NCBI GenBank assembly: GCA_958428545.1
Contig: CAUAGM010000001.1
Span: forward strand, 158,428 to 222,427
Length of the DNA stretch: 64,000 nucleotides
Source of the DNA: an uncultured Arcanobacterium sp.
Lineage (GTDB): Bacteria > Actinomycetota > Actinomycetes > Actinomycetales > Actinomycetaceae
Reading direction: 5' to 3'
This document shows positions 1 to 64,000 of this stretch, one piece after another. Position 1 is the stretch's first letter, and each line of letters begins with the position of its first letter. The notes under the pieces are model-generated. The model was not told the DNA's origin and searched no databases. It saw nothing but the letters and a program-made list of their open reading frames with translations. The translations under genes and the position numbers were made by a program.

Positions 1-1
1 T

Positions 2-703
2 GCTGCTCCGAGCGCCGAAATTGCTGCGTGGTTCGCTCAAAGCGGTGCTCCTTATGCTCCTGAAGTGTGTGTGCGTACTGCTGCAGATCGTAAGGGAGGG
101 CATTTAGCTCGCCGTATTTCCGACGGGCGTGTGATTTTGCGTGATACTGCGCAGACGCCCGAGCATCAGATGGATTATTTCACTGATGAGCATCGCCATC
201 CCTTCTTCCATACAAATAATTTGTGGTTCAACTTGGAAGCGTTGAGTAAGCTCCTGCATGAGACGAATGGGCTCGTTGGGCTTCCGCTGATTCGTAACCG
301 CAAACACGTGGATCCTACAGATAAGACCTCGCCAGAGGTTTATCAGCTTGAATGTGCTATGGGTGCTATTGTGGCAAGTTTTGATGGCGCGCAGCCAGTG
401 CTCGTGCCGCGCAGCCGTTTCCTGCCTGTGAAGACTACAAACGATCTGCTCACCTTGCGTTCCGATGCTTATGAGGTGACGCCAGATGCACACCTTGAAC
501 TTGTGGTTCCGGCTGCTCCTGTAATCGATCTTGATAAAGAGTATTTTCAGTTCGTTGACGATTTTGATGAGCGTTTCCCGAGCATTCCTTCGCTCAAAGA
601 CGTCACTACTTTTACAGTGAAAGGCGATTGGCACTTTACTGAAGGCGTTGTGTTTAGCGGAGATGTGCGAATTGAGGGTCGTGGAGCAATTAATGCTCAA
701 TAA
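2..703 (+). CDS. UDPGP-family sugar-1-phosphate uridylyltransferase (eukaryotic-type UGPase / UDP-sugar or UDP-HexNAc pyrophosphorylase), 5'-partial, C-terminal ~230 aa
   Basis: The reading frame is open from the window edge to the TAA at 701-703. The C-terminal region shows UDPGP-family motifs (FFHTNNLWFNLEAL, LECAMGAIVASF, LTLRSDAYEV). The gene start lies upstream of the window. Confidence 0.6.
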   Translation, partial: AAPSAEIAAWFAQSGAPYAPEVCVRTAADRKGGHLARRISDGRVILRDTAQTPEHQMDYFTDEHRHPFFHTNNLWFNLEALSKLLHETNGLVGLPLIRNRKHVDPTDKTSPEVYQLECAMGAIVASFDGAQPVLVPRSRFLPVKTTNDLLTLRSDAYEVTPDAHLELVVPAAPVIDLDKEYFQFVDDFDERFPSIPSLKDVTTFTVKGDWHFTEGVVFSGDVRIEGRGAINAQ

Positions 704-871
704 ATCATTAAATTGATTATTTCAATGCGGTAACAATCATTATTTCAGAATGTTTTCACTATAAATTTAAGCTATTCTGAGATTTAACGTGATACAGCGT
801 ACAATTAAATACGGATCAAATCACAAGCACTTATTCGAAATACTCGATTTGGTTCACTCGAAGGAGAGAAA

Positions 872-2185
872 ATGGCAATTTCAAAGAAATTGGTGAAGGT
901 TGCGGCTGTGTGTTCAGTTGCTGCTCTCAGCCTCGCGGCTTGCTCTGGAGCTAAAGAGCCTGGCAAAGATGCAAAGGCTGATGGTCCAGTTACGATTGAA
1001 TACCTACATCGTTTGGATAATTCTGACACGGCTACCAAAGTGGCAGATATTGTCAAGAAGTGGAATGCGGAAAATCCAGACATTCAGGTGAAGGCAACTA
1101 AGTTTGACGGCAAAGCCCAAGAGCTTATTCAGAAAGTAAAGACTGATATTGAGGCAAAAAATGCTCCATGCCTCTATCAGGCTGGGTACGCAGACCTTGC
1201 TGAGCTGTATGTGAATGACATGGTTCAGGATGTCTCTAAGTACGCATCGCAGTACAAGTCAGACTTTGGTTCTGGTCCATTCGAGTCAATGGCTATTGAT
1301 GGTAAGTATTTCGGTATTCCTCAGGATACTGGTCCGCTCCTGTACTACTACAACAAGGCTGCATTTGAAGAGCTAGGTATCAACGTTCCAACCACTGCTG
1401 ATGAGTTCGTTGCTGCTGCAAAGAAGGCTGCTGCAGCTGGTAAGTATATTGCTGCATTCAACCCAGATGAAGGCGCGCAGCTCTACAGCTCAATGGTTGC
1501 AGCTTCTGGCGATCAGTGGTTTACGGTTGATGGTGATTCTTGGGTAGTGAATACTGCTGGAAAAGGATCCACCAAGGTTGCTGGCTTCTGGCAGACACTC
1601 CTTGATGATAAATCTGCTTTCGTAGTGAATCGCTGGACAGACACAGGCGATATGGAAAAGGCAATGGCTGATGGCACTCTTATCGGCGCATTTGGCGCTG
1701 CATGGGACGCAACTCTTCTTGCCAGCGGTCTTAACGGATCCGATTCTTATGGAAAGTGGGCAATTGCTCAGCTTCCAGACTTTGGCGCGGGCGCTGGTAA
1801 GACTGGTCCTAACGGTGGTTCTGGTGTAGTTGTTTCCAAGACTTGTGAGCATCCAGAGCAGGCTATGAAGTTCAACGCTTGGTTCAATACTCAGGTTGAT
1901 GATCTTGCTACGCAGGGTCTTGTTGTAGCTGCTTCCGCTGCTCCTTCTAACCCAGAGTATGCTGCAGCATTCGGCGGGCAAGATGTGATTAAGGAATTCA
2001 ACACTGCAAATGCAAACATGAATGCCTTCACTTTCCCACCAAGCTGGTCAGTGCCTCAGGGCTTCCTTTCTGGTAAAGATAATGCTGATGCTGGCGCAGG
2101 CACCTCGAAGGTTGCAGATGTGTTTGCTGGTGCAGCTGACTCTGCTAAGAAGGCACTCACAGACGCTGGTCTCACAGTTAAGTAA
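872..2185 (+). CDS. sugar ABC transporter substrate-binding lipoprotein (solute-binding protein family 1)
   Basis: Signal peptide with lipobox (LSLAACSG), length 437 aa, SD sequence GAAGGAGAG upstream, followed by two permease genes. Confidence 0.85.
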   Translation: MAISKKLVKVAAVCSVAALSLAACSGAKEPGKDAKADGPVTIEYLHRLDNSDTATKVADIVKKWNAENPDIQVKATKFDGKAQELIQKVKTDIEAKNAPCLYQAGYADLAELYVNDMVQDVSKYASQYKSDFGSGPFESMAIDGKYFGIPQDTGPLLYYYNKAAFEELGINVPTTADEFVAAAKKAAAAGKYIAAFNPDEGAQLYSSMVAASGDQWFTVDGDSWVVNTAGKGSTKVAGFWQTLLDDKSAFVVNRWTDTGDMEKAMADGTLIGAFGAAWDATLLASGLNGSDSYGKWAIAQLPDFGAGAGKTGPNGGSGVVVSKTCEHPEQAMKFNAWFNTQVDDLATQGLVVAASAAPSNPEYAAAFGGQDVIKEFNTANANMNAFTFPPSWSVPQGFLSGKDNADAGAGTSKVADVFAGAADSAKKALTDAGLTVK

Positions 2186-2194
2186 TCTGGCGTG

Positions 2195-2279
2195 TATAGC
2201 TCAGTTTTACTGAAGCTATACCTAACTCAATAGACAGTCGGGACGCCCACCACTCCTCGGCGGGAATGGTGGGCGTCCT
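2195..2279 (+). terminator. two consecutive intercistronic stem-loops downstream of the binding-protein gene (attenuating terminator or mRNA stabiliser)
   Basis: Hairpin 1 is tatagctcag..ctgaagctata at 2195-2220. Hairpin 2 has an 11-bp perfect stem, ggacgcccacc (2241-2251) pairing with ggtgggcgtcc (2268-2278). There is no clear U-tract. Confidence 0.4.
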
Positions 2280-2355
2280 CGTCTGAAAAACCCTTCTAGC
2301 GATTCCCGTGCAAGGATGCAGGGGTAGATGTGAAACAAGGTTAAGGAAGACCCTC

Positions 2356-3351
2356 ATGGCTAATCATTTAGACACGGCCCGCACAATTGAGCCGGCCAAG
2401 GGTGAGATGTATACGTTGCGCAAGAAGGCGTCACGGCGAGCAATTCACGAAGCGCGCACTGGCTGGATTTTTATGGCGCCTTTCACGTTGCTTTTCTTGC
2501 TTATTTTCATTATTCCGATTATCGTCTCGCTGGTAACGAGCTTTTTCCAGTTGAAAGCTACTGGCGGAGGTGCCTTTGGCGGCGGCGAGAAACATAATGT
2601 ATTTGTTGGTTTCGACAACTTTATATACGTTCTCACAAGTTCAGATTTTTGGGCAGGTATCGGGCGAGTAATTCTGTATACGGTGTTTCAAGTGCCAGTG
2701 ATGATTTTCGCAGCTCTTGCACTCGCACTGCTGATCGATTCATATTTAGTTAAAAGAGTTGCAATATTCCGTTTAGGGTACTTCCTTCCCTATGCTGTCC
2801 CTGGTGTGGTTGCGGCAATTATTTGGATGTATATCTACACCCCTGGAGTATCGCCTTTCAATTCAATCGCAGGCTTATTCGGTGCAGAATTCCCAATCGA
2901 TTTCTTTGGGCACAAAATGGTGATTGTTTCGATGGCGAATATGACCACGTGGACCTTCACTGGATACAATATGCTGATTTTCCTTGCTGCACTGCAGGCA
3001 ATTCCTCACGACCTTTATGAGGCGGCTCGTCTTGACGGTGCAACAGGTTTCCAAATTGTTACGAAAATTAAAATCCCAATGGTTCGTGGAGCAGCTCTTT
3101 TGGCAATCTTACTTTCAATTGTCGGCACTATTCAGCTCTACAACGAACCGCAGGTATTATCGAGTGCGAATGCATGGATGGAATACAACTACACGCCAAT
3201 GATGATGGCATTATCAACGGCGAAAGGGCAGATAACTCCAGGTGGCGATGGTCCAGCGTCTGCAATTGCTATTGTGATGGCATTGATTGCAGGAGTGCTC
3301 GCTGTGCTCTACTTCCTCGTTGATAAGAAGGTTGGTGGCTCGAATGAGTAA
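2356..3351 (+). CDS. sugar ABC transporter permease (MalF/UgpA-like, first membrane subunit)
   Basis: Polytopic membrane protein. The start was chosen at the ATG (MANHL) preceded by the SD sequence aaggaag. The listed ORF extends further upstream without a ribosome-binding site. Confidence 0.85.
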   Translation: MANHLDTARTIEPAKGEMYTLRKKASRRAIHEARTGWIFMAPFTLLFLLIFIIPIIVSLVTSFFQLKATGGGAFGGGEKHNVFVGFDNFIYVLTSSDFWAGIGRVILYTVFQVPVMIFAALALALLIDSYLVKRVAIFRLGYFLPYAVPGVVAAIIWMYIYTPGVSPFNSIAGLFGAEFPIDFFGHKMVIVSMANMTTWTFTGYNMLIFLAALQAIPHDLYEAARLDGATGFQIVTKIKIPMVRGAALLAILLSIVGTIQLYNEPQVLSSANAWMEYNYTPMMMALSTAKGQITPGGDGPASAIAIVMALIAGVLAVLYFLVDKKVGGSNE

Positions 3352-4288
3352 TAAAAAAGTTGCTATGACTCCTAGCGGCGTGGAATATACTCCATCCTTG
3401 GAAGGTTTTCCATCTCGTTCAATCCGCCCATCTCTCGTTGCGCGTATATGCACGATTATTGTGATGGCAATTGTGCTCATCTACTTTATTTTCCCAATTT
3501 TCTGGGTGATTATTTCCGCTACGAAAAACAACACTGAAATGGCGAATACGTTTGGCTTGTGGTTTGCTCCTCACAATGAGAAATCGCAGAGTTCGTCTGT
3601 GTGGGGGCAAGTTGTTGCTAACTATGAGTCACTCATGGGATGGACTCGCGGTATGCTATGGCGCTGGATTGGTAATTCAATCCTCTATTCCACTGTTGCT
3701 GCAGCTATAGGTACTCTGGTATCTACGATGGCTGGCTATGCGATGGCAAAGTTCCGTTTCCCCGGAAAGAATTTTACTATCGGCACAATCATGGCTGGTC
3801 TGCTTATGCCGGTTGCTATTTTGACCGTTCCTATGTACGTGGTATTTATCCATCTGGGGCTCAATAATACGATGGCATCGATTATTATTCCGTGCTGCGT
3901 CTCTCCCTTTGGCGTGTTCCTTGGGCGAGTTTATGCGCAGTCTTCAGTGCCTACAGAATTGATTGAGGCAGCTCGTATTGACGGCGCTGGCGAATTTCGT
4001 ATTTTCTTTACGATGGTGCTCAGGCTGCTTGCTCCAGCAATGGTGACGATTTTCCTCTTTATCTTTGTAGCAACGTGGAATAACTTCATTTTGCCTCAGA
4101 TGATGATTTCTTCGGATCACCTCAAACCAATTACTCTTGGTTTGTACGGCATGCTGAGCTACTTCCGCCCGGAATTTGGTCCAATTATGATGGCGTCACT
4201 TCTTGGTGTGATTCCGTTGATTGTTCTTTTCCTTGGTCTGCAAAAGTACTGGCAATCTGGTTTAGCGGCAGGTGCTGTCAAGGGCTGA
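3344..4288 (+). CDS. sugar ABC transporter permease (MalG/UgpE-like, second membrane subunit)
   Basis: Polytopic membrane protein. The ATG at 3344 (MSNKK) overlaps the previous stop by 8 bp. EAA-like loop (ELIEAARIDGAGEFRIFF). Confidence 0.85.
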   Translation: MSNKKVAMTPSGVEYTPSLEGFPSRSIRPSLVARICTIIVMAIVLIYFIFPIFWVIISATKNNTEMANTFGLWFAPHNEKSQSSSVWGQVVANYESLMGWTRGMLWRWIGNSILYSTVAAAIGTLVSTMAGYAMAKFRFPGKNFTIGTIMAGLLMPVAILTVPMYVVFIHLGLNNTMASIIIPCCVSPFGVFLGRVYAQSSVPTELIEAARIDGAGEFRIFFTMVLRLLAPAMVTIFLFIFVATWNNFILPQMMISSDHLKPITLGLYGMLSYFRPEFGPIMMASLLGVIPLIVLFLGLQKYWQSGLAAGAVKG

Positions 4289-4304
4289 GCTTGTTCTTTT
4301 ATGT

Positions 4305-4340
4305 GAGTGCCTAGCTGAGCTTCTGTTTGGCTAGGCACTC
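4305..4340 (+). terminator. perfect 11-bp stem hairpin between permease and GH20 genes
   Basis: gagtgcctagc (4305-4315) pairs with gctaggcactc (4330-4340) around a 14-nt loop, followed by gtatgttt. Confidence 0.35.
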
Positions 4341-4365
4341 GTATGTTTCCTATAGGTGATATTTA

Positions 4366-5517
4366 ATGAAACTCCCATTATTCTCTTCGTCGGCACCTCG
4401 CTATGCTGAGCGTGGCGTGACTCTCAGTGCTTCCACTGTGGCATACACAGATGATTGGATGCACACTCTGCTTGATCAAATGGCTATGATGCGCCTTAAT
4501 ACCCTTCTATGGGAAGTAAAAATTTCGGGTGCTCAAGGCTGGCCGCAGACAGATCAGCCATTTGTGACTCCTCAAGAAGCTCAATCGATTGTGCGCTACG
4601 CAGCCGATCGTGGAATTACTGTGATACCTGAAGTGAATGCACCTGGGCATATGCGTACGTGGTTGAGTGAATATCCTGAATATGCGATCACTGATGCTAC
4701 AGGAGAAAAAGATCTCGAGCGCCTCGACGTCACCAATGAGCAAGCTAAACGCTGGTATTGGAACCTGATCGAGAAGTACTGCAGTATTTTCACAGCTGAT
4801 GAATGGCATATGGGTGCAGATGAGTTTGAAAATAAACTCGATAATCGTACATATGCAGACTATCCTCATCTGGCGCATTGGGCAGTCGATACATATGGTT
4901 CACAAGCTAAGCCGTGGGATCCGATCACTGCTTTTATCAATGAAACTAATGCTTTCTTGAGTGGATGCGGTAAAAAACTCCGTATTTGGAACGATGGGCA
5001 GCGCTTGGGCGGGGTTGTGCCGCTCGATAGCGATATTACGGTGGAATACTGGCTGGATAAGGGGGTTGAAGGCGGCTACTATACTCCGCAGCAGTTTGCT
5101 CAGATGGGGCATTCGCTGGTGAATGTTCCACAGTATCTCTATTTTTCACGTTCAGAGAAGCATATCTACGATCCGCAACCTCAAGAAATTTTTGAAGGGG
5201 CGCGCAAGTATCTTGATCTTTTCGACGGCGATCAATTTCTCACGAATCTTCAGGCATGCCGAGGGGTTCGTTTCTCGCTATGGCCAGATAGAGCTGAATG
5301 CCAAACTCCAGCAGAAGTTTTGCGAGAAGCTCGCGATATTCTCATCTTGCTGGGGCAGATAGCATGGGATGGCGAAATTTTGCACACAACGTGGAAAGAA
5401 TTTAAATTCTATGCAGATTCCCTAGATCTGCCTCCTATCCCCAATGATGAGGGAGAGGTCTATACGGTGAATTCTTGTGAACAGCGCAAACAGAATCATG
5501 GAGATAAGGATGAGTAG
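4366..5517 (+). CDS. glycoside hydrolase family 20 β-N-acetylhexosaminidase-like protein (cytoplasmic, no signal peptide)
   Basis: GH20 catalytic-domain motifs: VIPEVNAPGHMRTW and HMGADEF (the D-E catalytic pair). Length 383 aa. Confidence 0.7.
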   Translation: MKLPLFSSSAPRYAERGVTLSASTVAYTDDWMHTLLDQMAMMRLNTLLWEVKISGAQGWPQTDQPFVTPQEAQSIVRYAADRGITVIPEVNAPGHMRTWLSEYPEYAITDATGEKDLERLDVTNEQAKRWYWNLIEKYCSIFTADEWHMGADEFENKLDNRTYADYPHLAHWAVDTYGSQAKPWDPITAFINETNAFLSGCGKKLRIWNDGQRLGGVVPLDSDITVEYWLDKGVEGGYYTPQQFAQMGHSLVNVPQYLYFSRSEKHIYDPQPQEIFEGARKYLDLFDGDQFLTNLQACRGVRFSLWPDRAECQTPAEVLREARDILILLGQIAWDGEILHTTWKEFKFYADSLDLPPIPNDEGEVYTVNSCEQRKQNHGDKDE

Positions 5518-6298
5518 GCAACAGCGTCTCGCAGCTCTTTTAGACTTGGTAGTTGAGCGCACTTCTCTCACAATTGATGAGCTTATTGCCGAACTTGGAG
5601 TATCTCCTGCCACGATACGGCGAGATGTGGATTATTTAGCCACTCAAAAACTGCTCACACGCACTCGTGGGGGAGTGATGCAAAACCCTACGAGCAGTGA
5701 AGCTCCAATGAGGTTTCGCACAGTTCGCAATAATAAACAAAAAATTGGGATCGCAAAAAAAGCTGCGGATCTCGTGCATCCTGGAGCCGTTATCGCATTA
5801 AATGGCGGCACCACGACCACTGCTATTAGTGCAGAATTGATTTCGAAAGTCACTAAAGATTTTTCGTTTTCTCATCGCCCTCTCACAGTCGTCACTAATG
5901 CTGTCAATATTGCCAATGATTTGATTGTGCATCCGCAAGTGCGGGTGGTGCTGACGGGCGGTGTGGCCCGCGCTCGTTCGTACGAGCTTGTGGGGCCTCT
6001 CGCTGCCTTGATTTTTTCACATATCAATGTTGATGCTGTGTTTTTAGGGGCTGTTGGGATCACTCCTGCAGGTGGTGTTTTTACCGATAACGAGAGTGAA
6101 GCTGAGGTCAATCGAGCCTTGGTGGCAGTTTCAGAGCGTGTATATGTGGTGATTGATTCGTCGAAAATCGGAGTGGCAGCATTTGCTCGTATATGTGGAT
6201 CAGATTCGATATATGGAGTTATCACCGATGAACATATCGATTCGGATATGCGAGCTGCCTTTGAAGAGCGGGGTATAAAAGTAATTATCGGAGCGTAG
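5510..6298 (+). CDS. DeoR-family transcriptional regulator
   Basis: N-terminal DeoR HTH (TIDELIAELGVSPATIRRDVDYLA) plus a C-terminal sugar-phosphate-binding domain. The start was chosen at the ATG at 5510 after ggagataagg, overlapping the GH20 stop. Confidence 0.8.
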   Translation: MSRQQRLAALLDLVVERTSLTIDELIAELGVSPATIRRDVDYLATQKLLTRTRGGVMQNPTSSEAPMRFRTVRNNKQKIGIAKKAADLVHPGAVIALNGGTTTTAISAELISKVTKDFSFSHRPLTVVTNAVNIANDLIVHPQVRVVLTGGVARARSYELVGPLAALIFSHINVDAVFLGAVGITPAGGVFTDNESEAEVNRALVAVSERVYVVIDSSKIGVAAFARICGSDSIYGVITDEHIDSDMRAAFEERGIKVIIGA

Positions 6299-6415
6299 GC
6301 GTGTTAGTTTCATCGCTTGTTCTACATCGAGCGTATCAGTGATTAGAATAGCCACAGGCGCATACATATATGCAGGGTATGTGCACTTATCTTTTTCGCA
6401 ACACGGGAGAATGCA

Positions 6416-7342
6416 GTGAGTAAACCTGTTTTAGTAATTATGGCCGCAGGTATGGGTTCGCGCTACGGCGGGCTTAAGCAGATCGACCCTATTGATGATG
6501 CTGGGCACATTATTATGGATTTTTCTCTTTACGATGCTCGCAAGGCTGGTTTCGAGAAAGCGATTTTTATTATTAAGAGAGAAAACGAGGCGGTATTTCG
6601 CGAAGCAATCGGCGATCGCGTCTCGCAGTATATGGATGTTTCGTATGCGTTCCAAGATATTTCTGCTCTTCCTGAGGGGTATTCGTTGCCGGAAGGGCGA
6701 GTGAAGCCTTGGGGTACAGCTCACGCAATTTTGTGTGCGCTAGACCAGATCTCAGGTCCATTTGCTGTGATTAACGCAGACGATTACTACGGGCGCGAGG
6801 CCTTTTCCCTCATATATAATTTCCTTTCTGCTGCGCATGACGATGATGCGTATCGTTTCGCTATGGTTGGATATCTTTTGAAAAATACGGTGACGGATAA
6901 TGGATACGTGGCTCGCGGAGTGTGCGTGACCGACAGTGAAAATTTCCTCACGTCGATAGTGGAACGTACGCGTATCGAAAAGCGTGACGGCGGCATCGCA
7001 TTTTCTGAAGATGACGGAAATACGTGGGAGCAGCTTTCTTCCGATGCGATTGTTTCGATGAATCTTTGGGGCTTCAGTAATTCTATGCTGCAGGAAATCA
7101 AAGCCGGCTTCCCTGCTTTTCTAGATAAAACGCTTGAATCCAATCCGCTTAAGGGAGAGTATTTCTTGCCGAGCGTCGTCTCTGAGCTTATTCAAGGAAA
7201 GAAAGCCACAGTCAAGGTGCTCACTACCCCAGATAAGTGGTTTGGCGTCACGTATAAAGAAGATAAGCCTGTGGTTGCTGAAGCGATGAGAAAGATGAAA
7301 GAAAATGGCGTGTATCCAGAGAATTTATGGGGTGTGCGATGA
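6416..7342 (+). CDS. sugar-1-phosphate nucleotidyltransferase (NTP_transferase fold; candidate HexNAc-1-P uridylyltransferase)
   Basis: N-terminal LVIMAAGMGSRYGG nucleotide-binding loop and KPWGTAHAI motif. GTG start with SD sequence gggaga. 308 aa. Confidence 0.65.
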   Translation: MSKPVLVIMAAGMGSRYGGLKQIDPIDDAGHIIMDFSLYDARKAGFEKAIFIIKRENEAVFREAIGDRVSQYMDVSYAFQDISALPEGYSLPEGRVKPWGTAHAILCALDQISGPFAVINADDYYGREAFSLIYNFLSAAHDDDAYRFAMVGYLLKNTVTDNGYVARGVCVTDSENFLTSIVERTRIEKRDGGIAFSEDDGNTWEQLSSDAIVSMNLWGFSNSMLQEIKAGFPAFLDKTLESNPLKGEYFLPSVVSELIQGKKATVKVLTTPDKWFGVTYKEDKPVVAEAMRKMKENGVYPENLWGVR

Positions 7343-8442
7343 AAGAAGTTTCTGAGAAAAGTTGCTGCGAGGCTGTTGCTGCTTTTGCCTATGCGGGCAA
7401 CGTGGAGAAAGTGATGCCCTATGGTTCGGGGCATATTAATGATACGTTTCTTATTTGCCAAGCTGGAGAGCCGCAAAAAATTATTTTGCAGCGCATCAAT
7501 ACAGATATTTTCATGCGTCCAGATCAAGTGGTGCAAAACATCGAGAAAGTGACGAATTATTTGCGAGATGTGCTCACTGCTGAAGGCAAAGATCCACAGC
7601 GTGGCACTTTGCGTCTGCTTCCTACTCGTGAGGGTGGATACAGCTTTGTAGACTCGGAAGGGCACTGGTGGCGAGCGTATCTCTTTATTGATGATGCCAC
7701 GTCGTTTGATATTGTGAAGAACCCTCAGGATTTCTACAATTCAGCGCTCGCGTTTGGGCATTTTCAAAACCAGCTTGCTGATTTTCCTGTGGATTCTCTC
7801 TACGAGACTATTCCTGCTTTTCACGATACTCGCAAACGTTTCGCTGATTTTAAGAGAGCTGTTGAGAAAGATATCTGTGGGCGAGCTTCTGGAGTGCAGC
7901 AAGAAATCCAGTTTGTGTTGGATAGGGAAGCAGATGCCAACTATTTTGCAGATCTGCTTGATACCCATGCATTTCCTATGCGAGTGACTCACAATGATAC
8001 GAAACTTAATAATATTTTGATTGATAATGCTTCTGGTGAGGCAATATGCGTGATTGATCTCGATACTGTGATGCCAGGTTTGGCTGTGAATGATTATGGT
8101 GATTCGATTCGTTTCGGTGCTTCCACCGCTCTTGAAGATGAGCCAGATCTCAGCAAAGTTTCGTGTGATATGGATCTTTTCGATATATACACAAAGGGCT
8201 TTATCGAGGGGTGTGCCGGATCTCTTACTGATATCGAGTTGGATAATCTGCCGATGGGTGCAAAGGTGATGACTTTTGAGTGCGGTATGCGTTTTCTCGC
8301 AGATTATCTTGAGGGTGACGTCTATTTCAAGATTCATCGTGATCGGCATAATCTCGATCGTGCGCGCACTCAGTTCAAACTGGTGGCGGATATGGAAGAT
8401 AAGTGGCAGACGATGCACGATATTGTGGCGAAATATCGCTGA
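7339..8442 (+). CDS. nahK: N-acetylhexosamine 1-kinase-like anomeric sugar kinase (APH/aminoglycoside phosphotransferase fold, NahK/AmgK family)
   Basis: Motifs YGSGHINDTF, HNDTKLNNILID and IDLDTV (APH catalytic and Mg-binding loops) resemble bifidobacterial NahK. The start ATG and the upstream stop overlap in an ATGA. Confidence 0.75.
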   Translation: MKEVSEKSCCEAVAAFAYAGNVEKVMPYGSGHINDTFLICQAGEPQKIILQRINTDIFMRPDQVVQNIEKVTNYLRDVLTAEGKDPQRGTLRLLPTREGGYSFVDSEGHWWRAYLFIDDATSFDIVKNPQDFYNSALAFGHFQNQLADFPVDSLYETIPAFHDTRKRFADFKRAVEKDICGRASGVQQEIQFVLDREADANYFADLLDTHAFPMRVTHNDTKLNNILIDNASGEAICVIDLDTVMPGLAVNDYGDSIRFGASTALEDEPDLSKVSCDMDLFDIYTKGFIEGCAGSLTDIELDNLPMGAKVMTFECGMRFLADYLEGDVYFKIHRDRHNLDRARTQFKLVADMEDKWQTMHDIVAKYR

Positions 8443-8961
8443 TTTTCAGCGCTAAGCTTTTTGGCTGTGTATTAAATTTTCTGTTTGCGTGCTGTTGGTG
8501 CGGTTGTGCGTGCTGTGTGTGGTGTGCCTGAGCGCGCCTGAGCGTGCTTGAGCATATGTGGCATATGCAGGTGCATCGTTAGTGCGCGCAGGGCGTAAGA
8601 CGACTGGCAGTGTATGTGCGAAGCTGTGGCTTATGTTGTGCAGTGTGCATTGGTAGCAAGAGCCGCTTGTGCGGTGCATTTTCCGTACTCTTTTATTGAT
8701 CTTTCCTATGGGCTGAGAAGCGCCCAAGTTTTACGTATAAGTTACATTTCCATAACATTTTGGAAACGATTCCATATTTTTCGTACATTTATCCAAGGCA
8801 GCTGTTATGCTCTTTTTTATGGTTGGAAATGCCACTAAATAATCATAAAAGATGCGCAGTTGCGAGTGAGTGCAGCGCGTGTGTCTGTGATTCATGTGTA
8901 TATTTCCAATTCGGTATGAGCAAAACAGCTCGTTGCTGAAACAATGTCCAAAGGAGGGCAC

Positions 8962-10293
8962 ATGAAGGTGAAGAAGCTCATTGCTGCAACGATGGTTGCA
9001 GGTATGGCTCTGGCTGGTCTTGCAGCATGCTCGGGGGAGAGCGGAAGTAAGGCAGATGAGAAGGGTTCCGTTTATTTCCTTAACTGGAAGCCTGAACAAG
9101 AAGAAGTTTTTAAGAAAGTTGCGGCGGAATACACCAAAGAAACTGGTGTTGAGGTGAAAGTCGTCACGGCTGCGTCGGGCACTTATGAGCAAACCTTGAA
9201 GAGTGAAATTTCTAAGAGCGAAGCTCCGACACTCTTCCAGATCAATGGTCCAGTTGGCTTGGCAAGCTGGAATAAATACGCTCTGGATATTTCAGACTCT
9301 GATTTTGCTAAGGCGTTAAAAGATCCGTCACTTGCGCTTAAAGGCGAAGATGGCAAAGTTTATGGCGTTCCTATGGCGGTAGAAGGATATGGCATCATCT
9401 ACAACCAGGAAATTTTTGATAAATACTTTGCGATGAGTGGGGCTAAGGCTTCATCGATGAGTGAAATCAACAATTTCGCCAAGCTCAAGGAAGTTGCTGA
9501 GGATATGCAGGCAAAGAAAGCCGATCTTGGCATCGACGGCGTTTTTGCTTCAACCTCTCTCGCAACTGGTGAAGATTGGCGTTGGCAGACGCACCTTGCC
9601 GATGTGCCGATGTTCTATGAATATCGCGACGCAAACGTGACCGATGAAAAAGAAATCACGTTGAAATACAGCGAGAACTACAAGAATATCTTCGATCTCT
9701 ATCTGAATAATTCCACAGTTGCACCTACGCTGGCACCATCAAAGACCGTCACCGATTCGATGGCTGAATTTGCGATGGGTAAAGCTGCAATGGTTCAAAA
9801 CGGCAACTGGGCATGGAGCCAGGTTAAAGACGTGCAGGGCAACACCGTCAAAGAAGAAAATATCAAATTCCTTCCGATCTATACGGGTGTTAAAGGCGAA
9901 GAAAAGCAGGGATTGAATGTTGGCACCGAGGCCTTTATGGCTATCAACGCAAAAGCCTCTGAGGCAGATCAGAAAGCGACGATTGATTTCGTGAACTGGC
10001 TCTTCCTTGGTGAAGCTGGAAAGAAGCACGTGGTCAATGATTTGGGCTTCATTGCTCCATTCAATAACTATACCGATGCTGATATTCCTGCTGATCCGTT
10101 GGCAAAGGAAATTGCTTCATATATCGCTGATACCGATAAATACACCGTCACCTGGGTATTTACTACTTTCCCATCTCAGAAGTTTAAGGAAGATCTTGGG
10201 CAATCATTGGCTCAATATGCTTCTGGCAATATGAGCTGGGATGATGTGAAAGCAAGCTGGATTAAGAATTGGGCTGCTGAAAAAGGCGCCTAG
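8962..10293 (+). CDS. sugar ABC transporter substrate-binding lipoprotein
   Basis: SD sequence aaggaggg precedes the ATG. Signal peptide with lipobox LAACSG. Followed by two permeases. Confidence 0.85.
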   Translation: MKVKKLIAATMVAGMALAGLAACSGESGSKADEKGSVYFLNWKPEQEEVFKKVAAEYTKETGVEVKVVTAASGTYEQTLKSEISKSEAPTLFQINGPVGLASWNKYALDISDSDFAKALKDPSLALKGEDGKVYGVPMAVEGYGIIYNQEIFDKYFAMSGAKASSMSEINNFAKLKEVAEDMQAKKADLGIDGVFASTSLATGEDWRWQTHLADVPMFYEYRDANVTDEKEITLKYSENYKNIFDLYLNNSTVAPTLAPSKTVTDSMAEFAMGKAAMVQNGNWAWSQVKDVQGNTVKEENIKFLPIYTGVKGEEKQGLNVGTEAFMAINAKASEADQKATIDFVNWLFLGEAGKKHVVNDLGFIAPFNNYTDADIPADPLAKEIASYIADTDKYTVTWVFTTFPSQKFKEDLGQSLAQYASGNMSWDDVKASWIKNWAAEKGA

Positions 10294-10304
10294 GCATGAG
10301 AAAC

Positions 10305-10357
10305 CTATTGGGTTCGCGCTGCTTCGCCCTCGAGTGAGATCAGCGCGAACCCAATAG
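10305..10357 (+). terminator. 17-bp perfect inverted repeat (intercistronic hairpin or attenuating terminator) after the binding-protein gene
   Basis: ctattgggttcgcgctg (10305-10321) pairs with cagcgcgaacccaatag (10341-10357), followed by ttta. Confidence 0.45.
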
Positions 10358-10399
10358 TTTATCTATCAGCCATTAGCATTTTTGAGGGGATCGCGCACT

Positions 10400-11245
10400 A
10401 TGCAAAGATCATTAAAAAAATACTTCCCGCTTTTTGTGCTACCGACATTGCTTGCATTCGCAATTTCGTTTCTCGTGCCATTCGTGATGGGCTTTATACT
10501 GTCGTTCTGCGAGTTCACCACGGTCACCGATGCCACATGGGTGGGGCTTGCTAATTACCAAGAGGCATTTAAGGAGCGTTCAGGCTTCGTCGGTAGTTTT
10601 GGTTTCACAGCATTGATTGTGATCGTCTCAATCGTCACAGTTAATATCTTTTCGTTCGCAATTGCATGGGTTCTTACGCAGAAGCTTCGCGGCACGAACT
10701 TCTTCCGCACAGTATTTTTCATGCCGAATCTCATTGGCGGAATCGTCTTGGGCTACACCTGGCAAGTGATGATCAACGCTGTGCTCGTTCATTATCAGAC
10801 CACGATTATTGCCGATTGGAAATACGGTTATATTGGCATGATTATGCTCATCAACTGGCAGCAGGTGGGTTATATGATGATTATTTATATAGCTGGCTTG
10901 CAAAACGTGCCGCCCGAACTCATTGAAGCGGCAGAAATTGATGGTGCAGGGCGTTGGACGGTCTTGCGGCACGTGACGATACCGATGGTGATGCCATCGG
11001 TCACGATCTGCCTATTCCTTACCCTTTCCAGCTCATTTAAGCTCTACGATCAAAACCTTGCTCTCACAAACGGTGCTCCACTCGATCAAACTGAGATGGT
11101 TGCGCTCAACATCGTCAATACGATGTTCTCTCGTATCGGAGAAGAAGGCGTTGGGCAGGCTAAAGCTGTGATATTCGTTGTGGTTGTGGTGGTGATTGCA
11201 ATGGTGCAATTGCGATCAACGCGAAGCAAGGAGGTGGAAGCATGA
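10400..11245 (+). CDS. sugar ABC transporter permease (first membrane subunit)
   Basis: Membrane protein. ATG (MQRSLKKYF) with SD sequence gagggga. The listed ORF's TTG start at 10382 is less likely. Confidence 0.85.
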   Translation: MQRSLKKYFPLFVLPTLLAFAISFLVPFVMGFILSFCEFTTVTDATWVGLANYQEAFKERSGFVGSFGFTALIVIVSIVTVNIFSFAIAWVLTQKLRGTNFFRTVFFMPNLIGGIVLGYTWQVMINAVLVHYQTTIIADWKYGYIGMIMLINWQQVGYMMIIYIAGLQNVPPELIEAAEIDGAGRWTVLRHVTIPMVMPSVTICLFLTLSSSFKLYDQNLALTNGAPLDQTEMVALNIVNTMFSRIGEEGVGQAKAVIFVVVVVVIAMVQLRSTRSKEVEA

Positions 11246-12087
11246 GCGCTCCCCGTTCAAAGGTGGGTAAAGTACTGCTCTATGCTGTGCTGGTATTCCT
11301 TACAATAGTCTTTGTAGGGCCTATTCTCTTCATCGTGATGAACTCGTTTAAAGCGAAGTTCTCTATCGCATCAGAACCTTTTGCTCTCCCGCTCGGTGAG
11401 ATGTGGGTCGGAATCGAAAACTATGCCACAGGTTTAGCTCTCTCTGGATTCTTTATGGCAATCGTCTGGAGCTTTTTCATTACGATTCTCTCTGTGGCTG
11501 TGATCGTCTTCTTCTGTGCGATGACAGCGTACTACATCACTCGCGTGAAAACGTGGTGGACGAGTCTGCTCTACTATCTCTTCGTCTTTTCCATGGTGAT
11601 TCCTTTCCAGATGGTGATGTTTCCAACCGTGAAAATTTCCGATATTCTACACCTCAATACTCCGTGGGGAATTGTGGTGCTCTATCTCGGGTTTGGCGCT
11701 GGTTTGAGCGTCTTTATGTTTGCGGGATTCGTCAAATCAATACCCCTCGAAATTGAAGAAGCATCACTGATTGATGGTTGCGGGCCGATACGAAACTACT
11801 TCCTCGTAGTATTTCCAATGCTCAAGCCGACAGCTATCACTGTGGCAATTCTCAATGCTATGTGGGTGTGGAACGACTATCTTTTGCCATATCTCACAAT
11901 CGGGCTTTCCACGGAATATAAGACGATTCCTGTGGTTATCCAAATGCTCGTGGGGTCTAACGGCAACCGTGATATGGGGGCGATGATGGCAATGCTCGTT
12001 TTGGCAATTGTGCCGATTGTCGTGTTCTATATTTCAATGCAGAAGTACATCATTAAAGGCGTTGTGGCGGGGGCTGTGAAAGGCTAA
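11242..12087 (+). CDS. sugar ABC transporter permease (second membrane subunit)
   Basis: ATGA overlap with the upstream gene. Polytopic membrane protein with EAA loop (EEASLIDGCGPIRNYF). Confidence 0.85.
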   Translation: MSAPRSKVGKVLLYAVLVFLTIVFVGPILFIVMNSFKAKFSIASEPFALPLGEMWVGIENYATGLALSGFFMAIVWSFFITILSVAVIVFFCAMTAYYITRVKTWWTSLLYYLFVFSMVIPFQMVMFPTVKISDILHLNTPWGIVVLYLGFGAGLSVFMFAGFVKSIPLEIEEASLIDGCGPIRNYFLVVFPMLKPTAITVAILNAMWVWNDYLLPYLTIGLSTEYKTIPVVIQMLVGSNGNRDMGAMMAMLVLAIVPIVVFYISMQKYIIKGVVAGAVKG

Positions 12088-12093
12088 GTTCGC

Positions 12094-13227
12094 GTGCATC
12101 GCAGCAGTGATGTTGGCAAAGAAGGAAGGTGCGGTGCGATGGCAGGTACATCATGTGGAAAGAGTGAAAGCAGCTCTCCTAGAGGTCTTGCCACCGCCGT
12201 CACTATCCACGATATTGCTCGCGAATGCGGTGTGGGAGTTGGCACCGCTTCTCGGGCGTTGAATAACTCTTCAGGAGTTTCTGAAAAGACTCGCCAAAAA
12301 GTACTATCCGCTGCTCAGAGGCTCAATTATTCGCCCAATCCTCATGCTCAGAGTCTGCGTTCGGTAGCATCGGCATCAATAGCTGTGCTGATGAAAGGAC
12401 CAGATAATCCTTTTTTCTTAGCATTTCTCACTCCGTTAGAATCAGTAATTCGCCAGCATGGCTATTCGATGACGCTTGTGCGGGTTGCGCACGGAGAAGA
12501 TGAAGTTCAACTAGCCATGCGCACGTGTTCAGTGAGCAAACCAGCTGGCATTATTTTTCTGGGCGGTCGTTATCGGCATGAGGAAGCTCCTCTCGCAGAT
12601 ATTCCTGTGCCTTTTGTGCTGTGCACTATTTCCACATTGGATGATTCTCAGCGCGATATGTATTCGTCGGTGACTGTTGATGACGTAGCTGGTATGGAAC
12701 TTTTGCTCGATCATCTCGTCGATTTGGGGCACGAGCATTTTGCTGTGATTGGCTCGGATGCGGCAGACCGTTCCGTAGGTGCTATCCGTTTAGGAGGATT
12801 AGAGCGAGCATTTCAGACGCGTGGAATTGAATGGGATCCAGATCTTATTCTTAACGGAGAAGCCTCTCTCAGCCCGTATTCTTTTGAATATGGTTATGAG
12901 ATTGCGACGCGTTTACTTCAGCAGCGCAAGCACTTCACTGCTCTTATCACTATGAGCGACGTTTTAGCGATCGGTGCTCAGCGAGCTCTTATTGAACATG
13001 GAATATCCGTGCCTGCAGATGTGAGTGTGACGGGATACGATGGTCTAGCTTTTAGCCGCTACACTTCGCCATCTATCACAACTATTGTGCAGTCAGTCGA
13101 GACGCTCGTTGAGCGCAGCTGCACTATTCTCTTTGGTATTTTAGAAGGGAAAGGTACAGTTCAACACGATGTGATCGCACCCGTACTCCGTATCGGGGAG
13201 AGCACAGGATCAGCGCCTCGGAGATGA
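12094..13227 (+). CDS. LacI-family transcriptional regulator
   Basis: HTH (IHDIARECGVGVGTASRALNNSSGVSEKTRQKV) plus a periplasmic-binding-protein-like sugar-binding domain. The real start may be the downstream ATG at 12139. Confidence 0.8.
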   Translation: MHRSSDVGKEGRCGAMAGTSCGKSESSSPRGLATAVTIHDIARECGVGVGTASRALNNSSGVSEKTRQKVLSAAQRLNYSPNPHAQSLRSVASASIAVLMKGPDNPFFLAFLTPLESVIRQHGYSMTLVRVAHGEDEVQLAMRTCSVSKPAGIIFLGGRYRHEEAPLADIPVPFVLCTISTLDDSQRDMYSSVTVDDVAGMELLLDHLVDLGHEHFAVIGSDAADRSVGAIRLGGLERAFQTRGIEWDPDLILNGEASLSPYSFEYGYEIATRLLQQRKHFTALITMSDVLAIGAQRALIEHGISVPADVSVTGYDGLAFSRYTSPSITTIVQSVETLVERSCTILFGILEGKGTVQHDVIAPVLRIGESTGSAPRR

Positions 13228-13230
13228 ATA

Positions 13231-13902
13231 ATGGCCGGTGTATTTGCCCAAGAATCTCTTTTTGCACGCACATTAGATATGCTCGCAAGCGTGGCAGTTG
13301 TGAGCATGTGTCTTGTGCTCACAGCTTTTCCGATTGTGACTTTTGGCGCTGGCTTGGCTGCAGCATATCGTGTGCTTATTCAGCTTGCACGTGATGAAGG
13401 ATCTCACCCGTGGCGCACATTTTGGCATATTTTCCGAAAGAGCTTTCGCCTTAGTTTTCTTTCATGGATGTGCCTGCTTTTCTTGCTGGCGCTGAGCGTA
13501 TACGAAATGTGGATACTTACCAACGCTGAAACGAGTGGCCTGATCGATTCTAGTTTTTTTACTCTTTTTTTGCGCTCTGGAATTATTGCTGCATTGATTT
13601 TATTGGGGATCGTGGCTGTGTGGCTTTTTGCCCTGCTCGGGCACAGCGCCGCGCAAGAGGAAGGGAATATGCGATTTCTGCGTATACTCCGTCTCGCAGT
13701 TTATGCAGCATTTAGATATTTGCCCCTATCTCTTCTTGCGCTGGCACTTTGGGTGATTCCCATTATTGCGGCTATTGCTTATCCGCAAATTGGTGTGCAC
13801 CTCATATTTTTCTATCTCGTTTTTATTCCAGGTTTTACGCTTTACCTCATCAGTTTAATTATCGGAACTAAAGTTCGCACCCTTAGCCTGCATCTGCAAT
13901 AG
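13231..13902 (+). CDS. DUF624/YesL-family integral membrane protein, commonly linked to sugar ABC operons
   Basis: Multi-TM protein. Position immediately after the LacI-family regulator and permease genes. Confidence 0.6.
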   Translation: MAGVFAQESLFARTLDMLASVAVVSMCLVLTAFPIVTFGAGLAAAYRVLIQLARDEGSHPWRTFWHIFRKSFRLSFLSWMCLLFLLALSVYEMWILTNAETSGLIDSSFFTLFLRSGIIAALILLGIVAVWLFALLGHSAAQEEGNMRFLRILRLAVYAAFRYLPLSLLALALWVIPIIAAIAYPQIGVHLIFFYLVFIPGFTLYLISLIIGTKVRTLSLHLQ

Positions 13903-14802
13903 ATCTCGATAGAGTTTTTCATCGTATTCGCCAGCCACAGGAGCTGCGACTGCAGCAGCAGAGAGCGCAATTGCATCCGCCACCCATGCGCGCAGTCGTT
14001 CAGGGCGTCGCGCAGCATAGATCCCCTCGTGCGCAATTGAACGTGCAAGTGAAGCTACTACAGCGTCACCAGCACCAGTCGGGTTGCCTGCCACGAAACG
14101 CGCTGCTGGCACAGCCACAGCTTCGCCGTCACGTGCTTGGGCAATCATCCCATCTGAGCCGCGAGAGGCAACCACTAGCTCTACTTTCTCTAAAAGACGC
14201 CCTATAGCGTGGGTGGCATCACTATCACTGCACAGATGCAAAAGCTCTTTCGTATTGGGCTTGATAGCATGCACGCCTTCATCGATTGCCCAATGCAGAG
14301 GGCTGCCAGAGGTATCGACAAGCACGGGTGCTCCAGTAGAAAGCAATTCTCGATAGAGGCGGCGCACAATATCTTCAGATGTGCCTGGAGGAAAGGATCC
14401 ATTCACGGTAAAGACATGTGGGGTAGGTAAAGCACGAAGCATTGAGAAAAATTTTTCCCATTGCTCATCCGAATACGGTTTCCCTGGTTCATTAAAAAGT
14501 GTAGCTGCATGCACAGGATCAATAATCGTCACGCTTTGGCGCGTGCTGTGATTACTTGGAATAAACGAATAAGAAATCTCAGATTCATCAAGTAAAGCTG
14601 CAATAGTTTCTCCTGTGTTTCCACCTAAGAAACAAGTCGCAAAAGTTTGTTCGCCAAGCTGATGAAGCACGCGTGCAACGTTGATTCCCTTACCGCCAGG
14701 ATTTGTGTAAATTTTTTGCACTCGATGATCGTCTCCCGGCAGAAGCTCTGGCACATGATAGGTGATATCGAGAGTGGGATTTGCTGTGATAGTGACGATC
14801 AT
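13855..14802 (-). CDS. PfkB-family sugar kinase (1-phosphofructokinase / tagatose-6-phosphate kinase type)
   Basis: N-terminus MIVTITANPTLD. GG motif (NPGGKGINVA) and C-terminal NPTGAGDAV motif. The start is uncertain: in-frame ATGs at 14802, 14820 and 14850. 14802 avoids overlap with the upstream gene. Confidence 0.75.
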   Translation of the reverse strand: MIVTITANPTLDITYHVPELLPGDDHRVQKIYTNPGGKGINVARVLHQLGEQTFATCFLGGNTGETIAALLDESEISYSFIPSNHSTRQSVTIIDPVHAATLFNEPGKPYSDEQWEKFFSMLRALPTPHVFTVNGSFPPGTSEDIVRRLYRELLSTGAPVLVDTSGSPLHWAIDEGVHAIKPNTKELLHLCSDSDATHAIGRLLEKVELVVASRGSDGMIAQARDGEAVAVPAARFVAGNPTGAGDAVVASLARSIAHEGIYAARRPERLRAWVADAIALSAAAVAAPVAGEYDEKLYRDLLQMQAKGANFSSDN

Positions 14803-14812
14803 AGCTGCTCTG

Positions 14813-15418
14813 CTACTCATCTGCTGGTGCTTTAATTCCGAGCCACTCATGCCAGCCTCGATGCAAGACGAGCCATGCCATAAGCCCGTATCCTGCCTGC
14901 CGAGGTGTGTATGTGCCTGCCATGCTCATGTCGGTATTCCACTGCTCATGCTGAACGAGGGGAGTGTACGTATCCACGTATGGCACCGAACGGCGAGTGC
15001 ATACGTCTGCAAAAGAAGCAGAAAGCTCTGCAACAGCAGCCCTATCTTTATCAGGGCGAGGCGGTGGTCCGACCACAAGTGGATTGAGCTGCATACGTTC
15101 TGCCATGTCGAGCACGTTTGCTACGTGTAAGCGAGAGCGGGCAGAAGAAATATGTGCGTCGAGATCGTGCGAACCTAAACCAATGACGAGACGATTAGTG
15201 TGGTTTTTCGCGAGTCTGGGAGTCACGTCTATTTTCCATCGTTCGGTGAGCTGCCCTGTATTTTCTCCTGCAAACGCTAAAACGTACGGCATAATAGACG
15301 GCTGGATCGGCGTGCGCCCGAGAACTCGACCGACCCATCCCATGCCGCGCGCATCGCCAGCGCCAGCGATTAACTCATCACCGACAAAGAAAATCTGAAA
15401 ATTTTGTGTGCTCATCAT
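14813..15418 (-). CDS. SGNH/GDSL-like hydrolase family protein (block I reads GDE, not GDS)
   Basis: N-terminal FFVGDELIAGAGD...GWVGRV resembles actinobacterial SGNH block I, but the nucleophile Ser is replaced by Glu. Confidence 0.5.
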   Translation of the reverse strand: MMSTQNFQIFFVGDELIAGAGDARGMGWVGRVLGRTPIQPSIMPYVLAFAGENTGQLTERWKIDVTPRLAKNHTNRLVIGLGSHDLDAHISSARSRLHVANVLDMAERMQLNPLVVGPPPRPDKDRAAVAELSASFADVCTRRSVPYVDTYTPLVQHEQWNTDMSMAGTYTPRQAGYGLMAWLVLHRGWHEWLGIKAPADE

Positions 15419-15426
15419 ATCTAATA

Positions 15427-18400
15427 CTAGCTGTTGAACGCTGCGTTCAGAATCTCCTCGATTTGTGCTTTGTGCATTCCAGAAAGCCCAGTGCTCGGAG
15501 CTGCGGAATTTGGACGGGAAATTTTATGCACCCACAGCCCCATTGGTGGGAACATTTCGAGAGCCAAATGCCCCCAAGCTCCCATATTTCCTGGCTCGTC
15601 TTGCACCCACAGGATCTGTGCGCCTGGATATTTATTTAATTCGGCGCGCAGCTCTTCAACTGGATGCGGATAGAGCTGTTCGAGACGCACAATCGCAGTA
15701 TCTAAGCGGTTATCATGATCGCGCTTTTCGGCCAGATCGTAGTAAATGCGCCCAGTACATAAAATTACTCGTTGCACATCGTGCACGTTTCCGTTCGTTT
15801 CGCCAATTACAGGGCGGAAAGCGCCACTCGTAAACTCTTCCACAGAGCTGGTCACGCCTTTGCGGCGCAGCAGCTGCTTTGGTGAAATTGCAATGAGTGG
15901 GCGGCGCGGGCGTGTATATGCTTGGCGGCGGAGCAAATGGAAATGGTTAGCTGGTGTAGAAGGCTGCGCTACCGTCATGTTGCTGTCTGCGCAGAGTGCT
16001 AAATAGCGCTCGATACGTGCGGAGGAATGATCTGGCCCTTGCCCTTCGTATCCGTGCGGCAGCAGCATCACGAGTGAGGAATTCTGATTCCATTTCGTTT
16101 CAGCTGAAGAAACGAATTCGTCGATGATAGTCTGTGCTCCGTTTGCAAAATCGCCAAATTGGGCCTCCCACAGCACTAAAGCATCTGGGCGCTCCACGGA
16201 ATATCCATATTCGAATGCGAGCACAGAGTATTCCGAAAGTGAAGAATCATAGATATTAAGCTGTGCCTGATTTTCTGTGAGATGTGCGATCGGCGTCCAC
16301 TCTTCACCTGTCTCGATTGAGTGAGCCACGCACTGACGTTGCACGAACGTTCCGCGGCGAGAATCCTGCCCGCTCATGCGAATCGGTACTCCTTCAATAA
16401 GTAGGGAACCGAACGCGAGTAATTCAGCAAAGCCCCAATCGATACTGCCCTCGTATGCCATCTTAGTGCGGCGTTCGAAAAGCTGAGCGATTTTTTTGTG
16501 CAAAGCAAACCCTTCTGGGGGATTTGAATGAGCATCACCGATTCGCTGGATTACTTCCAGCGGCACAGCGCTCGCCCACTGCTTCTCAGGTGCAGCGTCA
16601 GCTGTTTGAGCTTTGGTAAGCCCAAGAGCCATGCCCGCCGTTTTTTCTCCGCGCTCTACCGCAGCTTCCGCTTCGCGAACTTCCGTGAATGCTTCGTCAA
16701 GAATTGTATGGTAGCTTTGCTCGATCTGGTCCGCTTCTTCAGGGGTGAGAATACCGCGCCCAAGGAGAGATTCTTTGAAGAGTTCTCGAGGAGATTTTTT
16801 CTTATCGACCAGCGAATACATGATCGGTTGCGTCATCGATGGATCATCGCCTTCGTTGTGCCCGCGCTTGCGATAGCACACAATATCTACGATCACGTCT
16901 TTATGAAACTCATGTCGGTATTCGTATGCGAGCTTGCTCACTCGTGCTACAGCTTCTGGATCGTCACCATTGACGTGGAAAATCGGCACTTGCAGACCTT
17001 TGGCTACGTCTGTTGCGTAGTGTGAGGAACGCGCAGAGCTGGGAGAGGTGGTAAAACCGATTTGGTTATTGACGATGATATGAATTGTGCCGCCCACTCG
17101 ATAGGCGGGAAGGTTGGAATAGTTGAGTACCTCAGCCACAACTCCTTGCCCAGCGAAAGCGGCATCGCCGTGAATTATAATTGGCAATACATCAAATGGC
17201 TGCTCGCCTGCTCCTGCCTCAGCGCGATCTTGATCGGCGAAGCGATCCTCTTTTGCTCGTACGACGCCCTCGATGACGCCGTCTGCCGCTTCGAGGTGAG
17301 AGGGGTTTGCACCCACGTAAATCGGGATAGATCCCGTGCCGTCAAGCGTCGTGTAGATGCCGCCTGTGCCAAGATGGTATTTCACATCTCCTGTGCCTTG
17401 CTGTGAGGAAGCATCGTAGATGCCGTCAAATTCGGAGAAGATTTGTTTGTAGCTTTTACCTGCAATATTGGTGAGCACATTGAGGCGGCCTCTATGTGCC
17501 ATGCCAATAGCAGAAGAGCGGTAACCATCTTGAACGGCGCCGTAAAGTATCATGGAGAGTGCAGGGATAAGAGATTCGCCGCCTTCAAGGGAAAAACGTT
17601 TTTGCCCCACGTATTTCGTCTGTAAAAACGTTTCAAAGGCTTCCGCCTCGTTGAGCTTGCGCATAATGGCGATGTGTGCGGATTTATCCATTGGTTGGCT
17701 AGGCCGCTCCAGCCGGGTTTGAAACCAGGTGCGCTGCACGGGATCTTGGATGTGCATATATTCGAATCCGACTGTGCGGCAATAGCTTTCACGCAGCTGT
17801 TCGCAGATTTCCTGCAGCGTCATGCGGTCTTTTCCCGCAAAGCCATCTACGGGAAAGCTGCGGTTGAGATCCCAAATCGTCAAGCCGTAATTCTTCAGCT
17901 CTAGATCTGGGTGGCGGCGGATATGGAATGATAGCGGATCAATATCCGCAATTAAATGGCCTCGTGAACGATAGGCATGAATGAAGTTTGAAATGCGCGC
18001 AGGCTTGCCAAGCTCATTTTCTGGGTCGTATTCCACATCGTGTTCCCAGCTGAATGGCTTATAGGGCACTCTGAGAGATTCGAAGAGACGATCATAAAGA
18101 CCATCCAGCCCAAGCAGTTTATTTTCCATCAAACGTAAAAAGCGCCCAGACGTGCCGCCTTGGATTACGCGATGATCGTATGTGCTCGTCAGATGCACAA
18201 CTTTTGAAACTCCAAGGCGAGCAATGCGAGATTCTGGGGTGCCCATAAATTCTGGAGGATACGTCATCGATCCGACGCCCATAATCATGCCTTGCCCGTT
18301 CATTAAGCGGGGAATGGAATGAACTGTGCCAAAGCCGCCTGGATTTGTGAGGCTGGCTGTCGTGCCTGCATAATCGTCAACCGTAAGTTTATTTTCGCGC

Positions 18401-19182
18401 CCTCGAGCTACGATCTCCTCGTAGGCTGCATGAAATTCGCTGAACGTGAGTGTATCGGCTTTTTTGATATTCGGCACCACCAGCGTGCGCGATCCGTCTG
18501 ATGTGGTTACGTCGATTGCTAGGCCAAGATTAACGTGCGCTGGCTTTATGAGCGTTGGTCTGCCAGAATCGTCAATTTTATAGGAGTAGTTCATCTGTGG
18601 CATTTCGCTGAGTGCTTCAACCATCGCATAGGCGATGATGTGTGTAAACGAAACTTTTACTCCCGTCGTATTGGCAAGATATTTATTCATCACGATGCGG
18701 TTATCAAACATGATTCGTGCGGGAAGTGAACGAACCGTCGTCGCTGTCGGAATAGTGAGTGAAGCATCCATATTTTTTGCTAAGCCGCGTTCCATGCCTT
18801 TGAGAGCAATGAATTCGTCTTCTCGCGTGCTGAATGCGGCGTCTGGCTTCAGATCGTATTTTTTAGCGTAGGGGGTTTTCGGGGGAACGGCTGCAACGCG
18901 TGGCTGAGGGGGAAGGTCAGAACGGGTGACGGCGCCGTATTCTGCTTCATTGGCTGCGTGGGCTTCTTCTGTGGTGGTGAGCTCTTCTTGATACGCCACC
19001 CCTTGCGGTGCGTCTGATTCTGGATCTATCGGCGTGAGGGCGGGTTTGCCTGCTGCTTCCCATGCTTGGAAAAGAGTGATCCACTGTTTGCCAACGCTTG
19101 TGTGGTCTGATAAATAGGCTGCATATAAATCGTTGATAAATGCTTGATTTGGCCCGAAATCTTCAAATTCACTTATCGCCAC
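15427..19182 (-). CDS. kgd: multifunctional 2-oxoglutarate dehydrogenase E1 component fused to an E2-like succinyltransferase domain (actinobacterial Kgd/OdhA type)
   Basis: 1251 aa. The C-terminal two-thirds is an E1 ThDP enzyme and the N-terminal part is an E2-like catalytic domain. Size and architecture match OdhA/Kgd. Confidence 0.9.
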   Translation of the reverse strand: MAISEFEDFGPNQAFINDLYAAYLSDHTSVGKQWITLFQAWEAAGKPALTPIDPESDAPQGVAYQEELTTTEEAHAANEAEYGAVTRSDLPPQPRVAAVPPKTPYAKKYDLKPDAAFSTREDEFIALKGMERGLAKNMDASLTIPTATTVRSLPARIMFDNRIVMNKYLANTTGVKVSFTHIIAYAMVEALSEMPQMNYSYKIDDSGRPTLIKPAHVNLGLAIDVTTSDGSRTLVVPNIKKADTLTFSEFHAAYEEIVARGRENKLTVDDYAGTTASLTNPGGFGTVHSIPRLMNGQGMIMGVGSMTYPPEFMGTPESRIARLGVSKVVHLTSTYDHRVIQGGTSGRFLRLMENKLLGLDGLYDRLFESLRVPYKPFSWEHDVEYDPENELGKPARISNFIHAYRSRGHLIADIDPLSFHIRRHPDLELKNYGLTIWDLNRSFPVDGFAGKDRMTLQEICEQLRESYCRTVGFEYMHIQDPVQRTWFQTRLERPSQPMDKSAHIAIMRKLNEAEAFETFLQTKYVGQKRFSLEGGESLIPALSMILYGAVQDGYRSSAIGMAHRGRLNVLTNIAGKSYKQIFSEFDGIYDASSQQGTGDVKYHLGTGGIYTTLDGTGSIPIYVGANPSHLEAADGVIEGVVRAKEDRFADQDRAEAGAGEQPFDVLPIIIHGDAAFAGQGVVAEVLNYSNLPAYRVGGTIHIIVNNQIGFTTSPSSARSSHYATDVAKGLQVPIFHVNGDDPEAVARVSKLAYEYRHEFHKDVIVDIVCYRKRGHNEGDDPSMTQPIMYSLVDKKKSPRELFKESLLGRGILTPEEADQIEQSYHTILDEAFTEVREAEAAVERGEKTAGMALGLTKAQTADAAPEKQWASAVPLEVIQRIGDAHSNPPEGFALHKKIAQLFERRTKMAYEGSIDWGFAELLAFGSLLIEGVPIRMSGQDSRRGTFVQRQCVAHSIETGEEWTPIAHLTENQAQLNIYDSSLSEYSVLAFEYGYSVERPDALVLWEAQFGDFANGAQTIIDEFVSSAETKWNQNSSLVMLLPHGYEGQGPDHSSARIERYLALCADSNMTVAQPSTPANHFHLLRRQAYTRPRRPLIAISPKQLLRRKGVTSSVEEFTSGAFRPVIGETNGNVHDVQRVILCTGRIYYDLAEKRDHDNRLDTAIVRLEQLYPHPVEELRAELNKYPGAQILWVQDEPGNMGAWGHLALEMFPPMGLWVHKISRPNSAAPSTGLSGMHKAQIEEILNAAFNS

Positions 19183-19436
19183 AATGTTTCCTTATTTGCC
19201 GAGGTGAGTATATTGGCGCAGCAGTGAATATACGCTCACCGCTAAGCTCTACCCTTATATCTTAGTGACTAAGGTCCTAGCGGTCTAGCGGTTTAGCGGA
19301 TGTGTTGAGGCAATTCTCGGGCATGGAAGTTTGTGCTTGTAATGCTAGGATGAAAGTGTAACTGTATATTGCAGAAGCAGATCGTATGTGCATGCCTAGA
19401 GTTAAGTGGTGAGATTTTTTGATATACGACCTCCTG

Positions 19437-20786
19437 ATGATTGCGATTGGTGTGCTCCTGACGGCGGGCACAGCGCTTTTTGTGGCTGCTGAGTTTGCCT
19501 TTGTTGCGCTTGACCCAGCCACTATTGATTCCAAAGCTGACGAGGGTGATCGGTATGCGCAGCGCGTAGCGCCAAACCTGCATCATATTTCTCTGTATCT
19601 TTCTGCCTGCCAGGTGGGTATTACTCTCACCACTATTTTGCTTGGTTATGTGGCTCAAGCTCCTTTGCAAGATGTGTTTGAGCGTCTGCTTGGCTCTGCT
19701 CCGCTTGCACAAACTGCTGTGGTCGCGATTGCTGCGGCGGTTGCTTTTATTCTGGTAAACCTTTTTTCTATGTTTTTCGGTGAGCTAGTGCCGAAAAACC
19801 TTTCTCTCGCCAACCCTTTGCGCACTGCGTCTTTTGTGTCTCGTCCGCTGCATGCGTTTACTATCGTTTTCAAATTCATTATTGTGGCTCTCAATAACTC
19901 TGCAAACTGGGTGCTTGGTCTTTTTGGAGTGGAGCCAGCTGAAGAGCTTTCAGGTGCTCGCTCTGCCACTGAATTGGCAGCTCTCGTGCGGCGCAGTGCG
20001 CAAGAGGGCACCCTTGATATGAGCACTGCACATTTGCTTGTACGCTCTATTGGCATAGGAAAACTCACTGCGGTTGATGTGATGACTGATCGCGGGCGTA
20101 TGGATACTCTTTCCACAGATGCAACTGCGGCAGACGTCGTCACTCTTGCGAGAGAAACGGGCCATTCCCGATTTCCTGTGATTGGTGACGATCTAGATGA
20201 TGTGCGAGGGCTTGTTCATTTACGCCGTGCCATCGCAATTCCTTATGAACGCCGCGCTTGCGTTGCGGTCACTTCCAGCTCGCTTATGGTGCAAGCTTTG
20301 CGTGTGCCTGAAACTCTCGAACTTGCCCCGCTTTTGGTGCAGCTTCGAGAAGAGGGGCTGCAAATGGCTGTGGTGGTAGATGAGTATGGAGGCACTGCAG
20401 GCGTGGTGACGCTGGAAGACGCTGTAGAAGAAATCGTGGGTGAGGTGGCAGACGAACACGATCGGGAAGAAGAATCAGTGCGCCGTCTTCCAGCAGGTGA
20501 TGTGCTTGTGCCGGGAAGTATTCGCCCAGATGAAGTTGATCGTGATTACGCTCTGCCCGTTCCAGACGATGGACCCTGGGAAACTGTGGGCGGCTGGATC
20601 ATGGCAGGGCTTGGAAAAATTCCGCAAGTGGGCGATGTGTATTGTGAGGATGGTGTAGCTGCTCGGGTGGAGGAAGTAGATGGGCGGCGCGTGGCAACGG
20701 TGCGTTTGAGAGCCGTTGCTGACGATAATAAGGAGGATAGTGCCGCTATATTTGCTCGGTTCTCTGATGAAGGGGGTGAACGATGA
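19437..20786 (+). CDS. CNNM/DUF21-CBS-CorC_HlyC 'hemolysin-family' membrane protein (putative Mg2+/Co2+ efflux)
   Basis: DUF21 TM domain (FVAAEFAFVAL), CBS pair, CorC/HlyC C-terminal domain. An alternative TTG start lies at 19419. Confidence 0.8.
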   Translation: MIAIGVLLTAGTALFVAAEFAFVALDPATIDSKADEGDRYAQRVAPNLHHISLYLSACQVGITLTTILLGYVAQAPLQDVFERLLGSAPLAQTAVVAIAAAVAFILVNLFSMFFGELVPKNLSLANPLRTASFVSRPLHAFTIVFKFIIVALNNSANWVLGLFGVEPAEELSGARSATELAALVRRSAQEGTLDMSTAHLLVRSIGIGKLTAVDVMTDRGRMDTLSTDATAADVVTLARETGHSRFPVIGDDLDDVRGLVHLRRAIAIPYERRACVAVTSSSLMVQALRVPETLELAPLLVQLREEGLQMAVVVDEYGGTAGVVTLEDAVEEIVGEVADEHDREEESVRRLPAGDVLVPGSIRPDEVDRDYALPVPDDGPWETVGGWIMAGLGKIPQVGDVYCEDGVAARVEEVDGRRVATVRLRAVADDNKEDSAAIFARFSDEGGER

Positions 20787-21826
20787 ATACGTGGGCTGCA
20801 TTGCTGATAACGTTGCTTTTACTGATTGGCAACGCTTATTTTGTAGGCTCTGAATTTGCTGTGATGGGTGCGCGGCGCTCTCGTATTGAGCCGTTGGTTG
20901 AGCAGGGAAAACGCGGCGCAAAAACGGTGATTTATGCTCTTGAAAATCTCACGCTCATGCTCGCAACGTGCCAGCTCGGCGTCACCATCTGTTCGGTTGC
21001 TTTAGGTGCAATTAGTGAGCCTGCTATCGCTCATCTTATCGAGGTGCCGCTGGAGTTTCTTCACGTGCCGCACCAGCTCACGCATCCGATTGCATTTGTG
21101 CTGGCGCTTCTCTTAGTTGTTTTTTTACACGTTGTGCTGGGGGAGATGGTGCCTAAAAACATCGCCATCACAACTCCCGAGAGAGCTGCACTGCTTTTTA
21201 TGCCTGCGCTCGTCGTATTCTCAAAAATTTTCTACCCAGTGGTGGCGAGCTTAAACTGGCTCTCGGTTCATGTGATCCGCCTTCTTGGCGTAGAGCCTAA
21301 AGATGAAGTGACTTCTGCGTTCACTGCAGATGAAGTAGCATCAATCGTTGAGGTGAGTGAAGCGGCAGGGGTGCTCCATGCTGATGTGGATTTGCTTTCT
21401 GGTGCGCTAGAATTTTCAGAGCATACCGCTCGCGATGTGATGGTTCCTCTTGATGATTTGGCGAGTGTGCCGTGGACGATTTCAGTACAAGATTTCGAAG
21501 AGTTAGCTGGAAAGACGGGTTTCTCTCGCTTTCCTCTCCTTGATAAATCAGGAGTTCCTCGCGGGTATCTGCACGTGAAAGATATTTTGGATGTGCCAGA
21601 TTTTCGGCGCACTGAGCCTGTTCCCTCTCGCAGGATTCGTCCACTTCCGATTGTGTGCGCAAGCGTGGAAGTGGAAAACGCGCTGCGTACAATGCAAAAT
21701 GCTCGCACGCATATGGCAAGAGTGGTAGATGACAGCAATTTCGAGCATATACTTGGTGTGATTTTTCTTGAAGATATTTTGGAAGAGCTTGTGGGTGAAG
21801 TGCGAGATGCCATGCAGCGCGGGTGA
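20783..21826 (+). CDS. second CNNM/DUF21-CBS membrane protein (lacks a long CorC_HlyC tail)
   Basis: ATGA overlap with the upstream paralogue. DUF21 (FVGSEFAVMGA) plus CBS pair. Confidence 0.8.
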   Translation: MNTWAALLITLLLLIGNAYFVGSEFAVMGARRSRIEPLVEQGKRGAKTVIYALENLTLMLATCQLGVTICSVALGAISEPAIAHLIEVPLEFLHVPHQLTHPIAFVLALLLVVFLHVVLGEMVPKNIAITTPERAALLFMPALVVFSKIFYPVVASLNWLSVHVIRLLGVEPKDEVTSAFTADEVASIVEVSEAAGVLHADVDLLSGALEFSEHTARDVMVPLDDLASVPWTISVQDFEELAGKTGFSRFPLLDKSGVPRGYLHVKDILDVPDFRRTEPVPSRRIRPLPIVCASVEVENALRTMQNARTHMARVVDDSNFEHILGVIFLEDILEELVGEVRDAMQRG

Positions 21827-22070
21827 CGTATGTGCCAGAGCCGGCTCGTCAGCTCACAGCGCATCATTCACAGTTGTGATTGCCTGAGCGCAGCTGAGCA
21901 ATTCTGGTTGCACAATTCCTAGCAGTGTGCTCGTCATTTACAGGGTGCTGGCTTAAATGTGAGCGCCTTGTGCGCCGTTTCACGATTCAATATATAACTT
22001 CATGTAGCGATTTTGTTATCAAAGCGTTATTATTTTCAGTGGTAAAGATCGTTGGCTAAAAGGAGATAGC

Positions 22071-23120
22071 GTGACGCAAGAAGATTGCACAGAGCGCATT
22101 CGTCCTACGAGACGTGAGCTCCGTTTGGCTAGGCAGGCTGCCGAGAGTAAGCAACAGGCTGGGAGCGCGCAACATATAGAAGATAAGGGTGAGAATAGCT
22201 CTGCGGATATTAACGACACTGTCGTTTTGGAGCTACACTCTCAATCAATCTTGCGCGATAAGAAAAAAACTGACGCTCGGCTAAAATTTGATGCTTCTTG
22301 CACGCGCAGACGATTTACTTCCCTTAAAAATATTCTTTGCTCAGGTATGAGCAACGGCAAGCATGTGATTACAGGCGTAGTTGTGGGGTTTGCCGTTGTA
22401 GCATTTGCCGTTGGATCTTTTTCTGTTAAGAACTCCAGCGAAGCTCAGGCTATTGCTGGTACGTCTGTGCTTTCCAATGAAGTGAAGACTAGTGAAGAAT
22501 CCACACCAGAATCGGTGACTGCCTCGGAAAGTGGGCAGAGGCTTTCTAAAGCCCAGAAGCGTGCAGAGTCTGCTAATTCTATTGCGCAGGATTCTTCTGC
22601 TGTATGCCGAGGCTTAGCTGAGGGGGCGTCTTCAGTCGTCAGCGCGTATGTGCCTGATGATTTTTCGATGGTATATATGCCGATGATGGAAGGGACGTAT
22701 CGCATATCTTCTCCCTTTGGTATGCGTTCGCATCCTATTACTGGTGAGTATTCAATGCATCACGGTGTTGATATGGCAGGAGCTGCAGGGACGCCGATTT
22801 ATTCTGTTGCCGATGGTGTTGTATTGAGTGTTACCGCTGCTGGTGCAAATAACGGCATCGTCATTGAGCATAAGGTCAATGGAAAAGTCTTTACATCGTG
22901 GTATCTGCACTCCTATGCAGATCAAATTATGGTTACTCCAGGTGAGCGAGTAAAAGCAGGGCAGCAAATTACGAGCCGCGGTTCGGCAGGTGCGAGTACA
23001 GGAGCACATCTTCATTTTGAAATGCATCATGGTGCTGGAATGGATACTGAGGCTTCAGAGCCTTTGAGTTTCTTAAAAGATCTCGGTGCTGTTGATATTA
23101 GCCAAAAGTGTGCTGGCTAA
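22071..23120 (+). CDS. M23-family metallopeptidase (peptidoglycan DD-endopeptidase-like) with N-terminal membrane anchor
   Basis: HxxxD and HxH motifs (HHGVDMAG...GAHLHFEMH). GTG start with SD sequence aaaggag. Confidence 0.75.
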   Translation: MTQEDCTERIRPTRRELRLARQAAESKQQAGSAQHIEDKGENSSADINDTVVLELHSQSILRDKKKTDARLKFDASCTRRRFTSLKNILCSGMSNGKHVITGVVVGFAVVAFAVGSFSVKNSSEAQAIAGTSVLSNEVKTSEESTPESVTASESGQRLSKAQKRAESANSIAQDSSAVCRGLAEGASSVVSAYVPDDFSMVYMPMMEGTYRISSPFGMRSHPITGEYSMHHGVDMAGAAGTPIYSVADGVVLSVTAAGANNGIVIEHKVNGKVFTSWYLHSYADQIMVTPGERVKAGQQITSRGSAGASTGAHLHFEMHHGAGMDTEASEPLSFLKDLGAVDISQKCAG

Positions 23121-23929
23121 GGTGGTATGCCAAGAATACTATGGTACGGCGATTATGGCCTATCGGCGAGAAACCGCGAGTTCTTGCCCATAGAGGTGGC
23201 GGGCATGAGGCATTGGAAAATTCTTTAGAAGCCTTTGCCATGATGGCAAGTAAAGGTTTTCGGTATATCGAAACTGATGCTCATGCCACGAACGATGGTG
23301 TTGTAGTCCTCTTTCACGATAGTTCACTCGATCGAACCACAGATGGTACGGGGAAAATTGCCGATTACTCGTGGAAAGAGCTGGCTCGTGTGCGTGATTA
23401 TTCGGGGAATCCTCTTGTACGCTTAGATGATGCATTGGAGCTTTTTCCAGAAATTTTTTTCAACATTGATGCAAAATCTCAGCACGTTGTTGATTCTTTG
23501 ATAACGACGATAAGAAAAGCGAATGCCGTTGAGCGTGTAAGCTTGGCGTCTTTCAGTGAAATGCGCCTCAAAGGTATGCGCAGATCTCTTCAAGATGTGC
23601 GTTCATCGCTGGGCACAGGTGCAATCGCAACTCTTGTCGTGCTTTCTTATCTACCTTCACGTCTTAGTCTGTTTCTTGCAAAAATGCTCGTACCTTCTGT
23701 GAAACATGGCGTCGAGGCTGTGCAAGTACCTCTGAAGCAAATGCGTGTACAAGTGGTGACTCCTCGTTTTATCCGCTTGTGCCACGCACGAGGCCTGGCT
23801 GTGCACGTCTGGACGATTAACCATGAGGTGACGATGCGTGAGTTACTTGCGCAAGGCGTCGATGCGATTATCACCGATGAGCCAACTCTCGCTCAGCAGG
23901 TAATCGATGAATATTGGCGCGGTGCATAG
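23108..23929 (+). CDS. glycerophosphodiester phosphodiesterase family protein
   Basis: GDPD motifs (LAHRGG..ENSLEAF, IETDAHATNDGVVVLFHD). Alternative start at the ATG at 23141. Confidence 0.75.
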   Translation: MCWLRWYAKNTMVRRLWPIGEKPRVLAHRGGGHEALENSLEAFAMMASKGFRYIETDAHATNDGVVVLFHDSSLDRTTDGTGKIADYSWKELARVRDYSGNPLVRLDDALELFPEIFFNIDAKSQHVVDSLITTIRKANAVERVSLASFSEMRLKGMRRSLQDVRSSLGTGAIATLVVLSYLPSRLSLFLAKMLVPSVKHGVEAVQVPLKQMRVQVVTPRFIRLCHARGLAVHVWTINHEVTMRELLAQGVDAIITDEPTLAQQVIDEYWRGA

Positions 23930-24039
23930 GCTTTTCTGAGAGTGCACAATTATGTTGGTTTATGTGAGGGATATATGCCAGTAATCCCTGCAGAAGCCGA
24001 GGCGGATGTGCAGATTCTCGGTTGTAGATTGTGTGGCGG

Positions 24040-25380
24040 TTAGAAGCGTATCGCGTCAATTGGGCGCATACGCACAGCTGTTGTTGCTGGAATAATCCCG
24101 CACAGTGCCCCTACGCTTGCAGAGATGAGCACCCCGAGCAGAGCTGCCTGCATGGGATACCCCCACGCAACTCCGCCTAAGTCAATCCCAGCTAGCTCGA
24201 GCGGAGCGCATCTGATTGTGAGAATCGAAGCGACAACGCCGAAGAATCCAGCAACAGTTGTTGCCACAACTGATTCGAGGAATACAGAGAAGAAAATTCT
24301 CTTTGCTGAAGCTCCCACAGCGCGGCGGATACCGATTTCTCGCACACGGGTTTTTACCGTCACGATGCTGACGGTGAGCAGCCCGAGCGCGCCGAGTAAA
24401 ATCACAATTCCTCCAATTGCTGCCACAACTGTTGTGATTGCTGTTTCTGTGCCTCTCAATCTATCAAAAGCTCCCTCGTTAAAGAGGCCGTTCACTTTAT
24501 AGCCAGAGCCAAGATTACCCTGGAGGATTGCTGCAGATATTTTTGCAGCATCTTTAGCTTGGTCTGCTGGGGCGACGATGCTCAGCTCGGGTGGTCTTGG
24601 CGTGTAGTCGCCTTGTATCGGCGTGACGTACGGCCACGTGCCAGAATGCACGTAGATTTCAACGCTGTCGTGGATATTGATGTTTTTGACGACGCCTACA
24701 ACTGTAACTGCCGTTGTGTGATCTTTGCTCAGCCATATCCGAGGGTGGCTGGCAAGTGATGGTTTTCCGATTGCTTTCCATGCGTTTTCATTGATGACGG
24801 CAGGATTCATTTGCAGATTTTTATCAGAATCGATGAGAGATCGCCCTTCTTTAATGACGCGCCCGTAAATATCAAAAAATCCGGGAGTAACGCCGATAAG
24901 CGAACCGTTTTCGCCTGTGCACCATTCGTCGTAGCATTTATTGTAGTCAGGTGCATCTGGGTAGATTTGCTGGTTTTGCTTAAGAGTCCAATACTTGGCG
25001 TTTATTCGCTTAATAGTGGCTTCAGTTGCTGTGCGGAAATGCTCATATTGAGAGATGGCTTTTTCTCGACTGTTGGCTGCTTGGGATGAAGAAGCAGTGT
25101 TATCGCTTGTATCACTTGAACGGAAACCTTCTGCCGCCTCGTTAGTCTCGTTATTTTCATTGCTGTTCGTGCTTGTGGTGGTGAGTGTGATTGTGCCGCG
25201 AACTCCGTCATATCGAGCAAACATATGTTCTTCTGCAGCAGTTAAGAGCGAACCGAGAGCAAGCACTGTTGCCATTGCCCATACTGCCGCGCCAACGCCG
25301 ATAAGGGAAAGAATCACGCGGGCGCGATTGATCTTCACTTCTTCCCACGCCTCTATCAGTGCGCCAAGAAAACTGGTCAT
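24040..25380 (-). CDS. ABC transporter permease, FtsX/MacB-type with large extracytoplasmic domain
   Basis: N-terminal TM, periplasmic domain of about 250 aa, C-terminal FtsX 3-TM bundle. Start overlaps the ATPase gene stop. Confidence 0.8.
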   Translation of the reverse strand: MTSFLGALIEAWEEVKINRARVILSLIGVGAAVWAMATVLALGSLLTAAEEHMFARYDGVRGTITLTTTSTNSNENNETNEAAEGFRSSDTSDNTASSSQAANSREKAISQYEHFRTATEATIKRINAKYWTLKQNQQIYPDAPDYNKCYDEWCTGENGSLIGVTPGFFDIYGRVIKEGRSLIDSDKNLQMNPAVINENAWKAIGKPSLASHPRIWLSKDHTTAVTVVGVVKNINIHDSVEIYVHSGTWPYVTPIQGDYTPRPPELSIVAPADQAKDAAKISAAILQGNLGSGYKVNGLFNEGAFDRLRGTETAITTVVAAIGGIVILLGALGLLTVSIVTVKTRVREIGIRRAVGASAKRIFFSVFLESVVATTVAGFFGVVASILTIRCAPLELAGIDLGGVAWGYPMQAALLGVLISASVGALCGIIPATTAVRMRPIDAIRF

Positions 25381-26114
25381 TGAGCGTCACCTCCCAGCGG
25401 TACGGAATCAACCAGCACAGATTCAGGTAGATGGGAGGCGTCATGCAAGATTCCATCAGCGATTTCATAGACGTGTGTAGCGCGCTGCGCCACTCCCATA
25501 TCATGTGTGATGACGATAAGTGCGGCATTATTTTCTGCTGCTGCTTCTTCCAGTAAATCCATCACCATAGCTCCTGTATGCGGATCGAGCGCGCCAGTTG
25601 GCTCATCAGCCAAAATGAGTGTTGGCTGGCGGATAAGTGCGCGGGCAATAGCCACACGCTGCTGCTCGCCGCCTGAAAGCTGGTTTGGCATGGCGTGCAG
25701 GCGCTCGCCCAACCCCACTTTTTTGAGCATATCTGCCGCCAGCGAGTGACGGCGGAAAAGTTCAGTTCCGTTGTGGTAGAGCAGGGGTACTTCTACGTTG
25801 TTGAGAGCGTCACGGGTGGGGAAGAGGTTGAATTGCTGAAACACAAATCCAACTGAGGATCCTCGCTTCTTGGACCGTTCAGCGTCACCAAATGTAAGAA
25901 TATCGTCTCCATCCCATAGGTAGCTTCCGCTCGTTGGTTGATCGAGCAAGCCGATAATGTTGAGCAAGGTGGATTTCCCTGTGCCAGAATGCCCCACAAT
26001 CGAGATGTGATCGCCGGGATTCACGTCGAGATCTACTCCTTTGAGGATATGAAGATCTTCGCCGTTGGGAAGAGTGACTGTACGCGTGATATTGCGCAGT
26101 TCAAGCATTGCCAT
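25377..26114 (-). CDS. ABC transporter ATP-binding protein (MacB/LolD-like)
   Basis: Walker [10 protein letters not shown], signature [15 protein letters not shown], Walker [13 protein letters not shown]. Confidence 0.9.
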
Positions 26115-26126
26115 GAGAATCTCCGT

Positions 26127-27110
26127 TTACTCGCCCATGCCATACTTGGTCTGATCGTCTTTGATATCTTCTGGATCAATGCTTGGAACGAATTCCAAAA
26201 CGGACGTTCCTTCTTCGATTCCGCCTTTGATTTCGACGTATTGACCGTCGCTTATGCCGATTTCTACTTTCTGGGCTGCGGGCTTGCCGCCAGGAGTCTC
26301 TGCAGGGAGGTAGACGTTGCCTTCGCGGAATCGTCCTTCAACGGCAGTGGCTGGGAGGGTGAGAGCGTCGCTCACGGATTCGCCGGCGATTGTGAGCGTT
26401 GCTTTTAGGCCATCAAATACTGTTTGATCTGAGGGTATTGCACAGCGCAGCTCAGGGGAGGTGGTGCGAGAAGTTGTTCCTCCAGACTGTGTGGTAGATG
26501 TAATACTCGCTGTGCGCAGACCAGTGCAGGTAAAAGGTGCTGGGCCATTTTTAATAGTAAGTGTTGCTTCGCTGGGAATCCCTTGCAGGCGGTAGAGCTT
26601 ATCGGGAGTGAGCTGTACGCTGGCGTGGAAGGTGGTGGCTTCAATTTCACCTAAGGCTTCTCCGACAGAGACGGTTTGGTTTTCAATTGCATCTACGCGA
26701 ACAGTTCCTGCTGTGGGTGCATATATGTCGATCCACTTATATGCTGTGCTCGCCCCTTCTTCGGGGTTGTTTGATCCTACCGTTACTTCGCTGCGCACTT
26801 GGAGAATTCGATCTCCTTCATTGACGGCGGCGCCATTGGCAGTAAATATCTTGACGATGGTGCCTTCTGCTGAGGATTTGATTGGTTTGGCATCGTCACG
26901 CAGTACTGTTGCCTCGAACTCTTGCGTGTTTTCAATACTGCCGCGAGTCACTTCCACGGTTGGGAGCTCAAAGTTTCCTTGCCCGATAATTCCTTCGTTT
27001 TTTTCTTGATTGGGGAAGAAAGCTACTTTAATGAGTGCAATGGCAATGATCGTCCAGATAGCGATGCGGATTATCTGCATGACGAAACGGCGGCGAGGGT
27101 GAGCGTCCAT
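26127..27110 (-). CDS. membrane-anchored periplasmic adaptor (HlyD/MFP-like) of the MacB-type ABC system
   Basis: N-terminal TM followed by β-rich/lipoyl-like repeats. Sits first in the three-gene operon. Confidence 0.55.
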   Translation of the reverse strand: MDAHPRRRFVMQIIRIAIWTIIAIALIKVAFFPNQEKNEGIIGQGNFELPTVEVTRGSIENTQEFEATVLRDDAKPIKSSAEGTIVKIFTANGAAVNEGDRILQVRSEVTVGSNNPEEGASTAYKWIDIYAPTAGTVRVDAIENQTVSVGEALGEIEATTFHASVQLTPDKLYRLQGIPSEATLTIKNGPAPFTCTGLRTASITSTTQSGGTTSRTTSPELRCAIPSDQTVFDGLKATLTIAGESVSDALTLPATAVEGRFREGNVYLPAETPGGKPAAQKVEIGISDGQYVEIKGGIEEGTSVLEFVPSIDPEDIKDDQTKYGMGE

Positions 27111-27710
27111 AGGATTCTCCTAGCTTCTTCGCAGTGGTTACTAAGTAACTATTTAGATAAATTGAGGTTATCTTAAGGTGTGTGAGAGTGTCAATAGAGC
27201 GACGTAGTTTATATAAAATAGAGCAACTTATCTTCTAGTATCTTTGAGATTTCACTCCCAATCTCGGGAGAAGAGAGGTGTGGCTACAGTAGCTGAAGTT
27301 GCATCCGCCCCTGATCTTATCTTCCTAGGTGGCAGAGTAATAACTGGCTGGTTAGGTACAAATGGGGAGCTACAGAAACTGGGGCGTGGATAGACCGTAA
27401 GGGTGGAGTTAAGCAGGTTTTGCTTATAATCCCAAACTGGCATTGGTAACTGGCATTGGTCTGTGCTCTGCTTCTTAATTCTGTTAGAGAGTTAGTCACA
27501 TCAACTGTACGTTTTCTAGAGCTATTAAGACCATTCGTTATACGTTCTGTGAAACTGCGTGATAGTAACGCCGTATATTCTCGTATATTCCTCCATATTT
27601 CTTTTATTTGCGTATCGGTCTACCTAATGGTATATGGGTTTTTGGTGCGCAACCATTCAACGGAAGAACACCAAAAACCCAGATATCAGGGAAAGTTCCT
27701 TCAGCAGAAT

Positions 27711-28529
27711 CTATTCAAGTAGCCAGGTAGCGGTAGCTGTGTCGTCAAAAAGATTTCCGAAATAGGAAATGCTGGCTGCGTCGGTTTTAATTGGAACAAT
27801 TCCGCTAACAGTGCCACTAGGTTGTAGAGTTCCACTGCCCAACGTTTCTTCGTCGAGGAGAGCGAATTCAGGGCTTTCCGTATTCCCTGATGAAGAGGTT
27901 TGTTTCCAATCGAAACTGTTGTAGTCTACCGATTTAGAACCAGTATTTTTGTAACTTACAGTTACTAGTAGATATTCGTCTCCTACCTGATCAGTTTCTT
28001 CGATTTTTGAATCTACCGATACTTGTAAACCATTCTTCAAAGTTACTGCTTCTCCAACAGCGAGTTTGCTAGTGTCTTCGTTCTTATTGCTGTCGCCGGA
28101 ATCCTTATCCTCATCTTTCTTAGCGTCCCCAGAATCGGCTTTTTCGCTGGTTTCGGCAATGGTAGATCCAGCGTTCAGCTCTTTCGAGACTTCATCTAGA
28201 GCTTTTCCGAAGATCCATTGCGTGCAAAGAACTATTACGATGGCAATAACGTTAATGATAACGGCAGCAGTCGTAAGACCTTTCCCTCCCGCTTTTCCTT
28301 TGCGTATGGAGAAAATCCCTACGATTCCAAGGATTAGACCGATAATGGCTAATATGAAAGAAATATTATTGAGAATTGGAATCCAAGAACCGAGTATTGC
28401 GACAATTCCAAGAACCAAAGCCGCAATTCCTAGTCCTGATGTTTTTTGTGGAGTCGGCGCTGGCTGCATAAACTGTCCCTGGGGACTTTGAGTCTCAATT
28501 TGAGCCCCAAGAGGCTGATTTTCAGACAT
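27711..28529 (-). CDS. DUF4190 (N-terminal TM) + DUF4352 domain membrane protein, in an AT-rich islet
   Basis: Gln/Pro-rich N-terminus, two TM helices, acidic linker, C-terminal β-sandwich-like domain (VTLKNGLQVSVDS...LLVTVSYKNTGSKSVDYNSFDWK). GC is clearly lower than in the flanks. Confidence 0.6.
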   Translation of the reverse strand: MSENQPLGAQIETQSPQGQFMQPAPTPQKTSGLGIAALVLGIVAILGSWIPILNNISFILAIIGLILGIVGIFSIRKGKAGGKGLTTAAVIINVIAIVIVLCTQWIFGKALDEVSKELNAGSTIAETSEKADSGDAKKDEDKDSGDSNKNEDTSKLAVGEAVTLKNGLQVSVDSKIEETDQVGDEYLLVTVSYKNTGSKSVDYNSFDWKQTSSSGNTESPEFALLDEETLGSGTLQPSGTVSGIVPIKTDAASISYFGNLFDDTATATWLLE

Positions 28530-28703
28530 GATTGTTCACTTTCTATGAATGCGTGTATTAAATAAATCTGTAGAATTCTCTGGTTAATCCGAAAACTACA
28601 GATCAGTTCCTGAAATATGAGAATAATTCGGTTGTATTGCCAAAATCGGGTCAGCAACTCTCCTCATTATTTCCATTGTTCAGTGGATTTAATTCTTGTT
28701 TGT

Positions 28704-28711
28704 GGGGGGGG
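28704..28711. repeat. G8 homopolymeric tract upstream of the DUF4352 gene
   Basis: tgtggggggggtatg. Similar tracts: G9 at 36719-36727 and G7 at 34321-34327. Confidence 0.7.
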
Positions 28712-29093
28712 TATGTCAAGCTAATAGATGCTTGGATGTTGATAGATTCTCGCATTTTCCCCAACGATGCTATAGCGGTCTTCTTTGTTAAATTTTCCAG
28801 TCTTGATCCAGCCTGAGTGGCGTGTTGATCGCGTTCATGTCAATTAGCTCAGCAAGGCTTGGCGTTGCGGGTTTGAACGTATGCCGTTTAGGGATTTCCA
28901 AGAGGATTAATAAATTGTTTTCTTCGTACCGTCCTACATGCTAGCCATGTAGTTGTTCGCATTTTAGTGGTGCCGATAATACAGAAAAGTCTAATGACGT
29001 GGGAAATGGTGTGGGTTTCCGCATCTCGATTAATTATATCGCAATTTATTATATCGCAATTTTCAAAATGGCTTTATCCTACCGAAAACTCGG

Positions 29094-29166
29094 TGCCCCA
29101 GACAGGATTCGAACCTGCGACCTTTCGCTCCGGAGGCGAACGCTCTATCCCCTGAGCTACTGGGGC
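29094..29166 (-). tRNA. tRNA-Arg (anticodon CCG)
   Basis: The reverse complement folds as a cloverleaf: acceptor GCCCCAG/CTGGGGC, D-arm GCTC..GAGC, anticodon loop CTCCGGA (CCG), T-arm GCAGG TTCGAAT CCTGT. No encoded CCA. Confidence 0.85.
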
Positions 29167-29455
29167 TGGGCGCTTTTGATTTTAGTTGGAATTGCTCTGA
29201 GTCACAATTCCATATTCTTTTCCTAGCGTTCGGCGGTATATCTCTATAGAAAACGTCTATGCTCGCATATATTCCTAGCAATGCCTATCTGGCAATGCTT
29301 ATTAAATAATATCTGCTTATGTGTACGTGCGAGCAGGCGATAATACTAAGGGTAATGCTGAAAGAAATACGCCTGTATATGTTCAAAGAAAGACGCGGCG
29401 ATATTCACACCACAGCAAATAGGGTCGGCGTTCCTTTGCCCGTTAGAATGTTGGC

Positions 29456-31147
29456 ATGACGCCAGAAGAACTATCTGAATATATCCGCACGTCGATCCGT
29501 GATCTCATACGTGACGGCAGTGTACAGCTCGATGAAACAGATCTGCCTGCTGTGAAAGTAGAGCGCCCACGCTCGCGCGAGCATGGTGATTGGGCCACCA
29601 ATATCGCAATGCAGCTTGCAAAGAAAGCTGGCACAAACCCTCGAGTATTTGCGCAGGCGCTTGTGCAGCGTTTATTGCTCTGCCCAGCTATCGATCGAGC
29701 AGATATTGCAGGTCCTGGCTTCGTGAATATTACGCTTAATGCAGCTGCTGCTGGAGAGCTGGCGCGTACGATTGTGGCGGCTGGTGAGAGTTACGGGCGA
29801 GCGGCAGGTGCGGCAGCCTCATCTCTCGGGCACGTGAACCTCGAATATGTTTCCGCCAACCCCACAGGGCCGATTCATATCGGCGGAGCACGCTGGGCCG
29901 CAGTGGGCGATTCGCTTGCTCGTATCCTCGAAGCAAGCGGCGCAACCGTCACCCGCGAATACTATTTCAACGATCATGGATCGCAGATCGATCATTTCAG
30001 TGCCTCGCTCTTGGCAAGCGCTTTAGGTGAAAAGACTCCGGAAAATGGTTACGGGGGCGCATATATTGCCGAGATAGCACAGCGGGTGATGGGTGAGCAC
30101 CCGGAATTTGACCCTGCACAAGCCTCGCGCGAAGATGCTCAAGAATTTTTCCGTGAGCACGGCGTCACCATGATGTTTGGTGAAATTAAAGATGAGCTGC
30201 ACGCATTCCGCTCGGATTTTGATGTGTATTTCCATGAAGATTCTCTGCACGAATCAGGCGCAGTGGCTGGAGCGATTGAAAAGCTGCGTGATATGGGCGT
30301 GATTTACGATAATGAGGGCGCAACGTGGCTGCGGTCCACAGATTTTGGTGATGATAAAGACCGCGTGATTATCAAGAGCGACGGCGAAGCTGCCTATTTT
30401 GCTGGCGATATTGCCTACTATCTCGACAAGCGCGCCCGCGGCGCAGATCACGCCATTTATATGCTCGGTGCAGATCATCACGGCTATATCGGGCGTATGT
30501 ATGCAGTGGCTCGTGCTTTTGGCGATACTGCTGGAAAAGGTGAGAATATGGAAATTCTCATCGGTCAGCTCGTCAATCTTGTGCGTGACGGGCAGCCGGT
30601 TCGCATGAGCAAACGCGCAGGCACAGTGGTTGTGCTCGGTGATCTCGTTGAGGCTGCAGGTGTAGACGCTGCACGCTATTCTCTTGTGCGTGCCGCAATG
30701 GATACACCGCTCGAAATTGATCTCGATCTCATTTCTTCTCACACAAATGAAAACCCCGTCTATTATGTGCAGTATGCGTATGCACGCACCTGCTCTGTGG
30801 ATCGAAATGCTGCTGAGCACGGAGTGAATCGTTCGCCTGCGGGAGAGACCTTTGATCCAGCGCAGCTGAGCTCTGAGGCAGATAGTGAACTGCTCGGAGT
30901 GCTTGCTCGCTATCCGGAAATCGTCATCCAATCTGCCGAACTGCGAGAGCCTCATCGCGTTGCTCGCTACCTAGAAGAATTAGCCTCTGCCTACCACACG
31001 TGGTACGGCAAGAGTCGAGTGACGCCGCGTGGAGACGATCCCCTTGAGCCAGTTCATGAAGCGCGGCTGTGGTTGAATGATGCTGCAGGGCAAGTGATTG
31101 CAAACGGTCTCGGTTTGCTCGGAGTGAGTGCTCCGGAGAAAATGTAG
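29456..31147 (+). CDS. argS: arginine--tRNA ligase
   Basis: 563 aa. Class I aaRS with HIGG/HIGH region ([17 protein letters not shown]), C-terminal anticodon-binding DALR domain, KMSK-like MSKR. Confidence 0.92.
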
Positions 31148-31360
31148 CGAATAGGTGGCTGAGCTGGAGTGAGCATTTTGGCTCAGCCAATTTGCTGCTT
31201 CCGAGATCTTTTGTGCTCAGAGAGATATTTTCGATATAGCGATGTAGTATCGGATTAATAGGAGACTGTGCGTTTAGGTGTGCACATCTTATATGTGTGC
31301 GCAGAGCCTGCAAGGATGCGGCTAGGCACATATCTAGGCGCATATCGAGAAAGTTTTGCG

Positions 31361-32803
31361 ATGGTTGATCGAATCGAAGAAGATCTGCTCGGTAAGAAAG
31401 CTGTGCCGGCACACGCTTACTACGGAGTGCACACAGTTCGCGCAATGGAAAATTTTCATATCTCAGGGAAACTCGTGCGCGATATTCCTGCATTTGTGCG
31501 CGCCATGGTTCAGGTGAAAAAAGCTGTTGCGCTCGCGAATGAAGAGCTGCACGTGCTTCCTCATGATATAGCACAGGCGATTGTGGCTGGTTGCGATGAG
31601 CTGCTCGTCAAAGGGCGCTGCATGGATCAATTCCCAGTAGACGTTTTTCAGGGCGGTGCAGGCACCTCAGTGAATATGAACACCAATGAGGTGGTGGCAA
31701 ACTTGGCGCTTGAGCTGCTTGGATATGAAAAAGGGCGCTACGACGTCATTCATCCAAACGATCACGTAAATAAGAGCCAGAGCACCAACGATGCCTATCC
31801 AACGGGTTTTCGCGTTGCCGTCTATGCAATGTTGCTCGAAGTTGAGCGTGCTGTGCGTGATTTAGCTGCTGCTCTTGCCGAGAAAGCTGAAGAGTTTAAG
31901 GATATTCTCAAAATGGGGCGCACACAGCTTCAAGATGCTGTGCCGATGTCGCTCGGGCAGGAGTTTGCTGGGTTTAGTGTGAATATCGCGGAAGAGCTTG
32001 TGCGTTTGGAGACTGCTGGCAATTTACTTCTCGAAGTGAATCTTGGAGCCACAGCAATTGGCACAGGTCTTAATACGCCCGAAGGGTATCCAAGCTTGGC
32101 TGCTCAAAAGCTAGCTGAGGTGACGGGTTTTCCTACTGTTTCTGCGGCTAATCTTCTGGAGGCCACAAGTGACAACGGCGCATATATTGCCGTGCATTCC
32201 TCGCTCAAGCGGCTTGCTGTGAAACTTTCTAAGATGTGTGACGATTTGCGCTTGCTTTCTTCAGGGCCGCGAGCAGGCTTGAAAGAAATTAACCTTCCAG
32301 AAATGCAGGCGGGATCGTCAATTATGCCGGCAAAAGTAAATCCCGTGATCCCAGAGGTTGTGAATCAAGTGTGTTTCAAGGTGATGGGTAACGACGTGGC
32401 GGTGTGCCATGCGGCAAGTGCCGGGCAGCTGCAGTTGAACGTCATGGAGCCAGCGCTGGCACAGTGCATGTTTGAGAGTCTGCAGCTACTCACTAACGCG
32501 ATGGATACTTTGCGTGAAAAGTGCGTGAGGGGAATTACCGCAAACCCAGAGGTTTGCCGCAGCTACGTGCTTAATTCGATCGGAATCGTCACCTATCTCA
32601 ATGAAATTATCGGGCATCACAATGGCGATCTTGTTGGAAAAGAAGCTGCTCGTACAGGGAAATCTGTGAAAGAAGTAGTTGTGGAGATGGGGCTGATGAG
32701 CGCTGAAGAACTTGACAGCGTGCTCACGGTTGAGGCTTTTATGCATCCCACGTACAAGGGAAAGATTTATTCTGACGAAGATAAGGGCTTGCCGCAGAAG
32801 TAG
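31361..32803 (+). CDS. aspA: aspartate ammonia-lyase (aspartase)
   Basis: Fumarate-lyase signature [15 protein letters not shown] and [11 protein letters not shown]-terminus [25 protein letters not shown] is typical of AspA, so the start was chosen at 31361. Confidence 0.85.
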
Positions 32804-32912
32804 AGTTTTCTTTCGATACGAAAATTTTTTGTGAGGGGGAGTTTCGTAAGAGAATTTTCTTGATTGGTGGTTTTCCTTGATAATAAGCACAAGAGAAGCG
32901 AAAGAGGTGTTT

Positions 32913-34301
32913 ATGGATCACGTGCCCCCGTCACCCTTTGAACAGATTCCAGCTCCTGAACCTGAGCAGGCGGATGTTGGCGGAATCTGGAGCCGTCACA
33001 CAATGCGAAATACGTGTGGAGAGCTGGAAATTGCTGGCGTACCCGTCTCGAAGCTTGCGGCAGATTATGGCACGCCCCTCTTCGTGCTCGATACTGCAGA
33101 TGCTCGCAGGCGTGCATGTGTGTGGAAGCACGCATTAGATGCGGCGTTTGAGCAGCTCAACGGAGCAGACGTCTACTATGCGGGCAAAGCATTTCTCTGT
33201 AAGCAATTTGCTAGGTGGATGGTGGAAGAGGGGCTTCATATCGATACTGCTTCCTACGGAGAATTAGCTACCGCCCTTTTGGCAGGTGTGTCTGGGAGTG
33301 CATGTGGGCTTCACGGCAATAATAAAAGCCGTGAAGAAATCGAGTATGCTCTCGAATGCGGCGTAGCGCATATCGTCATTGATTCTCTCGATGAGCTTTC
33401 GTTCGTTGAAAAAATAGCGGCAGAGAGAGGAGAGGTGGCTCCCATTTATCTGCGTTTGACGACTGGCGTCCATGCCGGTGGGCATCAATTTATTGCCACA
33501 GCGCATGAAGATCAGAAGTTCGGGCTTTCTATTGCCACGGGCGTCTCCCGCGAAGCAATTCTTCAAGCGGCGCAGGCAGATCATCTGAAGTTAATCGGGC
33601 TGCATTCGCATATCGGCTCTCAGATTGCTGCTGTTGATGGTTTCGTAGCAGCTGCTCGCCTAGTGTTGGCAGAGCGTGCATGGGCAGCTCAGTGCGGCAT
33701 TTCTATTGACGAGATTGATCTCGGTGGAGGATATGGGGTGCGCTATACGAGCGCAGACCCCGAGCCGCCGCTTCCGCAAGATTTTGCTTCCGCATTGGCG
33801 GGCGTCGTCACCGCTCATATTGAAGAGACGGGGCTTTCTGCGCCGCGCATCTCCGTAGAGCCTGGAAGGTCAATTGTTGCTCCCGCAATGACGATGCTTT
33901 ACAGCGTCGGCACAGTGAAAAATGTTGCGATTGATTCTGGGCAGCGCCAGTACGTGGCAGTTGACGGGGGAATGAGCGATAACATTCGCCCGGCTCTCTA
34001 CGGTGCCGACTATACGGCGGCTCTCGCTAATCGGCGCTCTGATGCTGAATATGTGCGCACGCGCGTGGTGGGCAAACATTGCGAATCAGGAGATATTGTG
34101 GTGCGCGATGTTTCTTTTCCTGCCGATGTGCGCCGCGGCGATCTTTTGGCGGTGCCTGCTGTGGGGGCGTATGGATACGCAATGACGAGTAACTACAATA
34201 TGCTTACGAAACCAGCCGTTGTGGCTGTTGAGCAGGGAGAAGTGACGCCTTTGCTGCGGCGGCAGACTGTGCATGATCTACTTGCTTACGATGTAGGCTG
34301 A
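32913..34301 (+). CDS. lysA: diaminopimelate decarboxylase
   Basis: PLP fold-III decarboxylase (YAGKAF, GGGYGVRY, CESGD motifs). ATG with SD sequence agaggtg. Confidence 0.9.
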   Translation: MDHVPPSPFEQIPAPEPEQADVGGIWSRHTMRNTCGELEIAGVPVSKLAADYGTPLFVLDTADARRRACVWKHALDAAFEQLNGADVYYAGKAFLCKQFARWMVEEGLHIDTASYGELATALLAGVSGSACGLHGNNKSREEIEYALECGVAHIVIDSLDELSFVEKIAAERGEVAPIYLRLTTGVHAGGHQFIATAHEDQKFGLSIATGVSREAILQAAQADHLKLIGLHSHIGSQIAAVDGFVAAARLVLAERAWAAQCGISIDEIDLGGGYGVRYTSADPEPPLPQDFASALAGVVTAHIEETGLSAPRISVEPGRSIVAPAMTMLYSVGTVKNVAIDSGQRQYVAVDGGMSDNIRPALYGADYTAALANRRSDAEYVRTRVVGKHCESGDIVVRDVSFPADVRRGDLLAVPAVGAYGYAMTSNYNMLTKPAVVAVEQGEVTPLLRRQTVHDLLAYDVG

Positions 34302-34468
34302 TGGTGTTTGAGATTGTTCTGGGGGGGCGTTTACTGAGCTAAAGATTTCGGCTGTTGTAGGTCGTGACTGAGCTGGGGAATGTACCTGTGCCAGATGCTT
34401 AAGCTGATCTATATGTTCGAGCTGAGTGAGAGGCTATAGCTGGAGATATTTTAAGCTATAGTCACTGT

Positions 34469-34984
34469 CTATCGTCGCGTAACGATTGGCGCAAATATGG
34501 CTGAAATAAGCGAGGCAAGAGTGTGCGGAGCAATGCGCACAGAGAGTGAGCGTTTGCCGCCTGAAACTATGATAGTTTCAAGAGTTTCTGCTTCGGCGTC
34601 AATCACGGTTGGAAAAAGTTTGCGCTGGCCAAGCGGCGAGATTCCACCTCGAATATATCCTGTGAGTTTTTCTGCTTTATCTGGATCCATCATGTGTGCG
34701 TGCTTAGCTCTGCAGGCTTTGGCAAGGGATTTAAGATTAAGCTGATGGGAAGCCGGTACGATGGCGACAGTGGGAGCGCCATCAACCTCTGCAAGGAGAG
34801 TCTTGAAAACTGTATTCGGATCGAGACCGAGCACGGCAACTGTATCGAGCGCGAAACCGTGTTCCATCACCTCTGAATGCTCGTATTCAATCAGCTCGTA
34901 GTCTATATCTGCCTCTTGAAGCACTTTCAAAGCTGGCGTTGCAGAGCTTGCTGATTTACTTTTCTTTCCCACTCTTTTAATCAT
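34469..34984 (-). CDS. ybaK: Cys-tRNA(Pro)/Cys-tRNA(Cys) deacylase YbaK (aminoacyl-tRNA editing domain protein)
   Basis: YbaK/ProX fold motifs (KTLL...VAIVPASHQLNLKSLAKA, ISPLG). 171 aa. Confidence 0.75.
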   Translation of the reverse strand: MIKRVGKKSKSASSATPALKVLQEADIDYELIEYEHSEVMEHGFALDTVAVLGLDPNTVFKTLLAEVDGAPTVAIVPASHQLNLKSLAKACRAKHAHMMDPDKAEKLTGYIRGGISPLGQRKLFPTVIDAEAETLETIIVSGGKRSLSVRIAPHTLASLISAIFAPIVTRR

Positions 34985-35465
34985 AGCGATTCGTCACAGC
35001 ATTTTCTGCGCCAAGGAGCCTGCGGGAGCCTTATTAAAAGAGGTGAGGGTTTGTGCGTTCGTGCGGCTAAATCTAGAAGAAGTGAGAGTTTATTCGCTCG
35101 CGCGGCTAAACCTAAACTAAATATGGTGCTATGTAAGCAGAGAAAATAGGAGCGTTCTTTTAAGAGCTTTTCTGGCGAGTGTGGGCGGATGGGGAGTCTT
35201 TTTGCGGATCCGCGGCGTTGGGCGTGTTGTAATCTCGTGAATTGATGAGGAGGGTGCGTGCGGAGCTGCGCATAAGGGCTGCGTGTATGGGTCTGCGTAT
35301 GCGGGCTGTGCGTGCGAATTGTATATGAGTTGTGTATGAGCTGGCATGGAGATAGTGCATAAGCTGCACATGGAGAAGCGCATGAGGATAGTGTGTGAAA
35401 ATAATGTGTGAGTAGGGGCAGAAGCTGGCGCTTCAAAATCAAGCGATAAAAGCAGGTGGGGTGAG

Positions 35466-36611
35466 ATGCTAACTGAAGAGAAAATAATGTACCGCAGGGA
35501 ATTAAAGAGTGATAAAGGCTCAGAGTGCTGTGAGGTAGTTGGGCGTTATGCGCCGTCACCCTCTGGTGATCTGCATCTGGGGAATTTACGCACAGCGCTT
35601 CTTGCGTGGGCGTATGCCCGATCGGCAGGCGGGCGTTTTTTGCTGCGAATTGAAGATTTAGATGAGCGCTCACGCCCGTATTTTGAGGCAAGCCAGCTGC
35701 GTGATTTAGAATCGCTCGGAATTGATTGGGATAGTACACCTGTTCGCCAGTCGGAACGGCTTGATTTGTATCGTGCGCGCATGGAGGAGCTGCAGAGCTC
35801 GGGTTTTCTCTACGAATGCTACTGTACGCGCCGAGAATTGGCAGATGTTGCAAGCGCTCCGCACGGCGCTCCTGGGAGCTATTCGGGGGTATGCAGAAAT
35901 CTGAGTGAGGATATGAGGGCGGCTGGGCGTGCGAAAGTTGCGGAGCTTCGGCGTGCTCCTGCTTTGCGGCTGGGCGTAGGATTCGATACTTCAGATGTAA
36001 ATTCTTTGTGTGCTTGCAGCATTCCGTCACATTCTAGTGTTGGCAAAGCTCTCATGTATAAAGACGGCAGCAATTTTTATTCCGTATTCGATGCGAATTA
36101 CGGTGAGTGCTGCGCACAGGTGGATGATTTCGTTATTCGTCGAGGTGACGGCATTTTTTCCTACAATTTCGTCTCTGTAATTGACGACGGCGAAACTGGC
36201 GTGAATCAGATTGTGCGCGGCAGTGATTTGCTTTCCTCAGCGCCTCGGCAAGCCTATCTGCAGAGGATTATGGGCTATTCACTCCCAGAATATCGCCACG
36301 TACCGCTTGTGCTCAATGCGCAAGGGCAACGTTTAGCAAAGCGTGACGGTGCCGTCACGCTTGAGCAGCTCGCTCAATGCGGGTGGAGTGCTGGAGACGT
36401 GTGTGAACTGATTGTACGCTCGCTTGGTTATTCGAGCACAGATGTGCACTGCGCGGAAGAATTTCTTGAGGTGTTTGATCCGAATCGGTTGAGCTGGAGT
36501 GATGAGGTTGTGAATCTGGGTAGTGGGTTGAGTGCGTGCGGTGACGATCTGCGTGCGCCGTGGATAGTTGATGTGAATCGTCTTGCCGCTGGACCGCAAG
36601 AAATGCTTTGA
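35466..36611 (+). CDS. gluQ: tRNA glutamyl-Q(34) synthetase (GluQ-RS, truncated GluRS paralogue) with C-terminal extension
   Basis: YAPSPSGDLHLGNLRTALLAWAYARSAGGRFLLRIEDLD (class I HIGH region) and C-x-C zinc knuckle (YECYCTRRE). The start is uncertain: ATG at 35466 or 35487. Confidence 0.7.
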   Translation: MLTEEKIMYRRELKSDKGSECCEVVGRYAPSPSGDLHLGNLRTALLAWAYARSAGGRFLLRIEDLDERSRPYFEASQLRDLESLGIDWDSTPVRQSERLDLYRARMEELQSSGFLYECYCTRRELADVASAPHGAPGSYSGVCRNLSEDMRAAGRAKVAELRRAPALRLGVGFDTSDVNSLCACSIPSHSSVGKALMYKDGSNFYSVFDANYGECCAQVDDFVIRRGDGIFSYNFVSVIDDGETGVNQIVRGSDLLSSAPRQAYLQRIMGYSLPEYRHVPLVLNAQGQRLAKRDGAVTLEQLAQCGWSAGDVCELIVRSLGYSSTDVHCAEEFLEVFDPNRLSWSDEVVNLGSGLSACGDDLRAPWIVDVNRLAAGPQEML

Positions 36612-36718
36612 ATAGCTGGCGTGGCATACGCGAAATTGAAGATGCGTCGCCATGAAAACTGATATGTAGCGCCAATGCTTATCTTGCTGTTCATTTCCAA
36701 GAGCAGAAAGAGTAGGGA

Positions 36719-36727
36719 GGGGGGGGG
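36719..36727. repeat. G9 homopolymeric tract in the gluQ-clpB intergenic region
   Basis: agtagggagggggggggaagc. Confidence 0.7.
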
Positions 36728-36963
36728 AAGCTTGCCGCTAGGTTGTGCGTAGTCCTCGGCTGTTTTGGTGGCGTCAGGGGTGGCAGCTTGGAAGCTTGCC
36801 GCTGATATATGGGGATATATAGGGATATGCAGAGATTTATGCGAGTTCACTTATGCTCGTGCATGAGCAGAAAATCTTGTTTTCGCAGAGGATTGTGTTG
36901 CTGTGCATAGTATATAGTTTTTAGCAGATTTTCGCGGTTTTAAATGATATGTAACACGTTCAA

Positions 36964-36984
36964 AGTTGCGTGGAATAGACTCAA
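36964..36984 (+). promoter_or_regulatory. HAIR-like inverted repeat (candidate HspR operator) upstream of clpB
   Basis: GTTGCGT-N7-ACTCAAC compared with the HAIR consensus CTTGAGT-N7-ACTCAAG. Lies about 60 bp upstream of the clpB start. Confidence 0.3.
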
Positions 36985-37042
36985 CTTTATCTGCGTTGCT
37001 ATAACTGAACTTAGAAGTTTTATCGAAGCTATGGAGGTAGCG

Positions 37043-39697
37043 ATGGATAAATTCACGACCAAGAGTCAAGAAGCTCTTGCGCACGCTATACAAACGGCGA
37101 CTGCTGCAGGCAATCCTCAGCTAGAGCCTACGCATGTGCTCGGTGCTCTCTTGCAGCAAACCGATGGAGTAGCGGTGGCATTGCTTGATGCTGTGGGAGC
37201 TGATCGCACGGCTTTATCTCGACGGGTGACGGCGGCGCTCGCCGCTCTCCCTGGTGCGCAAGGAACGACGGTTTCCAGCCCTCAAGCGTCACGCAATCTT
37301 TCCCTTATGTTGGCAGATGCTGGAAAAGAAGCAAGTTCGCTCGGAGATTCCTATATTTCTACGGAGCACATTCTTCTCGCCCTGAGTTCCTCTCAATCGA
37401 ATGCTGGCGAGATACTGCGTTCCGCAGGAGGCGGGCGTGAGCAGCTCATTGCCGCTCTTCCGTCTGTGCGGGGAAATGCGCACGTGGATACGCCAGATCC
37501 GGAGGGTACGTTTAAGGCCCTTGAGAAATATGGCACCGATCTCACTCAGATGGCGCGCGATAGCAAGCTCGATCCCGTGATTGGGCGAGATTCTGAAATT
37601 CGCCGTGTAGTGCAGGTGCTTAGCCGCCGCACGAAAAATAACCCTGTGCTCATTGGCGAACCTGGCGTTGGTAAAACGGCTGTAGTAGAGGGGCTTGCGC
37701 AGCGCATTGTCGATGGCGATGTGCCAGAGAGTCTGCGAGGAAAACGCCTGATTTCCCTCGATATTTCTGCAATGGTTGCTGGCGCGAAATATCGCGGCGA
37801 GTTTGAGGAGCGCCTCAAAGCTGTGCTGGCTGAGATTAAAAGCAGTGAGGGAGAAATCGTCACCTTTATTGATGAACTGCATACCGTGGTTGGTGCGGGC
37901 GCTGGCTCCGAGAGCGCGATGGATGCAGGTAATATGCTCAAGCCTATGCTTGCGCGTGGTGAACTTCGGCTTGTTGGCGCCACCACTCTCGATGAATATC
38001 GTGAGCACGTGGAAAAAGATCCTGCTCTTGAACGCCGCTTCCAGCAAGTGTTTGTGGGAGAGCCGAGCGTAGAAGATACGATTGCGATTTTGCGTGGCAT
38101 TGCGCCGAAGTATGAGGCTCATCATAAGGTTACTATTTCAGATGGTGCTCTCGTTGCGGCTGCCACGCTCTCTGATCGCTATATTTCGGGGCGGCAGCTG
38201 CCAGATAAAGCTATCGATCTCATCGACGAAGCGGCCTCGCGCCTGCGCATGGAGCTGGATTCTTCTCCAGAAGAAATTGATGTGCTGCAGCGGCAGGTCA
38301 ATCGTCTCAAAATGGAAAAGAGTTACCTGGAAGAGACTGATATTGAGCATGATGATGCTGGAGCTGCTGATCGCTTAGAGAAGCTGGAGGCAGAGCTTGC
38401 TGATAAAAGCGAGGAGCTTGCAGCTCTCAATGCTCGCTGGCAGTCTGAGAAAGAAGGTCGCAATAAAGTTGGCGATCTGCGCGCTAAGCTCGATGAATTG
38501 CGCACTGAGCTGGAAAAAGCAATTCGCGAGGGGCGCTACGAAGATGCTGGGCGTATACAAAACGGAGAAATTCCCGGGGTAGAGCGTCAGATTTCTGCCG
38601 CAGAAGGCGAATCGTCGTTGGGAGAATCTGAAAGTACACCAGCTCAATCGGGAGAATCGGCTCAGCGTGCTATAGAACCGATGATTGCTGAAAAGGTTGA
38701 TGCTGACGGTGTTGCTGAAGTGGTTGCTGCATGGACGGGAATTCCTGTGGGGCGTTTGCTTCAGGGAGAAACCGAGAAGCTGCTCCACATGGAAGAGCAT
38801 ATCGGAAAGCGCCTGATCGGGCAGTCTGCTGCAGTTCATGCTGTTGCAGACGCTGTGCGGCGCTCGCGTGCGGGAGTTGCTGATCCGAATCGTCCAACTG
38901 GCTCGTTTATGTTTCTCGGGCCCACGGGTGTGGGCAAGACGGAGCTTGCCAAGAGCCTTGCCGATTTCCTCTTTGACGATGAGCGGGCTTTGGTTCGTAT
39001 CGATATGAGTGAGTATTCTGAAAAGCATTCGGTGGCGCGCTTAGTGGGCGCTCCTCCAGGATATGTGGGTTACGAGGAAGGTGGGCAGCTCACTGAGGCG
39101 GTACGCCGTAGACCGTATGGTGTAATTTTGCTCGACGAGGTGGAGAAAGCTCATCCAGAGGTTTTCGATATTTTGCTGCAGGTGCTCGACGATGGGCGCC
39201 TCACGGATGGGCAGGGGCGCACAGTGGATTTCCGCAATGCTATTGTGATCCTCACGAGTAATCTGGGTTCACAATTCTTGGCGGATCCAGCTCTTGCAGA
39301 GGCTGAGAAGCGTGAAAAGGTGATGTCTACTGTACGTGGAGCGTTCAAGCCAGAGTTCCTCAACCGTCTTGATGATGTGATTCTTTTCGATCCGTTGAGT
39401 GTTGAAGAAATAGAGGAAATTGTTGCTCTGCAGATTGCTCAACTTGAAAAGAGGCTGGAACCTCGTAGAATTCGGCTCGACGTTTCTGAGCGTGCGCGCT
39501 CAATTCTTGCACGTGATGGCTATGATCCTGCTTATGGTGCTCGCCCGTTGCGCCGTCTTGTACAGCGTGAGATTGGCGATCAGCTTGCTCAGATGATCCT
39601 GAGCGGAGCTGTGAGTGACGGCGATCTTGTTCGCGTTGATGCTGCTGGGATTGAGAGTGGCACTGAACGGCGTTTGGTGTTGAGCACTGCTCAGTGA
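37043..39697 (+). CDS. clpB: ATP-dependent chaperone ClpB (disaggregase)
   Basis: N-domain, two AAA+ modules ([16 protein letters not shown]), long coiled-coil M-domain. ATG at 37043 with SD sequence ggaggt. Confidence 0.93.
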
Positions 39698-40543
39698 TAC
39701 GGGGATTCTATGTAGAATTCTAAAAATCTGCGGCCCGGGGTGTGATGATGTAGTTCGTATAAGCTCTGGGCTGCAGTTTTATCGTTCATTGTAGTTTTAT
39801 CGTGAAAAACGCTTGGAATTTTAAGCATTGATCTGGATTTTTCCAGAAGCTGCGCTTAGCTGGATTTTTCTAATTTTCCAGAAGCTGCACTCCTATTAAG
39901 TGTTTGTGAGTGAATAATGCAGCTCGTTCGTAGCTTGGTAGCTTGCCTGCAGTGCTTTCTTGTAGCTTTTATATAGTTCCTCACACATAGTGTATTGCCT
40001 GACGCATCGTGGAAGCCGCCTCTCGCCTATTGTTTGCATATATCTGCCTACAGCATCATGGCAGCAGGTGCTTTATGTGTTTGCGCTGGCTGACGAGCTT
40101 GCGTTAGGTAGAGCTTGTATTAGCAGCAGGGGCAGAGCTTGTATTGGCTAGAACTTGCACTAGAGGCAGGGGCAGAGCCAAGGATATAAGAGGCTTAGGT
40201 GTGGAGTAGTTAAGAAGCGCTGGTACAGCAACAGGGGTCGCAGCGCCAAAATTACTGCAACCCCTGCCGAAGTCTTAGGGCACCGAACCCGATAGCGCCT
40301 GTCGGCGCTAAGGCCGCTCGTAGCGGCAAATTATTGGAGCCCGGGGCTTTCGCGATTCGGTGCCTTAACTAAAATATAGCGCACTAGGTGACGTTTGTCA
40401 CGCAAAAAAAGATAACAATTTTTATAACAAAATCGATTACGAATGAGATAGTCAATTCAATAAATCTTCAATAAAACTGAGAAAACGGTTTTCTCACGGA
40501 ATAAATGTTTTATATTTTGCTTGGAACGTGAAAGAATTTTCAC

Positions 40544-41281
40544 ATGGTTCATGCGCAACGTCTAGAGCTACGCGCTATTGCTGGGCGTATCACGCTCGGA
40601 GTTTCTGGCTCGCTCCTATTAGCCTTTGGTGCCTACGCCAATATCGGTATTGGGCTGATTATGCTTGCAGTGCTGGGAGTTGTGTTTCTCGTGGGTTGGC
40701 CCTTGCTGCTTGCTGTGCCTCATCCTAATCTTTCTCGCGTGACGATGGCTGTTGTTTTTCTCGTCGCACTCAGCATCGGAAGCTGGGGTTCGTCTACAAT
40801 GATGAGTTTTGTGGCGGCGCTGAGCGTGGCTGTGAGTTTTGGGATTGAAATGCTTCGTTCTGATGGTCGCCAGCGCATGATTGACCAAGCTGCGGCTACG
40901 TGTGTAGGCGCGCTTTTGCTCGCAATGCTCGTGATGTGGAGTTTTGCGTGGAGAGCCAATCTTGGGCATCTGCTCGCTGTACTTTTTGCTGTTGTTATTT
41001 GCGTGGTTGTGATTATTGGATCACTTGGAACACCTTCGTCGCGTGTTGTGGCTTTAATTAATGCGGTGATTGTTGGCGTGCTGATGGCGTGGCTTTTAGA
41101 TCTTCCTCTTTGGGCGGGAGTCAGCGTTGGCGTGTGTGTGGTTCTTTGCTATGCGGCAACTGGCCGTGCCGTCAGCGAAATTCCGCATCCGTTGCCAGCT
41201 ACTCTTGGTGCATCGCGAGCTATGATCCCATTGTGTGTGCTTGGAATGGTGGCATACGTGCTGGGCTTTGCCGTCGTATAA
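40544..41281 (+). CDS. hypothetical integral membrane protein (about 7 TM helices)
   Basis: 245-aa ORF that is strongly hydrophobic with coding-like periodicity. No recognisable family. Confidence 0.5.
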   Translation: MVHAQRLELRAIAGRITLGVSGSLLLAFGAYANIGIGLIMLAVLGVVFLVGWPLLLAVPHPNLSRVTMAVVFLVALSIGSWGSSTMMSFVAALSVAVSFGIEMLRSDGRQRMIDQAAATCVGALLLAMLVMWSFAWRANLGHLLAVLFAVVICVVVIIGSLGTPSSRVVALINAVIVGVLMAWLLDLPLWAGVSVGVCVVLCYAATGRAVSEIPHPLPATLGASRAMIPLCVLGMVAYVLGFAVV

Positions 41282-41336
41282 TCCCCATGCTCTGCCTATC
41301 TCGCATTTACTCCTTACTCTCGCGTATTCTAGACGC

Positions 41337-41939
41337 ATGACGATGCGACTTCCTGAGAATCTTCCTCCCGAAAACTATCCGCTTGCGTGGCTTCTTGATA
41401 CTTGGCGTGGCGGTGGCGTGCTTGAATATGAAAATGTGCCAGCGGCTGCTTATCTTCACGAGCTTCGCATAGACAATAATGACGGCGGTCCGTATGTGCG
41501 TTTTGTTTCTACGATTTGGCTTGCTAAGGAGCCAGCGGGAGCAGTCGATAAGGAGCATTCTGGCGAAGTCACGTGGAATGCGCTCACAAAAGGGCAGTTG
41601 TGGAGCACACTGACGGGATATGTGCGAGTTAATCCTGAAATAGAAAAGCAAGAGGATGGCTCAGTTGCGTTGGAGGCGATGACTGCGGCGCCTTCAGGGG
41701 TTTCGCAAGTGTGGGTTGGTATCGTGCGCGGTCCTCAGCTGCAGATGGTGACGGACGTCGTGGCACGTTCTGCTGCAGGAGCAGATGTTGAAGCAGCAAA
41801 GGTGATGGCTGGAAACGTCAATTCAGATCTCTTTTACGCCTACGATATGGAAGCATTCGGCTCGCCAATGCGTTCCTACATGGCAGGGCGGCTCTCACGG
41901 ATGATGGATGCTTCTGTAGATCCGATTGTGGAGGCGTGA
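41337..41939 (+). CDS. nitrobindin-like / DUF1794 (FABP-fold) heme-binding family protein
   Basis: LAWLLDTWRGGGVLEYENVPA...YVRFVSTIWL resembles the actinobacterial THAP4/nitrobindin family. The start was chosen at the ATG at 41337, after the upstream gene's stop. Confidence 0.55.
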   Translation: MTMRLPENLPPENYPLAWLLDTWRGGGVLEYENVPAAAYLHELRIDNNDGGPYVRFVSTIWLAKEPAGAVDKEHSGEVTWNALTKGQLWSTLTGYVRVNPEIEKQEDGSVALEAMTAAPSGVSQVWVGIVRGPQLQMVTDVVARSAAGADVEAAKVMAGNVNSDLFYAYDMEAFGSPMRSYMAGRLSRMMDASVDPIVEA

Positions 41940-42004
41940 TCCGCAGGCGCAGACATATATCTGCTAAGAGCACACGCATATCTGCCGAGAATTGAGGAGA
42001 AACG

Positions 42005-43417
42005 ATGGCACATAATTTCGGCAATTATCTTGCTCAGCAGCGAGAATTAGTTGATGGGCGCGCATGGGTGCAACTTCCGATGGAAGCCGTCACTGTTTCT
42101 GGAGTCGATCGTTTTTCTTGGCTCAACAATATTACGACTGCTCCCATGCTGGCACTCCAGCACAATAATGTGAATTATGCAAAGCCCAGCTCCATGCGGG
42201 GAGCCTCTGAAAGCAAGCAGGCCATTCATCATGGGATGCGGCAGGCAGGGATTGAAACATTGATTCTTGACGCTGCAGGGCACATTATGTTTGCGTGCGC
42301 TGCGGCAGACGATGGCGAACGGACGTGGCTGCTTGTAGATGCTGGCGTATCAGCACCTCTTAGCGAGTTTTTACGCAGTATGCAGTTTATGGCTCGTGTT
42401 GAAGTTGAGGTGACGCCGATAGCTGCAGTTGGTGTGATGCTGCCGAGCGTTGAGCTTGCGAGAGAGCTGACGTCTCAGGTGGCTGTGGTGTGGGAAGATC
42501 CCTGGTCCCAAGTTTCTGAGGGGGGAGCGCACTATGGTGTGCCCGATGCTGATCATCCAGCCGCATTGCATAGCCGTACGCTCCTTATTTGCGAGCTGCC
42601 GAAGGGTGATGAACGCGTTGAGCTTTCCGAGCTGTTAGATTCTAAAGCGGAAAAGTCTAGTGCGTATGCAGATATGTATGCAGGCAGCGGGAAATATACA
42701 AAAGCTAGTATGTGCGGCGGGCAACCTGATAGAAAAGCAGAGCAGGCAGAAGATGCGGTAGATGCTTTTGCTTATGTGGTGAATGCGGCTAGCGAATCAC
42801 ATGATGTGCACGATGTGCCGCTTTTTATGCGTGAAGCACTTGAGAAAGCTGGATATAGCGAAGCTAGCCATCATGCATGGGAGGCTTTGCGCATTGCTGA
42901 TTGGAGGCCTCGCTCTCAAACTGAGGTGAGCGATGATCGTGTGATGCCGCATGAACTGGATTGGCTTCGCACGGCAGTATGGCTCAATAAGGGCTGTTTT
43001 CCTGGGCAAGAGACAGTGGCAAAAATCGTTAATATGGGCAGACCTCCGCGTCGTTTGGTTTTTCTTTATGTGGAAGGGGCAGAGGGAGAGTTACCTGTGG
43101 CGGGTACGCAGCTTACTATCGCTCGCAGCAACTGTGATGGCACTGCCGAAAACGTATCTTCATCGGTAGTTGGAGTAGTGACGAGTATTGGGCGGCACTA
43201 TGAGCTGGGTCCTATTGCGCTCGCGCTCATCAAACGTACAGTTCCTGCTGATGTGATCTTGGAATTTGCTGATAGCAGCGGATTTATTGCCACACAGGAA
43301 ATAATTGTTTCTCCGCATGGGCGCTCTTCAGTGTCTCCTCGAGAAATTCCAGGAGAGAAGCTGCGTAAAGCGCGTGCTGCTCTTAGCTCAGAGGAAAAAC
43401 CGCAGCGGCGCAGATAA
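42005..43417 (+). CDS. ygfZ: YgfZ/CAF17-family folate-binding Fe-S cluster repair protein (GcvT-like fold) with large internal insertion
   Basis: C-terminal signature WLNKGCFPGQETVAKIVNMGRPPRRLV (K-G-C-[YF]-x-G-Q-E). Confidence 0.65.
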   Translation: MAHNFGNYLAQQRELVDGRAWVQLPMEAVTVSGVDRFSWLNNITTAPMLALQHNNVNYAKPSSMRGASESKQAIHHGMRQAGIETLILDAAGHIMFACAAADDGERTWLLVDAGVSAPLSEFLRSMQFMARVEVEVTPIAAVGVMLPSVELARELTSQVAVVWEDPWSQVSEGGAHYGVPDADHPAALHSRTLLICELPKGDERVELSELLDSKAEKSSAYADMYAGSGKYTKASMCGGQPDRKAEQAEDAVDAFAYVVNAASESHDVHDVPLFMREALEKAGYSEASHHAWEALRIADWRPRSQTEVSDDRVMPHELDWLRTAVWLNKGCFPGQETVAKIVNMGRPPRRLVFLYVEGAEGELPVAGTQLTIARSNCDGTAENVSSSVVGVVTSIGRHYELGPIALALIKRTVPADVILEFADSSGFIATQEIIVSPHGRSSVSPREIPGEKLRKARAALSSEEKPQRRR

Positions 43418-43498
43418 TGAACTAGTTCTTAGCTGCCTGCTAGAGAGATTGGGCATAAAAAGCCGTTCTAGATAACAAAAGAGAATGGGAGAAATCGT

Positions 43499-43984
43499 AT
43501 GCGCGCAGTTATTCAGAGGGTGAAGCGGGCTAAAGTGACGGTGATGGACGATCCAAGCGGAGTGCCCGTCGTCACTGGAGAAATTGGCGCTGGATTATGC
43601 GTCTTGCTCGGCGTCACGCACGAAGATGGGCAAGCTCAGGTAGAAAAAATTGCGCGCAAAATAGCTCAGTTGAAACTTTTACGAGGCTTGGCAACTTCTG
43701 AGGAACCAGAGGGCACAGACGATCCGTCCCAACGCCAAGGAGCGCAAGAAAGTGGAGCGCAAGTTTTGCTCGTCTCGCAGTTCACTCTTTATGCAGATGT
43801 ACGCAAAGGCAAGAAACCAGGCTGGAGCCATGCGGCGCCTGGGCAGGTAGCTGAGCCAATTTTTAATGCCGTTGTTGAAGCTGTGCGTGCCTACGGAATT
43901 GAGGTTCAGACGGGTCGTTTCGGAGCTATGATGGACGTAGAATTACTCAACGATGGGCCTTTTACGATTATTGCAGAGGCTTAG
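43499..43984 (+). CDS. dtd: D-aminoacyl-tRNA deacylase
   Basis: MRAVIQRV N-terminus, SQFTLYAD and NDGPFT motifs. Short acidic insertion present. Confidence 0.85.
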   Translation: MRAVIQRVKRAKVTVMDDPSGVPVVTGEIGAGLCVLLGVTHEDGQAQVEKIARKIAQLKLLRGLATSEEPEGTDDPSQRQGAQESGAQVLLVSQFTLYADVRKGKKPGWSHAAPGQVAEPIFNAVVEAVRAYGIEVQTGRFGAMMDVELLNDGPFTIIAEA

Positions 43985-44018
43985 CAGAAGCCAGCGGACG
44001 CCTAGAAGAAGCTGAGTG

Positions 44019-44039
44019 GAGTGCGCCGAGGGCGAAACG
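44019..44039 (+). promoter_or_regulatory. ClgR-like operator candidate upstream of clpC
   Basis: aGTGCGCcgaggGCGaaac fits the WNNWCGCYNANRGCGWWS consensus with one mismatch. Confidence 0.3.
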
Positions 44040-44125
44040 AGGAAAGTATTATGCCCTTGTGTGGTTAAGGTAGATGCATACAGTATTCAGATGTGTAAAC
44101 ACGCATTGCATCTAGGAGATCAACA

Positions 44126-46660
44126 TTGTTTGAACGTTTTACAGATCGAGCACGCCGAGTTATTGTGCTGGCTCAAGAAGAAGCTCGCAGCTTGAAGCAT
44201 AACTATCTCGGCACTGAGCATATCCTTCTTGGTCTCATTAAAGAGGGAGAAGGTGTGGCTGCAAAAGCGCTGGAAGCTCTCAATATTTCTTTTGACGCCG
44301 TGCGCGAGCAGGTTGTGGAGATTATTGGCGAGGGGCAGGAGCACCCGAGTGGGCATATTCCTTTCACTCCGCGTGCTAAGAAAGTGCTCGAATATGCCAT
44401 GCGTGAGGGCTTGCAGCTTGGGCATAGCTATATCGGCACAGAGCATCTGCTTCTTGGATTGTGCCGCGAGCAAGATGGTGTTGCGGCGCAAGTGCTTGTC
44501 AAGCTCGGCTCTGATCTTCCTACTGTGCGCCAGCAGGTGACGCATTTGCTTTCTGGTTTTCCAGGTGGAAAAGAAGCTGTGGGCGTGGGTGCAGGCAATC
44601 AGCGCGAAGGTGGTTTGCGTGCAGGGAGTTCTGTGCTCGATCAGTTTGGGCGTAACCTCACAGCTCTTGCACGTGAAGGCAAGCTCGATCCTGTGATTGG
44701 GCGTCACAATGAGACGCAGCGCGTGATGCAGGTGCTTAGCCGCCGCACGAAAAACAATCCGGCTCTGATTGGTGAGCCTGGGGTTGGGAAAACGGCAGTT
44801 GTGGAAGGGCTTGCCCAGGCGATTGCGGCTCATGATGTGCCTGAGACTCTCAAAGAAAAGCAGCTCTATTCGCTCGATATGGGTTCTTTAGTAGCAGGAT
44901 CGCGCTACCGTGGCGATTTCGAAGAGCGTATGAAGAAAATTTTGAAGGAAATCACGAGCCGCGGAGATATTATCCTCTTCATCGATGAGATTCATACGCT
45001 TGTAGGAGCTGGCGCAGCTGAGGGCGCGCTTGATGCTGCGAGTTTGCTCAAACCGATGATGGCTCGTGGGGAACTGCAGATTATTGGTGCTACCACGCTT
45101 GATGAGTACCGCAAATACATTGAGAAAGATGCTGCACTTGAACGGCGTTTCCAGCCAATTCAGGTGGAGCAGCCAAGTGTGAAAGAGACGATTGCAATTC
45201 TTGAGGGTCTGCGCGATCGTTACGAGGCGTTCCATCATGTGACGATCACCAACGAAGCTCTCGAAGCTGCCGCTAATCTTGCGGATCGTTATATCAATGA
45301 TCGTTTCCTACCGGATAAAGCTATTGATTTGATTGATGAAGCTGGTGCTCGGCTCGCGATTCAGAAGATGACGGCACCGCCAGAGTTGAGTGAGCTTGAT
45401 AAGAAAATTGCGCTCGTGCGCGGCGATAAAGAGGCTGCGATTGACGGGCAGGATTTTGAAAAAGCGGCGGCTCTGCGAGATAAAGAGCAGCAGCTTTCCG
45501 AAGAACGGGCTGAAAAAGAGCGCGCATGGAAAGCTGGAGAGCTGAGCGTCGAAGCTGTAGTTGATGAAGATTTGATTGCGCAAGTGCTGTCGATGAGCAC
45601 AGGTATTCCAGTGTTTAAGCTTACCGAGGCTGAGAGTGCCAAACTTTTGCGTATGGAAGACGAGCTTCATAAGCGTGTGATTGGGCAGGTTGAAGCAGTG
45701 AAGGCTGTGGCTCAAGCTATTCGTCGTTCGCGTGCAGGATTGAAAGATCCAAACCGTCCAGGAGGTTCTTTTATCTTCGCAGGTCCGACTGGTGTGGGTA
45801 AAACAGAGCTTGCTAAGGCTGTGGCTGAATTCTTATTTGGTGACGAAGATGCTTTGATTACGCTTGATATGAGCGAGTATCAGGAGAAGCATACTGTCTC
45901 GCGTCTTTTCGGTGCCCCTCCAGGGTATGTGGGATATGACGAGGGAGGGCAGCTCACAGAGAAAGTTCGCCGTAAGCCATTCTCGGTGGTGCTTTTCGAT
46001 GAGATTGAGAAGGCTCATGCTGATCTGTTTAATTCCCTGCTTCAGATTCTGGAAGAAGGGCGGCTCACAGATTCCCAAGGGCGTATTGTTGATTTTAAGA
46101 ATACGATCATTATTATGACGACTAACCTTGGCACAAAGGATATTGCTAAGGGCGTGCAGACTGGTTTCCAGTTTGATCAAGATGAAATGGCGAGCTATGA
46201 GCGCATGAAGATTCGGGTGAATGAAGAGTTGAAGAATCACTTCCGCCCTGAGTTCTTGAACCGTATAGACGAAATGATTGTGTTCCCGCAGCTTAATCGC
46301 GATGAGATTTTGCGTATTGTAGATTTGATGGTGAGTAAGCTCGACCGTCGTTTGCAGGAAAAGGGTATGAGCCTTGCTTTGAGTGATAAAGCAAAGCAGC
46401 TTCTCGCAGATCGTGGATTTGATCCAGTGCTTGGGGCACGCCCGCTGCGCCGCGCAATTCAGCGCGATATCGAAGATGTGCTTTCGGAGAAGCTCCTCTT
46501 TGGCGAGTTCTGTGAGGGGCAGACGATTGTGGTAGATGTTGATGAGGATAATATTCCGATGAGTTTCACATTTACTGGGCATGATTCGGATTATCAGCTG
46601 CCTGAAGGTATTTCGCATGCTGATAGCATCGATGAGATTGTCGGCTTGCAAGAAAACTAG
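44126..46660 (+). CDS. clpC: ATP-dependent Clp protease ATP-binding subunit ClpC
   Basis: [22 protein letters not shown]-terminus, duplicated Clp_N repeats, two AAA+ modules, UVR-like linker. Confidence 0.93.
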
Positions 46661-46703
46661 ACTAGATGTTTGCACACATGTAGTGATGGTTTTATGCAAT
46701 CTT

Positions 46704-46742
46704 GTGTGGAGCTGCTCTTTGAGTGGCTCCACACGTTTTTCA
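46704..46742 (+). terminator. rho-independent terminator of clpC
   Basis: gtgtggagc (46704-46712) pairs with gctccacac (46726-46734), followed by gttttt. Confidence 0.6.
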
Positions 46743-46815
46743 TATCTTTTCTTCATGTTTTCAATACAAAAGTATTGATTTTATATACAATTGTATGCGA
46801 ACTTAAGGAGAAGCG

Positions 46816-47103
46816 ATGGCAAAAGAAGCTTTAATGCAGTTGCGAATGGATAGTATTGTGAAACAACGTGCAGAAGAAACGTATCGTGCAACTGGTACTT
46901 CTTTTGCTGAAGCAATCCGTATTTTTGCTGTGCAGAGTATCGAAGTTGGTGGTTTCCCTTTTCAGCCTATGATGCGTGGTTCTTCAAAGGCAGGTATGAA
47001 GGGTCGGCTTGCACAATATGCTCAGGCTGATTTAGCTGAGCGAGAAAAAAGAGCTTTTGCCCGTGCATCTGCTAAGAAGCATCAATCGCGGGAAATTAAC
47101 TGA
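46816..47103 (+). CDS. type II antitoxin, RelB/DinJ family
   Basis: 95 aa. N-terminal ribbon-helix-helix-like region resembles DinJ (QLRMDSIVKQRAEETYRATGTSFAEAIRIF). The stop lies 1 nt before the toxin start. Confidence 0.6.
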   Translation: MAKEALMQLRMDSIVKQRAEETYRATGTSFAEAIRIFAVQSIEVGGFPFQPMMRGSSKAGMKGRLAQYAQADLAEREKRAFARASAKKHQSREIN

Positions 47104-47104
47104 A

Positions 47105-47464
47105 ATGCGTTGGCTAATTGATGCAAATGTGATTTTGCGGTATCTGATAGCGGATAATAAAACTCAAGCCGATCGGGCAGAACTCACAATTCGTGAAGGT
47201 GCCTATACAGTTCCAGAAGTGATTGCAGAAGTAGTCTACGTGCTTAATGGCGTTTATAACCTGGAACGTAAGGAAATTTGCCATGTTCTTTCTGATTTAC
47301 TTGAAGAAATAGATATGGCTGAACGAATAATTGTGCTTGAAGCGTTGAAACTTTATTCAAATAAACATATTGATTTTGTAGATGCGATGCTTGTGGCGCG
47401 CGCACATCTGTTAAATGAACACGTATTCACATTTGATAAAAAGATGCGTGATCTTTTGTATTAG
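47105..47464 (+). CDS. PIN-domain ribonuclease toxin (VapC-like)
   Basis: MRWLIDANVIL (first acidic residue), EVI.EV, IDFVDAML..ARAH. Tightly coupled to the upstream antitoxin. Confidence 0.7.
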   Translation: MRWLIDANVILRYLIADNKTQADRAELTIREGAYTVPEVIAEVVYVLNGVYNLERKEICHVLSDLLEEIDMAERIIVLEALKLYSNKHIDFVDAMLVARAHLLNEHVFTFDKKMRDLLY

Positions 47465-47670
47465 CCGATATGTAAATATTTCGACAGGAATGCTGATAAC
47501 GCTGATTGATACACGTGCTTTACCTGTTCATAGAATAAACAAAAATTTGTATGTAGCGTTTGTATGTTAGAGTTTTGGTAATTGGTTCCATGCGTAGTTG
47601 CTTTGAAACAATTCGCGCATAAGACGATCAAAGAGAATAAAGAGAATAAAGCAGAAAGGAGGCAGCTGCG

Positions 47671-47748
47671 ATGAGGAAGAGTTCGTATTACTTCTACTTT
47701 TATTATTTTTCTGCAGGCTGCTCGATTTCTGCAGTATCCACGGCGTAG
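47671..47748 (+). CDS. aromatic amino-acid leader peptide MRKSSYYFYFYYFSAGCSISAVSTA (8 consecutive Tyr/Phe codons)
   Basis: SD sequence aaaggagg 8 nt upstream of the ATG. 25 codons with YYFYFYYF. Lies about 190 bp upstream of the DAHP synthase gene. Confidence 0.6.
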   Translation: MRKSSYYFYFYYFSAGCSISAVSTA

Positions 47749-47774
47749 AAAACGCCTCGGATTAGAGAGAAACT

Positions 47775-47836
47775 AGGCAGCCTGCTTTCAATGTGCATAT
47801 CTGAGCACACAAGGAAGCAGGTTTTTCTTTTCTCTT
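47775..47836 (+). terminator. attenuator terminator candidate downstream of the leader peptide
   Basis: cctgctt/aagcagg outer stem plus tgtgc/gcaca inner stem, followed by tttttcttttctctt. Alternative pairing of gcaggctgc (47712-47720, inside the leader ORF) with gcagcctgc (47778-47786). Confidence 0.45.
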
Positions 47837-47937
47837 ATATCCTCACTAGCACAATTAAATCAGAATGAAGCCTTCACACATATCTCGTGAAGAAGTAAGA
47901 GAAATGATAATAAAAGATAAGGATAAGGAGAAAACAC

Positions 47938-48966
47938 ATGGCAATGGATTTCCACAGAAAGCTTCCGATTCCCAAGGAAGTGAAAGCTCTCTTTCCTGTC
48001 ACAGAGCATATGGCTGAGGTTAAAGCACGGCGTGATACAAATATTAAAGCTGTATTCGAAGGAAGATCTGATAAATTTCTGCTTATTATCGGCCCTTGCT
48101 CGGCTGATCGTAGCGAGCCTGTGCTCGAGTATCTATCGCGGCTTCGTCGAGTTGAAGAAGAAGTAGCAGATAAAATCATCATTATTCCTCGTATTTACAC
48201 AAATAAGCCTAGAACAACGGGTCTGGGCTATAAAGGAATGCTTCACCAGCCAGACCCTGAATCGCAGCCAGATATGTATAAAGGGGTTGTGGCTATCCGT
48301 GAGCTGTATCTTTCAGCTCTTCGAGATTACGACTTTTCATGTGCAGATGAAATGCTTTATCCAGATAACTATCGTTATCTTTCTGATTTGCTTGCTTATG
48401 TGGCGGTAGGGGCACGATCTGTTGAAAATCAGCAGCATCGTCTCACATCAAGCGGTATTGAGGTACCTGTGGGTATGAAGAATCCTACGAGTGGAGACCT
48501 CAACGTGATGATGAATTCTCTTGTGGCAGCGCATTCTGGCCATACATTTATTTATCGTGGCTGGGAAGTGACGAGTTCAGGTAATCCTTATGCTCATGCT
48601 ATTTTGCGTGGTTACAACGATTTTTCTGGTAGAAACGTTTCTAACTATCATTACGAGGATTTGCTTCGAATGCAAGATCTTTATGTGCAGTCAGATCTTG
48701 CTTATCCCTCTGTGATTGTTGATACAAACCATAATAATTCGGGTAAGCAGTATCTTGAGCAGATCAGAATCGCAAAAGATATTATGCATAGCCGCAGTAA
48801 GAATCCAGATATTAAACGTCTCGTGAAGGGCTTAATGATTGAGAGCTATCTTGAAGATGGAGCGCAGAGTGCCCAGGAGCGCATATTCGGCAAATCAATC
48901 ACGGATCCATGCCTTGGTTGGGAAAAAACTGAGCGTTTAATTTTTGAGCTGGCTGAAAAACTCTAA
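47938..48966 (+). CDS. aroG: 3-deoxy-7-phosphoheptulonate (DAHP) synthase, class I
   Basis: 342 aa. LIIGPCSADRSEPVLEY, KPRT and IVDTNHNNSGK motifs typical of AroF/G/H. Confidence 0.9.
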   Translation: MAMDFHRKLPIPKEVKALFPVTEHMAEVKARRDTNIKAVFEGRSDKFLLIIGPCSADRSEPVLEYLSRLRRVEEEVADKIIIIPRIYTNKPRTTGLGYKGMLHQPDPESQPDMYKGVVAIRELYLSALRDYDFSCADEMLYPDNYRYLSDLLAYVAVGARSVENQQHRLTSSGIEVPVGMKNPTSGDLNVMMNSLVAAHSGHTFIYRGWEVTSSGNPYAHAILRGYNDFSGRNVSNYHYEDLLRMQDLYVQSDLAYPSVIVDTNHNNSGKQYLEQIRIAKDIMHSRSKNPDIKRLVKGLMIESYLEDGAQSAQERIFGKSITDPCLGWEKTERLIFELAEKL

Positions 48967-49039
48967 GAGGGATTCTGGGCAAGCGATGGGCAATAATCAA
49001 GGCAAAATTTAGGCGTAGGTTGAAAGGAACGGAGGCGAG

Positions 49040-50125
49040 ATGAGCACGCTTGAAGAAGCTAGGGAAATTATCAATGCTGTTGATGCACACATGGCAGAGC
49101 TTTTTGTGCGTAGAATGAGGGCGGCTGAGAGTATATGTTCCTACAAAAAAGAGCACGGTCTGCCAATTCTAGATTCTCAGCGAGAAGAAGAAGTGATTGA
49201 TGCGAATGCTGAGCTGATTGAGGACGATACTCTCAGGGGCTACTACGTGAGTTATCTCAAACACCTCATGGCAACGTCACGAGCATATCAATATCGCCTA
49301 CAAAACGGGCTGAAAGTGGCATATAGTGGAGTTGAGGGAGCTTTTGCTCATATTGCTGCAGGAAAAATTTTCCCTCAAAGTGCCCGTATGCCATACAGAG
49401 ATTTTCAGACGGCGTATGATTCTGTCGTCACCGGCGAAAGCGATGTGGCTGTGCTGCCGATTGAAAACAGCTACGCGGGCGAGGTTGGGAAAACTATTGA
49501 TTGCATCTTCGAGGGTGGGCTTTTTATTAACGGAATTTACGAGCTGAAGGTGCGCCAGCATCTTTTAGGAGTACCTGGGGCAACGCTTGCGGATATTAAG
49601 ACGGTGACGAGCCATCCGCAGGCACTTGCTCAGTGCCGTGGATATATCGAGATGAGAGAATTTGAGACGGAAGAAGCATCCAATACTGCTGGGGCAGCGA
49701 AAATAGTTGCTCAGAGAAATGAGCTCTCTCTCGCAGCGATCGCAAGCGCTGAAACGGCTGAGATTTATGAGCTTGATGTGCTCGATATGGATATTAATAA
49801 GAGTGGTGAAAATACCACGCGTTTTGCTGTGCTCTCGCGTATTCAGGCAAGCGCGCCAGCAATGAGTAGTTCCGTTCTCATGTTTACTGTGAAGCACGAA
49901 GTGGGTTCACTTGCCCATGCAATCACTATTATCAGCACGCACGGATATAACATGACGGCACTTCGCAGCAGACCATTGAAGAAGGGTTCGTGGCAATACT
50001 ATTTCTATATCGAGATTGATGGCAGAATCGATACTGATAATGGCGAGCGGATGATTGCGGAGCTGAAAAAAGTCTGCGATAAGTTCAAAGTTGCTGGCTC
50101 TTTCACTCCTCACTTCGAGATATAG
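49040..50125 (+). CDS. pheA: bifunctional chorismate mutase / prephenate dehydratase
   Basis: N-terminal AroQ-class chorismate mutase helix (REIINAVDAHMAELFVRRM), PDT domain and C-terminal ACT domain. Confidence 0.88.
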   Translation: MSTLEEAREIINAVDAHMAELFVRRMRAAESICSYKKEHGLPILDSQREEEVIDANAELIEDDTLRGYYVSYLKHLMATSRAYQYRLQNGLKVAYSGVEGAFAHIAAGKIFPQSARMPYRDFQTAYDSVVTGESDVAVLPIENSYAGEVGKTIDCIFEGGLFINGIYELKVRQHLLGVPGATLADIKTVTSHPQALAQCRGYIEMREFETEEASNTAGAAKIVAQRNELSLAAIASAETAEIYELDVLDMDINKSGENTTRFAVLSRIQASAPAMSSSVLMFTVKHEVGSLAHAITIISTHGYNMTALRSRPLKKGSWQYYFYIEIDGRIDTDNGERMIAELKKVCDKFKVAGSFTPHFEI

Positions 50126-50482
50126 GAAAGTGCATACTTGCTAGGAGCGCATATTCACTACGAGTATATACGTGGCAGGAAAGCGCAGCGAGTATACAGG
50201 AAGCAGAGCAAAAACGCAGGAAAGCGCAGTGAGCGCAGCAGGATTAGTGCAGATGGAACGGTATACACGCAAGGAGAAACAACTCAGGGAGCACGAGGAA
50301 GCAACCTAAAACGTATAGAAACGGTACAGACGCAGAGAAACAAAACTAAAAATCAGACCGTATCTGATTAGATTGCATCGTCTAATCGAATTACATCTGG
50401 ATCGGATCAGATTGAATCTATATCACGTACGGATCGAATGCAGCAAAATATATGAATCTGATGGGATTGCAGAGAGGTAAAC

Positions 50483-51718
50483 ATGATTATCCGCATGAAT
50501 CTTGGAGTGCATAGTTACGATATTGTTGTGCGGCGTGCCATTCTTGAGCAGGCGTATCGGCATATAGATCTCAATCGGCGCGTATTGATTGTGACGGATG
50601 AGGGGGTGCCTGCATCGTATACGCACACCCTCGCTCGCCAGTGCAGAGAAAACGTGATTCATGCTGTTGCGGTAGGCGAGAAATCTAAGAGCCTTGAGAT
50701 TTTCGGAGAGCTTCTTCGCACGATGCTCGATCACGATTTTTCCCGAAAAGATTGCGTGGTTGCTCTTGGCGGTGGAGTAGTAGGCGATCTTGCAGGGTTT
50801 GCTGCCTCGGCGTATATGCGCGGAATTGATTTTTATAATATCCCCACCACTCTTCTTTCTCAGATTGATTCTTCGATTGGCGGTAAAACTGGGATTAATT
50901 TTGGCGGAGTGAAAAACTCGGTAGGTGCTTTTTATCAGCCGAAGAAAGTGCTTATTGATCCTGAGCTTTTGTGCACTCTCCCGCCGCGGCATATTTCAAA
51001 TGGGCTTGCCGAAGCAATCAAAATGGCGCTCACATCGGATAGAGATCTTTTTGAACTTTTTGAGCGCAAAGATTACGGGATTGGTAATTATGAAATTCTT
51101 ATAGATGAGATTATTGAGCGTTCTCTTATTATTAAAAAGAGTGTGGTTGAGCAAGATGAAAAAGAATCTGGTATGCGCAAAATACTGAATTTCGGGCATA
51201 CTATCGGGCACGGCATTGAAGCGAGTATCGGCATTGGCGCTGGCAGTGAAGCTCGTGACGGTGAGAGCGATAGTTGCGGCGAAGGCGTCGGAAGCACAGT
51301 ATTCGCTAGTGAAGGCGTTAGTAGTGAAGGCCTTAGCAAGAAAGGTGGCAGCGCAGGAGTAGATGCTGGGCATGAAATCACAAGCTGGGAAGAGGCTTGG
51401 CAAACGATGAAGCTTTATCATGGCGAATGCGTGGCTCTAGGTCTGATTCCGATGTGTGATGAAGAGATTCGCTCTCGCGTGATTGATGTTCTCAAAAAAT
51501 ACAACCTCTATCGAAATCTTGATTACGATTGGTGTGCAATTGAGCAAGCGGCATTTCACGATAAAAAAGCAGATGGAGGATCCGTCACGGTCACGCTTGT
51601 GCATGAGCCAGGTAGCTGTGAAATGGTGACGATGGAATGCGGCGCCGTCATTGAACGAGCAAAAGCTTGCCTAGGAAAAGGCAAAAATCTCTCATCGCTG
51701 CCCCCGAGAAGCGAATAA
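50483..51718 (+). CDS. aroB: 3-dehydroquinate synthase (with internal Gly/Ser/Glu-rich insertion of about 50 aa)
   Basis: GGGVVGDLAGFAA, TTLLSQIDSSIGGKTGINF, GHTIGHGIEA motifs. The insert GAGSEARDGESDSCGEGVGS...GVDAG lies between conserved blocks. Confidence 0.88.
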   Translation: MIIRMNLGVHSYDIVVRRAILEQAYRHIDLNRRVLIVTDEGVPASYTHTLARQCRENVIHAVAVGEKSKSLEIFGELLRTMLDHDFSRKDCVVALGGGVVGDLAGFAASAYMRGIDFYNIPTTLLSQIDSSIGGKTGINFGGVKNSVGAFYQPKKVLIDPELLCTLPPRHISNGLAEAIKMALTSDRDLFELFERKDYGIGNYEILIDEIIERSLIIKKSVVEQDEKESGMRKILNFGHTIGHGIEASIGIGAGSEARDGESDSCGEGVGSTVFASEGVSSEGLSKKGGSAGVDAGHEITSWEEAWQTMKLYHGECVALGLIPMCDEEIRSRVIDVLKKYNLYRNLDYDWCAIEQAAFHDKKADGGSVTVTLVHEPGSCEMVTMECGAVIERAKACLGKGKNLSSLPPRSE

Positions 51719-51740
51719 AGGAAAATAGGGGAGAATACTA

Positions 51741-53051
51741 ATGAAAAATACTTTTGGATCCAGCGTGGCTCTCACCCTTTTTGGGGAAAGCCACGGGCAA
51801 TATATTGGAGCCACTCTCGATGGTTTAGCGCCGGGAATTACAATCGATCATGAGTATATCTCGCATATGCTCACTTTGCGCCGCCCTTCTGGCAGAATTT
51901 CTACTCAGCGCCGAGAGAATGATCAGTATCGCATTATCAGCGGTGTAAGGGAGATAAGCGAAGAGAAATTTTTTGCCCGCTTGGAAAGCGGCAATGCGGA
52001 TATATGTGCAGGCAATGATGGAGAAAAACAATGCGGGAGCGAAAAAGGCAGTGTGCGCGCACAAAACAGTGTGCAGATCACGACGGGTGCGCCCCTAACT
52101 ATTCTTATCCCTAATGAGAACGTGCGAAGCTCGGATTACAGCGCAATCAGCACGATTGCTCGCCCGTCTCATGCTGATTACGCGGCAGAGTGTAAATATC
52201 ACGGTTTCCAGGATTCACGCGGCGGCGGGCATTTCAGCGGGCGGCTTACAGCTGCTCTCGTGGCTGCAGGTGCTGTGTGTAAATCTGCGTTGGAGAAAAA
52301 AGGAATTTTGATCGGCACGCACGTAAAAAAATGTGCAGGAATCTCAGATAGAGAATTTGGCACTACTGTGAGCGGTATTGTGCGAGATATTAAGAGCCTT
52401 AATGCCAAGGTGTTTGCAACTCTCAGTGAAACGAGCCAGGAGCACATGCGTGAGGCGATTCTTGAGGCCGCCACGCAGGGCGATAGCGTGGGAGGTGTGC
52501 TCGAAACTGCTGTGATTGGAATGCCGCACGGAGTGGGGGAACCTTGGTTTGACGCCGTAGAGAGCCTGCTTGCTCATATGCTTTTTTCGATTCCTGCCGT
52601 CAAAGGCGTTGAGTTTGGTGCGGGATTTGCTCTTGCAGATATGAGAGGGAGCGTTGCTAACGATCCTTTTGCAATAAGCGGCGGAAAAGTTGTGTGTGCC
52701 AGCAACAATAACGGCGGAATTAACGGCGGAATTACGAACGGTATGCCTATTATTTTCCGAACCGTGGTTAAACCTACTCCAACGATTTATAAGCTGCAAG
52801 AAACAGTTGATTTTTCAGCAATGAAGGAAACTGTGTTACAAGCAAAAGGGCGGCACGATCCTGCGATTGTGCATAGGGCGCGCGTGGTACAAGACGCCGC
52901 TTCAGCGATTGTGTTTGCAGATGCACTCGCCATGCGTTTCGGCACGGATTGGCTCGCCTCTGTGCGTCTGGCGGAGCGTGCAGACGCGGATTGCTGTGCT
53001 CGCTTCAATAGTGAACGCGATCTGCAGATGCTGGAGAAGGCAGAAAAATGA
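51741..53051 (+). CDS. aroC: chorismate synthase (with insertion of about 44 aa after the SGV block)
   Basis: FGESHG, RRPS/GR, SDYSAI, RPSHADY, RGGGHFSGR and VKPTPTI motifs. Confidence 0.88.
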   Translation: MKNTFGSSVALTLFGESHGQYIGATLDGLAPGITIDHEYISHMLTLRRPSGRISTQRRENDQYRIISGVREISEEKFFARLESGNADICAGNDGEKQCGSEKGSVRAQNSVQITTGAPLTILIPNENVRSSDYSAISTIARPSHADYAAECKYHGFQDSRGGGHFSGRLTAALVAAGAVCKSALEKKGILIGTHVKKCAGISDREFGTTVSGIVRDIKSLNAKVFATLSETSQEHMREAILEAATQGDSVGGVLETAVIGMPHGVGEPWFDAVESLLAHMLFSIPAVKGVEFGAGFALADMRGSVANDPFAISGGKVVCASNNNGGINGGITNGMPIIFRTVVKPTPTIYKLQETVDFSAMKETVLQAKGRHDPAIVHRARVVQDAASAIVFADALAMRFGTDWLASVRLAERADADCCARFNSERDLQMLEKAEK

Positions 53052-54355
53052 AAAAAGCTTTTTATGTAAAGAAAGTATCTGAGAAAAGATATGGCTGCAT
53101 CGGTAAGAAGCTCGCACATAGTTTCTCGAAAGAGATTCATGCTCAGCTCGCAGATTATGATTACGAATTGATCGAGCTGGCTGAAGAGGAGCTTGCGCCG
53201 TTTTTAGAAGAAAAAAACTTTGCCGCAATCAACGTCACTATTCCCTATAAAGAAGCAGTGATCCCGTATCTTGATTCGTTGAGCGACGTAGCGGCACGGA
53301 TTGGCGCTGTGAATATCGTGGTGAATAGAGAGGGCAAGCTCTTTGGCGACAACAGCGATTATGCGGGGCTGAAAGCACTTATCGATCGGGTGGGGGTTTC
53401 CCTCGTACAGAAAAAAGTGCTTGTGCTTGGCACTGGAGGAGCCAGCAAGACGGCCTGCATCGTCGCCGAAGATTTAGGAGCTGTTGAAATCCTGAGGGTG
53501 AGCAGAAGGAAAAAACTTGGAAGCGTCACCTATGAAGAAGCTTTGGCAGAGCATACAGATGCGCACGTTATTATCAACACCACTCCAGTGGGAATGTTTC
53601 CCGATTGCGATGCGCAGCCTTTGGATATCGAATCATTTTCACAGCTCGAAGGCGTGATTGATGCTATCTATAACCCGCTGCGGACTAATCTTGTGCTGAG
53701 TGCGCGTGAGCGAGGCATTTTGGCTGAGGGGGGATTGTATATGCTGGTGGCGCAGGCTGTTGCTGCAGTTGAAGCATTTCTCGGAACGCCGATTCCGCAC
53801 GAAACTACTGAGCGCATTTACGCTCGCATACTTTCCTCGAAAGAAAACATTGTGCTGACGGGTATGCCTGGGAGTGGCAAGAGCACAGTAGGCGCCTGCT
53901 TGGCTAGCGATATGGTGTGCAGGGCAGAAGTGCTGAGTGGTTATGAATTTTTCGATACCGATAGTGAGATTGAAAAGCTCTGCGACGTTTCCATCAAAGA
54001 ACTCATCGAGACGCGCGGAGAAGAGTATTTCCGTAATCTGGAAACGAAGGTGATTGCCGAAGTATCTTCGCAGCACAGCCGAATTATCTCAACAGGCGGC
54101 GGCGCTGTGCTTCGCGAGGAAAACGTGCGGGCGCTTAAGAGAAATGGCAGGCTGTTTTTTCTCGATGCTGATATTCGACGCTTACAAGCCACACAGAGCA
54201 GACCGTTGGCAAATACATACGAAAAGCTGAAAAAGCTTTATGAGCAGCGATTGGAAACGTACAAAACAACTGCCGATGCTGTGGTGCCCGATATGGAAAC
54301 GCCTCAGGCTTTGGCAGACGCTGTGATAGAGAAGCGAAAGGAGCCTATCGCATGA
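53048..54355 (+). CDS. aroE: bifunctional shikimate dehydrogenase (N-terminal) / shikimate kinase (C-terminal) fusion
   Basis: N-terminal AroE motifs (YGCIGKKLAHSFSKEIH, NVTIPYKE, NTTPVGM). C-terminal AroK P-loop GMPGSGKSTVG and LID region. ATGA overlap with aroC. Confidence 0.8.
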   Translation: MKKAFYVKKVSEKRYGCIGKKLAHSFSKEIHAQLADYDYELIELAEEELAPFLEEKNFAAINVTIPYKEAVIPYLDSLSDVAARIGAVNIVVNREGKLFGDNSDYAGLKALIDRVGVSLVQKKVLVLGTGGASKTACIVAEDLGAVEILRVSRRKKLGSVTYEEALAEHTDAHVIINTTPVGMFPDCDAQPLDIESFSQLEGVIDAIYNPLRTNLVLSARERGILAEGGLYMLVAQAVAAVEAFLGTPIPHETTERIYARILSSKENIVLTGMPGSGKSTVGACLASDMVCRAEVLSGYEFFDTDSEIEKLCDVSIKELIETRGEEYFRNLETKVIAEVSSQHSRIISTGGGAVLREENVRALKRNGRLFFLDADIRRLQATQSRPLANTYEKLKKLYEQRLETYKTTADAVVPDMETPQALADAVIEKRKEPIA

Positions 54356-54993
54356 GGATTCTCGTCATCAATGGCCCTAATCTCAATATGCTTGGTATTC
54401 GAGAGCCAGAGCATTACGGGAAAGAAACATACGCGGATCTGGAAGAGAAAATCAGCACCTACTGTCAGAGCCGAAATATTGCCGTCACGCTCTATCAATC
54501 CAATTATGAGGGGGCGCTCGTTGATGAGATTCAGAAGGCATACGGAGAAGCTGATGGGATTGTGATTAACCCTGGAGCTTATACCCATACAAGTATTGCC
54601 ATATTAGATGCGCTCACGGCGGTAGGGATTCCTGCAGTTGAAGTGCATATTTCAAAGCTGGAAGAGCGGGAAGATTTTCGGCAGGTGAGCTATATTCGCC
54701 GTGCTTGTACGGCTACTATCACTGGGCGCGGCACAGATGGATATCTTGAGGCTATCGACTTTTTACTTCGCTTCCTCAAGGGAGAGCACACTCAGGATCA
54801 TGGAGAAAATGTTGCGGCGTGTGACGACGCTCGTGACGGCAATGATGACGGTGACGATAATCGTGTGAGTGTTTGCGGCGAAAACGTCAGCGAGACCTGC
54901 GGTGAAAACGTCGGCGAGATCTGCGGCGAAGATAACGCCTACAGTGAGGCTTGCGAGAATATCGTTGCTAGGAATTGCGAGGAATTGCAGTGA
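54352..54993 (+). CDS. aroQ: type II 3-dehydroquinate dehydratase with about 60-aa acidic Cys-rich repetitive C-terminal tail
   Basis: MRILVINGPNLNMLGIREPEHYG...HISK matches type II DHQase. The tail has CGENVSETCGENVGEICGEDN repeats. Confidence 0.85.
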   Translation: MRILVINGPNLNMLGIREPEHYGKETYADLEEKISTYCQSRNIAVTLYQSNYEGALVDEIQKAYGEADGIVINPGAYTHTSIAILDALTAVGIPAVEVHISKLEEREDFRQVSYIRRACTATITGRGTDGYLEAIDFLLRFLKGEHTQDHGENVAACDDARDGNDDGDDNRVSVCGENVSETCGENVGEICGEDNAYSEACENIVARNCEELQ

Positions 54994-55002
54994 GGTGGAA
55001 TC

Positions 55003-56235
55003 GTGATTATTGAAGTAGAGCCGTGCGTGCTGGCTGGGAGGATAGCTGCTCCTCCTTCAAAAAGTATGGCTCACAGATACCTGATCGCCGCAGCACTTTC
55101 TGGGCACGAATGCACTCTTTCAGGCGTTGACGGCTGCGAAGATATTTTGGCAACGATTGATTGCCTGCAGGCTTTAGGAGCACAGATTGAGCTGCGAGGT
55201 GGAAGCGAAGAATCAGGCGAACGCGCCGCAACCGCCCATATTGCTCCAGGTCGGTTTATGCGAGCAGGCAGTCGCATTCTAGAGTGCCGAGAAAGCGGCA
55301 GCACGCTTCGTTTCTTTATTCCACTTGCGCTATGCTTGGGTGAGCCAGTCACTTTGCGCGGAAGCGCTCGGCTCTTTGAGCGTCCGCTTGGCGTCTATGA
55401 AGATCTCTGCCGTGCTCACGGTTTCACGTTTCATAAAGAGGCTGATTCGGTGACGGTGTGCGGAAGCTTGCAGGGCGGCGCGTACGAGCTGGAAGGCGGC
55501 GTGAGCAGTCAGTTCATCACAGGGCTTATATGTGCGCTCGTATATCGCGGCGGCGATTCACTTCTTCATATTCTTCCGCCTTTTGAAAGTAGATCATATG
55601 TGGATCTGACGATTCGTGCGTTGCGAGCTTTCGGCGTACATATAGAGTTTACTGATACCTATACCATCGGCATGTGCTCTTCAAAAATGAGAGGATACAA
55701 CGGAAAAATCGAGGGCGACTACTCAAATGCGGCGTTTCTTGATGCCTTCAACGAACTTGGCTCCAGCATCACAGTGATGAATCTGGATCCGAGCAGTGCT
55801 CAAGGCGATAGGGTGTATCGAAAGTATTTCTCGCTCATATCATCTGGCACACCTACGCTGGATATTTCCGATTGCCCAGACCTCGGACCAATTCTTTTTG
55901 CGCTTGCTGCCATGAAAAACGGCGCAGTTTTTACGGGCACAGATCGCTTAAAAGCAAAAGAAAGCGACCGTGGGCGTGCGATGGATAGTGAGTTGCGAAA
56001 ACTTGGAGGCGGGCTTATCTTCGGTGAAAACTCCATCACCGTGCCCAAGCAGGAGCTTCGTAGCTCAGAGGCTCTTTTAAGCAGCCATAACGATCATCGT
56101 ATCGCGATGGCGCTCGCGGTGATTCTTTCAAGAATTGGAGGATCGATTGAAGGAGCCGAAGCCGTGAGGAAGAGCTATCCGAGATTTTTTGACGATCTTA
56201 CGATGCTAGGAGCAAAGGTAAAGAAAATATGCTAG
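55003..56235 (+). CDS. aroA: 3-phosphoshikimate 1-carboxyvinyltransferase (EPSP synthase)
   Basis: LAGRIAAPPSKSMAHR, D..GNSGT-like and RxxxR motifs. 410 aa. Confidence 0.88.
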   Translation: MIIEVEPCVLAGRIAAPPSKSMAHRYLIAAALSGHECTLSGVDGCEDILATIDCLQALGAQIELRGGSEESGERAATAHIAPGRFMRAGSRILECRESGSTLRFFIPLALCLGEPVTLRGSARLFERPLGVYEDLCRAHGFTFHKEADSVTVCGSLQGGAYELEGGVSSQFITGLICALVYRGGDSLLHILPPFESRSYVDLTIRALRAFGVHIEFTDTYTIGMCSSKMRGYNGKIEGDYSNAAFLDAFNELGSSITVMNLDPSSAQGDRVYRKYFSLISSGTPTLDISDCPDLGPILFALAAMKNGAVFTGTDRLKAKESDRGRAMDSELRKLGGGLIFGENSITVPKQELRSSEALLSSHNDHRIAMALAVILSRIGGSIEGAEAVRKSYPRFFDDLTMLGAKVKKIC

Positions 56236-57086
56236 TTCAGGTAGATAAGAAAATTTTGATTGTTGGCCTCGGGCTTCTCGGCGGAAGCTATGCTCGGGCG
56301 CTCAAGCGGCTCGGTTTCCATATCAGCGCTATCACAAAAGAAGAATCATCTATCGATTATGCGCTGCGCGAGGGGATTATCAACGAAGGATCTGCGAAGC
56401 TTGATCCAGGTATTATTGGCTCGGCAGATCTCGTGATTTTTGCTCTCTATCCGCACGTTTTTGTGCAGTGGATTGAGGATAATCAGGAGTTGCTGAAAAG
56501 CGGCGCGCTCCTCACAGACGTAACGGGCGTTAAAGGAAGTATCGTTTATAAGATTCAAGATATGCTTCGCGATGACGTCGAGTTCATTGCGGCGCACCCG
56601 ATGGCTGGGCGTGAGCTTTCCGGCGTGGAAAACAGTACGGATACGATTTTTGCTGGAGCGAACTATATCGTCACTCCAACTGCAAAGAATACGCAAGATG
56701 CGATAGAAACCTGCATGGAGCTTGGCAAACTGCTCGGCTTTTCTCGTGTGGCAACTCTTTCTCCTGAAGAGCATGACGAGATGATTGGTTTTCTTTCTCA
56801 GCTTACGCATTGTATTGCTATTTCTTTGATGACGTGCAACAGCAAAGAGCATATGCAAGCCTTTACTGGCGATTCTTTCCGAGATCTCACGCGCATTGCG
56901 AGAATCAATGATGAGATGTGGAGTGAGCTTTTTATTGAGAATAAGACGGCTCTTTTGGAGCAGATGGATCTTTTTCTTTCTACGTTCACCGATCTTAGAA
57001 CGATGATAGAAACTGAAGATGTGGCTGCGATGAGGGCGCTTATGCGCTATTCCACCGAGCGCCGAGCGCTCTTCGATAAGAATTAG
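56229..57086 (+). CDS. tyrA: prephenate (or arogenate) dehydrogenase
   Basis: Rossmann motif ILIVGLGLLGGS and TyrA catalytic domain. Overlaps the aroA stop. Confidence 0.8.
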   Translation: MLVQVDKKILIVGLGLLGGSYARALKRLGFHISAITKEESSIDYALREGIINEGSAKLDPGIIGSADLVIFALYPHVFVQWIEDNQELLKSGALLTDVTGVKGSIVYKIQDMLRDDVEFIAAHPMAGRELSGVENSTDTIFAGANYIVTPTAKNTQDAIETCMELGKLLGFSRVATLSPEEHDEMIGFLSQLTHCIAISLMTCNSKEHMQAFTGDSFRDLTRIARINDEMWSELFIENKTALLEQMDLFLSTFTDLRTMIETEDVAAMRALMRYSTERRALFDKN

Positions 57087-57202
57087 CAGTTCAAAAGGCG
57101 GGGTACCTTTGGAATTTTTCCTCATTGGAATTCTTTCCTCAGATAGCCCCGCTCTTTCTTTGTATGCTAGTTCACTTTATTGCAATGGATAGCTCAGTTT
57201 TA

Positions 57203-58645
57203 CTACGCTTCTTGCTCCGCTTTTTGCCCAGTGTGCTCTTGTGCTGGGATCTGCCGTTTTGGAAGATCTCGAGCCGCACGTTTCACTGCTTCTTGCACAG
57301 CCTGCGTCACTCTCTGATCAAATACGCCAGGGATAATATAATGTGCGCTCAGTTCTTCATCGGAAATTACAGAAGCAATCGCCTGCGCTGCCACCTGTAA
57401 AAGCTCTGTGGTGATCGTCTTTACTTGTGAATCGAGCACACCTCTGAAGAGGCTCGGGAAAACGAGCACATTATTGATCTGGTTCGGAAAATCGGAGCGT
57501 CCAGTAGCGATGATTGCGGCATGCTGAGAAGCTTCAATGGGATCGACTTCTGGAGTTGGGTTTGCCAGAGCGAAAACGATGGCATTATCGGCCATTGTGG
57601 CGATATCGTCTCCTCCCAGAATTCCGCCTTGTGAAACGCCGATGAATACGTCTGCTCCAGCTAGACCAGAGCGCAAATCTCCATGCACGAGGCGCGGATT
57701 AGTGATCTGTGCAAGCTCCTTGCGGGCAGAATTCATGTTTTCGGTTTGGTCGGCTGCAAGAGCGCCGTTTCTGCCGTATCCCACTATGTCTCGCGCGCCC
57801 TGAGCGAGAAGAAGTTTGATAATTGCAGTTCCTGCAGCTCCTACTCCTGAAACTACGATGCGTACATCTTCGATTTTTTTGTTCACGAGTTTTAAGGCGT
57901 TAATAAGAGCTGCGAGCACCACTACTGCTGTTCCGTGTTGATCGTCATGAAACACAGGAATATCGAGTTCATCTCGCAGGCGCTGCTCGATTTCAAAGCA
58001 TCGAGGGGCAGAAATATCTTCTAGGTTGATTCCGCCAAACCCTGGAGCAATTAGTTTAACTGTGCGAATAATTTCTTCAGTATCTTTTGTGTCTAGCACG
58101 ATTGGCCAAGCATTCACTCCGCCAAACTGTTTAAACAGCACAGCTTTTCCTTCCATAACGGGAAGAGCAGCTTCAGGGCCGATATCTCCAAGCCCCAGCA
58201 CGGCAGTTCCGTCGGTGACGATTGCAACGGTGTTGGCGCGAATGGTGAGGCTGAAGGATTTCTCTGGGTTGTCGTGAATAGACGTGCATACGCGCGCTAC
58301 TCCAGGCGTATAAACGCGCGAAAGATCGGCTCGATTCTTGATTGGAGCTTTTGGTGTGACTTCTATTTTTCCGCCGATATGTTCAAGGAAAGTTGTGTCT
58401 AGGATTGCTTGCACAGTGACGCCGGGGGTGGCTTCAAGGAGGTGGGCAATTTCGCGTCGATGGTTGGAATCGCGGGTGAGGCACGTGAGATCGAGGGAAA
58501 TGTCTTCACGATCAGATTCGGCCACATCTAAACCTGTGATGGCAGCGCCTGTGGAAGAAACTTTTTGAATCACGTCTGCCACGTGCACCGATGATTCATC
58601 TATGTTGAGGCGGAATGAAGCAGTATAAGAAGGAAAAACTCGCAT
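57203..58645 (-). CDS. NAD(P)-dependent malic enzyme with N-terminal ACT-like regulatory domain
   Basis: Malic-enzyme motifs (VYTPGVA, FNDDQHGTA-like 'FHDDQHGTAVV', GAGAAG). Extra domain of about 80 aa at the N-terminus. Confidence 0.85.
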   Translation of the reverse strand: MRVFPSYTASFRLNIDESSVHVADVIQKVSSTGAAITGLDVAESDREDISLDLTCLTRDSNHRREIAHLLEATPGVTVQAILDTTFLEHIGGKIEVTPKAPIKNRADLSRVYTPGVARVCTSIHDNPEKSFSLTIRANTVAIVTDGTAVLGLGDIGPEAALPVMEGKAVLFKQFGGVNAWPIVLDTKDTEEIIRTVKLIAPGFGGINLEDISAPRCFEIEQRLRDELDIPVFHDDQHGTAVVVLAALINALKLVNKKIEDVRIVVSGVGAAGTAIIKLLLAQGARDIVGYGRNGALAADQTENMNSARKELAQITNPRLVHGDLRSGLAGADVFIGVSQGGILGGDDIATMADNAIVFALANPTPEVDPIEASQHAAIIATGRSDFPNQINNVLVFPSLFRGVLDSQVKTITTELLQVAAQAIASVISDEELSAHYIIPGVFDQRVTQAVQEAVKRAARDLPKRQIPAQEHTGQKAEQEA

Positions 58646-58862
58646 AGGGATATAGTAATGAATTTTTCTTGTTTTGTGCAGATCGTATTAAAACATAATT
58701 TTATTGGCGCTCCTCTTAGTAGGTGTTGAGATATTGAGTGAAGGGATGTATGAGCGTGTGAGCGAAGGGATGTGTGGGAGCTTGGGTGAAGCGCTTTATG
58801 AGCACTGTATTAAGTGCGCGTGTGGGTGTGCGGCGCCTATAGCTTCAGCGCAGCTGCTTCGT

Positions 58863-60080
58863 TCAATAGATGCGTCGTTCAATAAATTCGTGGCATATCA
58901 GCATGCCTAGCGAGCCGCAAAGAAAAATCGCAGGAAGAGCATAAGTGGAAAAAGATGAGATGAGTGCTCCTGTGATTGCAGGGAAAAGTAGAGAGCCGAT
59001 ATAGGCAAAGCCCATGTGTATGCCGATCACGCGTTTGACGTTGCCTGATCCAAATCTGCGATTTAGCTCTTTCATAATTCCCGGGTAAATAGGAGCACAC
59101 CCTATTCCTGCAATGGCAAAGCCTGCGGCGGTTCCCCATGCACATGGGGCCAGAGCGGCACAGAGCATCCCAGCCATTAAAGTTCCTGTGCCGATACGGA
59201 TAAGTTGAACGCTGCTCAAAGTTCGAGATACGAATCCTGAGGTAAAGCGTCCTAAGGTCATTCCGATGACGAATGCGCCTCCGGTTGCAGCTGCCATAGT
59301 GGCGTCAAGGTTTCGTGCCTGCCGTAGAAATGTGCTTGCCCAAAGTATGGCGCTGTGTTCTGCGCCGCAATAGAGGAAGAATGCGAAGACGGATTGCCAA
59401 AGCAGGGGAATGGAGTACCACGGTGTGTGATTTTCATCGTTTGCTCTATCGTCAGTTGCGCCATCGTCAGCATTAGTGCTGCAATCGTTTTTTGCAGAAA
59501 AGTTTGTATTGCTGCTGGTATAGCAAGGCGAAGTATCGCGTGTGTGCCATAGGCGGCGTGTGTAGACGAGAAGAATTGCAAGAAAGAACTGAATGCACGC
59601 AATAGCGGCGTAAGCTGGGCGCCACGAATGCATTGCGTAGAGGCAGAAAGCAACTATGAATGGGCCACATAGAGCACCTACTCCCCAAAAGGCGTGCAGG
59701 AAATTCATGTGCGCTGCAGAATAATGAGCGCTCACGTATGCGTTGAGGGCGGAATCAATTGCTCCTGCTCCAAGCCCGAGAATGAGCGCGCATAGAGGCA
59801 TAAAGGCGAAGGCAGGGAAGAGGCTGAAGCCTGCGAGTCCTAGCGATGTGAGCATAGTTGAGATTGCGCAGACGGATGATGTTGAGAATCTGTGCAGTAT
59901 CCATGCCGAGCAAAAGGAGGAGATAATGGTTCCGCAGCTTGTTGTGATGGAAAGTATTCCAGCTGCAGCGATATCCACTCCAAGATCTGGAGCCATCTGA
60001 GGCCATGCGGATCCGAGCACGTTATCTGGTAAGCCTAGGGAGATGAAAGCTGCGTAGATGACGGCAAGCAAAGAGGGCAT
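58863..60080 (-). CDS. MFS transporter
   Basis: 12-TM topology with a central acidic loop. Confidence 0.75.
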   Translation of the reverse strand: MPSLLAVIYAAFISLGLPDNVLGSAWPQMAPDLGVDIAAAGILSITTSCGTIISSFCSAWILHRFSTSSVCAISTMLTSLGLAGFSLFPAFAFMPLCALILGLGAGAIDSALNAYVSAHYSAAHMNFLHAFWGVGALCGPFIVAFCLYAMHSWRPAYAAIACIQFFLAILLVYTRRLWHTRDTSPCYTSSNTNFSAKNDCSTNADDGATDDRANDENHTPWYSIPLLWQSVFAFFLYCGAEHSAILWASTFLRQARNLDATMAAATGGAFVIGMTLGRFTSGFVSRTLSSVQLIRIGTGTLMAGMLCAALAPCAWGTAAGFAIAGIGCAPIYPGIMKELNRRFGSGNVKRVIGIHMGFAYIGSLLFPAITGALISSFSTYALPAIFLCGSLGMLICHEFIERRIY

Positions 60081-60444
60081 AAAATTCTTTCTACTACGCG
60101 GTAAATAACGATAGGTATGAGCATAGTACTTACGCTTTTATCTATGAAATATACGTCCGATTACTTGAAAGAGCGATACGCTATCGCAGTGTATGCAATA
60201 CGTTAAAGAATAGGGATACTGGTGTGGCTAAGTGGTTAGATCTATAGGATCTATAAGGATTCCAGCTGAATTGAGTGAGGGTTATAGCCGATTGCACAAC
60301 CAACAGGAAGAACTTGAGCTTTTATATCAACCAAGTACTAAGAGAAGCTATGAAGCACCTTAAACATGAGCATGGAATTCTTCACAAAGTTACTGTAAAA
60401 AGTTAAGGGTTTTCGAGCTGGTAAGTTCGAGAGTGTGACGTTTG

Positions 60445-60743
60445 ATGAGCTGGAAGAAAGCTGTGGTCTGGCGGATTGAGATTGATGAAGACGTTCAACA
60501 ATCAATGAAAAAGCTCGACGTATCTGAAAAGCTCTTGTAGGTAATATGGCCGGTCTATGGCGTTATCGTGCAGGAGATTGCCGTATCGTATGCGATATTG
60601 AGGGTGATGCTCTTTTAGTTCTTGATTCTTGTTGGGGCGTGCGTGCAGACGTGAGGTTGATAAACGCAGATAATCTTTACGTAAAGCCTGCACTATATCG
60701 ATGCGTCAAAAATTTCTTGCACGTTTTTCATTGGTGCACTTAG
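60445..60743 (+). pseudogene. degraded RelE/ParE-family toxin remnant (internal stop, frameshift and deletion)
   Basis: Frame 1 reads MSWKKAVVWRIEIDEDVQQSMKKLDVSEKLL* (RelE N-terminal pattern). After the TAG at 60538 and a +1 shift it reads GLWRYRAGDCRIVCDIEGDALLVLD, matching the RelE core GLWR.RVGDYRIIY.I.D...V.VL. The C-terminal catalytic residues are degenerate. Confidence 0.4.
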
Positions 60744-60919
60744 GCTGCAGATCTCTGTGAGATTCTGGCCAGATTTTCCTGAGCGTTTAATACTTATTTT
60801 ATGTAAGAGGTATCAAAATATAGGCTTAAGGGCCCATAATGCATTAGAATTTTTGCGGACCGTGTTGTGCGGCTTCAAGTGAAGAAAGCGAAACAAGACC
60901 CAAAGAAGGGGCATGCGTA

Positions 60920-63676
60920 ATGACGAAGTATGTATATAACTTCACCGAGGGCAATAAAGATATGAAAGATCTTCTCGGTGGTAAAGGCGCGAACTTGGCA
61001 GAAATGACGAGCTTGGGGCTGCCGGTTCCTCCTGGATTTACTATCACCACCGATACGTGCCGTGCATATTTGAGCAGCGGTTCAGTGCCCGAAACTCTTG
61101 CTGTGGAAGTCACCACTGCAATTCGTGGCGTTGAAGAAAAAATGGGCAAGACTCTTGGCGACGCGGCAGATCCTCTCCTTGTTTCTGTGCGTTCGGGAGC
61201 TAAGTTCTCTATGCCTGGCATGATGGAGACGGTGCTCAACATCGGTTTGAACGATCAGAGCGTGCAGGGCTTGGCTCAGCAGGCTGGCAATGATCGTTTT
61301 GCGTGGGATTCTTATCGCCGTTTGATTCAGATGTTTGGCAAGACGGTGATGGATATTGATGGCGATCTTTTCGCTGACGAGCTGCACGGTTTGCAGGAGC
61401 GCAAGGGCTACAAGGGTGATCTTGATATGACCACCGAAGATCTCAAAGAGCTTGTGGATACGTATAAAAGGATTGTGAAGCGCGAGAAGGGCATTGATTT
61501 CCCGCAGGATCCGCGCGCCCAGCTCGATATGGCTGTGGAAGCGGTGTTCCGTTCGTGGAATACTGATCGTGCTCGTATCTATCGCCGTCGTGAGCGCATT
61601 CCGAACGATCTTGGTACTGCCGTCAATGTGCAGACGATGGTCTTTGGCAATATGGGTATGGATTCTGGTACAGGCGTGTGCTTCACTCGCGATCCATCAA
61701 CTGGGCATTCAGGCGTCTATGGTGATTATTTGCAGAATGCTCAAGGTGAAGACGTGGTGGCTGGTATTCGCAATACTCTTTCACTTGCCGATTTGGAGCG
61801 TCTTGATAAGAAGAGTTACGACGCGTTGCGTGAGATTATGCGTAAGCTTGAAACCCACTACCGCGATATGTGCGATATTGAGTTTACGATTCAAAAGGGT
61901 AAGCTCTGGATGCTGCAGACCCGCGTGGGTAAGCGTACTGCTTCGGCAGCTTTCCGTATTGCCGAGCAGCTTGTAAACGAGAAACTCATCACGAAAGATG
62001 AGGCGGTGACGCGTGTGACGGGCGATCAGCTCACGTCGCTACTCTTCCCGCAGTTTGATAAGAAAGCTGAAAAGAAGCTCATTTCCAAAGGTATGCCTGC
62101 TTCTCCGGGCGCTGCTGTGGGTGAGATTGTGATGAATAACGAGCAGGCTGTGGCTCGCACGAATGCTGGTGTGCCAGTTATTTTGGTTCGCCGTGAGACG
62201 AACCCGGATGATCTTCAGGGCATGGTTGTGGCTGCTGGTGTGCTTACGGCTCGCGGCGGCAAGACCTCTCATGCAGCTGTGGTGGCGCGCGGCATGGGGC
62301 GTTGCTGCGTGGTGGGTGCAGAAGACCTCATGGTTGATGAGGTGGCAGGCACTGTGTATGTGAAGAGCAAAGATGCCACCTATAAAGCTGGTGACGTGAT
62401 CGCTATCGATGGCGCGACTGGTGAAATTTTCGAAGGGGAAGTTCCTGTCACAGATTCTGCAGTGATGACCTATATTTCCAAAGGATATGATGCTGCTATC
62501 GAAGCTGCTGCGGCAGATGAAGACGTGACCGAATTGGTGACGGCTGTGCATCACATTCTGAGCCGTGCAGACGAGAAAGCAAAGCTGCAGGTGCGTGCAA
62601 ATGCTGATAACCCGGAGGATGCTCAGCGCTCGCGAGATTTTGGGGCGCAGGGGATTGGTTTGTGCCGCACGGAGCATATGTTCCTTGGCGATCGCCGTCA
62701 GCTGATCGAAAAAGTGATTCTTGCCGAAAGTGATTGTGAGCGTGAGGAAGCCTATGAGGCGCTTGTTCCACTGCAGAAGGGCGATTTCCTCGGTATGTTT
62801 GCCGCAATGGACGGGCGCCCTGTGACGGTTCGTCTGATTGATCCTCCGCTGCACGAGTTCCTCCCGGATCTCACGGAGCTTTCCGTGAAGCTTGCTGTGA
62901 AAGAGGCGCAGGGCGAGGAAATCACAGAAGATGAGAAGATTCTTTTGGCTGCGGTGAAGCAAAATCACGAAGCGAATCCGATGCTTGGTTTGCGCGGTAT
63001 TCGCCTTGGTTTGAAGATGCCAGGTTTGATTAAACTTCAGGTGCGTGCTATTGCTGAGGCGTATGTGGAGCTGAAGAAAGAAGGCAAGGATCCTCGGCCT
63101 GAGATTATGATTCCGCTTATCGGCTCTTCGCGCGAAATGCAGATCGCTTCTGATGTTGCTCGTGAGGTTTTGGCTGAGGTTTCCGAAGAGAGTGGTATGA
63201 AAGTTGATCTGCCTATCGGCAATATGATCGAATTGCCGCGTGCTGCTCTCACAGCTGATCGTATTGCTTGCGAGAGTAACTTCTTCTCCTTCGGCACAAA
63301 CGATCTCACTCAGACTACGTGGGGATTCTCGCGTGACGATGTGGAGGCGTCGTTCTTCAACGATTACTACGAGTATGGCGTTTTTGGCACCTCTCCGTTT
63401 GAGAGCATCGATTGGCGTGGAGTTGGCTCGCTTGTGCGTAGTGCTGCTGAGAGCGGACGTGCAGCTAATCCAGATCTGCATCTTGGTGTGTGCGGTGAGC
63501 ATGGCGGTGATCCGCAGTCGATCCATTTCTTCCACTGGGTTGGGCTGGATTATGTGAGCTGTTCGCCGTTCCGTGTGCCTGTGGCTCGTCTTGAGGCTGG
63601 GCGCGCTGCGATCTCAAATGAGAGCCAGGCTGCTGCTGAAGAAAATGGCGGGAGTGCCGTAAACGCGACTGCGTAG
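60920..63676 (+). CDS. ppdK: pyruvate, phosphate dikinase
   Basis: 918 aa. N-terminal ATP-grasp (GGKGANLAEM), central phospho-His domain (TARGGKTSHAAVVARG), C-terminal PEP-utilising TIM barrel (CGEHGGDP). Confidence 0.93.
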   Translation: MTKYVYNFTEGNKDMKDLLGGKGANLAEMTSLGLPVPPGFTITTDTCRAYLSSGSVPETLAVEVTTAIRGVEEKMGKTLGDAADPLLVSVRSGAKFSMPGMMETVLNIGLNDQSVQGLAQQAGNDRFAWDSYRRLIQMFGKTVMDIDGDLFADELHGLQERKGYKGDLDMTTEDLKELVDTYKRIVKREKGIDFPQDPRAQLDMAVEAVFRSWNTDRARIYRRRERIPNDLGTAVNVQTMVFGNMGMDSGTGVCFTRDPSTGHSGVYGDYLQNAQGEDVVAGIRNTLSLADLERLDKKSYDALREIMRKLETHYRDMCDIEFTIQKGKLWMLQTRVGKRTASAAFRIAEQLVNEKLITKDEAVTRVTGDQLTSLLFPQFDKKAEKKLISKGMPASPGAAVGEIVMNNEQAVARTNAGVPVILVRRETNPDDLQGMVVAAGVLTARGGKTSHAAVVARGMGRCCVVGAEDLMVDEVAGTVYVKSKDATYKAGDVIAIDGATGEIFEGEVPVTDSAVMTYISKGYDAAIEAAAADEDVTELVTAVHHILSRADEKAKLQVRANADNPEDAQRSRDFGAQGIGLCRTEHMFLGDRRQLIEKVILAESDCEREEAYEALVPLQKGDFLGMFAAMDGRPVTVRLIDPPLHEFLPDLTELSVKLAVKEAQGEEITEDEKILLAAVKQNHEANPMLGLRGIRLGLKMPGLIKLQVRAIAEAYVELKKEGKDPRPEIMIPLIGSSREMQIASDVAREVLAEVSEESGMKVDLPIGNMIELPRAALTADRIACESNFFSFGTNDLTQTTWGFSRDDVEASFFNDYYEYGVFGTSPFESIDWRGVGSLVRSAAESGRAANPDLHLGVCGEHGGDPQSIHFFHWVGLDYVSCSPFRVPVARLEAGRAAISNESQAAAEENGGSAVNATA

Positions 63677-63736
63677 CAATATAAAGCGCTGTTCTCATGC
63701 TGCATAAGCATGAGATGGCAGTGCGTCTTTAATTGT

Positions 63737-63816
63737 ACTGGCGCGCGCCGCAGTGTTGAGCAGATTCTTTAAGTGAGAATCTTAAAGAATCTGCTTGATG
63801 CGGGCGCGCGCCAGTA
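63737..63816 (+). terminator. 80-nt imperfect palindrome (compound hairpin) downstream of ppdK; candidate terminator or REP-like element
   Basis: Outer 12-bp stem ctggcgcgcgcc pairs with ggcgcgcgccag. Inner 14-bp stem gcagattctttaag pairs with cttaaagaatctgc around a tgaga loop. Preceded by a smaller hairpin tctcatgc-tgcataa-gcatgaga (63693-63715). Confidence 0.45.
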
Positions 63817-63916
63817 TATATGAGCGCGATATATGTGTGCTCAAATGTGTAAGTGCTATGTATCCCAAATGCTCACGCGCTATTTTCGGGTGTTTATATC
63901 TGCGGATCTTTAAGAG

Positions 63917-63985
63917 TTGTCCAATCAGGACTTGCGCAATCAGGATTTGCACAATCAGGAGTGTGCAATTAGGAGCTGCGCAACA
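63917..63985. repeat. tandem array (about 4.5 copies) of a degenerate 15-bp unit ttgcRcaatcaggaN
   Basis: tgtccaatcaggac / ttgcgcaatcaggat / ttgcacaatcaggag / tgtgcaattaggag / ctgcgcaac. Confidence 0.5.
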
Positions 63986-64000
63986 TTGTGTTGATTTAAT

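What the first reader, a model, noticed from the sequence alone, without database searches (positions are those of the whole stretch)
47655..47836. Tyr/Phe-rich leader peptide attenuator in front of the shikimate/aromatic supraoperon
A 25-codon ORF (MRKSSYYFYFYYFSAGCSISAVSTA) has a strong SD sequence (aaaggagg, 8-nt spacer) and eight consecutive Tyr/Phe codons. It sits about 190 bp upstream of aroG. Its 3' part can pair with gcagcctgc at 47778-47786. That segment alternatively pairs with aagcagg to form a hairpin followed by a U-run (tttttcttttctctt). This is the classic architecture of ribosome-mediated transcription attenuation, comparable to pheL/trpL and the aroR leader reported upstream of aroF in Corynebacterium. 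It would couple the whole eight-gene aro operon to charged tRNA-Tyr/Phe levels. The ORF is below the 60-aa cut-off of the supplied ORF track.
Basis: partly seen in the sequence, partly recalled or inferred. Interest (0 to 1): 0.75.

Follow-up and report, generated by a model that had tools for sequence, protein, structure and literature searches.

The report
Phe/Tyr leader-peptide attenuator before aro operon
A 25-codon mini-gene packed with tyrosine and phenylalanine codons, followed by mutually exclusive RNA hairpins and a terminator, sits in front of the aromatic amino-acid biosynthesis operon of an uncultured gut Clostridia bacterium; it is almost certainly a classical ribosome-sensed on/off switch, of a sequence family that has no Rfam entry.

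Summary
ORF 47671-47748 (MRKSSYYFYFYYFSAGCSISAVSTA) has an AAAGGAGG Shine-Dalgarno (SD) site 8 nt upstream and eight consecutive Tyr/Phe codons. Simulated 64-kb sequences reach runs of only 3-5.

The interpretation also holds. I found 23 homologous leaders upstream of the orthologous DAHP-synthase operon in gut Clostridia MAGs and metagenome contigs.
- All 24 keep SD, start codon and reading frame. Every gap in the aromatic run is a multiple of 3.
- All have a mixed Phe+Tyr run, no Trp codon, and a hairpin followed by a T-run.
- The terminator helix shows compensatory changes at 6 of 10 pairs (0/500 shuffles).
- The competing antiterminator helix, between a segment just after the aromatic run and the 5' terminator strand, is paired in 91% of cells (slid controls 14-44%).

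Two features were not in the finding:
- The SD-adjacent segment pairs with the antiterminator strand.
- The leader stop codon sits at the apex of a structurally conserved hairpin inside the antiterminator.

Some close relatives carry a Phe T-box at this position instead. No Rfam family matches and I found no paper describing it. It is a new member of a known kind. There are no experimental data, and no promoter is identifiable in the window.

The parts
47655..47662 (+). Shine-Dalgarno sequence AAAGGAGG of the leader ORF, 8 nt before the ATG
   Evidence: Read directly from the sequence. GGAG lies 5-13 nt before the start codon in all 24 homologous leaders.
47651..47669 (+). Segment 0/1: the 5' strand of the anti-antiterminator. 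It overlaps the SD and pairs with 47713-47732.
   Evidence: It is part of the MFE fold. As a duplex it gives -25.2 kcal/mol. SD-region to A-segment complementarity exceeds shuffles in most of the 24 leaders, mean z -1.8. GGCAG/CTGCC becomes GACAG/CTGTC in L012 and L083.
47671..47748 (+). Leader ORF, 25 codons plus TAG: MRKSSYYFYFYYFSAGCSISAVSTA
   Evidence: The homologous ORFs are 18-26 codons long, 23 start with ATG and 1 with GTG, and the frame is kept throughout.
47686..47709 (+). Control codons: eight consecutive Tyr/Phe codons (YYFYFYYF)
   Evidence: Simulated sequences reach a maximum run of only 3-5. The run is conserved as a run of 5-9 positions, at most one of them non-aromatic. Of its 168 codons, 163 are TTT, TTC, TAT or TAC. 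All gaps in the run are multiples of 3.
47713..47722 (+). Segment A/2: the 5' strand of the antiterminator, inside the ORF and 4 nt after the last aromatic codon
   Evidence: It pairs with 47776-47785, 10 bp, -21.3 kcal/mol. The helix is paired in 90.8% of cells across 24 leaders, against 14-44% when the partner is slid.
47736..47762 (+). Inner hairpin of the antiterminator, with the leader stop codon (47746-47748) at its apex
   Evidence: Fold of the truncated transcript. A sequence-variable hairpin lies between A and B in the 24 leaders, mean z -2.4. The stop codon is in its apical part in most of them.
47776..47789 (+). Segment B/3: the shared strand. 47776-47785 pairs with A (antiterminator). 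47779-47789 pairs with C (terminator).
   Evidence: The two helices overlap by 7 nt in the window and by 5 alignment columns in the family.
47813..47823 (+). Segment C/4: the 3' strand of the terminator stem
   Evidence: The terminator helix is paired in 93.7% of cells, 6 of 10 pairs carry compensatory changes, and 0 of 500 shuffles reach the observed values.
47822..47836 (+). U-run of the intrinsic terminator (tttttcttttctctt)
   Evidence: A T-run follows the stem in all 24 leaders.
47938..57086 (+). Presumed regulated operon: DAHP synthase, pheA (CM/PDT), aroB, aroC, aroE-aroK, aroQ, aroA, tyrA
   Evidence: NCBIfam hits for all eight ORFs. Neither intergenic spacer (73 nt and 357 nt) holds a terminator-like site; four weak consensus matches lie inside coding sequence, within chance expectation (6 found on both strands, shuffles give 8.0).

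Best explanation
This is a ribosome-mediated (leader-peptide) transcription attenuator. It sets read-through into the aromatic amino-acid operon according to the supply of charged tRNA-Phe and tRNA-Tyr.

**Shown**
- A conserved, translatable 25-codon ORF with eight Tyr/Phe codons.
- Four RNA segments that form three mutually exclusive helices, 0:A, A:B and B:C.
- B:C is an intrinsic terminator followed by a U-run.

**Inferred mechanism**
1. *Phe or Tyr scarce.* The lead ribosome stalls in the first five or six aromatic codons. Its front edge is then still upstream of segment A (47713-47722). A is also kept apart from the SD-adjacent segment 0. When RNA polymerase makes B, A:B and the inner stop-codon hairpin form a long antiterminator. 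This occupies the bottom of the terminator stem, and transcription continues into the DAHP synthase gene and beyond.
2. *Both amino acids plentiful.* The ribosome runs through A to the stop codon at the apex of that hairpin and unwinds its 5' arm. B is therefore free when C emerges. B:C forms and transcription ends at 47822-47836.
3. *Leader not translated.* Segment 0 pairs with A and also buries the SD. B:C again forms, so the default state is off.

Tyr and Phe codons are interleaved, so lack of either amino acid should stall the ribosome within the first three codons of the run. Trp is not sensed.
For: **Coding signature**
- Of the 24 leaders, 23 start with ATG and 1 with GTG, and every one has GGAG 5-13 nt upstream of the start codon.
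- The ORFs are 18-26 codons long. Every one contains both Phe and Tyr and none contains Trp.
- 163 of the 168 run codons are TTT, TTC, TAT or TAC.
- All alignment gaps in the run are multiples of 3.

**Position**
- The leader always lies on the coding strand upstream of the orthologous operon, whatever the upstream neighbour is. In L010 it lies upstream of tyrA-aroG.
- A profile search found exactly one copy in the window.

**Terminator**
- 93.7% of cells are paired and 6 of 10 pairs carry compensatory changes.
- 0 of 500 shuffles reach the observed values on any measure.
- A T-run follows the stem in all 24 leaders.

**Antiterminator**
- 90.8% of cells are paired, against 14-44% for slid partners.
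- Three pairs carry double changes, and 1-5 of 500 shuffles reach the observed values.
- The A, B and C segments of the window differ from the family consensus, yet both helices are retained.

**RNA-level constraint inside the ORF.** The codons GGC TGC CCG that form segment A are conserved at their third positions.

**Energetics in the window.** 0:A is -25.2, A:B is -21.3 and B:C is -17.3 kcal/mol.

**Folding of transcripts**
- In transcripts cut before C, A:B forms with probability 0.54-1.00 in 11 of the 16 leaders of the first alignment (0.75 in the window); in five it is 0.24 or less.
- That probability falls when a ribosome footprint is placed on the last one or two aromatic codons.
- Full-length transcripts at equilibrium prefer the terminator in 13 of those 16 (L003, L008b and L017 do not).

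**Stop codon.** It lies at the apex of a conserved hairpin between A and B.

**Same site, different sensor.** A Phe-type T-box occupies the same position in a relative with 79% AroG identity. The T-box core motif is found there in five more loci. So this site is a place where tRNA charging controls the operon.
Against: - There is no transcriptomic, ribosome-profiling or reporter evidence.
- No sigma-70-like promoter was detected upstream in the window. By eye there is only TTGATA-19 nt-TAGAAT near 47517-47547. Many homologues, by contrast, have a clear TTGACA...TATAAT about 30 nt before the SD. The leader may instead be reached by read-through from the upstream toxin-antitoxin-like genes.
- In the window and about two thirds of the homologues, A ends 18-21 nt before the stop codon. 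A ribosome at the stop codon therefore does not cover A in a simple footprint model. Folding with that mask still allows A:B. Blocking has to be steric or kinetic.
- Covariation for A:B is modest, because the helix is mostly invariant.
- 0:A is absent in the aroG-proximal copies of the tandem leaders.
- The U/A-rich extension helix does not beat slid controls.
- Transcription and translation are reported to be largely uncoupled in Bacillus subtilis (Johnson et al. 2020, as reviewed in PMC7858274). It is not known whether they are coupled in this lineage.
Confidence: 0.87

Rival explanations
1. The alternative hairpins form a ligand-, tRNA- or protein-controlled attenuator of the T-box, riboswitch or TRAP/PyrR type. 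On this view the small ORF is incidental and is not translated.
For: Firmicutes normally control aromatic operons with T-boxes or RNA-binding proteins. A T-box sits at this position in L007. The pyrimidine-rich run could in principle be a protein-binding site.
Against: - No Rfam family matches, even with permissive searches of the 221-nt leader.
- There is no T-box core motif in the window leader.
- SD, start codon and frame are conserved. Gaps occur only in multiples of 3, and substitutions within the run are confined to Phe/Tyr codons. These are coding signatures, not RNA-motif signatures.
Confidence: 0.05
2. The ORF encodes a functional small hydrophobic peptide, for example a membrane peptide or a type I toxin-like product. 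The hairpin would then simply be that gene's own terminator, with no regulatory link to the aro operon.
For: The peptide is short, aromatic and hydrophobic. A toxin-antitoxin-like pair lies immediately upstream in the window.
Against: - The link to the DAHP-synthase operon holds in 24 contexts with different upstream neighbours.
- Outside the aromatic run and the RNA-constrained GGC-TGC-CCG, the peptide varies in sequence and in length, 18-26 residues.
- The competing A:B helix overlaps the terminator strand.
- Tandem duplicated copies occur in three loci.
Confidence: 0.03
3. The element is a leader-peptide attenuator, but it acts mainly on translation or mRNA stability rather than by premature transcription termination. 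For example, SD sequestration by 0:A, or effects on translation of the DAHP synthase gene, could dominate.
For: The 0:A helix buries the leader SD and is the most stable helix in the window. Transcription-translation coupling may be weak in Firmicutes (PMC7858274).
Against: - A GC-rich stem immediately followed by a T-run is conserved in 24 of 24 leaders, with compensatory changes. That is the signature of an intrinsic terminator.
- The SD of the DAHP synthase gene lies about 90 nt beyond the terminator and takes no part in any conserved pairing I detected.
Confidence: 0.05

Closest known systems
E. coli pheL-pheA leader-peptide attenuator (Rfam Phe_leader, which I recall as RF01859)
   Same: A short leader ORF rich in aromatic codons is followed by alternative antiterminator and terminator hairpins upstream of a chorismate mutase/prephenate dehydratase gene. 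It senses charged tRNA through ribosome stalling (mechanism as summarised in PMC11802643).
   Different: - There is no detectable sequence or structure homology. No Rfam hit appears even at E <= 10.
- Here Tyr and Phe codons are mixed rather than Phe alone.
- The whole common pathway plus tyrA lies downstream, not pheA alone.
- Segment 1 overlaps the SD rather than the control codons.
- The host is a Clostridia bacterium, not a proteobacterium.
aroR leader upstream of aroF in Corynebacterium glutamicum (Neshat et al. 2014, as described in PMC11802643)
   Same: A leader peptide with Phe and Tyr codons lies upstream of an operon that begins with a DAHP synthase gene, and it works by ribosome-mediated attenuation.
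   Different: - AroR has only a Phe-Tyr-Phe triplet, and it is reported to respond to Phe but not Tyr. Here there are 5-9 run positions with both residues strongly represented.
- The phylum differs (Actinobacteria).
Predicted His leader-peptide attenuators in Firmicutes: Bacillus cereus group, Peptostreptococcaceae, Erysipelotrichales (PMC9413887)
   Same: These are classical leader-peptide attenuators in Firmicutes, in lineages that lack the usual T-box or repressor. They were also found by comparative genomics only.
   Different: They sense a different amino acid (3-5 His codons), control a different operon and occur in different families. They are independent inventions.
T-box leader (RF00230)
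   Same: It occupies the same genomic position upstream of the orthologous operon in related genomes (L007, 110 bits, specifier read as UUC). It reads the same signal, tRNA charging, and has the same output, terminator versus antiterminator.
   Different: A T-box binds uncharged tRNA directly and needs no translation. The window leader has no T-box motifs and no Rfam match.

Membership tests
Ribosome-mediated (leader-peptide) transcription attenuators | A short ORF with a ribosome-binding site and start codon in the 5' leader of a biosynthetic operon | tested here: met
   In the window: SD AAAGGAGG, an 8-nt spacer, ATG and 25 codons. These features are conserved in all 24 leaders.
Ribosome-mediated (leader-peptide) transcription attenuators | A cluster of codons for the amino acid(s) that the regulated pathway makes | tested here: met
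   There are eight consecutive Tyr/Phe codons, and the downstream genes make chorismate, Phe and Tyr. The run is conserved, contains no Trp codons, and no trp genes lie in the operon.
Ribosome-mediated (leader-peptide) transcription attenuators | An intrinsic terminator between the leader ORF and the first structural gene | tested here: met
   Stem 47779-47789/47813-47823 plus a U-run. Compensatory changes occur at 6 of 10 pairs and 0 of 500 shuffles match.
Ribosome-mediated (leader-peptide) transcription attenuators | An antiterminator helix that excludes the terminator and whose 5' strand is exposed or hidden according to ribosome position | tested here: met
   A:B shares 5-7 nt with the terminator strand. 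It is 90.8% paired across 24 leaders. A begins 4-6 nt after the run, so a footprint on the last codons masks it while earlier stalls leave it free.
Ribosome-mediated (leader-peptide) transcription attenuators | An anti-antiterminator (1:2) helix that gives termination when the leader is not translated | tested here: inconclusive
   SD-adjacent segment 0 pairs with A in most leaders, mean z -1.8, and covaries in L012 and L083. It is absent in L008b, L084b and L085b. Unlike the classical design, segment 1 does not contain the control codons.
Ribosome-mediated (leader-peptide) transcription attenuators | Read-through responds to the charged-tRNA level and requires leader translation | not testable with these tools
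   This needs transcript mapping or reporter assays in the organism or a surrogate host.
Rfam Phe_leader / leu-phe leader / other curated leader families | A match to the family covariance model | tested here: not met
   No leader family was reported at E <= 10 in 47630-47850 or in 46500-49000, and none at gathering score in the whole window.
T-box leader (RF00230) | Stem I with a specifier loop, and the conserved T-box sequence in the antiterminator bulge | tested here: not met
   There is no Rfam T-box hit in the window. The same search finds a T-box in L007, so the test is able to detect one.

The most novel reading that the evidence does not exclude
This could be an undescribed, lineage-specific family of Phe/Tyr leader-peptide attenuators in Oscillospirales-type gut Clostridia. 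It would have repeatedly exchanged places with Phe T-boxes at the same operon. In three of the loci found it is duplicated in tandem. It uses an SD-sequestering anti-antiterminator and places the stop codon at the apex of the antiterminator.

If it works as proposed, the lead ribosome must keep pace with RNA polymerase over about 150 nt in these Firmicutes. That contrasts with the 'runaway transcription' reported for Bacillus subtilis. The family would then be a natural probe for transcription-translation coupling in Clostridia.
Probability: 0.5. Interest if true: 0.55.

Novelty: new member of a known kind. Interest (0 to 1): 0.45.

Why it matters
**Regulation of the pathway.** The element would explain how this group of uncultured gut Clostridia controls the whole shikimate/Phe/Tyr pathway. 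Annotation pipelines miss it, because the ORF is short and there is no Rfam model.

**Rarity in Firmicutes.** Classical leader-peptide attenuation is rare in Firmicutes, where T-boxes dominate. Only predicted His examples were found in the literature searched (PMC9413887).

**Interchange with T-boxes.** Close relatives carry either this leader or a Phe T-box at the same site. That is a clean case of two mechanisms reading the same signal, tRNA charging, and replacing one another.

**Coupling.** The mechanism depends on the ribosome following RNA polymerase closely. The element therefore offers a direct test of whether transcription and translation are coupled in Clostridia, a matter questioned for Bacillus (PMC7858274).

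**Practical use.** The 24-sequence alignment could seed an RNA family model. Deleting the attenuator would be an obvious step for aromatic-compound overproduction.

Tried and rejected
- **Rfam.** I searched at gathering score on the whole window, and permissively on 2.5 kb and on 221 nt. Only chance-level eukaryotic miRNA and snoRNA hits appeared. T-box, Phe_leader and leu-phe leader membership are rejected.
- **TRAP-like (G/U)AG repeats.** By eye, 47759-47776 holds only three or four triplets, too few for a TRAP site. I did not pursue this.
- **Equilibrium folding with ribosome masks.** Folding the full-length leader with ribosome masks does not discriminate between states. The terminator wins in most sequences whatever the mask, as expected for a kinetically controlled switch. 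I replaced this test with folding of transcripts cut before segment C.
- **Ribosome at the stop codon covering segment A.** This holds only for the five leaders where A ends 6-15 nt before the stop codon. It fails for the window, where the distance is 21 nt. I therefore infer steric or kinetic blocking through the apex-located stop codon.
- **U-rich/A-rich extension of the antiterminator (columns 86-91 with 136-141).** It is no better than slid controls, so it is not claimed.
- **Promoter scan.** It found nothing in 47300-48100.
- **Closer relatives.** The metagenome scan with AroG found none above 82% identity. The window-specific A/B/C variant could therefore not be checked in near-identical genomes.
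- **Literature.** Searches for a Phe/Tyr leader peptide in Clostridia returned nothing relevant.

Full report
**1. Observation**

- AAAGGAGG lies at 47655-47662, followed by an 8-nt spacer and ATG at 47671.
- The ORF has 25 codons, MRKSSYYFYFYYFSAGCSISAVSTA, with TAG at 47746-47748.
- Eight consecutive Tyr/Phe codons occupy 47686-47709.
- GCAGGCTGC is at 47713-47721.
- AAGCAGG is at 47815-47821 and is followed by tttttcttttctctt at 47822-47836.

The run is not a composition effect. It is the longest in-frame aromatic codon run in all six frames of the window (8). In 60 first-order Markov simulations the maximum was 3-5. No other small ORF in the window has at least 7 of 8 aromatic residues.

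The leader is strongly structured, with an MFE of -70.9 kcal/mol and z = -4.7.

**2. Context**

Eight co-directional ORFs lie downstream:

| Coordinates | Product |
|---|---|
| 47938-48966 | AroF/G/H-type DAHP synthase |
| 49040-50125 | chorismate mutase/prephenate dehydratase |
| 50483-51718 | AroB |
| 51741-53051 | AroC |
| 53048-54355 | AroE-AroK fusion |
| 54352-54993 | AroQ |
| 55003-56235 | AroA |
| 56229-57086 | TyrA |

No trp genes are present. No convincing terminator lies in the intergenic spaces. A 357-nt purine-rich spacer between pheA and aroB remains unexplained.

Upstream are a RelB/DinJ-like antitoxin ORF and a 135-aa ORF.

AroG relatives come from uncultured gut Clostridia: MAGs labelled Oscillospiraceae, Acutalibacteraceae and Eubacteriales. 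The best identity is 80-82%.

**3. Comparative evidence for the ORF**

I scanned the regions upstream of aroG in 160 related loci. This gave 23 further leaders:
- L001-L005, L008 (two copies), L010, L012, L014-L018 and L075;
- from metagenomes, L081-L083, L084 (two copies), L085 (two copies) and L091.

A profile built from them finds exactly one copy in the window, at 47655-47831.

Coding signatures in the 24 leaders:
- 23 start with ATG and 1 with GTG.
- GGAG lies 5-13 nt upstream of the start.
- The ORFs are 18-26 codons long.
- The aromatic run spans 5-9 positions and always mixes Phe and Tyr. There is never a Trp codon.
- 163 of the 168 run codons are TTT, TTC, TAT or TAC.
- Every alignment gap in the run is a multiple of 3.

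The peptide consensus is M-x-x-N-K-[FY]n-x-K-G-C-P-x-F-V. The residues after the run, however, are fixed at the nucleotide level, third positions included (GGC TGC CCG). This points to an RNA constraint rather than a peptide constraint.

Genes upstream of the leader differ between loci and lie on either strand. Many homologues show a clear TTGACA...TATAAT promoter just before the SD.

**4. RNA structure**

On the 24-sequence alignment A2:

| Helix | Columns | Cells paired | Slid controls | Pairs with double changes | Shuffles reaching observed |
|---|---|---|---|---|---|
| Terminator (B:C) | 150-160 with 188-197 | 93.7% | 28-49% | 6 of 10 | 0 of 500, all measures |
| Antiterminator (A:B) | 74-83 with 145-154 | 90.8% | 14-44% | 3 of 10 | 1-5 of 500 |

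The antiterminator helix is mostly invariant, so the covariation for it is modest. The window's own A, B and C segments depart from the consensus: GCAGGCUGCU, GGCAGCCUGCUUUC and GGAAGCAGG, against GGGCUGCCCG, CGGACAGUCCGCAUU and AAUGCGGA. Both helices are kept all the same, which is itself compensatory evidence.

Window pairings:
- Antiterminator: 47713-47722 with 47776-47785, -21.3 kcal/mol. It stacks on 47726-47730 with 47768-47772 and on the hairpin 47736-47762.
- Terminator: 47779-47789 with 47813-47823, -17.3 kcal/mol, with an apical 47792-47796 with 47805-47809. The U-run follows.

Two features were not in the finding.
- **(i) An SD-adjacent segment pairs with A.** 47651-47669 pairs with 47713-47732, at -25.2 kcal/mol. 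This is the strongest of the three helices. It is part of the MFE fold. Across the family this complementarity exceeds shuffles in most leaders, with mean z -1.8. GGCAG/CUGCC changes to GACAG/CUGUC in L012 and L083. It is missing in the aroG-proximal copies of the three tandem pairs. I rate it as probable.
- **(ii) A structurally conserved hairpin lies between A and B.** The stretch between A and B always folds into a hairpin of variable sequence, mean z -2.4. In most leaders the stop codon sits in its apical part.

**5. Mechanism**

Shown:
- the ORF;
- the three mutually exclusive helices;
- the terminator;
- the geometry, in which A begins 4-6 nt after the last aromatic codon.

Folding results:
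- In transcripts cut before C, A:B forms with probability 0.54-1.00 in 11 of the 16 leaders tested (0.75 in the window); in five it is 0.24 or less.
- That probability drops when a ribosome footprint sits on the last one or two aromatic codons. It does not drop for earlier stall positions.
- At equilibrium the full-length RNA prefers the terminator in 13 of those 16. This is as expected for kinetic control.

Inferred sequence of events:
1. A ribosome stalled early in the run keeps segment 0 and segment A apart and leaves A free. A:B and the inner hairpin then form as soon as B is made. The base of the terminator stem is occupied, and transcription reads through.
2. A ribosome that does not stall unwinds A and the 5' arm and pauses at the apex stop codon. 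B then pairs with C, and transcription terminates.
3. Without translation, 0:A sequesters both A and the SD, and termination follows.

Interleaved Tyr and Phe codons make either amino acid limiting within the first three codons of the run.

Weak points:
- In the window, A ends 21 nt before the stop codon. A ribosome at the stop codon does not cover A in a simple footprint model, so steric or kinetic arguments are needed.
- The promoter in the window is unidentified.
- Nothing has been measured experimentally.

**6. Comparison with what is known**

- **Mechanism.** It matches classical attenuators such as pheL-pheA. It also matches the aroR leader upstream of aroF in Corynebacterium glutamicum, which has a Phe-Tyr-Phe motif and responds to Phe (Neshat et al. 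2014, as described in PMC11802643).
- **Rfam.** It is not a member of any Rfam family.
- **Firmicutes precedent.** In the literature I could search, leader-peptide attenuators in Firmicutes are only predicted, for His operons (PMC9413887). An older comparative paper states that aminoacyl-tRNA synthetase genes in Firmicutes use T-boxes and none uses classical attenuation (PMC1262725).
- **Clostridia.** Searches for a Phe/Tyr leader in Clostridia found nothing. Subscription-only literature could not be searched.
- **T-box at the same site.** A relative with 79% AroG identity (L007) has a T-box at this position, 110 bits, with the specifier reading GAA-UUC-A, which is Phe. Five more loci show the T-box core motif there.
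- **Coupling.** The dependence on a closely following ribosome is of interest because transcription is reported to outrun translation in Bacillus subtilis (PMC7858274).

**7. Verdict**

This is a well-conserved, computationally well-supported Phe/Tyr leader-peptide transcription attenuator.
- It is a new member of a known kind.
- It has some design peculiarities: an SD-sequestering first segment, a stop codon at the antiterminator apex, and tandem duplication in relatives.
- Confidence in the mechanism class is about 0.87.
- Interest is moderate, 0.45.

Noticed in passing
L008 3613-3766 and 3814-3972; L084 1119-1269 and 1301-1454; L085 1107-1271 and 1312-1466: Three related loci carry two complete F/Y leaders, each with its own terminator, in tandem upstream of aroG. 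The aroG-proximal copy lacks the complementarity between the SD region and segment A that the distal copy has.
   Followed up: partly
L007 3651-3902; also L088 about 1147, and L154, L155, L157, L158 about 1358-1374: A T-box leader (RF00230, 110 bits) occupies the position of the leader peptide upstream of the orthologous aroG. Its specifier reads UUC (Phe). The T-box core motif lies upstream of aroG in five more loci. So the two tRNA-sensing mechanisms replace each other.
   Followed up: partly
L037 from 3764; L064 from 3774: A second, divergent leader type lies upstream of aroG, for example MNILRGIRNNRFYYYHHCGFSAFAEMH. It has a terminator of its own. In truncated folds the segment after the F/Y/H codons pairs with the 5' terminator strand.
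   Followed up: partly
L073 3809-3907; L078 2649-2756: A third kind of Phe-rich small ORF, 32-35 aa and ending ...KLPVRR or ...KLLVRV, lies upstream of the aromatic genes with a terminator downstream. The simple folds showed no clear antiterminator.
   Followed up: no
L010 2816-2987 and 3024-3881: Here the same leader precedes a 285-aa prephenate dehydrogenase-like ORF that is followed by aroG. In most of the more distant loci aroG directly follows such an ORF of about 286 aa, and no leader was found within the 4 kb held.
   Followed up: partly
window 50126-50482: A 357-nt purine-rich spacer between pheA and aroB contains the repeated motif GCAGGAAAGCGCAG. It has no Rfam hit, and no promoter-like or terminator-like site was detected. 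Its function is unknown. It leaves open whether the distal six genes are co-transcribed with the first two.
   Followed up: no
window 47871-47893: A hairpin (CCTTCACacatatctcGTGAAGG-like) lies between the leader terminator and the SD of the DAHP synthase gene. The scan flagged it only as a minus-strand terminator-like site.
   Followed up: no
window 46816-47464: A RelB/DinJ-family antitoxin-like ORF (95 aa) overlaps a 135-aa ORF with no NCBIfam hit. This is a probable toxin-antitoxin pair immediately upstream of the leader on the same strand, with no terminator detected between them.
   Followed up: no
window 50483-51718 and 51741-53051: AroB (411 aa) and AroC (436 aa) are longer than the family profiles, and each matches in two stretches. 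This suggests insertions or extensions.
   Followed up: no
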